Source: a virus (taxonomy: Duplodnaviria; Caudoviricetes). From it: DNA of 39,869 bases. A program made the position numbers and the translations under genes. The stretch is from positions 1 to 39,869 of IMG/VR virus record IMGVR_UViG_3300043416_000063; one strand, given 5' to 3'. Below the pieces are notes generated by a model. The model was not told the DNA's origin. It did not search any database and saw nothing but the letters and a program-made list of their open reading frames with translations. How positions within the stretch are numbered: the first letter of the stretch is position 1; each line of letters begins with the position of its first letter. Positions 1 through 39,869 of this stretch are shown here, piece after piece.

Positions 1-599
1 AGGCGCGTGACTTCTTCCTTGTCCAAGGCGTCCGTGTCATAGACCGTATACCGGGATGCCACCCAATCGGGCAGACTGTTCGCACGGTAGTACAGTTCTG
101 AGAACAGGTTGATGCCGCTGGGCGTGCCAATGAACATTGCCCAACCCTTGCGGTCAGACAATGCCGGCTGAATGATGTCGTTCCACACCTCGGGCTTGAT
201 CTGCGCTACCTCGTCAATGACGCAGCCGTCAAGGCGTACCCCTCGCATGGCATCAGGGTTGTCACCACCGAACAGGCGGATGGTCGCGCCGTTGTGTGCA
301 AAGGTCACCGACAAGTCAGCCTCATTGACTTCAACGGCCGCAACGCTGCGAAGTGGCAACAGTTTCTGTTTCAACCGCATCCAAGCGATTGCCTTGGCTT
401 GCTTTAGGAACGGGGCAACGTAGACAAAGAACCCAAGTTCCGCCTTGCAGCGGACGGTCTTGTCAATGAGTTCCATGATGGCTAACTCGGTCTTGCCGGC
501 ACGCCGATGCAGGGCAAGCACCGTGAACCTGCGCCGTTTGAGATGACACTCCCGCTGCCAAGGGCGCGGGGTGTAGGGCAGGCTAATTTCCTGAGCCAT
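1..599 (-). CDS. terL: Terminase large subunit, 5' part (redundant copy truncated by window edge)
   Basis: Duplicate of 38691-39289. Encodes the Walker A-like RRAGKT and Walker B-like CVIDE motifs. Confidence 0.93.
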   Translation of the reverse strand, partial: MAQEISLPYTPRPWQRECHLKRRRFTVLALHRRAGKTELAIMELIDKTVRCKAELGFFVYVAPFLKQAKAIAWMRLKQKLLPLRSVAAVEVNEADLSVTFAHNGATIRLFGGDNPDAMRGVRLDGCVIDEVAQIKPEVWNDIIQPALSDRKGWAMFIGTPSGINLFSELYYRANSLPDWVASRYTVYDTDALDKEEVTR

Positions 600-1008
600 C
601 AGGCACGCCAGTCTTGAGGGTGATGCTGATACCACCCGTGTGGTTCATATCGACCCGCTCTGCCCATCGGGCGGGGTTCCACATGCGGAGGGTCTTGAGC
701 CTGGTATCGACCTGCAAACGCCTCCAAGCGGCTTGTACGGCGTCCGTAGGCTCTGTGTCACTCAGCGTCTTGCACTCCTCAAGCATGGCTTCCTGCCCCT
801 TATCTCGAGCAAGCTTGTAAAGTGCGGCGAATTCCTCGTCTGCGTCCTTCCAATCATGGACTGTGCGGACATCCGGATTGCCCTTGCGCTTGGAGAATTC
901 AAGCAAAGTTCCCCCGGTTGACAACCAATCAAGGAGTTCGCCAGCCTTCGGATTGTTCATTACGGGTCCGCGCTTTGGCGCACCAACAGGCCGTTTAGGC
1001 TTCAACAC
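583..1008 (-). CDS. terS: Terminase small subunit (Sf6 gp1-like)
   Basis: N-terminal HTH-like ELLDWLSTGGTL...PDVRTVHDW, then RLQVDTRLK...WNPARW, directly upstream of terL. Start is probably GTG 1008 (or ATG 960), not 1185, because the longer frame overlaps the HTH gene. Confidence 0.85.
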   Translation of the reverse strand: MLKPKRPVGAPKRGPVMNNPKAGELLDWLSTGGTLLEFSKRKGNPDVRTVHDWKDADEEFAALYKLARDKGQEAMLEECKTLSDTEPTDAVQAAWRRLQVDTRLKTLRMWNPARWAERVDMNHTGGISITLKTGVPDGSGN

Positions 1009-1228
1009 GTTTCCATTGGACGGGGAACTGGGCGCGTCGTTGGTAGAGGCAGACTTTGCGGACAAAGGAACGAGAGAGGTTGACGAGCTTGGCGATACGA
1101 CGATAGCCGAGGTTTTCTTCTTCATGGAGTTCTCTGATTTGGTTGACAACTCGATCCGGCACACGGGCGCGATGATGCGTTTCACCCACGGGACAGCCGT
1201 ATTCGTTGAGTCCTACAAGTTTGGTCAT
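995..1228 (-). CDS. Small HTH DNA-binding protein (candidate late activator)
   Basis: IRELHEEENLGYRRIAKLVNLSRSFVRKV fits an HTH. ATGA-coupled to the upstream gene. The repeat-copy SNP at 1058 is synonymous in this frame only. Confidence 0.8.
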   Translation of the reverse strand: MTKLVGLNEYGCPVGETHHRARVPDRVVNQIRELHEEENLGYRRIAKLVNLSRSFVRKVCLYQRRAQFPVQWKRVEA

Positions 1229-1479
1229 GTTTGTGCGTCTCGCGCACGGAGAATGACATCAAATCCCGCTGCGTGTGCGATCTTGATGACTGAGTCAAAT
1301 GCGGGTTTGCGCTGCCCGATGACAGTGCCAGGTGTACCGAGCAAGCACCTGACGGTGTGCGCCCGGAGTATCCCGTCTGCCTCCATCCTTCGCGCTAGGC
1401 CGGAACGTGTAATCCCTGCTGCTTCGATGTGGTCGGTGACATTGCTTTTGAATTGATCGTAATCGTTAATGACTGACAT
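1225..1479 (-). CDS. XRE-like HTH regulator
   Basis: GITRSGLARRM...KPAFDSVIKIAHAAGFDVIL resembles XRE/HigA-type HTH proteins. Start moved to ATG 1479, 7 nt after a TATTCT -10 box. Confidence 0.7.
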   Translation of the reverse strand: MSVINDYDQFKSNVTDHIEAAGITRSGLARRMEADGILRAHTVRCLLGTPGTVIGQRKPAFDSVIKIAHAAGFDVILRARDAQT

Positions 1480-1492
1480 ACTTACAAGAATA
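1480..1492 (-). promoter_or_regulatory. -10 box of a leaderless promoter
   Basis: TATTCT-N7-ATG with no Shine-Dalgarno. Confidence 0.55.
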
Positions 1493-1603
1493 GCGAAGTT
1501 ATATACGCAATGCACACAACACTTGCAAGAATTATCAAGATGACAGTTGCTTCAATAAGTTTGTCATGGAAGCGGAATCGTTGGCAGTAAGGACAGTTGC
1601 ACA

Positions 1604-1864
1604 TTATTTCTTACAGAATTCGGTGAGTGCGGCGGTTGCTTTATCAAACCAAACGGTAGGTGCTTGGCCTCGTACTTTGCATACATGGACTTTGCCATGT
1701 GAATCAAGTGATGTACCTACGGTTCGTGCTGTTGAGCAAGTAAACATGATGCCATCCTCATCAATTGCCGTGAACCCTGACGCTGTAAAGGCGCAATGAA
1801 ACCCTTGCAGCTTTAAGTATCGCATGAGTTCAAATTGCGTCTGTAATGAAGTCTGTGTTTTCAT
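1604..1864 (-). CDS. Hypothetical protein, paralog of 2186-2539
   Basis: Shares YLKxxGF...GFxAxDxDGI...RT with 2186-2539 and has its own promoter. Confidence 0.75.
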   Translation of the reverse strand: MKTQTSLQTQFELMRYLKLQGFHCAFTASGFTAIDEDGIMFTCSTARTVGTSLDSHGKVHVCKVRGQAPTVWFDKATAALTEFCKK

Positions 1865-1899
1865 GCCCTAAATATACGCCCAAGTAGATTGTCACGCAA
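1865..1899 (-). promoter_or_regulatory. Sigma70-type leaderless promoter
   Basis: TTGCGT-N17-TATATT-N6-ATG. Confidence 0.65.
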
Positions 1900-2176
1900 C
1901 ATCGTCTTGCACGGCTGATGCAAAGTCATCCTCACCAGCAGCCCAAATGATTCCGTATGTCCCGTTCCCAAACCAACTAGTTTCCATTTGATCGGTGACA
2001 AACGACCGAGCTTCGGCGATGGTCATGCCCTCTTCATCGCGCAACCTGGCGGCAATCATGTCACCGGAATAAATGGCAATGACCGACCCACCTCGTCTGC
2101 GGGGCAGGAACATCTTGCCAAGCAGACATTCCGCCATGCCAAACATCAGGATTGAGGGTACGTTTCGCTTCGCCAT
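1892..2176 (-). CDS. Conserved phage hypothetical protein
   Basis: AIYSGDMIAARLRDEEGMTIAEARSF...SWFGNGT resembles a common small aquatic-phage family. TAAACT-N6-ATG start. Confidence 0.75.
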   Translation of the reverse strand: MAKRNVPSILMFGMAECLLGKMFLPRRRGGSVIAIYSGDMIAARLRDEEGMTIAEARSFVTDQMETSWFGNGTYGIIWAAGEDDFASAVQDDVA

Positions 2177-2185
2177 AAGCGAAGT

Positions 2186-2539
2186 TTACCGTTGCCGAGT
2201 TGAACTAAAAAATTTACTTGGGACGGGTCTACGCGATACGGAAAGCATGCGCGGCAACTCTTTGGCGTTCGGGTCTTTTGACCATTCAATTAACTGCTGT
2301 ACTTTCTCAGCAAACCAGTACGGCTCTTGTATGTACAGGGCATATTCCTCGCGGTATATCTTGCGTGTCGGGTGAAATATCTGTGCGCTAGTGCGGAACG
2401 GGGTTGCCTGAATGACAATCCCGTCATCGTCAACGGCCACAAATCCATTCTTGGTTTGACCGACAATAAAGCCTTCATGCTTGAGGTACATGACTGCTCG
2501 AAGAATCTTTTTCTTGTTTCGGGTGGTTGGGTAATTCAT
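2186..2539 (-). CDS. Hypothetical protein, paralog of 1604-1864
   Basis: GGAG SD and ATGA coupling to the upstream gene. Shares motifs with 1604-1864. Confidence 0.75.
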   Translation of the reverse strand: MNYPTTRNKKKILRAVMYLKHEGFIVGQTKNGFVAVDDDGIVIQATPFRTSAQIFHPTRKIYREEYALYIQEPYWFAEKVQQLIEWSKDPNAKELPRMLSVSRRPVPSKFFSSTRQR

Positions 2540-2988
2540 ACATATCTCCGTGATGACGGTAAACGAACGTGTTCAATGGCAACTGCAAGGATTCGACGGG
2601 ACTCCGGTACATGACCAAGGAACTCGCTTACCTGCTTAAGTTCTTCGTTGGTCACGTTCTTCAGCATTGCTTCAGCCCACACATCCCATTCGGCAAACTC
2701 TTCCGGGCTGATTGGGGTGCAACGCTGTAGGTCATTGCGGGTCTGCTCAACCTCACGCTCACCTACCAGGTTCTGAGGGATCAGAGCGCAATACGCCTTG
2801 TGTATCGCTGATATATCAGGCTTTGAATCGCGCACTAAACGGTGCTGGCGGATGCATCCTTGCAGCTTGTCTTGATGCAATGACCCCCACTTCTCGTTCA
2901 ATATGCTGCTCAATACAGGCTCAAGTCTCCACTTCGGCCACAGTTCGTCCATCAACTTCCGATTATCCATCCATGTAACTGTTGTCAT
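2536..2988 (-). CDS. Putative helicase loader/inhibitor-like replication protein (G39P-like pattern)
   Basis: LMDELWP...W..L....L...I..H.....KPDISAI matches the pattern of phage helicase-loader N-terminal domains. Function is inferred. Confidence 0.5.
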   Translation of the reverse strand: MTTVTWMDNRKLMDELWPKWRLEPVLSSILNEKWGSLHQDKLQGCIRQHRLVRDSKPDISAIHKAYCALIPQNLVGEREVEQTRNDLQRCTPISPEEFAEWDVWAEAMLKNVTNEELKQVSEFLGHVPESRRILAVAIEHVRLPSSRRYV

Positions 2989-3025
2989 ACGCATGAGTAT
3001 ACGCGATGCTAAAGCGGGATGTAAA
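2989..3025 (-). promoter_or_regulatory. Sigma70-type leaderless promoter
   Basis: TTTACA-N18-TATACT-N7-ATG (2988). Confidence 0.7.
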
Positions 3026-3027
3026 TC

Positions 3028-3505
3028 CGCAAGGTTAGGCGAGTGAGTTTTTCAAAGAATTTCAGCAAGGCTCAATGCCGGTGCTAGAGCGGGTCTGTAG
3101 TTCAGAAGGTAAGGACGAGATTTTTCAAATCTCTTTCAATCCCAACCACTTAAGTGCTGACGGCTGTTGATGTACATGCGCGGAGAGCGTTGAGGGAGCA
3201 TCCCCGACCGTAGTCGGAGAAGCGTACTAGCACGGTGTCGCGCATCGGTATGCCTGTTGGTCTTTCACCTTGTTTCGCGTGGACTAGACGCTGGTATGCC
3301 ACTACACCACATGCTTTCGCACGGCCATGCACCGGGATGGTGGCGCATGGACTTACTAAGTCCGTTTCCACTAGCTTTCGCCAGCGGGTCATACTCCTTA
3401 CTTGAGCCGGAGTATCGCAACTGTGTGCTATGAGGGCTGCCTCGTCGGCGATACCCATTCGTAATGCGGCTGCACACCTACCACCAAGATGTCGTAACTC
3501 TGCGT
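3028..3505 (-). ncRNA. Candidate large structured non-coding RNA (~480 nt)
   Basis: Minus-strand stems: CUGGC-GAAA-GCUAG, GUGC-GAAA-GCAU, CCGAC-UACG-GUCGG, AUACUCC/GGAGUAU, CCAUGCGCC/GGUGCAUGG, GGACUU/AAGUCC, GAGAUU/AAUCUC. Long-range pairs: GUGUGC/GCACAC and GUGCUAG/CUAGCAC. TG-T-AATAAT extended -10 at 3512-3520. No credible ORF. Confidence 0.65.
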
Positions 3506-3717
3506 GTTTGGATTATTACACCAAATACCTATAAGTTCAGAATTCCATGCTTCCAAATGGCTGTTTCACCTTGCGCCATTGGCTTGAGCCGGAATCATAG
3601 CAAGTGATCCTTGCGCCGTGGTCAGTCAAATCTCATAGTTTCCATCAGGACTTGTTGCTGCACAGGAAGCCTGGAAGATTTCGATCCACCCCGCTTTGCC
3701 TTTGGTACACTTTAAGT

Positions 3718-3796
3718 CCTTGCGCGGTTGCCTCTCAGCCGCCCCCCCGGAAGCACGGTGCGTTGACTTCGCGGTCCGCACCGTGTTCTTTTATTT
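3718..3796 (+). ncRNA. Candidate ~80-nt sRNA with intrinsic terminator
   Basis: Extended -10 TG-G-TACACT (3703-3711). Hairpin GCGGUUG-CCUCU-CAGCCGC. Terminator stem AGCACGGUGCG/CGCACCGUGUU followed by CUUUUAUUU. Confidence 0.55.
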
Positions 3797-3865
3797 CCGG
3801 AACCGGAAACACCAATCAAAGTGGAATGCTTACGCCGTAGACACATTGTGGTAACTGTGTCGATT

Positions 3866-3940
3866 CGTATGTATTTATGTACATGTGTATGCATAATTAC
3901 ACAACATGCATAAAAGTTCAAATTATTTATACATGTATGC
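3866..3940. other. AT-rich tract with short palindromes (possible origin/unwinding element)
   Basis: Much more AT-rich than its flanks. ACATGT x2, ATGCAT x2, TACATGT..ATGC repeated. Confidence 0.35.
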
Positions 3941-4098
3941 GGGCAGCAGCGCGGCCTTTAAGCAACGCGCCCTGCCCAGGCGGTAGGTTCTCATCACCCC
4001 ATTGCCGTTAACACGGGCGGTCGTACCTTACGGCTTTCTGCGCCCGCGCAAGTGGGATTCGCGCCTTGTACTTCGGTCGCTAGACCCACATCTCCGCG
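3940..4098 (-). ncRNA. Candidate ~160-nt structured RNA
   Basis: TACACT -10 at 4105-4110. Stems GCGC..GUGGG/CCCAC..GCGC, GGGCG..GCC-GUAA-GGU..CGCCC, GGGCAG.GCGCG/CGCGC..CUGCCC. Confidence 0.5.
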
Positions 4099-4112
4099 CC
4101 CAAAGTGTACCC

Positions 4113-4394
4113 CTATTCGGCGGGATTCCCGTTCACTACTCTCCGGTATCCCAATTTCCATAGCAATCGTGCAATATCCGTAGCGGTTTTGGCTACGGCA
4201 TCTTCATCAAGTTCGGGTCGAATTGCGTGCAATGCTTCGTGGATAGTCGTATCCATTCTGTCCTTCTCAGACGGCCACGTTGCGATACGGATCAGCCTGC
4301 CGGCTGCTTTGCCAGGATCAACCATGTCACCATAGTCGCGCATGTTTGAGGCAAAGCGCAGCGTCCAATACTTTCCGCCAAGTCTGATACGCAT
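4113..4394 (-). CDS. Small HExxH zinc metallopeptidase-like protein
   Basis: DTTIHEALHAI motif. Coupled to the phosphoesterase gene. Confidence 0.75.
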   Translation of the reverse strand: MRIRLGGKYWTLRFASNMRDYGDMVDPGKAAGRLIRIATWPSEKDRMDTTIHEALHAIRPELDEDAVAKTATDIARLLWKLGYRRVVNGNPAE

Positions 4395-4395
4395 G

Positions 4396-5292
4396 TCATG
4401 CCCTCCGGAAATCGCAGGCTAGACGCTGCCGATCATGCCCAAGGTCTTCAAGGAACAAACGCATGACTATCGCGCCCGTTGGTTTGGGTGGCGCACCGCG
4501 CTCAACATGAAACCCGCTGAACCCATCGCCGTACTCGTCCTTGTAAGTTCCTGTGCGAACGTGGTGCTGGGTATCAAGCTCAACTCGATACATGCCGTTC
4601 TGCGTTTGCAATCGCTCTCGCGCTAGTGCCATCCACCATTGGTCATGTGTGTGGCCGCCAACAATGACATCCGCATCAGGCGTGAATGAAGCAATACGGC
4701 GCGTGCGAAGTACGTCCGCTGTCATTACTCCACCACCACCACTACCGTGGAAGGTCTTCATAAACAGGCTGAATTTACGGGTTTTGCATGTAGCCCGAAA
4801 GATAATCCAATTGCCGTATCCCCCGGGATACACCTTGTGCTTTGACATGGTGGTCATGCGTTCGCACAATCGCTCAGTCAGGTTTGTTTCTTGATTCTTG
4901 AGTACGGCTGTTTCGTGGTTACCAAGTCCAATGCAAATGAAGTTCTTGGAATACGGCGCGTAGAACTCGGCAGCGTGGTTGACGATGCTGTCAAAGTAAT
5001 CAGGAACGGTAGCGTGTTCGGGTCGAACGCCAGCGCGATGCCGGCGCGGGTCAGCGCGTCCCTCCATAGCGCAGAACAAGTCACCTACATCAACAATGCC
5101 CCATCCCTGTTCTTGCGCTTGCTTGAGATGTTTCAGCTCAAGGCTGTGATCGGTGTGCGGGTTGTCGTGGTGTCTGTCCCCACTCAGCAGAAATTCGGCA
5201 TCGGTCTTTCTGTCAAGTTCAACATCAACACAGAACACGTTTCGGGCTTTTTGAGTGACTAGGAATAACGGCGCGGGTGGTCGTTTTGCCAT
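4396..5292 (-). CDS. Calcineurin-like metallophosphoesterase
   Basis: Motifs GDRH, VGDLF, GNHE, FHG and GHTH. Start at ATG 5292, 6 nt after TACTGT. Confidence 0.9.
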   Translation of the reverse strand: MAKRPPAPLFLVTQKARNVFCVDVELDRKTDAEFLLSGDRHHDNPHTDHSLELKHLKQAQEQGWGIVDVGDLFCAMEGRADPRRHRAGVRPEHATVPDYFDSIVNHAAEFYAPYSKNFICIGLGNHETAVLKNQETNLTERLCERMTTMSKHKVYPGGYGNWIIFRATCKTRKFSLFMKTFHGSGGGGVMTADVLRTRRIASFTPDADVIVGGHTHDQWWMALARERLQTQNGMYRVELDTQHHVRTGTYKDEYGDGFSGFHVERGAPPKPTGAIVMRLFLEDLGHDRQRLACDFRRA

Positions 5293-5365
5293 ACACGCAC
5301 AGTAGTTGCACAAGTGGTCAAATTACATTTCCAAATAAATCTAGAAATAATTGATGTTTCCACGG

Positions 5366-5425
5366 TTGACAGCCGATTATACAGGTGAGTAATCTGTTCC
5401 GAAGTCAAAGGCGCGTGCCAATGAC
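5366..5425 (+). promoter_or_regulatory. Early promoter with conserved leader hairpin
   Basis: TTGACA-N18-TAATCT, then GTCA-AA-GGC-GCGT-GCC-AA-TGAC. Similar to 9123-9180. Confidence 0.75.
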
Positions 5426-5449
5426 AACGCAACCAATGAGGATTGGAAC

Positions 5450-5701
5450 ATGTGCAAAATGAAAATGACCGTGGCGCAAGCCGTAAAGCACCCGTATGTA
5501 GCAGCAATCTATGTTGACCCGCTGCTTGCAAGCGCACGGGAAATTGCAGACTCAATCAGCCTTCGCGTTGTGCGAAGCCATGAGATTCTTGCTGGCGTTG
5601 ACCGCGACAATGACAACGCTTGGGAACTTGCGACTGACGAACTGTTTGCCGCGCAAGCTGCTTTCCTGAAGACTCACCGCGACACGGAGGTAAGCCTGTG
5701 A
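5450..5701 (+). CDS. Hypothetical early protein
   Basis: GAGGA SD. First gene after the promoter and coupled to the next ORF. Confidence 0.75.
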   Translation: MCKMKMTVAQAVKHPYVAAIYVDPLLASAREIADSISLRVVRSHEILAGVDRDNDNAWELATDELFAAQAAFLKTHRDTEVSL

Positions 5702-6003
5702 ACATCTTTGATTACGCCGAGGCTCAACGCCGCAAAGAAGTAGGTATGCACCAAGCGGCCGAGGCTCGTCCCGGTCTGCTTGCTGACGCGCAGGCAATTG
5801 CAAAGCGGGTTGCATCGCGTTGGGAAGTCGTTACATCAGATGACGTAGCGGCCGAAATGATGGCAGCTGGACTGCGGTACGAGGATCTAGGAAACGCAGC
5901 CGGCAGCGTGTTTCGTGCTGAGTTTGCGTGGACTGGCAAAGTTACTTCTTCAATTCGTGCATCAACGCACGGGCGAATGATTAAGGTTTGGAGGCTCAAA
6001 TGA
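5698..6003 (+). CDS. Hypothetical protein (possible winged-helix DNA-binding)
   Basis: GGAGG SD and GTGA overlap. TSDDV...NAAGSVF...STHGRMIKVW is a recurrent phage pattern. Confidence 0.8.
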   Translation: MNIFDYAEAQRRKEVGMHQAAEARPGLLADAQAIAKRVASRWEVVTSDDVAAEMMAAGLRYEDLGNAAGSVFRAEFAWTGKVTSSIRASTHGRMIKVWRLK

Positions 6004-6317
6004 CAAAGCAAATCATGCAAATAGATGTGTTGTCCGAATGGGTAAGCGATGACCAAGTTGCCGAATACCTAAGCGAACACGTTGTTACCGCAACGCTTGA
6101 AGTGCATTGGCAATACCACAAGCCAGGACACTACACCGGGGTACATGGTTGGGAATTGATTTCTTGGAACATCCTTGAAATTGCGCTTGACGATGTTGAG
6201 TTGACTGACCAAGACATGGTTCCATCAGACTTTCCAATGCCCGAGGTACGCGCCGCCATTGAAGACGCGGAGCCAGTTCGTAAACACATTGCTGATCGAC
6301 CACCGGAGGACGAATGA
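6000..6317 (+). CDS. Acidic hypothetical protein
   Basis: GGAGG SD. ATGA coupling at both ends. Confidence 0.75.
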   Translation: MTKQIMQIDVLSEWVSDDQVAEYLSEHVVTATLEVHWQYHKPGHYTGVHGWELISWNILEIALDDVELTDQDMVPSDFPMPEVRAAIEDAEPVRKHIADRPPEDE

Positions 6318-7804
6318 AATACCTATCCGTATGCTCCGGCATCGAAGCAGCGTCTGTTGCATGGCATCGGCTTGGCTACGAGCCTGTTGGATTTTCAGAG
6401 ATCGAACCCTTTCCTAGCGCGGTTCTCGCGCATCATTACCCTCACGTTCCCAATTTTGGGGACATGATCAAATTTCAGGAGTGGCCATTAGATGCAGGAT
6501 CAATTGACCTTTTGGTGGGAGGAACCCCATGCCAGTCTTTCTCAGTCGCAGGATTGCGACAAGGACTTAAAGACCCACGCGGAAACCTCATGCTTACCTA
6601 CCTTGCAATTGCTGCACGTTTACGGCCTCAATGGGTTGTGTGGGAAAACGTCCCCGGTGTCTTGTCATCAAACGGAGGACGGGATTTTGGTTCCTTCCTC
6701 GGGGGGCTGGGGCAATTGGGGTATGGGTTCGCGTACCGAGTGTTGGACGCTCAATGGTGCAGAACACACGGGCATCCCTGTGCCGTCCCGCAGCGCAGGC
6801 GACGTGTCTTCGTTGTCGGATGTCTTGGAAACGCAACCGCTGCCGCAAAGGTTTTGTTTGAGCGCGAAAGCGTGCAACGGCATATTAAAAAGAGCGGAGC
6901 GGCGCGGGAAGAAATTACCGCAGATGTTGAAGGACGCTTTGGAACAGGCTGCTGGTGGGACGGCGGAAACACCTCCGACACCCTGACCAAATGCGGAGCC
7001 AACGGGGCGCAGCGAATGCCCGACAAAGACAACTTTGGCGCGGTGTTGCAGCCAATTGCTGGTCCACTTGGTAATAGAGGTACACGCTCACACACGGAAC
7101 TTGATGGTCACGGCGCATATATTCCCGTCCCATACACTAAAGCTAAACGCGCCCAGTCTGATTCCGATGACGAGACATGGGTAGAGGGGCAGGTCAACCC
7201 TACGCTCTCGCTGTTTGATTGCGGAGATGTGCGGGCAACGACCGCAATTGCTTTCCACCCTACTCAAGACCCAATCAGCAGTACCGATGGGTCAGTTCAC
7301 GCAATTGGGTGCGGCAGTAGTGCGGGCTGCGCCACGCAGGCGGTGGCAATCCCACTTGATCTACGCAATAGCCAGCGTGACCCTGAGAAACACGACGCAC
7401 AGAACCGACAGGGTCTTGGCGTAGGAAGTGTTGGAGATCCAGCACCTACCGTAGATGCATCGTTTGTGCATGGAGTGGCGTGTTTCAAGAGTGGTCAAGG
7501 AGCAAAATCTAGGAGTATTGGTTACAGCGAAACAGTTTCTCCAACCCTGCCAAGCAACGCAGGAGGAAACACTACGCCCTCTTTGCTTCAAGCCATGACC
7601 GTGCGCCGATTGACCCCAAGGGAATGCGAACGCTTGCAGGGGTTTCCCGACGACTACACGCTCATTCCTTGGCGCAAGAAGGCGGCAGAAGACTGCCCGG
7701 ATGGACCCAGGTACAAGGCGTTGGGTAATAGCATGGCCGTCAACTGCATGGAATGGATCGGGGAGCGCATTGCCGCTGTTGAAGCAGAAAAGGAAACAAC
7801 ATGA
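6314..7804 (+). CDS. C5 cytosine DNA methyltransferase (orphan)
   Basis: Motifs I (SVCSGIEA), IV (GGTPCQSFS), VI (WENVPG), VIII (QRRRRVF), IX (RRLTPRECERLQGFPD) and X (KALGNSM). Long variable region. Confidence 0.95.
   Translation: MKYLSVCSGIEAASVAWHRLGYEPVGFSEIEPFPSAVLAHHYPHVPNFGDMIKFQEWPLDAGSIDLLVGGTPCQSFSVAGLRQGLKDPRGNLMLTYLAIAARLRPQWVVWENVPGVLSSNGGRDFGSFLGGLGQLGYGFAYRVLDAQWCRTHGHPCAVPQRRRRVFVVGCLGNATAAAKVLFERESVQRHIKKSGAAREEITADVEGRFGTGCWWDGGNTSDTLTKCGANGAQRMPDKDNFGAVLQPIAGPLGNRGTRSHTELDGHGAYIPVPYTKAKRAQSDSDDETWVEGQVNPTLSLFDCGDVRATTAIAFHPTQDPISSTDGSVHAIGCGSSAGCATQAVAIPLDLRNSQRDPEKHDAQNRQGLGVGSVGDPAPTVDASFVHGVACFKSGQGAKSRSIGYSETVSPTLPSNAGGNTTPSLLQAMTVRRLTPRECERLQGFPDDYTLIPWRKKAAEDCPDGPRYKALGNSMAVNCMEWIGERIAAVEAEKETT
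6492..6986 (+). CDS. Nested alternative-frame ORF in the MTase (possible beta-type subunit)
   Basis: 164-codon +1-frame ORF ending SLSDVLE...LSAKACNGILKRAERRGKKLP..LKDAL. Start codon uncertain. Confidence 0.45.
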   Translation: MQDQLTFWWEEPHASLSQSQDCDKDLKTHAETSCLPTLQLLHVYGLNGLCGKTSPVSCHQTEDGILVPSSGGWGNWGMGSRTECWTLNGAEHTGIPVPSRSAGDVSSLSDVLETQPLPQRFCLSAKACNGILKRAERRGKKLPQMLKDALEQAAGGTAETPPTP

Positions 7805-8016
7805 GCGCAGGGTTCTTAACCGTCACACTTCGTAGGCGTGATGAATCAATCATCATCCTCGACCCGACCGGGGAGGTTGTCGCTCAAATCTACGCAAACG
7901 TACAAGGATCAGACGCTCACGACCGTATCCGTGTATCAATCAAAGCAGACCAAAAGTATCGAATCACTCGACACAGGATTATCAATGAAAAAGCCACGCA
8001 AGTTTCTGACAGTTGA
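7801..8016 (+). CDS. csrA: Divergent CsrA/RsmA-like RNA-binding protein
   Basis: FLTVTLRRRDESIII...DRIRVSIKADQKYRITR parallels CsrA MLILTRRVGETLMI...QVRIGVNAPKEVSVHR. AAGGA SD. Confidence 0.6.
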   Translation: MSAGFLTVTLRRRDESIIILDPTGEVVAQIYANVQGSDAHDRIRVSIKADQKYRITRHRIINEKATQVSDS

Positions 8017-8308
8017 AGAAGTAGCCGCAGTTCGCGCAGAGGTTGCAGCTGGGGTAATGCAAATGGATGTTGCTGCCAAGTATGGCATCCACAAGACCAC
8101 GGTCAGTCGCATCGTTGGATCAACCCGCCGCGCACCGCGAATTACCCAGGTGCAACGCAGGGCGGTCATCCGCGATTACCTTGCTGGCGAAAGCCTCAAA
8201 GAGATCGCTGTAAGAAATGAACTTGACGGTAGTACCGTAAGCCGCATCTTGGATCGACAATACCTAAAGACAAAGGGCGGGTTCGTCCCGTACATGCCAC
8301 ATGCCTAA
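7985..8308 (+). CDS. Tandem double-HTH DNA-binding protein
   Basis: Two repeats ending in TTVSRIV and STVSRIL. Start ATG 7985 after AGGA. Confidence 0.8.
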   Translation: MKKPRKFLTVEEVAAVRAEVAAGVMQMDVAAKYGIHKTTVSRIVGSTRRAPRITQVQRRAVIRDYLAGESLKEIAVRNELDGSTVSRILDRQYLKTKGGFVPYMPHA

Positions 8309-8531
8309 TTCGCCCACACCAAACCCTGTTTTAAGCGACCATCCCGGCGGGGGGCGTTCCCTCGCCGGGGTGGAATTGTGCAAGGTCTTGCGGACCAACG
8401 CTCACGCTTACATGCCACAACTAGTACATATAGCTGCTGATGAAATTGAACGGCTTACTAAGGAAATAGATAGGTTTAGGCGCATGATGCCAGCGCACGT
8501 TGAGCGAATACTTTACGAAGGCGAAGGCTAA
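8301..8531 (+). CDS. Small hypothetical protein (AADEIERL family)
   Basis: HIAADEIERL coiled-coil motif common in small phage early genes. Start uncertain. Confidence 0.6.
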   Translation: MPNSPTPNPVLSDHPGGGRSLAGVELCKVLRTNAHAYMPQLVHIAADEIERLTKEIDRFRRMMPAHVERILYEGEG

Positions 8532-8533
8532 CG

Positions 8534-8713
8534 ATGCAACCAGGAAGAGGGGAATTTGACGAGGACATCGTTGACCGAATCAAGACTAGTGGAACAAGCG
8601 ACCCTCTCACCATTGAAGCAATGCAGGAAGTGGTGTACATCCGTGCGGAGCTTGCAAAACAAATCCGGGATTTGAATAAGGTGACGGCAGACATCAAGCG
8701 AAAGGCATTGTGA
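8534..8713 (+). CDS. 59-aa hypothetical protein missing from the ORF track
   Basis: MQPGRGEFDEDIVDRIK...EAMQEVVYIRAEL...KAL*. Fills the gap exactly and is TGATG-coupled to rusA. Confidence 0.7.
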   Translation: MQPGRGEFDEDIVDRIKTSGTSDPLTIEAMQEVVYIRAELAKQIRDLNKVTADIKRKAL

Positions 8714-9126
8714 TGGATCTTGAATTTATTGCGCTTGGAATTCCCGCGCCCCAAGGATCTAAGAAAGCATTCCGTAGGGGCAAGCACATTGCGCTCGTTG
8801 AGTCGTGCGCTCGGGTTAAACCGTACCGGGCAGCGGTCGCAGCGGCCGCGCTGGCTGCCGGCGCAAAGGTGCTGCACGGTCCAATCTATGTGTCGGTCAT
8901 CTTCAGCTTTGTGCGCCCAAAAAGTCATTTCAACGCAAAGGGCGAACTCCGGGACGCTGCCACCCGGTATGTGGGTCGCCCCGACATCGACAAACTTTGC
9001 CGTGCGGTATTGGATTCACTTACCGGGATTGCTTGGATTGACGATTCCCAGGTTGTTGCGCTTGACGCAAGCAAACATTATGGGCAATGCGCGTCAACCC
9101 ATCTGTTTATTCGACCGGGAACTTGA
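8713..9126 (+). CDS. rusA: RusA-family Holliday junction resolvase
   Basis: PAPQGSK and PDIDKLCRAVLDSLTGIAWIDDSQVV catalytic motif. Confidence 0.92.
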   Translation: MDLEFIALGIPAPQGSKKAFRRGKHIALVESCARVKPYRAAVAAAALAAGAKVLHGPIYVSVIFSFVRPKSHFNAKGELRDAATRYVGRPDIDKLCRAVLDSLTGIAWIDDSQVVALDASKHYGQCASTHLFIRPGT

Positions 9127-9180
9127 CACGACTATACGGGTGTGTATACTTGGCAACGTCAACGGCTCGTAGCCAATGAC
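9123..9180 (+). promoter_or_regulatory. Second early promoter with conserved leader hairpin
   Basis: TTGACA-N16-TATACT, then GTCA-AC-GGCT-CGT-AGCC-AA-TGAC. Confidence 0.8.
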
Positions 9181-9215
9181 CGAGCGCGGCGATCCGCGTA
9201 AAAAGAGGACTCACT

Positions 9216-10013
9216 ATGCAACGCAGCGAAACAATTGGAGAGTTGGCAAAGGCACTAGCGGCGGCAAACGGCCACTTAAAAAATCCCAACTTGGATGCGG
9301 TCAACCCGCATTTTAGGTCGAGGTACGCCAGCTTGGGTGCGATCATTAACGCGGTACGCGCACCGCTTGCAGCTCAAGGGATTAGCGCGGTTCAGACCGT
9401 TAGCAACGATGGCGGCTCGGTCGGCGTGACCACCACTTTGCTGCACTCAAGCGGGGAGTGGATGGCCGAAACGATTTGGTCTGCCTTGCCTGACCGTGCA
9501 ACGGTGCAGCAGTTGGGGTCGAGCATTACCTACCTGCGCCGATATTCGCTAGCAGCCATCACCGGGATTGTCGGCGAGGAAGACGATGACGGCAACGCCG
9601 GCAGCAGCAACGACCGTAATGACCGCCCTGAGCCTCGCAAGACGTTCAAGCCAACGGAAGCCAAGGGTGCGCCTGCGGCTGCTCCCAAGGCAATTGCGCC
9701 CCCTTCAAAGGCAGCACCCGTCAAGGCAGAGCCTGTAAAAGACAGGATTGTGTCCGACGCGTACCCCGAGGAATACGCCGGGGTATTCAAAATCATTCGC
9801 GTAGTAGCGCGACCAGGCAAGCCCTATGCCGTTCAGGCCGAGGGCGAACACGGCATTGCGTGGATTGCAACGAGTGTGGAGGGATACGCTAAATTGCTAG
9901 GTGACACTATTGGCAACTCTATCACACTTGATGTTGAGCGTATTGGCGACACCTTGCAGATCATGCGCTGCCTCGGCAACGTGCAGGCCGTGAAAGAGGA
10001 GGTTCCTTTCTAA
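9216..10013 (+). CDS. erf: ERF-family single-strand annealing protein
   Basis: NPHFRSRYASL, LLHSSGEW and GSSITYLRRYSLAAITGIVGEEDDDGN. Acidic EEVPF tail. Confidence 0.93.
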   Translation: MQRSETIGELAKALAAANGHLKNPNLDAVNPHFRSRYASLGAIINAVRAPLAAQGISAVQTVSNDGGSVGVTTTLLHSSGEWMAETIWSALPDRATVQQLGSSITYLRRYSLAAITGIVGEEDDDGNAGSSNDRNDRPEPRKTFKPTEAKGAPAAAPKAIAPPSKAAPVKAEPVKDRIVSDAYPEEYAGVFKIIRVVARPGKPYAVQAEGEHGIAWIATSVEGYAKLLGDTIGNSITLDVERIGDTLQIMRCLGNVQAVKEEVPF

Positions 10014-10516
10014 TGTCGCTCTACGCCATAACAACCGAAATGCAGGGTATCTTGGACGCAGTTCTTGATGGGGGTATCGACTCCCCCGAGGCGCAGGCCG
10101 CGCTGAATGAACACCTTGCGGGACTTGACGTTGCCCTTGAGAGCAAGGCCGAGTCTTACGCGGGGTTTATCAAGGAGCTTGAAATGCGTGCGGAGGCGCG
10201 AAGCAAGGAGGCTTCGCGTATCCGTGCGTTGGCTGCGGCTGACGATGCGCTGGCTACACGCCTCAAGGAAGGCTTGAAAGCAGCAATGGAACAGACGGGC
10301 AAACTCAAGATTGAAACGCCCAGGTTCAAGTTAAGTGTTGCTGCTAATGGAGGAAAACAATCGCTTGAAATTGATGACCCATCCGCGCTTGACTCAACCT
10401 TGCAGCGCATTGTCCGGGAGCCTGACAAGGATGTCATCCGAGCAGCCCTTGACAGCGGTATTAAAATCGCAGGCTGCCGCCTCGTTCCCCGAGGGACAAG
10501 CCTGCGAATTAGATAG
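10013..10516 (+). CDS. Siphovirus Gp157-family / Gam-like protein
   Basis: MSLYAIT...KAESYAGFIK...KIETPRFKLSV...PDKDVIRAAL..G..IAGCRLV...SLRIR. Confidence 0.88.
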   Translation: MSLYAITTEMQGILDAVLDGGIDSPEAQAALNEHLAGLDVALESKAESYAGFIKELEMRAEARSKEASRIRALAAADDALATRLKEGLKAAMEQTGKLKIETPRFKLSVAANGGKQSLEIDDPSALDSTLQRIVREPDKDVIRAALDSGIKIAGCRLVPRGTSLRIR

Positions 10517-10535
10517 CATTTCAGTAGCCATCCTC

Positions 10536-10639
10536 CCCTCCGCCGCTTGAAGACACGCCCCTAGGTGCTACGCACCTCGAATGACATCGGGCAGTCAGGA
10601 GCGGCGGGGGGTTTTTTATTCCCGTGAAAATCGACGGGA
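10536..10639 (+). terminator. Intrinsic terminator at the convergence of the two operons
   Basis: CCCTCCGCCGCT/AGCGGCGGGGGG followed by T6. A second hairpin TCCCGT/ACGGGA lies at 10620-10639. Confidence 0.7.
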
Positions 10640-10750
10640 TTACTTCTTGAACTTCTCGGTCAGCCAGGTAATCGGAGCGACATGGGCAAGCAAATAACCA
10701 ACCAACAGGGTTACGCAAGCAAACCACAAGCTTCCAAAGAAAGATTCCAT
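10640..10750 (-). CDS. 36-aa single-TM protein missing from the ORF track (holin-like?)
   Basis: MESFFGSLWFACVTLLVGYLLAHVAPITWLTEKFKK*. Starts 2 nt after the upstream stop and ends at the terminator. Confidence 0.65.
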   Translation of the reverse strand: MESFFGSLWFACVTLLVGYLLAHVAPITWLTEKFKK

Positions 10751-10752
10751 AA

Positions 10753-11241
10753 TCAAGCCTTTCTGCGCGATTGCGCTTTGCGGAATGCAGCGTCAAACTC
10801 CGGGTCTGATCGCATTGCCGCTATCATTTCCCGCCCACTTTCGGCGCGGCTCGGGTCAAGCATATCGACTGCAAGTTCGGCTTGACTGACCTTTTTCCTA
10901 GGCAACCAGCCAACCATGACCCTTACGGCAGTGCCAAGGCCTGTCTGCCACAGCAACACCACCACAGCCACCACAACCGCCGCTATAGCAATCCATGTCA
11001 GCATGGACATCCAAGCAGGGGTCTTGTCCTCAACGCCTCCTAGGGCGATGTGGATCCCTGCGGCAAGGGTGTCAATACGGGTCGCGCCTGTCACCACTAC
11101 CGGGTCATTGACTGCCATGCCGTGGTCGGCAAGCAACTGAGCCTGGGTGCGGATCTCGTTTGTGTTGTTGGCAATGCGGCTGACGGGCGAGCAGCCGCAT
11201 AACACAAACATCAACACAAGATTATGTTTGTAGTTAAACAA
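10753..11241 (-). CDS. Lipoprotein with internal TM helix (spanin-like)
   Basis: Lipobox LVLMFVLCG-C and TM segment LTWIAIAAVVVAVVVLLW. Probable TTG start at 11241. Confidence 0.65.
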   Translation of the reverse strand: MFNYKHNLVLMFVLCGCSPVSRIANNTNEIRTQAQLLADHGMAVNDPVVVTGATRIDTLAAGIHIALGGVEDKTPAWMSMLTWIAIAAVVVAVVVLLWQTGLGTAVRVMVGWLPRKKVSQAELAVDMLDPSRAESGREMIAAMRSDPEFDAAFRKAQSRRKA

Positions 11242-12265
11242 GTGCTGATAGGTTGGTGGCAATTTCTGCCGATCCGGTGTCGTTTGGGTGAACGCCATCA
11301 GAAAGACGATTAGTGTTGTTTGTCATGATTGACAAACCATCAATGTAAAACGTATTTGCGTCGCCTGCGGCCAACTCAGCCGCCAGCATTGCACTTCGAT
11401 AATTAGAAAGCTGATACGTTGCACCAGTGTTCGGAGAGTAAATCGGAGAAATCACATAAATGGCAGCAGATGGCAATGCCGCACGGGCGTTAGTAATCCA
11501 TCCTTGCACAGCAGTTTGAAATGTTGCCGGCACAGTTTGCGCTACGAAATTGTTGTAACCAATCATGTAGGTAACAACATTGCAACCAAGACCAGCAAGA
11601 GCAGATCCGTGACTAGCAACCGCCGTAGCACCACCGTTTGCAATGTTGACTAATTGTTTGCTTTCTGCAACCGCTAAAAGGTACGGCCATGTTGTTGTGA
11701 CTTTTGAAGCCGCTGACCCTTGCGTAATACTGTCACCGCATACTGCAATTTTAGTTGCTGGTCTTGACGGGGCGGTGAATGTTGCTCCTGTGTTGACTTC
11801 AATCTTTCGCAATTCAAAGCCAGTCCAATACGGCCAAACAATTGTCACTGTCTTGGAACCTGCTGAAAAGCTTATTTCAATTGTGACAATCCCAGCCGTA
11901 TCCCAATTGTTACTCCAATTAAACGTCTTGACTTCCACGCCATCTACAAGGATTGCTCCAACACTAAACGCAGTAGATATATCGGCGTTGTAAAGCACTA
12001 ACGTGTTGTGATACATGGACACGCGCAAAGAGGTAGCGGTTGTTGTGAACGATACGCGGCTCCCAGGGGACGCATTTTCAAACTGATATCCATCTGTGAT
12101 CGGACGAACAAACCGAAGCGTGCTTGCGGATTGCTCCGCAATAGACGCGTAATCCGAAACAGTAAACGCAGTTGAATTCGGCGCGTATTGCGTCCACGAC
12201 TTTGTTGTTCCATTTAAGCCGGGACGGCGAAATCGCCTGAACGCATTGGAAAGCCTGTTTCTCAT
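11234..12265 (-). CDS. SGNH/GDSL hydrolase (putative tail-associated esterase)
   Basis: GDSITQG, IGYNN and DGVHP blocks. TAATG coupling at 12265. Confidence 0.88.
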   Translation of the reverse strand: MRNRLSNAFRRFRRPGLNGTTKSWTQYAPNSTAFTVSDYASIAEQSASTLRFVRPITDGYQFENASPGSRVSFTTTATSLRVSMYHNTLVLYNADISTAFSVGAILVDGVEVKTFNWSNNWDTAGIVTIEISFSAGSKTVTIVWPYWTGFELRKIEVNTGATFTAPSRPATKIAVCGDSITQGSAASKVTTTWPYLLAVAESKQLVNIANGGATAVASHGSALAGLGCNVVTYMIGYNNFVAQTVPATFQTAVQGWITNARAALPSAAIYVISPIYSPNTGATYQLSNYRSAMLAAELAAGDANTFYIDGLSIMTNNTNRLSDGVHPNDTGSAEIATNLSALV

Positions 12266-13437
12266 TAGATTGTCGCCCACAATGCGCCCATGCTGCCGCT
12301 GTTTGCCTTGAATTGCAATTCAATCAACTCATGGCCAATTGCGTCAACAAGAACTGATGCCAATTCTACGTTTGTTGCTGTTACCGTTGATGGTCGATAG
12401 ATTGACGCATCGGGACTGATGGCAACTTGTGATGCGGTGCTAAACAAATAATTTGGCACGTTGTTTACAGTTGCACTTGGGACTGTTCCTGTGGAATACG
12501 TCAAAGTGAAATCTGCCAACACAGTTGAGAAGTAGAACTTTGTAGGACCATTAACAGTGTCAATGGCTTGTACTGTTGAAGCAACAGTTGTTACATACGG
12601 AGATGCAATTGTTCCCCATTCAACTTGTCCTCCCCACAACACAACTCCCTTGGTGACATCTGAGGTATATGACCCAACACCCCAATTGCCACCGCTTGCT
12701 GGTGTTGCTGTGTCACTTGGAGAAGTCAAGAAATATTGTATTTGACGGCAAGTAACAGCCACGCGATACCACGAATTGCCAACGCTTGTAACCGTTGCGG
12801 ATGGAGTAGTGGTGAACCACGTTCCTGTGTTGACAAGATCAGACTGCGTAATACTGCCCGTATTTAGATCAACAGTAACAGCGTAGTAAGGACCACTAGA
12901 GGCGTTGCCACCGCAAATAGTTACGTATTGCCGACCTAGTCCACCCTTGACATAGATCGAATGTGTGCGGATATCGGTAGATGCGCCGGGAGCTCCTAAA
13001 TCACGACCAATGTAATGGGTGACAGCAGCTCCAGTTTCAAGAGCATAATCTGCGGTCGTTGTTCCATCCGGTGCGGCAGTTGCATTAATAGAACCGCCCG
13101 TCACTGCAAGGTTAGATTTGATCCATGCGGCATTGTCTAATTCTTGGCTATAGGTGATAAGGTTTGTGTAATACCTTGGAAGCAAAGCTGAAGTCCACCC
13201 AACAACTCGCATGCCAACGCCAGTAGCGTTGTTCACGGTGCTGTATGGCATGAGTCGAAGTAGGGTTGGACATTCCGTATTGAACTCATAGATAACGCCC
13301 GAGCTTGGCTTTGTGCTTGTTGGTGCTGCTGATCCATAACTTGCAGAAGCAGCGGCCTGGCTTAAACGTCCATAGGATGGCTGACCTGTAGAGAGAAATG
13401 ACCAATCAGCAGAATTGAGAGCGATTCCATTTGGCAT
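12265..13437 (-). CDS. Virion spike/fibre-like protein with beta-sandwich insert
   Basis: TNLITYSQELDNAAW...WYRVAVT...LWGGQVE..TIASPYV is typical of phage head/tail spike domains. Confidence 0.7.
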   Translation of the reverse strand: MPNGIALNSADWSFLSTGQPSYGRLSQAAASASYGSAAPTSTKPSSGVIYEFNTECPTLLRLMPYSTVNNATGVGMRVVGWTSALLPRYYTNLITYSQELDNAAWIKSNLAVTGGSINATAAPDGTTTADYALETGAAVTHYIGRDLGAPGASTDIRTHSIYVKGGLGRQYVTICGGNASSGPYYAVTVDLNTGSITQSDLVNTGTWFTTTPSATVTSVGNSWYRVAVTCRQIQYFLTSPSDTATPASGGNWGVGSYTSDVTKGVVLWGGQVEWGTIASPYVTTVASTVQAIDTVNGPTKFYFSTVLADFTLTYSTGTVPSATVNNVPNYLFSTASQVAISPDASIYRPSTVTATNVELASVLVDAIGHELIELQFKANSGSMGALWATI

Positions 13438-13446
13438 AGTGTTCCT

Positions 13447-13671
13447 TTACTTGAAGGCGTGAATGAGGTAGTTCGCTGTAATGCTCATGCCGGCTCCAAT
13501 AGCCGCTGACCAACCGAGCATGTAGCCGCGTGAGTATTCAAGAGATCGAATGCGCTCGTCGTGTTCCTTCAGAGCGTCCGAGTGTTGAGTGTGCATTGAG
13601 AGCAATGAATCCACCTTGCCTTCTAGGCGACCTATTGCGAGAAACAGTTCTTCGTTGTGGGAGGAAGTCAC
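13447..13671 (-). CDS. Coiled-coil + C-terminal TM protein (holin/XhlA-like)
   Basis: IGRLEGKVDSLL...DERIRSLE followed by a hydrophobic helix. Confidence 0.7.
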   Translation of the reverse strand: MTSSHNEELFLAIGRLEGKVDSLLSMHTQHSDALKEHDERIRSLEYSRGYMLGWSAAIGAGMSITANYLIHAFK

Positions 13672-13919
13672 GCCAACCAGCTTTCACCCAAAGATACGCT
13701 GTCAGCAAACGCCGTCTTGTCTGCGTCGGTAGCCGACGTAATGATTTGCGGATGAACCATGCAGCCACGAAGGTGGTCGACATTGCGGCGAACCGTAGCG
13801 TTGTTGTCGTCGTTGTGGACGTTTGCGGAAACAAACGCCGCAATTAACAAGCACGAATCGTGCGATGCCGAAATGTATTGTGCAAGTTGTTCTGGTGTCA
13901 GTGTTAGTTCGTCGCTCAT
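13668..13919 (-). CDS. Small tail-fibre-associated protein
   Basis: Follows the tail fibre. VRRNVDHL motif. GTGA overlap with the next gene. Confidence 0.7.
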   Translation of the reverse strand: MSDELTLTPEQLAQYISASHDSCLLIAAFVSANVHNDDNNATVRRNVDHLRGCMVHPQIITSATDADKTAFADSVSLGESWLA

Positions 13920-13928
13920 GTTGTTTCT

Positions 13929-15701
13929 TTAGTAAGATGGATACCACTTCGATGTCCCAGCGCAATAAGTCATAATCATTGCTTTTGATACAACAGCAGT
14001 TGACGCTAGAGCAATACCGCCTACTGCACCCGCTGTAGTTGTTGTAAATGCACCTGTAGGGATCAAAGTAATTTGGCCACCAGTAGTTGCAATTCCTGTT
14101 GGAGGAGTAATCGTTACAATTGGTGTGGTCCCGGATACATACACAATGCTTGTTGTCGGCGCAATAGTTGCCGCGCTTGCAATTGTTGGAGCGGTTTGAC
14201 CCGTTGCTTGCACACCAAATATCTTTGTAGCAAGGGTAGCAGCCTTGCCAATGACAGTAGTGTTGTCACCAATACCAACTGCGCCGTGTCCAATCACAAT
14301 AGAGTTTGTGTTGCTGTTTGCCGCTGTGTCGGCAGATGCGCCAATGATTACATTGTTTGTGCCAACAGTTAGTAAATCACCGGCTGCGTGACCAATACAA
14401 ATATTGGATGATCCAGTGGTGTTTAGATACAAAGCCCGAAACCCAACACCAACATTTGCAATACCTGAAGTATTTACTGATAATACTTCATCACCAACAC
14501 AAATGTTGGCAACACCTGTACTGCCGGCTGACCACGATAATGTGTTATATCCAATTGCGGTATTTGAAGCGGCTTGACAATTGAATGCGGCTCTGTATCC
14601 AACTGCAGTTACACCCGATCCAGTGTTCTGATATCCGGCTTGATAACCAAACAACGAAGATGCGCCGCCAGTATTTGAAAATCCGGCTTGATGTCCAAAC
14701 GCACACAATGATATTGCATTATTTGTTTTGCCTGCTCCTGAACCCATTGCTACACACGACGAACCCGTGTTGAAATTTAATGCATCAACTCCAACAGCCG
14801 TGCATGAACTTTGCGTGTTTGTGTACAGCGCGTTGTATCCAATAGCCGTAACACTTGAACCACCATTGTTGTATCCGGCTTGGAAACCAATACCCGTATT
14901 TGCATTACCCGCGTTTCCTTGCAAAGCATTATTGCCAACAGCAGTGCAATTTGCGCCTGCGCCTGAAGCACCTAACGCGCCGTTTCCAAACGCCGTGGAA
15001 TTAGTTCCGGTTGAAGCCAACATGGCGTTTGCGCCAAACACTGTGGAATTAGCAAGTCCCTTTGTGCCAACAAACATCCCGTTAATGTAGGAATCTTTGG
15101 CAATGCCGACGCCGCCGTACACAATCAATGCGCCCGTGGTATTGCTTGTTGATGCGGTTGTAGCCGTCAGGGTCAACGAAGACAGACCACCCGTAGGAAT
15201 GGCAATGACGCTTGGTTCGCCCGTCCCCGTAAACGCCAAGTAACCATTTGCCCGGTCTGTGGCGGTTGGCAATTCCATGTTCAGGCTTAGGCCGTCAGAT
15301 ACAGGAATCTTTAGCGTCCTGTCATTATTATTGCTGATCTGCTGAATCTGAATCGTTGCGCGGTCAAGTGCGTCCGTAATCACTTCGGGGTAAAACCCGC
15401 TTTGATTTGTGATGTCAGTTGGTTGCAGATTTGCTATGTCAGAGGTAACCGTCAGCCTATACGCGGACGTAAGAGCAGCAACAAGCGTGATGCTGCCGCC
15501 TGGGTTGCTGTCTTGATTTCCGTTCAGCGCAACCGTGTAATCAGTAGTCAACGCTAAGACAGTTTCCGCCCCAGTAGAAATTTCTAGCTTGACAAGATAT
15601 AGGTCAGATGCCTGAAACACCTTGAACGCAAAGGTAAATGGTCCAGTAGTCCCGGTTCCGGTATATGGCCCAGCAAGTCTCGTTGTGGAGCTAATGGTCA
15701 T
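13929..15701 (-). CDS. Tail fibre with YadA-like repeats
   Basis: Podovirus anchor (GPFTFAFKVF...FYPEVITDALDRATIQIQQ) followed by many NxAxGxxA repeats. Confidence 0.88.
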   Translation of the reverse strand: MTISSTTRLAGPYTGTGTTGPFTFAFKVFQASDLYLVKLEISTGAETVLALTTDYTVALNGNQDSNPGGSITLVAALTSAYRLTVTSDIANLQPTDITNQSGFYPEVITDALDRATIQIQQISNNNDRTLKIPVSDGLSLNMELPTATDRANGYLAFTGTGEPSVIAIPTGGLSSLTLTATTASTSNTTGALIVYGGVGIAKDSYINGMFVGTKGLANSTVFGANAMLASTGTNSTAFGNGALGASGAGANCTAVGNNALQGNAGNANTGIGFQAGYNNGGSSVTAIGYNALYTNTQSSCTAVGVDALNFNTGSSCVAMGSGAGKTNNAISLCAFGHQAGFSNTGGASSLFGYQAGYQNTGSGVTAVGYRAAFNCQAASNTAIGYNTLSWSAGSTGVANICVGDEVLSVNTSGIANVGVGFRALYLNTTGSSNICIGHAAGDLLTVGTNNVIIGASADTAANSNTNSIVIGHGAVGIGDNTTVIGKAATLATKIFGVQATGQTAPTIASAATIAPTTSIVYVSGTTPIVTITPPTGIATTGGQITLIPTGAFTTTTAGAVGGIALASTAVVSKAMIMTYCAGTSKWYPSY

Positions 15702-15726
15702 TTTTTAATCCTTTGTGCGATTGTTG

Positions 15727-15759
15727 AGGGTAAATGTTGGGGGTATCGCTATGGGTCCC
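15727..15759 (-). promoter_or_regulatory. Putative late promoter 3
   Basis: GGGACCCATA-N17-TACCCT. Confidence 0.75.
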
Positions 15760-15761
15760 TG

Positions 15762-18700
15762 TCAACGGCGTGTGCCAAAGATCGGGGCGCGAAGATCAGC
15801 GTTGTTCTTGTCAATCATTAGCTGTATGCCGTCAACCGTGCGGTTGATCTGAACTGCTGGGATTCCAAACAGATCGCCGGCAAGGTTTAAGAGCGCACGG
15901 CGATATGCAGCGTCCCACTCATTCTGACGAGCCTGAATCGTTACATTGTAAATGTCGGTCATCATTGCTAGTCCGGATGGACCCGAATAATCACGGACTT
16001 CCTTTGCATCAAATTTAGCAAGGTTGCTAAGTTCACGAATACCGACCATTGAACTAAGCATGGTTTGAATGGACTCTTCCGCAACAAACGCCGCTAGTCC
16101 CTTTTCTTCATCGTCATCATTGTCTTTTCTCTTGGCTTTGATGGCTTGATTGACGTAATACTTGTAGACAGCAGGAACGGCAACTAGCAATGTCAACTGC
16201 GCGGCCGCTGTTGACTTCTTCTGTGTCATCACCGAAGTAGCCATTGAGTTAAACAGGGCATTTTGATATCCGTAGAACACCGTAAACAACTTTGACCAGG
16301 CTCCACCGCGTTCAACGGAAGCAAGGTCTTTCAGTTGACCGCCACCCTGTGAGTCAATGACAGCTTGGTCAGCAAGGGCAATCGACGTATCTTCGTTGTT
16401 GCCCTCAAACAATGCCTTCTCGTATGCACCCGCCCATGTTGGGTAATTGACCATCGACTGCATCACCTTGCAAAAGATGTATGCATTTGCGTGAATAGCG
16501 TTCCACTTGCCATCTTTATCCTGCATGGTGTTGCGGATTTCATTGAGGTCGCGGAACTGAGTACGACCAAGATCCCGCATCATGGATGACTTTTCTTGAA
16601 TCATGCTCATCATCTTTTTAGGATGAAAAACAAACGACCCAACGCCAATGGCAGTCCACTTTGGAACCAACGTGCCGTCAATTCTTACCCATGTGTTGGC
16701 TAGACCGGAAATCTGCATAACTCCGCTTGTTGCGTTAAACCCAAGACGAGCAGAACTGATTGAACGCCGCATCCACGTTGCAAAGTTTGCAGCACCTTGG
16801 TCGGCAGCTCCCTGACCAGCAGCAACATCCTTGATCCAATCTTTCATCTGCCTTTTGATTTCAGGTCCATATGTCTCATTTACCGTTGATGAGAATTCAC
16901 GATCCTTCATCATGCGGTTGGCACTAATCAACCACTCATGCCAACACAAGTCGTGAATGACTTCACCTAGTCCGCTATACACGCCAGTCATCGTCAACAT
17001 CAATGGACGCCCAACAACGCGCTCTGCTCGATTCTTGACGTAACTTCTGCGCGTTGTCGCTGCGGTAAACGCGCCCTTCATTTGAGCCTTGGCGGTTTCG
17101 GCGTCGGTGAACTGCTCGGCCGCGTCCGATGCTTTCGGGTCATACTTGATTGGGTAATAGCCACCCTCAAGATTCAAGGTCTTGCCATCGGAAGTCTTAA
17201 TTGCAAACGGCTTAACTTCAATCCAATTTGGACCCTTGCCGTATAGCCGGCGTTCCTTCGCCTCAACAAGCGGCTTGTATGTCTCAAAGTGATTCCAAAT
17301 CGCTTGGACAGCATTCCACTCGGTAGATGACAACGACTCCAATACCGGAGCAAGTTGCTCCATTGTCCAACCTTCGCCATCACGCATGCGTTGAAGGTTT
17401 CCCTCATTACCGCTGTTCAAAGCAATGACGAATCGTTCGCCACGGTTGAGTGAACGGTCAATGGACTTGAAGTAAACCCGGCCACTCTCCATGTTCCCGA
17501 GTGCCTTGACTGGCTTGAGAATGTTCATCACCTTCTCGGTCGCCTCACCAATCATGCGGGTTTCCATGTCCCCGGCTGCGTTTGCGCTGCGGATGAAATA
17601 GTTCCAAACCTTGCCGTTGTCCTTGCCACCGTCCATAATTCGAGCAATAGCGGCAACCTTTAGGTGTGCAGCCATGAACGTGCGAATACCTTCAAGTGCG
17701 CGACCGCCCTTAGTGGTTGCCGTTCGGGGGTTTAACTTCTTGCCTTCTTTCTTCTTTTCTTGGATGCTCTTGACAATTGCGTCGCGGGCGTCAACAAACT
17801 GCACTTTCTCGCCGGCAAGTCGAATCTCGTTCTCATGCTTGCCAATGTATTCCAACTGCTGAATAGAACTGACCAGGTCGCGGAACTCGCTGACGGTCAT
17901 CTGTTGGTAGGGCTTGCGGAACGATTCGTCTAGCAGCTTCGGGTCAATGTCCGGGACAATCCCAAGTTCAAGTTGCCCCTCAATCCACTTCGCAAGGGAT
18001 AACCGCTTGCCAGCCTCTTCCACCGAGATGTTTGCAAGCGAGAACCGCTCAAGCATGTTTGTGACTTGGTCAGCAATGTCAGCACCCATGCGCTGGACAT
18101 TCTTTGCTTTCAGCACATTCCGCAGATATTTGACACCCTTGGAAACTTCGTCCTTGGCATCCTGCGCCTCACGCGCTAGTTGGTTCTGAAGCAATTGGAT
18201 CTGCTTTGCCCGCAGGATGACCTGCTCAGGCGTCCGCTCCCCATACCTTGCCTTACGCTCAGACTCGCGCTCCGTAGCCTTCTGAGCGGCTTCCTGCCCC
18301 TTTGCAGCGGCAGCAGCCTCAACCTCAGACATTGGTACGCCTGCGGCAACGCCGGACAGCCCTGCGTTGCGTTCCTTGGTAGCAGCGGCCTGTGCAGCCT
18401 GGGCAGCGGTACGGCGTTTGCTGTGGGCGTCAGCAGCCTCGCGGGCAGCCTTGGCTTCCGCCGCCTGATACTCACTCGGACGTAGGTCACGGATAACCTT
18501 CCCGGCAATGATCTGCTGGGCGGCAAGTTTGGCTGCATCCATAAACACCCTGACCGGGGAGGTTGCCTTGGACAACCACCGAACCTCAACCGCGTTGAAC
18601 CGGAAACGAGCCTCGTTGTGCAACGCCCGCTGAACCGCCTCTTCCTGGGACTGAGGGGTATTCATGTCCCCGTTCTCGTCCATCATGCGCTTGTCGGTGC

Positions 18701-21700
18701 GGGCATTAATCTCTTCCTTTGCCGGCTTGGCAGACAGCAGGGCAAGAACTAGTTCGTCGCCACTACTGAAACCGAACATGTCCGCAGCCATATCCGGGTC
18801 CATGCCATCAGCAGCCACCATGCCGTACTTCCCAAACCCAAGCTTGGCGACATCTTCGGCAGGGATCATCTTCTTGACGGACTCAAGGTTCAACTTGAAC
18901 TTGTCATCAAACTTGACCAACTCCCCGTTCTTTGTCCGTCCTTCGCCAGTCTTCAAGATCGACATTGCCGCGTAGATAGGCTCCGCATCAACTTCCGCCT
19001 TGACCTCAGCGCGGATTTCCTTACGCAAGGCATCGTGCTTGGCCTGAAGTTCTTTCAGCACCCGGCTTCGTGCGCCTGACAACCATTGCATCTGCTTTAG
19101 GCTTGCCTTGGTCAGATCGGTGACGGCGGCATCCTCGGCTTCCTTGTTCATCGCCTGGTACGCAGCGTAGGTCACATCGTCCATGCCCTGCTCCGTAGCC
19201 TCTTCTTGCGTCAAGAACATAGGGACCATCTGCATCATGGCTTGCTTGCGTTTAATCTGATCTTCAGATGCAAGCATTCTGTCCATGACACCGCGCACCT
19301 CATCGGTCAGCACGGGCAGATCCTTGCCAAACTCGCGGCGGTAGATTTTGTTCAGGTCATCGCGGATTGAAACATAGACGCGCTTGATGAACGAAGCCAT
19401 GCGATCAAACACGCCTTGCATCTCAACGCTCGGAGCCTTGCCTTCAAACAGGTAGTTCTCAAAGTTGTAAGCAATAGCCTCCCAATGCGGACGCTGCTCC
19501 TCAAAGGTCATGGCATTCCAAATAGCCAATCGTTCTTGCTGATTCTCCCCTCCAAGCTTGAACGACTGAACCATAATGTCAAGATCAGCGATTTCCCGAG
19601 GCGATCCCGTTCCGTTATTGACGGATTGAATCATCTTGTCCATGCGCCAGTGCATCAACTCATGCAGGAACGTAAACGCATCTGCTTCGCTGTTGAGAAG
19701 AATCTCTATGCGCTTGGGGTCATATCCACCACGGGCAGGGCCGGGGGACGGAGCGGCTTGGAACAATTGCTTGTTAATTACATTGATTGCTTCAGATTGC
19801 GCTTTGACTGCATTGTCGTATTCAGTTACCAATTTTCCATCGGTTGACTTATACGAACCCATGTACGCGTCATCTCGCGCCATAAACACAACATCAGGCT
19901 TTCCGTTATTGAATGCGGAGAATGTTTGCTTGTCCCATCCTTCAGGCTTGAACTCTTCATTCCATGCCATTCGTGATGCAACCACAAATCCGTGCGGTGC
20001 ATAGAAGTGCGCTAGGACGGTGTCAAACGCATCAAGTTTTGTTCCACCAGCCGACACTGCCAATTCGATAAGCGCACGGCCGGAATTGTTTGCGGCAAAC
20101 ACGGAAACAATATCGCCATCAGGCTTAACAGCAACGCCGGACTTTGCATCTGCCGACAAGAATAATCGCATTCCGCGATATTCCTTTGGCGTGTAAACGG
20201 CAACCGTTGCCCCAAACGGTGATGCTTGTTTGTTCTCAACAATTGCAGCATGGAATCTTTCCGATGCCGCAGCGGTATTGCCTAGTTCGTAGAAGGTTGG
20301 CGTTGCATTTCCGGAACGCTTATACAGTTCCGCAAGACCAACACCAGCAACATACTCGCCGACAATTGGAACCCCTAGTCGATAAAGCCCTTCAGTATCT
20401 GCAACTGTTTGTTGCTCATACGAGAAGTGAGTGTCGAAAATTCCTTGCTCTCGGTTGAGTCGGGCGAACTTTGTTGCTGATTCGCCGGCATAGAACTTTC
20501 GTTCAAGGGTGCTTGATCCATCGGGTAGGGCTGGGACTTCCCACTTGCTTGCAATGGCAACCGCATCGGTTGTGGATCTTGCACGATTGGCATTTTGCTC
20601 TCGAACAATTTCATCAACAATGCGTTTTCCCTCGCCTGTGCCGCCGGCAAGGTCTGCCCACTTGGCTGCTTGTTCATCAAGTCGCTGCTGATTGACTTCG
20701 GGTCTAGTGTACCAAGGGGCATTTGCACTCTCCGTTACTTTGAATTGTGTCGGAACAACACCGTTCTTCGGCTGTTTGATGTTAGCAAGAAACTCCCGAA
20801 ACGCAGGAACTGTAAATGAATAGGAGTTACCGGATGGTGTTTGATATTGGAACCAAGGCACACCAGCCGCATTTCGGTTGTACATCGCCCCATATTCGTA
20901 TGCGCCGTATTCGCCTTCTTTGCTTGCCACATTGGCAATAGCTTGGTCGTCGCCCTTGGCATCGGCAAGGACTGCGGCAAGCGTTCCATGCGAGGCTTCC
21001 TGCTGACTGAATGCAACCCATGTCTCCCAGTGATATCTGCCAACGCTTGCGTCCTGTGGGCGACCAAGGCGTTCGTAAAGATCATAGATCTTCAATTGCA
21101 GTTGTCGCTCTAACGCTTCATATACAAGAATTCCACGAACACCCTCAGTGATATCATTCATTGACGATCCTGAGATCTTCTTTCCCTGCTCGTTCATTGT
21201 CCCGTCGTACAAATTCACACCAGGGAATCGACCGTCATCCCACAGTTGGCGAATCTGCACACGATCCAACACCATGACATCATCGAACCCGGCAACAAGC
21301 AGCGTGAAAGACATGACTTTGTTGTCAATGCCAACGCCCTCGCCAATCTTTGCAAATTCACGACGAATGCTTTGCCCAGTTTGATTGGGGTCTGAAAGCA
21401 TGTCATGCAGATTTTGCAAATGCGATTTGCCGTTGTCTCCAATCTTGCTCATCTTGAACAAGAAGTCTTTGCCAAATGCGTTTAGGTTGTGAGTTGCTCC
21501 TGCACCTGGAAGTCCACTTCCCTTTGGCGCAGCGGATCTTGCCCACTTGTCATATGCAGGAAAGTCTTCCTCTGAGAATTTGCCTTCAGCGGCCATTCCA
21601 ATCCACTCGGCAGATTTATCGAATGCATCAATAAACAAAGATTCTTGTCGATATGGACTAACACCACGCGAAAGGAATGACCACAGAATAAGTTTTGCCG

Positions 21701-24700
21701 TTGTGGTAACGCTTAACTCACCACTGGTGTATGCCGCTCTTAGTTCAGCAGCATTTTCAAACCCATGATTTGCGTCACTTATTTGACCTTCAGTAAGTTT
21801 GCTCAACGTGTTAAACGAGCCATCGCCATTGATTCCCTTAATGAATGCATATGGAGGAATCGGAACCTCATCCGATCCAAGCGCATACGCCATCATCTTT
21901 GTCCATTCCTCAATCGACTCGCCGGCTGCGGGGAACTTTGCAAGAATCCCATCGACATTCACTAATTGCTTGTCAGCGTTGTTGTTCTTGGTTCCTGTAA
22001 GGATCAATTTCTTTGCAGGTATTTCGGCATCGCCAACTACCTTGACGCGGAATGGTTTCCAAAAACCAAGTTTTGGCTCATCGCCAACACCAACACCAGG
22101 GGAATTTGCACCTGGCTCTGCCTTTGCAGCCTGTTCAAGAACCTGTGGAACGGTGTTGGCTTGCTTCGTAAATTCCTTTACCTGCTCCACCTGCTCGCTC
22201 GTACCTTCAAACGCCGAATACCCACCGTCTGACATGCCCATCTTGTACTTGCCATTGATGATGAACCCGCCATCAATAGTCGTATCTGCAATGTCAGGAA
22301 AGGTTTCAACGAGGTCGCCGTGCATGGTGGCGTTAACGTCGTAGTAAATTTGTCCGTCTGCATTCATTACCGCAAAGATTGGCTCACTAGATACGGGCGG
22401 GTTCCTAGCGTCAAACACTCCTGTGCTTGGCGCAGGTACGGCCGCTTGCTCATAAATACTTTCACGGCCTTTTGATGGTCGCAAATTGTTAACGTCTTTG
22501 AGTTGGTTGCCTTCCCAAACAATCCAAACATCAGAACGGTTTTCGCCCTCTTGCAAATTTGATTCAGGTTGTGATTTAACACCATCAAAACCTTGACGTT
22601 GCAACTCTTGTCGAAGATTGCCATCGCCAAACCAACTGTCGTTTTCGCCAAGCAACTCATAGAAGTTGTATCGAATTACACCAAATTCTTGGTCTGAACC
22701 GCCAGCAAGTGTGTCTACACCGTAATCGCCATATCGTTTACCGAGCGAACTATCAAACTTCAATTTAGATACGTCAACGCCTTGTTTCTTGAAATAGTTC
22801 TTCCATTGAGCAAGAGTGATTGTCTTGGCTCCCGAAACATCAAGCGGTTTATCAATAGAAGCAAACACCTCCATCACATACGGGCCGTAATTCTTGGCAA
22901 GTGATTTGTCTGTGGTTAGGAAGATTCCACCACTAAACATGATCTTTGGTGATAAGTACTTTTCATCTTCGCCGCGATATAGAACAATTGGCTTATTAGC
23001 TTTGTCAACAACCTTGCTTTTGCCAAACCACTTATTCCATTCCGGTGTCGTTGTCTTGCGATTTCCTGCCTGATCAAATTGTTCAGCCTGCTCAAGCGGA
23101 GCAACTTGCGTTTGCGGTCCAACAACATTCGGACCATGCTGTGCCATGTATGCAGCAGGAGTCATTTTCGCTTCGGCAGCGGCAACCACCATCATGTCGC
23201 GGAAGATCGTTGCCTCAACCTTAGCCAACTTTGGGTCGCGACCTACGGCAGTAAGTTTTTCTTGCATGTCCTTTTCAATGACACGCGCCTCGTTGACAAA
23301 CGCCGTGTCAGTAGTTTCTTTCTCTTCCAACAGAGCAAGGGCTTTCTCCTTCTCTTGCTCCAATTGTCCCGCATACTTGACCGCTGTATCTGCGCTCCAC
23401 GCGTCCGCGTTTGGACGCATGTGAATCTTCATTGAGTCGCCAAGCTTTGTGCCGGCAAGCCGAGCCGCGTAGGTAGCGGTCGGAATTGTGACATCGCCAC
23501 CAATAGATATTGCCTCTGCTAGTTGTTGACGAATTCCAGGAAGAACTGTGTCAACTTGCTCGTTCGTCAGACCTGACTGATTCAGAATGTTCTGCATTAC
23601 GCGACCGTCAACATAGGTCGTTTCCGCGCCCGTGCCATCAACCTGGTCGGCGTAGAACCGCTCCGCTGCGTCCGGGTTGCGCTGGCGCATCTTGCTGTCA
23701 ACCGCGTTCTTGGACAGGTCTTCGTAGAACTGCTGCGAACGCTTGGCGTCTGCGTAACGGCCACGATCCATGTAGTAGTTCGCTGCGGGCAGGGGAAGAC
23801 CCGCCACGGACATTCCGATTGCTACATTGACAAACGAGTCAACCGCTTCGGAAATGATGGCACGACGCCCCTCCGGCGTTTGAAACATGTTCTGAAGATC
23901 AGGTCGGTCGTAAGCGCGTCCGATTTCCGTACCGACACGGGTGATGGCGGTTTGTAGGCCTTCAACAGTTGACTCAGTCAGTATCTCGCCGAAGTACAAC
24001 TTGGACGCATCCCACACCGCTTCACTAGCGGTCGCCTTCTTAATCATCTGCTTTGACAATTCGGCGGTGACATCGGTAGCAAGTTCCTTGGCAAAGATCT
24101 TTTTGCCAACACCACTTGCGATATAGAGTTCTGCACCCAATCCTGCAAACTCAAGCGCGGATGTAATAACGCCAATACCTCGAGACATTGGCAAAGCAAC
24201 TTCGTGACTTACATCGCCTTCTCGCAATTGGCGATACGACTCGCCAGCCATTGACTGATACATCCACTTAGCCATACCAGTCGAAAATCCCGCAGCTGCA
24301 CCAAGAGCCATTCCTGCCGGCATGGTTGCTGGTGCAAGCGGTCCACCAATTGCACCGGCAGCACCACCCAACACGGCTCCTGTTACCGCGTATTGCGCTC
24401 CAGTCTCTGCGCCGGCTTCAACGCTTGCAAGCAGATTGGCAATGTTGCCGCTGATTGAATACGGAGCAGGCTGACCAACAATCTGAAGGTCGCGCTGTAA
24501 TTCCTTGTATCGCTCAAAGTCCTTTGACGTTGCCATCCCTTCCGAGTTCAGTTGGTCAATAGTCGCCATTTCGGTACTGATGAACGTGCCTTGTGCGCCC
24601 TTGAAAAAGTCCGTGCCGGCAAACCAATTCATCAACTTCTCAGTACCTGTGAGGTTCTCAAGATCGTCGTATGCAATGTTGGCAAAGTCAGGTTCTGTCA

Positions 24701-25112
24701 GCGAGTTTGCAGTCTTAGGTGCGCTTATCGCCAAGTTGCGATCAAGAGCTTTGAGCATCATTGCGCCGCGTTGAAGTTCAGCCAAATTGCGCTCGGCAAT
24801 GTCTGCACCAACGCCCATTTGCTTGCCAACGCGTTGCGCTTCGGCGACCGTGTCGGGGTTTTTCTTGGTCGCGTTGTAAAGCGATGAATTCAATACCGCG
24901 CTGCGTTGGTTAGCCATCTCATCGACAACGGCTTTAAGAGCCGGGTCAAGTTGTGGTTGCGGTGGCGCGGTTGGCAATACAAATGACCGACGAGGCGTGA
25001 TCGCCTCGGTCATGCTCAACGATTCTTGGGATACAACATTCTGAAGTAAGTCAGCATTTCCCTGTGATGGTGCGAGGCTGCCAAGTTGTTCGTTGATGTC
25101 AGGTTCAATCAT
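15762..25112 (-). CDS. Giant internal virion (ejection) polyvalent protein
   Basis: 3116 aa in the T7 gp16 position. Embedded ART-like, HhH-like, GNAT-like and HExxH (FLHELMH) regions. Confidence 0.85.
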   Translation of the reverse strand: MIEPDINEQLGSLAPSQGNADLLQNVVSQESLSMTEAITPRRSFVLPTAPPQPQLDPALKAVVDEMANQRSAVLNSSLYNATKKNPDTVAEAQRVGKQMGVGADIAERNLAELQRGAMMLKALDRNLAISAPKTANSLTEPDFANIAYDDLENLTGTEKLMNWFAGTDFFKGAQGTFISTEMATIDQLNSEGMATSKDFERYKELQRDLQIVGQPAPYSISGNIANLLASVEAGAETGAQYAVTGAVLGGAAGAIGGPLAPATMPAGMALGAAAGFSTGMAKWMYQSMAGESYRQLREGDVSHEVALPMSRGIGVITSALEFAGLGAELYIASGVGKKIFAKELATDVTAELSKQMIKKATASEAVWDASKLYFGEILTESTVEGLQTAITRVGTEIGRAYDRPDLQNMFQTPEGRRAIISEAVDSFVNVAIGMSVAGLPLPAANYYMDRGRYADAKRSQQFYEDLSKNAVDSKMRQRNPDAAERFYADQVDGTGAETTYVDGRVMQNILNQSGLTNEQVDTVLPGIRQQLAEAISIGGDVTIPTATYAARLAGTKLGDSMKIHMRPNADAWSADTAVKYAGQLEQEKEKALALLEEKETTDTAFVNEARVIEKDMQEKLTAVGRDPKLAKVEATIFRDMMVVAAAEAKMTPAAYMAQHGPNVVGPQTQVAPLEQAEQFDQAGNRKTTTPEWNKWFGKSKVVDKANKPIVLYRGEDEKYLSPKIMFSGGIFLTTDKSLAKNYGPYVMEVFASIDKPLDVSGAKTITLAQWKNYFKKQGVDVSKLKFDSSLGKRYGDYGVDTLAGGSDQEFGVIRYNFYELLGENDSWFGDGNLRQELQRQGFDGVKSQPESNLQEGENRSDVWIVWEGNQLKDVNNLRPSKGRESIYEQAAVPAPSTGVFDARNPPVSSEPIFAVMNADGQIYYDVNATMHGDLVETFPDIADTTIDGGFIINGKYKMGMSDGGYSAFEGTSEQVEQVKEFTKQANTVPQVLEQAAKAEPGANSPGVGVGDEPKLGFWKPFRVKVVGDAEIPAKKLILTGTKNNNADKQLVNVDGILAKFPAAGESIEEWTKMMAYALGSDEVPIPPYAFIKGINGDGSFNTLSKLTEGQISDANHGFENAAELRAAYTSGELSVTTTAKLILWSFLSRGVSPYRQESLFIDAFDKSAEWIGMAAEGKFSEEDFPAYDKWARSAAPKGSGLPGAGATHNLNAFGKDFLFKMSKIGDNGKSHLQNLHDMLSDPNQTGQSIRREFAKIGEGVGIDNKVMSFTLLVAGFDDVMVLDRVQIRQLWDDGRFPGVNLYDGTMNEQGKKISGSSMNDITEGVRGILVYEALERQLQLKIYDLYERLGRPQDASVGRYHWETWVAFSQQEASHGTLAAVLADAKGDDQAIANVASKEGEYGAYEYGAMYNRNAAGVPWFQYQTPSGNSYSFTVPAFREFLANIKQPKNGVVPTQFKVTESANAPWYTRPEVNQQRLDEQAAKWADLAGGTGEGKRIVDEIVREQNANRARSTTDAVAIASKWEVPALPDGSSTLERKFYAGESATKFARLNREQGIFDTHFSYEQQTVADTEGLYRLGVPIVGEYVAGVGLAELYKRSGNATPTFYELGNTAAASERFHAAIVENKQASPFGATVAVYTPKEYRGMRLFLSADAKSGVAVKPDGDIVSVFAANNSGRALIELAVSAGGTKLDAFDTVLAHFYAPHGFVVASRMAWNEEFKPEGWDKQTFSAFNNGKPDVVFMARDDAYMGSYKSTDGKLVTEYDNAVKAQSEAINVINKQLFQAAPSPGPARGGYDPKRIEILLNSEADAFTFLHELMHWRMDKMIQSVNNGTGSPREIADLDIMVQSFKLGGENQQERLAIWNAMTFEEQRPHWEAIAYNFENYLFEGKAPSVEMQGVFDRMASFIKRVYVSIRDDLNKIYRREFGKDLPVLTDEVRGVMDRMLASEDQIKRKQAMMQMVPMFLTQEEATEQGMDDVTYAAYQAMNKEAEDAAVTDLTKASLKQMQWLSGARSRVLKELQAKHDALRKEIRAEVKAEVDAEPIYAAMSILKTGEGRTKNGELVKFDDKFKLNLESVKKMIPAEDVAKLGFGKYGMVAADGMDPDMAADMFGFSSGDELVLALLSAKPAKEEINARTDKRMMDENGDMNTPQSQEEAVQRALHNEARFRFNAVEVRWLSKATSPVRVFMDAAKLAAQQIIAGKVIRDLRPSEYQAAEAKAAREAADAHSKRRTAAQAAQAAATKERNAGLSGVAAGVPMSEVEAAAAAKGQEAAQKATERESERKARYGERTPEQVILRAKQIQLLQNQLAREAQDAKDEVSKGVKYLRNVLKAKNVQRMGADIADQVTNMLERFSLANISVEEAGKRLSLAKWIEGQLELGIVPDIDPKLLDESFRKPYQQMTVSEFRDLVSSIQQLEYIGKHENEIRLAGEKVQFVDARDAIVKSIQEKKKEGKKLNPRTATTKGGRALEGIRTFMAAHLKVAAIARIMDGGKDNGKVWNYFIRSANAAGDMETRMIGEATEKVMNILKPVKALGNMESGRVYFKSIDRSLNRGERFVIALNSGNEGNLQRMRDGEGWTMEQLAPVLESLSSTEWNAVQAIWNHFETYKPLVEAKERRLYGKGPNWIEVKPFAIKTSDGKTLNLEGGYYPIKYDPKASDAAEQFTDAETAKAQMKGAFTAATTRRSYVKNRAERVVGRPLMLTMTGVYSGLGEVIHDLCWHEWLISANRMMKDREFSSTVNETYGPEIKRQMKDWIKDVAAGQGAADQGAANFATWMRRSISSARLGFNATSGVMQISGLANTWVRIDGTLVPKWTAIGVGSFVFHPKKMMSMIQEKSSMMRDLGRTQFRDLNEIRNTMQDKDGKWNAIHANAYIFCKVMQSMVNYPTWAGAYEKALFEGNNEDTSIALADQAVIDSQGGGQLKDLASVERGGAWSKLFTVFYGYQNALFNSMATSVMTQKKSTAAAQLTLLVAVPAVYKYYVNQAIKAKRKDNDDDEEKGLAAFVAEESIQTMLSSMVGIRELSNLAKFDAKEVRDYSGPSGLAMMTDIYNVTIQARQNEWDAAYRRALLNLAGDLFGIPAVQINRTVDGIQLMIDKNNADLRAPIFGTRR

Positions 25113-26908
25113 CGGGAATTCATCTTCAGCAAGAGGTTTGCAATGGTTGCGTCATTCACGGGAATACCCTTTTCTTGCAGGGTCTTCTCTAGGAGTTTCC
25201 GTTGTTCCTTAGAAAGCAACGGTACTTCGGTGGTGGTAACTCGACCAGTCGTTGGGTCAACAGATTCCACAAGCTTATATGCACCACCCAATTCGCCTGG
25301 TGTCATTTGCACAATTGGCTTCTCGGTTCCACGGCCAAGACCAAATTTCCACCACGGAGCGTTGTCTAGAGTTGCAACATTGTGTAGTTCGCGGTCAATG
25401 ATTGCCTGCTTCTCTTCTTGATTAAGCGGACCCTTATTCTTTCGATCCGGCCTGCGCTGCTCTTGGTCAATGATGGTGGTGATATTTTGGCGAACACGCA
25501 ACGATGTTTCCTTGTCATCAAGAAGTCCCCACATGCCATTGTCGGACAGGGTCTTGTTGAGCTGGTCAGCATTGACCGAAGCTTCATATATTTCTTGTGG
25601 TTTGGACGCCGCAGCACGCAGCTTTACATAGGTTGCATGTGTCATATTCATGCGGTTTGCATCAACCCACGCAGGGTCAAGTGCCTTCTTAGGATCTCGC
25701 GCCAACTCTTCCATCGTTCCAATTTCGTTGGTTTCGCGTTGACCCCTAAGAAATTGCTCTTGATCCTTAGGCTTGAGGCGTCCAAATTGGACAGGCGACA
25801 TGCTTGCAACCGTGTTGCCAGGTACGGCAAGGTACTGCTCGGTGTTGTCAACAAGCGTCTTGTATTCTTGGTCAATAAGTGCGTCTTCTTGAGCAAACTG
25901 CGTGCGAACACTGCTTTGCACAAGGCGTCGCATCACGGGATCTTCGATCTGCTCGGTCTTATCAAGTGCCTCACGAAGCGTGTCAGCGGGTGCTTCGTTA
26001 TGGCTTGGCTTGTCGGGGTATGCCTTTGGGTCACTTGCTGCTGCAAGAACACCACGATTCATGATGCTATATGTCAGTTCCTCAATCGTTGTGCGCTGGC
26101 GGTTTGCGTCCACCGACGAACGCAGCGTGGTGTCAACCTTGGGGTCAACAGGGTGATTGTCAAGGAAAGCCTCCGCTTCGCCGTATTGCCGAGCGTTTAA
26201 TAGATCGTTTACGACACCAGTTGCCACTTTGTCATAAACCTTCTGCTCCATCGCCTTCAATTGTGCGCTTCCCTCGGGAATGCCATTGAGCGACGCGGCC
26301 TTGCGGACTTCATTGATTGCCGTAGCAAGGTTCGCTTTGTAAGTCGTTAAACCAATTGGGTTTCCCTTTTCATCGGTCTTATTCCTGTCCGAATAAGCCA
26401 TGATTGAAAGGTCGGAATACTGGTCTGCTCGGGCGGCAGACTCGCTTGTTGCCCATTCCTTGACTTGCCGATTGCGGTGGTCGTACATCTGACCCTGAAA
26501 GGCGTTCATGTTTCGGGCAGCTACCTGCTGAAACATCCGCTTCTGAGTGTCGTTCCCCAACCCATCCATGATCTCGCTTGCCGAAGATGACATTGCATCC
26601 TGTGCAGACTGATACTGAGTCTCGGCGTCTTTGCCGGACAGGTTCATGTAGTCAGAACGAACCTTTGACATCCGTTGAATAAGGGCTGTGTCCGCCTCTT
26701 TGGTAGCGGCATCATCAATGTCATCCTGCATCGCTGAACCAAGCTTGAACGCAGTATCCCCAGCAGCAACCATAGCCCGCCCCAGTTCCATTTGTTGGCG
26801 AGATGTGGCTTCTTCCATCGGCATGACAGGCGGAGCCTGGTAAGCCACGGACGAGCCTTCTCCGGTCATTCCAACTTGCGGTACAAACGAACTCGGTACT
26901 GTAGGCAT
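25109..26908 (-). CDS. Internal virion protein (gp15 position)
   Basis: Helical, MPTVP start, synteny. Confidence 0.75.
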   Translation of the reverse strand: MPTVPSSFVPQVGMTGEGSSVAYQAPPVMPMEEATSRQQMELGRAMVAAGDTAFKLGSAMQDDIDDAATKEADTALIQRMSKVRSDYMNLSGKDAETQYQSAQDAMSSSASEIMDGLGNDTQKRMFQQVAARNMNAFQGQMYDHRNRQVKEWATSESAARADQYSDLSIMAYSDRNKTDEKGNPIGLTTYKANLATAINEVRKAASLNGIPEGSAQLKAMEQKVYDKVATGVVNDLLNARQYGEAEAFLDNHPVDPKVDTTLRSSVDANRQRTTIEELTYSIMNRGVLAAASDPKAYPDKPSHNEAPADTLREALDKTEQIEDPVMRRLVQSSVRTQFAQEDALIDQEYKTLVDNTEQYLAVPGNTVASMSPVQFGRLKPKDQEQFLRGQRETNEIGTMEELARDPKKALDPAWVDANRMNMTHATYVKLRAAASKPQEIYEASVNADQLNKTLSDNGMWGLLDDKETSLRVRQNITTIIDQEQRRPDRKNKGPLNQEEKQAIIDRELHNVATLDNAPWWKFGLGRGTEKPIVQMTPGELGGAYKLVESVDPTTGRVTTTEVPLLSKEQRKLLEKTLQEKGIPVNDATIANLLLKMNSR

Positions 26909-26920
26909 TGTAATTCCTCG

Positions 26921-27625
26921 TCAGATTCGCTTGGTTGACACGCCGCCAAGTAGTTCTTCAAGTCGGCGATTGCGCGCCCAGGTGGAGCCAATGTCGGCTG
27001 CACTCCCAAGCAGGCTAGTAGACATACTCAAACCGGGATAAATCGTTCCTGCCGTGGATGACAGATTTTGAGCAGACAGATCAGACATTGTTGCTTGCGT
27101 CAGATAGTTGGTGCGTTGGGTCCGGGCTGCTTCCGCCTGTCGAACAGTGTTGGCGTTGATTGTCAACTTGTCGATCTCTTTGATGAGATCCATACTGCCA
27201 ATGATCTCGCCCGCGCTACCGACTCCACCACGAATCCCACGCGCCGCCAATGAGGCAACCGCAGAGGAACGCGCCTGTCCCGCCTGCATTGTGTATCGCC
27301 CGGACTGCTCTTGACCAGCTTGAGTGATCTGCCCTGCCGTGAACTCCGCACCACGGGCGTTGATACGCGACATGTTTGCTTGGAACTTTTGGTTCTGAGC
27401 CTGCATCTTCAGTTGGTTCTTTTGACTTTCGGCTGAGAAGTACGCGCCGATAGCACTGTTGACCGCACCAAAGATGCTGACGATTGGACCTGCGACCGTG
27501 AACGCCTCGGCCATGCTTGACGAGAACGACGGGGTTGCCGTTCCTGCGCCGACCGCATAAGACTGACCCGTCAACAAGGTTGGTCCGGCTGCGCTAGTTG
27601 AGAATGGGACATTGACTACTGCCAT
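26921..27625 (-). CDS. Internal virion protein (gp14-like)
   Basis: A/Q/G-rich with LAARGI..GVGSA motif. Synteny. Confidence 0.75.
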   Translation of the reverse strand: MAVVNVPFSTSAAGPTLLTGQSYAVGAGTATPSFSSSMAEAFTVAGPIVSIFGAVNSAIGAYFSAESQKNQLKMQAQNQKFQANMSRINARGAEFTAGQITQAGQEQSGRYTMQAGQARSSAVASLAARGIRGGVGSAGEIIGSMDLIKEIDKLTINANTVRQAEAARTQRTNYLTQATMSDLSAQNLSSTAGTIYPGLSMSTSLLGSAADIGSTWARNRRLEELLGGVSTKRI

Positions 27626-27627
27626 GA

Positions 27628-30363
27628 TTAGCCTCCGATACTGACTTCAAGGGTCATTCCTGACAACGTCAACGGCAACGGGTCGGACTGGCGAATGTAG
27701 ACCTGCCCACTTGCACCCCACGATGGGGTCAACACAACCAATACCTCTTCCGACTTCAACGCCGGCGGATTTCCGTACAACTCAGTTGTTCGCTGCTTGT
27801 ACTCAACAAGGGTGTCGGGGTCCGGACCAACAAAGATGCCTGATGACTTGTACACACGCAGCCATGCTTTGTTGACGTTCTTTGCTCGGCCTTGTCCAAA
27901 GCCATCAACATTCAGGGTCATTGGCAACGTCTGAAGATCGCTTTGGTACGGCAGTCCGACAATGATCTTGGTCGCAGCTCGTTGCAAGGTAATCACGCCG
28001 GCAGTCACTACCTGCTGCGGAACTACTGCGCCGTCTGCAAGGATGCTGACCGTCTTACCTTCAAGGTGCGACAGACCACCAAAATCTTTACGCGCCCATG
28101 AAAACCCGGAAATTGATACGTTGCGAAGTGAAACAGGAAGAGTCCTGTCAATTCGCGCCGTTGCTACCAAGGTAGAAGAAGTTGCAATGATTGTCAGTCG
28201 ATATTTGTTACCAAGAGAATCAGTAACAACAAGGCAATCGCCTGCATCTGTTTGCGCTGGATATGCAAATACCGTAGTTGGACCGGCCGCAACTAATGTA
28301 AGGGTAAGGATCTCAGACGAATCCCATACTGTTCCCCCCGAGATCGTTAAATTAGCACCAACGCCAACTGTGCCAGTGCCATTATATGTCAATGCGCTGT
28401 CAACAAAGATGCAGTCTTCAATTGCTGCTACTTGTCGTGATGCAAGACGCTCAACATATCGCTTGATAACACCATTAATAGTTCGTTTGACAATGACATA
28501 CACACTGTCTTCGTCACCCTCGGCTACTGCTGTGCAACTCTCAAATACCCCATCAGTGTCGTGCCAATGCCATGCGCCGATTTGCTGCTCGGGAACATAT
28601 GTCAGTCCAAGCATATTCCCACTGTTTGAAATGAACCACAAGATCGGTTGCGGACTTTTGGCGTAGCACATATCTGACAGGGTTAGGTTGTCAAACAAGT
28701 GCGTTGCACGAAGGCTTAGGTCGCCCGTAATGAAGCCTTGAGATTGCCAGGAATACCCAAGTTCGCGGACATGGCCTCCACGGTCAGCGCAATATACAAC
28801 CACATTGTTGACCACCTCAGGCTGCACGTTGTTTGCGCCAAGGTATGACTGTGGTCGAACAGAGATTGTGCTTGGGGTAATGACATCGCTGTTGATCGGA
28901 CTGACACGCAGTTCAGAACTGTTGGTCAACATCAACATTTGCGTCAACGGGACAATATGGCGAATAGTCGAAGCCTCGCGCACGGCAACTTCAATCTTAA
29001 TTCTGTCATCATCACGCACCGGAATTGAGTACGACATGTCAGACTCTGTGCCTGAACGTGTCATCCACAAAGTTTGTGGTTCGTTTATTGATCCACCAAA
29101 CGCCTTGCGCTGCTCAAAGTATGAGACTGCTCCTGGATAATTCCCAGCACTTGCAAACACCGTGTCGTAGATGGCCGGAGTAATAGCCAGATCAGGCGCA
29201 ATGTTGTCATCCACAAACGATGTCGTGGTTGATTGACCAATGAAGCCATATAAACTGTTCTGTTGTTTGTAGACGTTGTATCGAGTTGCGCCCGTAACCG
29301 ATGCCCATGCAATGGTGTTGTATGCACCTTGGACGTTGAGGTTGTTTGTTCCGCTTGCGGGCGTACTTGCCGCGCTCATTTGCTGACTGTCTCCACTCAA
29401 CGCAACTACAACATACGAATTGGTAAGGACAGCTGTTGGAACCATTGCTTGCACAAGGCCACCACTTGTGTATGCGGTGTATCCAGTAGTATCAATTGGA
29501 AGCGCGGTTTTGTAATCAACTAACTTAAAGGTAGTTGTTGACGTTCCGGAAAAGCCATCAAGGATGTAATACTTGTCATTGACTTCCGTCATGCCAACAA
29601 CACCACTGATATATATTGAATCGCCTTGAGTTAATTGCTTGTTCTTGACATCGTTGACTGCCGTAAATTCGCCTTGAGCAGCTTTGGTAATGGCGTTTAG
29701 ATTCACACCCGTACCACGATTGACCGTAACCGCTACTGATCCTGGAGTTGTTAATGACGCTCCAAATACAGTTGTCGCCAATTGCCAATTAGCGGCTGCG
29801 TATCGTCGCAGTTCTCTTGGCGCGTAGTTTGGATGAACTAACGTCATAACGTCAGCAGATTGAACGTAATGAATGTCAAACAGATCAGCTTCCGCATATG
29901 GAGTCGCAATCTGATAAATACCGTTAGGAAGCGGATACCAATATGTTGGTTCGCTTACGGGCGTTTTGTTGACATTTGCTTGAATGCATTGGTAACTAAT
30001 TACACCTTGAGTAACAAGTGCGCCAAGTGCATAATTTGTAAAGTTGTTCCAGTTTGCCGGTGTTCCGTAATCAAGCGTTGCGCCATTGGTGTGGAACCGA
30101 ACGTAATACTCGCCAAACTCAAGCACCATTGTCTGAGTAGTGCTGTAGGTAAATGGGATCAGGCGCGTGCGCTTGGTGCTGTCCTTGACTTCACGCACAA
30201 AGGTCGTACCAGGTCGATTGTCGGCCGCGCCCTGTGGCATGGCAATGAAGTTTCGCATCTTGGCTACGCCAGTCTGAAACTTCGTGTCATCAATACGACC
30301 ATACATGTCCGGGGAAATCTCCCCGCCGGCAAAGGATCGGCTATAGGTGCGAGTGTTTGCCAT
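27628..30363 (-). CDS. Tail tubular protein B / nozzle
   Basis: SFAGGEISP...RLIPFTYS...VQSADV...YPGAVSYFEQR...QSDPLPLT. Carries a CBM5/12-like insert and a second insert. Confidence 0.92.
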   Translation of the reverse strand: MANTRTYSRSFAGGEISPDMYGRIDDTKFQTGVAKMRNFIAMPQGAADNRPGTTFVREVKDSTKRTRLIPFTYSTTQTMVLEFGEYYVRFHTNGATLDYGTPANWNNFTNYALGALVTQGVISYQCIQANVNKTPVSEPTYWYPLPNGIYQIATPYAEADLFDIHYVQSADVMTLVHPNYAPRELRRYAAANWQLATTVFGASLTTPGSVAVTVNRGTGVNLNAITKAAQGEFTAVNDVKNKQLTQGDSIYISGVVGMTEVNDKYYILDGFSGTSTTTFKLVDYKTALPIDTTGYTAYTSGGLVQAMVPTAVLTNSYVVVALSGDSQQMSAASTPASGTNNLNVQGAYNTIAWASVTGATRYNVYKQQNSLYGFIGQSTTTSFVDDNIAPDLAITPAIYDTVFASAGNYPGAVSYFEQRKAFGGSINEPQTLWMTRSGTESDMSYSIPVRDDDRIKIEVAVREASTIRHIVPLTQMLMLTNSSELRVSPINSDVITPSTISVRPQSYLGANNVQPEVVNNVVVYCADRGGHVRELGYSWQSQGFITGDLSLRATHLFDNLTLSDMCYAKSPQPILWFISNSGNMLGLTYVPEQQIGAWHWHDTDGVFESCTAVAEGDEDSVYVIVKRTINGVIKRYVERLASRQVAAIEDCIFVDSALTYNGTGTVGVGANLTISGGTVWDSSEILTLTLVAAGPTTVFAYPAQTDAGDCLVVTDSLGNKYRLTIIATSSTLVATARIDRTLPVSLRNVSISGFSWARKDFGGLSHLEGKTVSILADGAVVPQQVVTAGVITLQRAATKIIVGLPYQSDLQTLPMTLNVDGFGQGRAKNVNKAWLRVYKSSGIFVGPDPDTLVEYKQRTTELYGNPPALKSEEVLVVLTPSWGASGQVYIRQSDPLPLTLSGMTLEVSIGG

Positions 30364-30366
30364 TGA

Positions 30367-31047
30367 TTACCTTCCCGAGATCCAAGGGGTCACAATGTCA
30401 GGCTTTGAGTTGCGCTGATTAGAGTCAGACGCAGTCGCACGCTGCAAGTAAACTGCCATCATCTGAGACAAACGCTTGGCTTCAGCCGCGCCTGTTTCGC
30501 CCTTGATGATTGGACCTGCCAGCATTGAGGCAAGGTGGTACGAAAGCGTCATTACAAACAAAGGAGAGAATTGCGTTGGGTCTGTGATGTGCGCCGTGTA
30601 GCGCAAGACCGCGTTCTCTTGGTTTGTGTACAAGACCTGCGTCCCGTTTGACAACGTCTCAAGCGTGTATGGCTGCGGCGAATACCTGCCGGCAGCAATC
30701 ATTGGCGAGTAGTTGTGGGCGAAATTCGGGGTATCAGTCGGCGAGAACTTTGTTGAATAGTCATCAGCCGCATCAGATGGGAGGATCGAAATGATGTTGT
30801 TTGCGTCGCTGGGTACAGCGTAGGCGTACAACCACTCCGGCCACTCGCTCGTCAATGCAGCAAGAACCACGCGTCGCATGGTGAAGTTCCAATAGTGCAT
30901 CTCAAGCAGGCTGTCCACCGCAATGGGGTAGAACCTGGAGCAATGCTCCGCCTGTGCTGACCCTTCAGGTGGGTCAATGCTTGACACCGATGCCGTGTCA
31001 CCAATGTGCGAAAGAGCGAGGTTACAAATCGTTACTGCCGATGCCAT
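30367..31047 (-). CDS. Tail tubular protein A / adaptor
   Basis: ICNLALSHIG...LLEMHYWNF...WLYAYAVPSD. Confidence 0.9.
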   Translation of the reverse strand: MASAVTICNLALSHIGDTASVSSIDPPEGSAQAEHCSRFYPIAVDSLLEMHYWNFTMRRVVLAALTSEWPEWLYAYAVPSDANNIISILPSDAADDYSTKFSPTDTPNFAHNYSPMIAAGRYSPQPYTLETLSNGTQVLYTNQENAVLRYTAHITDPTQFSPLFVMTLSYHLASMLAGPIIKGETGAAEAKRLSQMMAVYLQRATASDSNQRNSKPDIVTPWISGR

Positions 31048-31058
31048 TTCAACCTCCT

Positions 31059-31099
31059 AGTGAAATGAGGGGAGCCGTGGTTTCCCAACGGCTCCCCTC
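31059..31099 (-). terminator. Terminator/attenuator hairpin after the capsid genes
   Basis: Perfect 12-bp stem GAGGGGAGCCGT/ACGGCTCCCCTC with a weak U tail (AUUUCACU). Confidence 0.75.
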
Positions 31100-31121
31100 T
31101 ATGCGCTTCACTTCATGAGAA

Positions 31122-31340
31122 TCATGCTCCGTCCGAGTTCGTTCCCTTGGTCATCTTTGGACGCCCGAGCTTTCGCACAGGTGCTTCAATGACCGCAGTC
31201 TTTGCTTCGCTTACTGCGGGTTGCCAAGAACCGTCGATGGGTTCGACGTTGGTGTTCCGTGGTCCGTTGTAGCTGAAGACTTCGCCTTCCTCGCGGAGAG
31301 CATTGTCGATGAAAGACTTCTTTAGAACTCGTACTTGCAT
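31122..31340 (-). CDS. Small capsid-operon protein
   Basis: VLKKSFIDNALREEGEVF pattern. Position after the cement gene. Confidence 0.75.
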   Translation of the reverse strand: MQVRVLKKSFIDNALREEGEVFSYNGPRNTNVEPIDGSWQPAVSEAKTAVIEAPVRKLGRPKMTKGTNSDGA

Positions 31341-31359
31341 GTGTTTATTCCCAGTCTAA

Positions 31360-31854
31360 TTAGGCAACCACGAAACCGCTGCCGTAGAACTTCTTGCTGT
31401 CAGCGATGTCGGTGACGATGTCGCCGAAGATTGCACCAACGGTTGAGGTTCCAGTCATTACTGCGTCAGCAGTAAGATAACGCTGTCCAACTCCAATGAC
31501 CGGATTGATTCGGACATAGAGCTGTGCGCCAGCGATGAGGCTAGCAACGGGAATTGCACCGCTCGTACCAACCACAATACGTCCGGTCGTGCCGGTATCG
31601 GTTGCGGTAAATACGTTGAAGGTGCAAGACGTACCACCAGTAAATGCGGTGGCTACGGTGATGGCAAGATACAAATCTTGACCTTCGCCGATATCACGGG
31701 TTTGGGTGGTGGTGGTTCCGCCGCTGACGGTAGTGCCGGATCGCAGGTCAATAGTAAACGTAGCGTTTACCGTAGTTGCCGCGCTGTACACATCTTGTGC
31801 AACGGTTGTGTCAGACGAATTTGCGAATAGTCGCAGGTTCTTGTCAGAAATCAT
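31360..31854 (-). CDS. Capsid cement/decoration protein (Bbp16-like)
   Basis: MISDKNL...IDL...DIGEGQDLYL...AIPVASLIAG...RYL, immediately after the major capsid gene. Confidence 0.85.
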   Translation of the reverse strand: MISDKNLRLFANSSDTTVAQDVYSAATTVNATFTIDLRSGTTVSGGTTTTQTRDIGEGQDLYLAITVATAFTGGTSCTFNVFTATDTGTTGRIVVGTSGAIPVASLIAGAQLYVRINPVIGVGQRYLTADAVMTGTSTVGAIFGDIVTDIADSKKFYGSGFVVA

Positions 31855-31885
31855 TTGAGAGTTTCCTTTCTTAAATCAGTGACTA

Positions 31886-32911
31886 TTAGGTCGTGAGTGC
31901 TTCGGAGTTCAGGATTGCGTCAACGCGGCGCAGAGGGACTCCGAGGAACGACAGCCACGAATATGGCACGCCGAACTGTGAGAGGCCTTCGTTGACCTTG
32001 AGGACGTACTGACTCTTATCAAGCGCAGCAATCGACAAACCACTGTGGGTGGTACGGTTCATGTAGAAGCAAGCGCGACCCATCGCCATATTTGGGATGC
32101 GGTAGAGAGCGCGTGCCATCAGCTTGATAAGAGCGGTCGAAGCACTTGAAGACTGCGAACCAGTCTGACCGACCAAATCGCTGACGTCAATGTTGGAGAT
32201 ACGGACAACGTAACGCCAATCCTTCACGACAAGACCGTTCTTCCACTGGTAACGAGTGGCATACGCTTGAAGACGCGTGCCATCGCTGTTGTAGACGGTC
32301 TGTTCGCCAAGATCCTCATGGATCAGGCCTGCCTTAGAACCCTTAGGGAACGGGCAGTACACGGTCTGGTCGCCCCAAACAACGAGGTACACGGAGGTGT
32401 TGTCGCTGCCGGAACCACCAGCAGGAAGGACGTTCTGACCGTTGCCCGTGGTTCCCGTGACAGAGTAACGCGGGGCAAGGCCGAGGAACTGCTTGGCATC
32501 GGTAGCAGGGTTGCCGTAGAACAGGGTCGAAGCCTGGGTTTGATTCATTGCTTCAAGGAACGCGGTGTCTTCGGACAGACGGAACTGAGCCGTGTTGCCG
32601 TTGAGCATTGCAAGATCCTTGTCAACTTCAGAACGTGCCTCAAGGATGCCGCATGCCTCGTCAACTTGTGCGGTCGTTGACTTGGTGGACGGGATACCTT
32701 GGTTCAATGCACGCCAGTACACAACAGGAAGACCTGTACGAATAACGACGCGGTCGCCGGTTGGCAGATTGCCTTCCTTAAACACGCAGTCTTCGAGGAC
32801 TTCGTTGGATTGCGAGAGGAGTTCAGCGATGACCGGAACGCGGCCATCCGGATCAGTGCGCTTCGCCCAATCGGCGAGGGTCAGATTGGAAGTAGTAATT
32901 GCTGTTGCCAT
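31886..32911 (-). CDS. Major capsid protein (BPP-1 Bbp17-like)
   Basis: LTLADWAKR.DP...EGNLPTG...RTGLP...DWRYVVRISNID...FLGVPLRRVDAILNSEA. Confidence 0.93.
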   Translation of the reverse strand: MATAITTSNLTLADWAKRTDPDGRVPVIAELLSQSNEVLEDCVFKEGNLPTGDRVVIRTGLPVVYWRALNQGIPSTKSTTAQVDEACGILEARSEVDKDLAMLNGNTAQFRLSEDTAFLEAMNQTQASTLFYGNPATDAKQFLGLAPRYSVTGTTGNGQNVLPAGGSGSDNTSVYLVVWGDQTVYCPFPKGSKAGLIHEDLGEQTVYNSDGTRLQAYATRYQWKNGLVVKDWRYVVRISNIDVSDLVGQTGSQSSSASTALIKLMARALYRIPNMAMGRACFYMNRTTHSGLSIAALDKSQYVLKVNEGLSQFGVPYSWLSFLGVPLRRVDAILNSEALTT

Positions 32912-32933
32912 TGTAGGCCTTTCTTAAAGAGAT

Positions 32934-33611
32934 TCAAGACTGATTGGAATAGAGGGCTGCTGCTGCGCCGGCAAAGTCCATTGGTCCGTTTGAACGTGCG
33001 TTCGATGAACCCGTAGATGACCCGACGTAACGATCCTCACTAATTGCCTTCCCCGCCCTGTACATAAACCGGATCACTTCCGGATGATTGCCTAGGCCGG
33101 AGTCGTTAAGCAACGAGCGCAGTTCAGCCGTTCCGAAAGTATCAAGTGCTTTCTTAGCGACTGAAAGGTTCTCGGTGATTTTGTCACCACCGAACTCCTT
33201 GTCAGACTTTGACGATTCCGCCCACTGGGAGCGGACCGACTCAATCTGTGCTGCTTGCTGCGTGCCGAGCTTGTCGGACATCGCCGTAAGCATCTTCTGT
33301 GCAGCGTCTTGGGTCAGGTTCAATTCCTTTGCAACCTCCGAGAACGTCTTAATCGTCTCGGCGTCGAGTTGTTTACCCTCAGGGGCTTTGAACTCGTACT
33401 TCTCCGGCGCACCTTCCGGTTTCGCCTGCTCGGTTGCCTCGGGCTTGACAGTATTGGTCGGCTCCGCGACTTGCTGTTCCTGCGCCTTTGATGCCTGTTG
33501 CTGTCCCCCATAAAGCACATCGGCCGTCGCCTTTGGACTATTCGGGGCTTCAGACGATGGAATGCCTTCAGGTGTCGTTTGGGCTGTTTCCATCATCGTT
33601 GGTTCGCTCAT
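32934..33611 (-). CDS. Capsid scaffolding protein
   Basis: APEKYEF...AKELNLTQDAAQK...DKEFGG...GLGNHPEVIR...ISED. Confidence 0.85.
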   Translation of the reverse strand: MSEPTMMETAQTTPEGIPSSEAPNSPKATADVLYGGQQQASKAQEQQVAEPTNTVKPEATEQAKPEGAPEKYEFKAPEGKQLDAETIKTFSEVAKELNLTQDAAQKMLTAMSDKLGTQQAAQIESVRSQWAESSKSDKEFGGDKITENLSVAKKALDTFGTAELRSLLNDSGLGNHPEVIRFMYRAGKAISEDRYVGSSTGSSNARSNGPMDFAGAAAALYSNQS

Positions 33612-33915
33612 TGGTTTGTTCCTTTGTCATGGTTGGGTACAACTCTGGGCAGAGAGTGTGGACTTGTGAAAGAACGCGTAATCCGTAATTCCTGTTTCCT
33701 TCGGCGAATGACATGGTCATTGCGTTGGTATTGAAAGACGAACGAAACACTCCTGCTTGGTCCAGTAGTCGCCATACGATCCGGCGACCTCGCTTGCTGC
33801 TCATCAACCATCGAATGTCTGACTCTTCGCTATCGCGGTCTAGCTTAATACGCAGGGCATTATTTGCCTGAATGCGCTCTAGACCTCGAGTATCGAACGG
33901 GTCGTGTGTACTCAT
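33568..33915 (-). CDS. Bbp19-like head-module protein
   Basis: DIRWLMSSKRGRRIVWRLL...FAEGNRNYGL. Confidence 0.85.
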   Translation of the reverse strand: MSTHDPFDTRGLERIQANNALRIKLDRDSEESDIRWLMSSKRGRRIVWRLLDQAGVFRSSFNTNAMTMSFAEGNRNYGLRVLSQVHTLCPELYPTMTKEQTNERTNDDGNSPNDT

Positions 33916-33921
33916 CGGTGG

Positions 33922-33954
33922 AATCTATCGACTCGCATAATGCCTATGGGTCCC
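33922..33954 (-). promoter_or_regulatory. Putative late promoter 2 (leaderless)
   Basis: GGGACCCATA-N17-TAGATT-N6-ATG. Confidence 0.8.
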
Positions 33955-33955
33955 A

Positions 33956-34981
33956 TTAAACGACTGTGAGTTGGTATCCCTCAAGGGTCACCACGTTGTT
34001 GGCGGTAGCAATCGTTGCTTTAATGACAAAGGTTTGATCCGTCGAATACGCAACGGTGTATTCCTGATACGCAGATGAGGAAGTGCCATGACCCGTAGTA
34101 GCGGCCGGACCCGTAACAATCTTTCCAGCTCCACGCGCCCAAGCAATCTTGTTCACGTTGGCAGTCAAAGTCGTAGTCAAATTGCCGCTGTTGTACAGGT
34201 CGTTTCCTGCATACTCAATTTCTAGAACCTTGTTGACAGCCGCGCTTGTCATACTGAACAAGGTGTTGGCTTCCATGCTTCCTGTCAAAGTAAGCAGGCC
34301 ACCCTCAACCGTAATTGATGCCAAAGTAATCGTTTCTGTTGCTGCTTTAACTGCTGCTGTTCCGTACCACAAGATGCAGGTATGAGTACCCGTACCAGTG
34401 TCGGTCAATTCAATTGGCGCACCACCGGAACTAGCCGAAATTGTAAACTTGTTTACGTCTACAACTTTGCTGACGTAATAAGTTGTTCCTGTTGCTAGTG
34501 GGGCTGGCAAGGTTGTAGTCGTGGTAAACCGGATTGCATCACCAGCAACGCGGCCGTGCGCCGTGTAATTGATAATGCTTGGAATGCCGGCAGCGTTTAC
34601 CGTTGCGGTTACCGTGCTTGACACATACGGAAGGTTGATTGTCAACTTGGTTCCGGACGTATCGGTATCAATGACTGTCACCGGAAATACACCGCTCACA
34701 CCATTACCGCCCGTCCAAGTAACATATACCCCGGTGTTAATTGCTGGCGTAATAACAACAGTCGTAGTCAATCCGTGTGCGCCCGTGCCGTTTAATCGCA
34801 CGTTGCCGCTGTTAGAGTCATAACTAGTCACTGTGCTAAAGGTAGAAGCGACCGGAACAACGCTTACGGGATTGAAACTAGTGTACGACTTGGCAACAAA
34901 CCGCTGTCCTGTTACTCCGACAATGGCATTGTTTTCGTCGTAGACAAACGGGCTGTTTGAATATTTGTTAATAAGTGGCAT
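33956..34981 (-). CDS. Thr/Gly-rich virion fibre/decoration-like protein
   Basis: AHGRVAGDAIRF...LPAPLATGTTYYV...FTIS...GGAPIELT beta module typical of phage fibres. Confidence 0.7.
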   Translation of the reverse strand: MPLINKYSNSPFVYDENNAIVGVTGQRFVAKSYTSFNPVSVVPVASTFSTVTSYDSNSGNVRLNGTGAHGLTTTVVITPAINTGVYVTWTGGNGVSGVFPVTVIDTDTSGTKLTINLPYVSSTVTATVNAAGIPSIINYTAHGRVAGDAIRFTTTTTLPAPLATGTTYYVSKVVDVNKFTISASSGGAPIELTDTGTGTHTCILWYGTAAVKAATETITLASITVEGGLLTLTGSMEANTLFSMTSAAVNKVLEIEYAGNDLYNSGNLTTTLTANVNKIAWARGAGKIVTGPAATTGHGTSSSAYQEYTVAYSTDQTFVIKATIATANNVVTLEGYQLTVV

Positions 34982-34999
34982 GTGTTGTTCCTTTGTGCT

Positions 35000-35422
35000 T
35001 TAGGCAAGCCGGGTGAGTTTGTAGAGGGTTGTAGAGATCAACGTGCAAATGGCGTCAACCTCGTTTTGAATGTGGCTTTCGGTTCCCATGACCATTCGGT
35101 CAGATTCAAGGTAGTCGTATACCTTCTGAACTTCGGCAAGTGGGGTAGCTGCAAGTTCAAACGAGCCGGAAGTGAACTTCAACTTCTCGCCCGTGCAACC
35201 CATCCAAGCTTCCGACAAACCATCAACGGCTTCGCGGAGTGGCTCGTAAACGCCAAGCGCGTTGTGCGCTGCGAAACTGCCTGGTCCATCAACCATCAAG
35301 TGGTGCATGTGGATGGCGTTCGCGCAGTGCATCAGGCGCGATACAAACGCGGATGCTCCTGCTGAATCGCCCTTTGATTCCGTGCCGTAAAGAAGGGTAG
35401 ACGCCTTTGTCATATGTGCCAT
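35000..35422 (-). CDS. Dps/ferritin-like protein (DUF5856-like)
   Basis: HMHHL...GSFAAHNALG.Y..L...VDGLSE...IQNEVD.I..LI..TLYKL. Confidence 0.75.
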   Translation of the reverse strand: MAHMTKASTLLYGTESKGDSAGASAFVSRLMHCANAIHMHHLMVDGPGSFAAHNALGVYEPLREAVDGLSEAWMGCTGEKLKFTSGSFELAATPLAEVQKVYDYLESDRMVMGTESHIQNEVDAICTLISTTLYKLTRLA

Positions 35423-35426
35423 AGTG

Positions 35427-37145
35427 TTAAACCTCGACTGCTGAAGGGGAGTTGTAGCCGCTGAACATGTTCATGACGTCCGTCAATGCGCTCTTGTCAC
35501 CGCTGCCCGTTGGGGCTTGAGCCATGTTCTTGACGGTCTGTGAGTTCTGCTGCATTGCGGCAGCCTGAGCCTGCGCGGCCTGCGCCTTGGCTCGAGCATC
35601 GCGGATGACAGCAACGTTCTTGTCCGCAATGATAAGGCTTGGGTCCACGCCGAGCATGTCGGAATAGATGTCAGCCCACTGGTCAGAGTCGAACTTGTCA
35701 AGCACATCCGGCTTGAACGTGGCAATCTGACCAAGGTTGCCAACGAATCTGTCAACGCTGTTGGTTCCGATGGCGCGTTGTGCCTGTGCCAGCATGCTCA
35801 CAAACTCAACGCTCAGATCCATGCCCTGTAGTTCAGGCGGGGCGGGCGGAATAAGGCCGGCAGAGATCATGTGCGAGAACGTCACGTCAATGAGCGGGTC
35901 AAGCAGCTCGTTGTGCAGACGCTCAATGACAGGTCCGAGCATCAACAATTTCTCTTCGTGACGCTCGGCTACCTCGGTTGCGGTCATTCGCGTGTCCGTG
36001 GCGTTGGCAAGCATAAGGAATAGGTCGGCGTAGAACGCGCCACGGATGCGTTCGCGGCAGTCTTGGATGTCGCCAAGCAGGTGCTGCAAGTTGAGGTTGA
36101 CATCAAATGCCGTGCGGATAGGCGATGAAGTCCCATCAACGAACGTGATGCCACCTGGAAGCATCTCGACATCGCGGTTCTTCATGCTGATCGGGACTTG
36201 TAGCGGCGGCTTGGTCTGATAGTCAATGACCTGACCCTTCCGCAATTGCTCATGCTGCAACTGCTTGATGTCACCAAGTGCTTCCATGCCCGGACTGTTG
36301 CCGTAGATATCGCCGCCGGCGGTCGCCCAGCGCGGGACAAGGCAAGGGAAGTGTTGGAAACCACCAACGCGCAGGAACTTATCTTGTTCACCACCCACCT
36401 CAAAATACCAAGAGCCATACGGCATGTTCTTACTGTCGCGCTTGGTAATGTCGCGGTCTTGGCGCGGCTCAATGGCATGAATGATTGGAATCCACTTATC
36501 CAGGTTGCCACGGTCGTACATGCTCTTCAACGAATTGGAGCAGTTGTCGTACCCAAACTCTTTGACAATCTCGCCAACTGTCTTCTCAAACTCGCGGTAC
36601 ATGGTGCATACGCGGCCTTGATAGTCAGTAGCAATGGCATATTCGCCCGTAGTCACGGGATAATGGTGTACTACGTTCTTGAAGTCAGGCAGCACAATGC
36701 TTGCAGCAGTACCGAAGCAACCAAGTTCTTCGTACATCTGATGCAAGGCGCGATAGGTATTCGACTTCTGAAATACCGACTGCATTCGCTTGGTGACATC
36801 GTCGAGCCACATCTTGACGGGCTGGTACGAGTTAAGCGATGGATCAGCGGTCGCAAGTCGAAACCACGGGCGTGCGGGCGAGGTCGCTCCGGCCATCATT
36901 CCGGCCCCAAGCGTTCTCAACGCCCGCGTACCCGTGTTGTCGTAAATGTTATTGTGTCTGCGCCAGCCCTTGTCACGGTCTTGCCGAAAGTAGCGACCGT
37001 TACGAGGGAGGATGTAGGTGGTCAGTTCCTGATAGTGCGCCCACCAGGTTGCACGCTCAGTCTTGAGCTGACCCCAACGGGTAAACAACTGATCCCGCTT
37101 GGGTGCGCCCGGATACGAAGCAGCATCACCTGTGTATTGGCTCAT
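35427..37145 (-). CDS. Portal / head-tail connector
   Basis: TSPARPWFRL, YGNSPGMEALGD and MTATEVAERHEEKLLMLGPV. Confidence 0.95.
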   Translation of the reverse strand: MSQYTGDAASYPGAPKRDQLFTRWGQLKTERATWWAHYQELTTYILPRNGRYFRQDRDKGWRRHNNIYDNTGTRALRTLGAGMMAGATSPARPWFRLATADPSLNSYQPVKMWLDDVTKRMQSVFQKSNTYRALHQMYEELGCFGTAASIVLPDFKNVVHHYPVTTGEYAIATDYQGRVCTMYREFEKTVGEIVKEFGYDNCSNSLKSMYDRGNLDKWIPIIHAIEPRQDRDITKRDSKNMPYGSWYFEVGGEQDKFLRVGGFQHFPCLVPRWATAGGDIYGNSPGMEALGDIKQLQHEQLRKGQVIDYQTKPPLQVPISMKNRDVEMLPGGITFVDGTSSPIRTAFDVNLNLQHLLGDIQDCRERIRGAFYADLFLMLANATDTRMTATEVAERHEEKLLMLGPVIERLHNELLDPLIDVTFSHMISAGLIPPAPPELQGMDLSVEFVSMLAQAQRAIGTNSVDRFVGNLGQIATFKPDVLDKFDSDQWADIYSDMLGVDPSLIIADKNVAVIRDARAKAQAAQAQAAAMQQNSQTVKNMAQAPTGSGDKSALTDVMNMFSGYNSPSAVEV

Positions 37146-37148
37146 AAG

Positions 37149-37484
37149 TTACTGCCCTAGAAGTGTTGACTTACCGAGAGACAGCGTGTTTGGGTTGACA
37201 CCACCGGGTCCGGTGAGCATCGTGTTTGAACCCGGAGTGTTGGCACTTGCCATCAAAGCAGCAACATCGGGAACCTTGCGGTTTGCAGCGGCTTGCGCTT
37301 GCTGGCTCATGCGTTGCTCACTTGCAGCAGTGCCGGCGGCAGCGGACTGCGCTTTCTTCTGCTGTTGAAGAGCTTTGTCTTGTTGCTTGTTTGCACTGAT
37401 GCTTGAAGAAATGGTTGCGCCGGTTCCTGCTGCTGCGGCTGCGGCCATACCAATCATTGCCAATGTAACGGGGTCCATTCCCAT
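37149..37484 (-). CDS. Small A/Q-rich virion protein upstream of portal
   Basis: Ends TMLTGPGGV...LGKSTLLG, typical of pre-portal podovirus proteins. Confidence 0.8.
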   Translation of the reverse strand: MGMDPVTLAMIGMAAAAAAGTGATISSSISANKQQDKALQQQKKAQSAAAGTAASEQRMSQQAQAAANRKVPDVAALMASANTPGSNTMLTGPGGVNPNTLSLGKSTLLGQ

Positions 37485-37485
37485 T

Positions 37486-37923
37486 TCAGATCTCCTTCAT
37501 TACGACGATGTCAGCGGGCGCGTAGCCACGCTTGGTAAATATGTTTGCAAGGTTTGTGCCAGCGCGGGTATGCCACAAGATACGAACTGCACCTCGAGCC
37601 TTTGCCTCACGCTCCGCTGCGATGATGAGCCTGCCGGCAGTAATGCCACGGTAATCAGGACGAACAAAGAGCGCATCGTTTGACGCGACCTTGATTGCAG
37701 GGTTGTGCATGTGGTTCGTCACGGTCATGGTGCAATACCCAATCATCTCGTCGCCATCGAACGCTCCGAGGACGAACATCAAGCCGAGGTCAACCACCGC
37801 CTGGTAGGTTTCTACTGATGGCTTAAACTCAAAGCCGAATCCTGTCTCATCCCAATTCTGCCGCATCAGTTTGGTAATAGCCGGCATGACAACTTTTGGC
37901 TCAACGAGCGCAATGCGACTCAT
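37486..37923 (-). CDS. GNAT acetyltransferase
   Basis: LFVRPDYRG...LIIAAEREAKARG acetyl-CoA motif. True start is ATG 37923. Confidence 0.88.
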   Translation of the reverse strand: MSRIALVEPKVVMPAITKLMRQNWDETGFGFEFKPSVETYQAVVDLGLMFVLGAFDGDEMIGYCTMTVTNHMHNPAIKVASNDALFVRPDYRGITAGRLIIAAEREAKARGAVRILWHTRAGTNLANIFTKRGYAPADIVVMKEI

Positions 37924-37930
37924 TGAAGGA

Positions 37931-37963
37931 ACCGTACCCATGCGGGTATGTCGTATGGGTCCC
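37931..37963 (-). promoter_or_regulatory. Putative late promoter 1 (leaderless)
   Basis: GGGACCCATA-N17-TACGGT-N7-ATG. Confidence 0.8.
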
Positions 37964-39289
37964 TCAAGTGTTTGCATACGGGTCGTAGTCCTTGACCGTC
38001 TTCTGCTTGACCTTGTCGTAAACATCGCGTGGAAGTTTCTTGCGTACTGGGGACGCGAACGTGAGCGCAAGCGCGTCTGCAATGTCAGGCGATGCACCAC
38101 CTTGCAGCCGCTTCTTGATCTCGTCCTTTGCTTCAAGCATGCGTTTGCCGGCCGCGTCATACCAATACACCGGGGTAGACAGTTCCTGCTTCAAATCGTT
38201 GTTGTTCGGAATTGCTCCCCCCTGCTCAATCCATTCCTTGAGCAACCACCACATCTCTGTGCGGCGGTTGACAAACAGGTTCGATTGGATTGCTTTGCCA
38301 CCGAACGCCACCTCAATGATGTCGTAGCCAAGCTGGCGCAGTCGGTCGATGACCCCTGCCCCTGCACCGGAGTCAATGAACACGGCATCCGGGTCCCAGG
38401 TTTCAATCAGATTTGCCACCCTTGAGGCAAGATCCATGTTGTCTATTCCGCGATAGACGATGGGATCAAACGCCTGAATGCCTTGCCTCTTGATGATGAC
38501 GCTGCGGTCATCCCCGAACCTAGCAGGGTCAACGCCAAGGATCTTTGGTGACCCCTCGTTATCCTTGTCGGTATACACGTGGTGTGCTGCGTTCTCGGCG
38601 TCAGCAAGCGAGATCAACTGATCGTCGCCAGCAGCTGCAAAGTCGCACAGATACTCACGGGCAAAGGCTGTCTCGGGCATGTCGCGCTTGAGGCGCGTGA
38701 CTTCTTCCTTGTCCAAGGCGTCCGTGTCATAAACCGTATACCGGGATGCCACCCAATCGGGCAGACTGTTCGCACGGTAGTACAGTTCTGAGAACAGGTT
38801 AATGCCGCTGGGCGTGCCGATAAACATTGCCCAACCTTTGCGGTCAGACAATGCCGGCTGAATGATGTCGTTCCACACCTCGGGCTTGATCTGCGCTACC
38901 TCGTCAATGACGCAGCCGTCAAGGCGTACCCCTCGCATGGCATCCGGGTTGTCACCACCAAACAAACGGATGGTCGCGCCGTTGTGTGCAAAGGTCACCG
39001 ACAAGTCAGCCTCGTTGACTTCAACGGCCGCAACGCTGCGAAGTGGTAGCAGTTTCTGCTTCAACCGCATCCAAGCGATTGCCTTGGCTTGCTTTAGGAA
39101 TGGGGCAACGTAAACAAAGAACCCAAGTTCCGCCTTGCAGCGTACGGTCTTGTCAATGAGTTCCATGATGGCAAGTTCGGTCTTGCCAGCACGCCGATGC
39201 AGGGCAAGCACCGTGAACCTGCGCCGTTTCAGATGACACTCCCGTTGCCAAGGGCGCGGGGTGTAAAGCAGGCTAATTTCCTGAGCCAT
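37964..39289 (-). CDS. terL: Terminase large subunit
   Basis: HRRAGKT, CVIDE and FIGTP ATPase motifs. GVDPARFGDD and SPDIADALALTF nuclease motifs. Confidence 0.96.
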   Translation of the reverse strand: MAQEISLLYTPRPWQRECHLKRRRFTVLALHRRAGKTELAIMELIDKTVRCKAELGFFVYVAPFLKQAKAIAWMRLKQKLLPLRSVAAVEVNEADLSVTFAHNGATIRLFGGDNPDAMRGVRLDGCVIDEVAQIKPEVWNDIIQPALSDRKGWAMFIGTPSGINLFSELYYRANSLPDWVASRYTVYDTDALDKEEVTRLKRDMPETAFAREYLCDFAAAGDDQLISLADAENAAHHVYTDKDNEGSPKILGVDPARFGDDRSVIIKRQGIQAFDPIVYRGIDNMDLASRVANLIETWDPDAVFIDSGAGAGVIDRLRQLGYDIIEVAFGGKAIQSNLFVNRRTEMWWLLKEWIEQGGAIPNNNDLKQELSTPVYWYDAAGKRMLEAKDEIKKRLQGGASPDIADALALTFASPVRKKLPRDVYDKVKQKTVKDYDPYANT

Positions 39290-39698
39290 CAGGCACGCCA
39301 GTCTTCAGGGTGATGCTGATACCACCCGTGTGGTTCATATCGACCCGCTCTGCCCACCGGGCGGGGTTCCACATGCGGAGGGTCTTGAGCCTAGTATCAA
39401 CCTGCAAACGCCTCCAAGCGGCTTGTACGGCGTCTGTCGGCTCCGTGTCGCTTAGGGTCTTGCACTCTTCAAGCATGGCTTCCTGCCCCTTGTCTCGGGC
39501 AAGCTTGTAAAGTGCGGCGAATTCCTCGTCTGCGTCCTTCCAATCATGGACTGTGCGGACATCGGGATTGCCCTTGCGCTTGGAGAATTCAAGCAAAGTT
39601 CCCCCGGTTGACAGCCAATCAAGGAGTTCGCTAGCCTTTGGATTGTTCATTACGGGTCCGCGCTTTGGAGCACCAACAGGCCGTTTAGGCTTCAACAC
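39273..39698 (-). CDS. terS: Terminase small subunit (second copy)
   Basis: Same as 583-1008 apart from one G/S change. Confidence 0.85.
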   Translation of the reverse strand: MLKPKRPVGAPKRGPVMNNPKASELLDWLSTGGTLLEFSKRKGNPDVRTVHDWKDADEEFAALYKLARDKGQEAMLEECKTLSDTEPTDAVQAAWRRLQVDTRLKTLRMWNPARWAERVDMNHTGGISITLKTGVPDGSGN

Positions 39699-39869
39699 GT
39701 TTCCATTGGACGGGGAACTGGGCGCGTCGTTGGTAGAGGCAGACTTTCCGGACAAAGGAACGAGAGAGGTTGACGAGCTTGGCGATACGACGATAGCCGA
39801 GGTTTTCTTCTTCATGGAGTTCTCTGATTTGGTTGACAACTCGATCCGGCACACGGGCGCGATGATGCG
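39685..39869 (-). CDS. HTH protein, 3' part (5' end beyond window)
   Basis: Copy of 995-1179. Confidence 0.75.
   Translation of the reverse strand, partial: HHRARVPDRVVNQIRELHEEENLGYRRIAKLVNLSRSFVRKVCLYQRRAQFPVQWKRVEA

Follow-up and report, generated by a model that had tools for sequence, protein, structure and literature searches.

The 39,869-nt stretch of DNA analysed here (the window) is the near-complete genome of a freshwater tailed phage, about 38.7 kb long with terminal redundancy, and its minus strand carries an element that, as far as sequence comparison can tell, is a real structured RNA absent from Rfam. We consider it probable that this element works as a ColE1-like R-loop primer that takes the place of a protein initiator. 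According to the accessible part of a 2010 article, RNA-initiated replication was known for two plasmid families, ColE1 and MRB (PMC3035462); what would be new here is RNA-primed initiation in tailed phages, interchangeable with a probable protein initiator.

A structured RNA on the minus strand

The earlier note on this DNA had described about 480 nt without a credible ORF. The absence of an ORF held up, but the length did not, as the conserved block comprises only about 325 nt (3495-3172; Table 1). This body, which we call type A, aligns with the divergent loci L287 and L162, and conservation among type A loci stops at the second copy of a direct repeat (3172-3181). The largest ORF in the stretch (3150-3458, minus strand, 102 aa) has no match in Pfam or PHROG and decays in close relatives, where it is reduced to 66 aa in L001 and 31 aa in L075 and is broken by stops in L018. 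An interrupted or recoded initiator gene was therefore rejected, as the ORFs are unconserved and the pairs co-vary. A known, unrelated RNA family was looked for as well, and no Rfam family matched the window element or the loci of types A, B and C (hereafter A-C); the models searched against the element without a match included ARRPOF, PAGEV, GEBRO, ROOL, GOLLD, known ribozymes and introns. An intron was rejected on the lack of a model match, and a retron or DGR was rejected because no model matched and no reverse transcriptase was found among the 45 window proteins scanned.

The minus-strand stems with GAAA and cUACGg loops that the earlier note had pointed out were seen in folding, and its strand-specific G-U pairs agree with one-sided G-U variants among relatives, which fit the minus strand. 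The fold of the whole region is marginal (z of -1.62 on the minus strand, with 6 of 100 shuffles equally good, and +0.73 on the plus strand); the local fold of 3320-3439 reaches a z of -4.7 on the minus strand versus -0.8 on the plus strand. A 60-pair type A structure, which was drawn from the same nine homologues that it was scored on, is 95% paired with 12 pairs altered on both sides, scores that none of 500 shuffles reached, and slid controls were 33-47% paired. The two-sided changes come mostly from the divergent L287 and L162, so the independent events are few. In type B, two-sided changes affect 25 of 58 pairs across 20 sequences, which marks it as a clear structured RNA, and the covariation check thus returned compensatory changes in both types.

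Within the type A body, five of the six outer and two of the three inner pairs of the 5' domain have changed on both sides. The start of the loop of the next hairpin (3408-3405) is complementary to 3471-3468 and forms a predicted pseudoknot, all four pairs of which are invariant, so covariation neither backs nor refutes them. The stem with two GAAA bulges shows a C-G/G-C exchange in 4 of 9 rows, and a pattern built from it finds both types A and B. L162 is a chimera with an A-type 5' half and a B-like 3' end; the 5' cores of types A, B, C and E (type E is introduced below) gave no alignment between types. Scans with the type A pattern returned 19 matches, 7 of them by chance, and a looser scan added no new clade.

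Table 1. Features at the RNA locus of the window and in the adjoining gene
Feature	Position	Strand	Remark
Extended -10 TGnTATGAT, likely promoter of the cassette	3594..3602	-	Aligns with L018, L036 and L082
Second -10-like element, possible proximal promoter	3512..3520	-	Imperfect; uncalled by the scanner
Type A structured RNA body	3172..3495	-	About 325 nt; block 89-93% identical in 18 loci
5' domain	3423..3477	-	Helix 3477-3472/3428-3423 around stems 3456-3454/3436-3434 and 3449-3447/3441-3439
Hairpin 3415-3409/3397-3391	3391..3415	-	Stem sequence varies, pairing kept
Four hairpins	3310..3387	-	3387-3368 (GAAA loop), 3363-3349, 3347-3328, 3323-3310 (GAAA loop)
Stem with two GAAA bulges, 3' side	3262..3295	-	Common to types A and B
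Anchor 1	3234..3243	-	Degenerate here; GYGGCTCC in relatives
Direct repeat copy 1, predicted guide for template-strand pairing	3224..3233	-	Co-varies across types
Module hairpin, cUACGg loop	3201..3220	-	Between the copies; pairing kept in 87.5% of cells, two-sided changes absent
Anchor 2 (3190-3182) and direct repeat copy 2 (3181-3172)	3172..3190	-	Predicted hybrid site and origin
Terminator-like hairpin	3063..3080	-	Weak: 3 found versus 1.8 expected
Sigma-70-like promoter of the downstream gene	2996..3025	-	10 of 12 matches; -10 kept in relatives
Gene of a 150-aa all-helical phage protein, possible helicase loader (unproven)	2536..2988	-	Follows the RNA or the DUF1376 ORF

The extended -10 previously placed at 3512-3520 is indeed a -10-like element, but it is imperfect and was not called, and a better one lies at 3602-3594. 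An element resembling that at 3512-3520 is present in L001 and is placed elsewhere in L036. At about 3590-3530 the window holds a decayed copy of an ORF of 52-56 codons that other type A loci have ahead of the RNA, and 3170-2995 is a variable spacer with the terminator-like site and the promoter of the downstream gene. Of 48 distinct type B copies, 41 are immediately preceded by a sigma-70-like site, as counted at loose thresholds and without a shuffle control. As for an RNA I-like antisense promoter, none was called on the plus strand, and Rfam gave no RNAI match. Contigs from four RNA runs span the equivalent of 3181-3504 in an L018-like copy; they also hold many other genes and reveal neither the strand nor the level of transcription.

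A shared 3' module and an architectural link to Betaproteobacteria-1

Types A, B and C share an ending in which anchor 1 is followed by a 9-10-nt segment, a hairpin and anchor 2, after which the segment returns, 52-57 nt on in A-C modules and 52 nt on in the window. The two copies agree at 7 of 10 positions in the window and at 10 of 10 in L018. Within a locus the repeat identity is 5.3 of 7 positions, versus 2.5 ± 0.16 with shuffled partners (72 pairs, in which type A is represented by L287 only, as it is in the 80 of 96 pairs used below); the fuller set of types A, B and C alone gives 6.2 of 8, versus 3.9 ± 0.35 (19 pairs). The mismatches run one way: G in copy 1 with A in copy 2 outnumbers the reverse by 38:1 in the 80 of 96 pairs kept after 16 with fewer than 5/7 matches were left out, by 43:1 without this filter and by 22:0 within A/B/C. 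This asymmetry is as expected if copy 1 of the RNA pairs with the template strand of copy 2, because pairing of copy 1 sense with copy 2 antisense allows G-T and not A-C. C1/T2 against T1/C2 stands at 4:5 in the 80 filtered pairs, 5:2 in A-C and 17:8 unfiltered, and T1/A2 occurs 9 times; C1/T2, for which wobble does not account, is thus no rarer than T1/C2, and this speaks against a pure wobble rule. A search up- and downstream in the RNA found no co-varying complement (best 0.40 versus 0.32 ± 0.04), and a third RNA strand pairing with the repeats was rejected on this ground. Template DNA would be a simpler reading of the antisense partner than an antisense RNA.

The long-range helix that had been proposed between 3227-3233 and 3081-3087 forms in the single-sequence fold and is not conserved, being disrupted without compensation in L001 and L018 and having its partner replaced in L036; its 5' arm coincides with direct repeat copy 1. 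A scan with the module pattern gave 32 new matches, only 5 of which were true members. The anchor pattern picked up two unrelated phage loci whose 8-nt repeats are perfect and new in sequence, and both loci match Betaproteobacteria-1 (our type E), whose Rfam model (RF02932) ends just before anchor 1. Scanning with the Betaproteobacteria-1 pattern returned 120 stretches, 89 of them distinct, and the module could be parsed in 80 of the 89; one strong copy per genome was found in 18 of 18 cases. Type E and A-C modules have the same anchors, spacing and co-varying repeat. The RF02932 model (cut-off 49.4 bits) gave no match at the locus in G000 or in eight other A-C genomes, and a module model built from 47 type E modules found type B weakly (best E 0.025) and missed the window, so the link between A-C and Betaproteobacteria-1 rests on architecture and on intermediates. 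On this comparison the two groups share an architecture and do not form one proven family.

Of 43 type E loci, 23 directly follow a helicase or primase gene, and the other 20 have no adjacent replication gene. In the cultured phage AP1 the Betaproteobacteria-1 RNA is flanked by the primase and RusA genes within a lambdoid early region. The RF02932 motif reportedly comes from PMC5737381, which also deals with ARRPOF. The openly accessible literature yielded no report of a phage RNA that replaces an initiator or of a function for Betaproteobacteria-1. Polynucleobacter-1 is listed in the available portion of PMC2864571.

Exchange with a probable initiator gene and possible routes of helicase loading

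The earlier note had called the genome complete and had seen no initiator, primase, helicase or polymerase in it. The terminal repeat (positions 1-1179 recur at 38691-39869 with 96% identity) makes the genome effectively complete, and the gene content was borne out by Pfam, PHROG and family profile searches, which, within profile sensitivity, recognised none of the four among the 45 main proteins of the window. The DNA-metabolism genes present encode a methylase, RusA, ERF, Gp157 and a phosphoesterase. None of the 21 A/B/C and 3 ORF-type genomes searched has Toprim_3, DnaB_C, HTH_36, IstB or Pol A. GC skew, which had been suggested as a check, shows no inflection at the RNA locus, and the coding strand dominates the signal. 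Blastn against cultured phages and plasmids gave no match for the window, and for type B it gave chance matches. A GTDB scan with the A/B pattern returned 20 matches, every one without the 3' module, and no host was therefore identified.

Searching with the downstream 150-aa protein, we found 133 related loci (73 from IMG/VR and 60 from metagenomes), some on contigs present in both collections; 126 remained when seven that start at a contig end were left out. The slot upstream of the gene holds type A in 18 loci, type B in 56, type C in 23 and an ORF in 23, and 6 loci are too short. The RNA and an initiator-like gene had been suspected to exclude each other, and at this slot they do: 97 loci carry an ORF-less structured element, 23 carry a DUF1376-like ORF and none of the 126 carries both, counts that are not independent because the loci are related and partly duplicated across collections, and that type the slot ORF by a peptide motif. 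The slot ORF is 170-195 aa long. Two that were tested match DUF1376, one above and one below the Pfam cut-off, as well as PHROG "primosomal protein" families (E 1.5e-12 and 4e-6), and several contain 3-5 copies of an iteron-like 9-mer. PF07120 is found in 7 of 7 ORF-type genomes and in 0 of 31 others, 14 of which are at least 90% complete. The product of the slot ORF is a probable replication initiator protein. DUF1376 as an experimentally proven initiator was not found in the literature examined; for one phage, a DUF1376 protein appears alongside a putative helicase loader, with the function unassigned, in the part of PMC5795418 at hand, and viruses without a helicase often encode initiators, as an excerpt of PMC4889955 states.

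The exchange can be followed between close relatives. L119 (ORF) and L122 (type B) have flanks that are 94-95% identical on both sides, and an exchange between flanks of about 94% identity on both sides separates L124 and L131. On a tree of 44 downstream proteins, in which the window is the sole type A member, there are 6 switches of the ORF label, of which well-supported branches force at least 4. The three RNA types also swap with each other among near-identical phages.

The "helicase-loader-like" assignment of 2536-2988 in the earlier note keeps a weak lead to G39P_N (a value of 0.89 in the Atlas to a cluster that bears PF11417 on 11% of its members), but Pfam, PHROG and fold searches gave no significant match for the 150-aa protein (model pLDDT 65). 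Its gene is missing in 12 of 42 distinct A-C loci. At least three GCGNAGC motifs, which may mark primosome assembly sites (pas), lie within 260 nt after the RNA in 10 of these 12 loci versus 2 of the 30 with the gene; the Fisher p of 3e-6 for this link overstates the support, as the loci are related. In the gene-less loci, 63 of the 65 motifs are on the RNA strand and 2 are antisense. ColE1 has one GCGNAGC past its origin on the RNA II strand, and a role of pas in ColE1 replication is described in the available text of PMC3167613. The window contains no GCGNAGC, and 49 of 59 Betaproteobacteria-1 loci are without any. From these gene contents we infer that three alternative routes of helicase loading may accompany one RNA module.

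Proposed mechanism, alternative readings and known systems

In the mechanism we propose, host RNA polymerase would transcribe the minus strand from 3594-3602 or 3512-3520. The 5' 250 nt would form the multi-stem core that covariation shows, and the 20-nt hairpin would bring copy 1 (3233-3224) forward to the template strand of copy 2 (3181-3172). Pairing of copy 1 with the template behind the polymerase, to which the asymmetry of the repeat points, would then seed a persistent R-loop. If ColE1 is a guide, a 3'-OH made by RNase H or by the RNA would next be extended into a D-loop by host Pol I. Judging by gene content, the helicase may be loaded on the displaced strand in three ways: through the 150-aa protein in the window phage, through host PriA acting at pas-like hairpin clusters where relatives lack the 150-aa gene, and through a helicase-primase pair of the phage's own in many Betaproteobacteria-1 phages.

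It seems unlikely that the element is instead a mobile or accessory phage RNA outside replication (in homing, as a regulator or in defence), with an unrecognised replication protein and a repeat that serves recombination or self-insertion. HNH nuclease genes directly upstream of part of the type C loci and of one type E locus would fit such a role, as would the swapping of the three RNA types and the variable contexts of type E, among them G052, which encodes an HTH_36 protein as well and carries its RNA between scaffold and capsid genes. However, the element substitutes for the DUF1376 gene instead of adding to it, there is one strong copy per genome, the pas-like clusters follow the loss of the downstream gene and keep to one strand, and neither a reverse transcriptase nor a recombinase adjoins the element in the window. 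A catalytic initiator, in which copy 1 would be an internal guide and the core would cut RNA or nick DNA at copy 2, thus creating the priming 3'-OH independently of RNase H, is improbable in our estimation. Its appeal lies in the fixed, irregular geometry of the predicted hybrid, in which a GG faces a pyrimidine, a T faces an A and the first repeat position has G opposite A (52 of 80 pairs), like a docked substrate helix, and in a core far more elaborate than a simple hairpin would have to be; yet no Rfam ribozyme matches, types A, B, C and E have 5' cores that cannot be aligned with each other, and in the type E locus L415 an RNase H gene lies directly downstream of the RNA. The wider idea that types A-C and Betaproteobacteria-1 form a widespread clan of catalytic initiators, which would fully replace the initiator protein, dock a freely re-programmable guide of 8-16 nt on their own template DNA by means of the folded core and produce the priming end themselves, we regard as quite unlikely.

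Covariation is blind to the difference between RNA and single-stranded DNA, as the accessible part of PMC5737381 points out, and the element might on that account be a folded single-stranded DNA origin for host primase/PriA or the 150-aa protein, with the repeats as protein-binding sites. We judge this distinctly improbable given the promoter-like sites that precede 41 of the 48 type B copies, the GNRA loops, the repeats that change freely yet stay matched, and the one-way G/A bias, which protein sites would not need. The earlier note had offered a primer or origin RNA or a ribonucleoprotein initiator; sequence comparison supports the former, and the latter is weakened because the 150-aa gene is missing from 12 of the 42 distinct loci. 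That the RNA and the 150-aa protein form such a ribonucleoprotein, or that the RNA is a cis-regulator of the gene, is very improbable: RNA and gene are adjacent in most loci found via the protein, but the gene also follows the DUF1376 ORF and has its own promoter past the terminator-like site.

The preferred reading, a primer RNA, can be set beside known systems. In ColE1, the RNA II transcript folds, stays hybridised to its template and initiates replication without protein (PMC5043065, PMC3167613 and PMC6312765, as far as their accessible text goes), and the helicase is loaded on the displaced strand (parts of PMC5043065 and PMC3167613). The window phage resembles it in that no element-encoded initiator was recognised there either, and gene-less relatives resemble it in the pas-like motif downstream on the transcript strand. 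It differs in length (about 325 nt versus 550), in the sequence-variable 8-10-nt repeat with copies 45-60 nt apart, in its occurrence in tailed phages, and in that neither RNA I nor Rop was seen in the window phage. Blastn against PLSDB gave no match for 3150-3520, and type B gave only short, chance-level matches. Two anchor-like motifs occur in ColE1 on the strand opposite to RNA II (1070-1088 and 1181-1187), an unexplained observation. The plus-strand primer that these look-alikes suggested is disfavoured by the promoter position, the G-U polarity and the strand of the pas-like motifs.

RF02932 RNAs are likewise phage-borne, present as a single strong copy and followed by the same module of two anchors, hairpin and repeat; unlike them, the A-C types miss the 120-nt model, and the SF2 helicase and Toprim primase that many RF02932 members follow are absent in A-C phages. 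The O/P genes of lambda and the G38P/G39P genes of SPP1 are initiator-loader modules, and the slot and gene order match what is seen in the sister phages that carry the iteron-bearing DUF1376 gene, whereas the RNA-type loci are without the initiator gene and the iterons. The R-loop origins oriF and oriG of T4 combine a promoter, an unwinding element and T4's own replisome; they share transcript-primed initiation in a phage, but no initiator is replaced there by a conserved folded RNA that carries a self-matching repeat. Among plasmids, the marine RNA-based (MRB) replicons of Vibrionaceae have protein-free replication regions (PMC3035462, in part), and ARRPOF lies within a region needed for rep-independent replication, according to the available text of PMC5737381. 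Together with PAGEV and GEBRO they offer protein-free replication regions of 250-500 nt for comparison (PMC3035462, PMC5737381 and PMC12990946, as accessible); they are plasmid-borne and ours is phage-borne, with no Rfam or plasmid match and no antisense regulator seen.

What triggers the persistent hybrid at RNA-primed origins is treated as speculative in the available part of PMC5043065. The natural covariation of the repeat pinpoints the exact bases to mutate, so that this question becomes testable. If the proposed mechanism is true, compact and sequence-addressable replicons of this kind would be useful tools, the orphan Rfam motif Betaproteobacteria-1 would gain a function and its missing 3' end, and the finding would explain how DNA is copied in many small phages that have no recognisable replication genes.

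Conserved elements upstream of the slot

The place upstream of the 150-aa gene (2536-2988, minus strand), which is occupied by a structured RNA of type A, B or C or by a DUF1376 ORF, is itself preceded by a second candidate structured RNA. Among 14 distinct copies of this candidate, 9 of the 25 predicted pairs show two-sided change, the loop-loop complement also co-varies, and in the relatives' copies a -10-like site lies immediately 5' of it. It is common to phages of the RNA and DUF1376 types, and we found no match to it in Rfam. The conserved hairpin nearer to the slot is possibly an operator, an antiterminator or a terminator.

Features of the window outside the slot
Feature	Position	Strand	Remark
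Second candidate conserved structured RNA, ~160 nt	about 4100-3935	minus	predicted pairs with two-sided change
Conserved hairpin	3745-3810	minus	arms co-vary; precedes the slot whichever of the four cassette types occupies it
164-aa ORF	6492-6986	plus	other frame within DNA methylase gene; also in L002 and L004 (compared loci)
Polyvalent virion protein, 3116 aa	15762-25112	minus	LPD22 and weak ART-PolyVal match

Genome ends and the 164-aa ORF

The two ends of the window (1-1179 and 38691-39869) are 96% identical, and each carries a copy of the small terminase gene; from this redundancy we infer a circular genome of ~38.7 kb, assembled from mixed strains. Joints of the RNA-run contigs fall in the region of the 164-aa ORF.

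Module anchors in ColE1 and at Betaproteobacteria-1 loci

In ColE1 (L345), near-exact copies of both anchors of the phage 3' module are found at 1070-1088 and 1181-1187 on the minus strand, in the same order as in the phages but on the strand opposite RNA II, the ColE1 preprimer. A further pair of anchors occurs at loci with the Betaproteobacteria-1 RNA (L353, L395, L428, L429, L440, L447 and L350, the last at 5060-5132); there the copies differ in the opposite sense, A/T instead of T/A. At another such locus, an RNase H gene (L415, 2347-2781) lies directly 3' of the RNA.

Genes preceding the RNA cassettes

Type A RNAs are preceded by a conserved basic ORF of 46-56 codons (L018, about 3330-3490; L162), the window copy of which has decayed. 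At part of the type C loci, the gene immediately 5' of the RNA encodes an HNH nuclease (L003, 2678-3358; L006, 2474-3358); the two genes differ, one being HNH_3-AP2, and with such genes upstream the cassette may have spread by homing.
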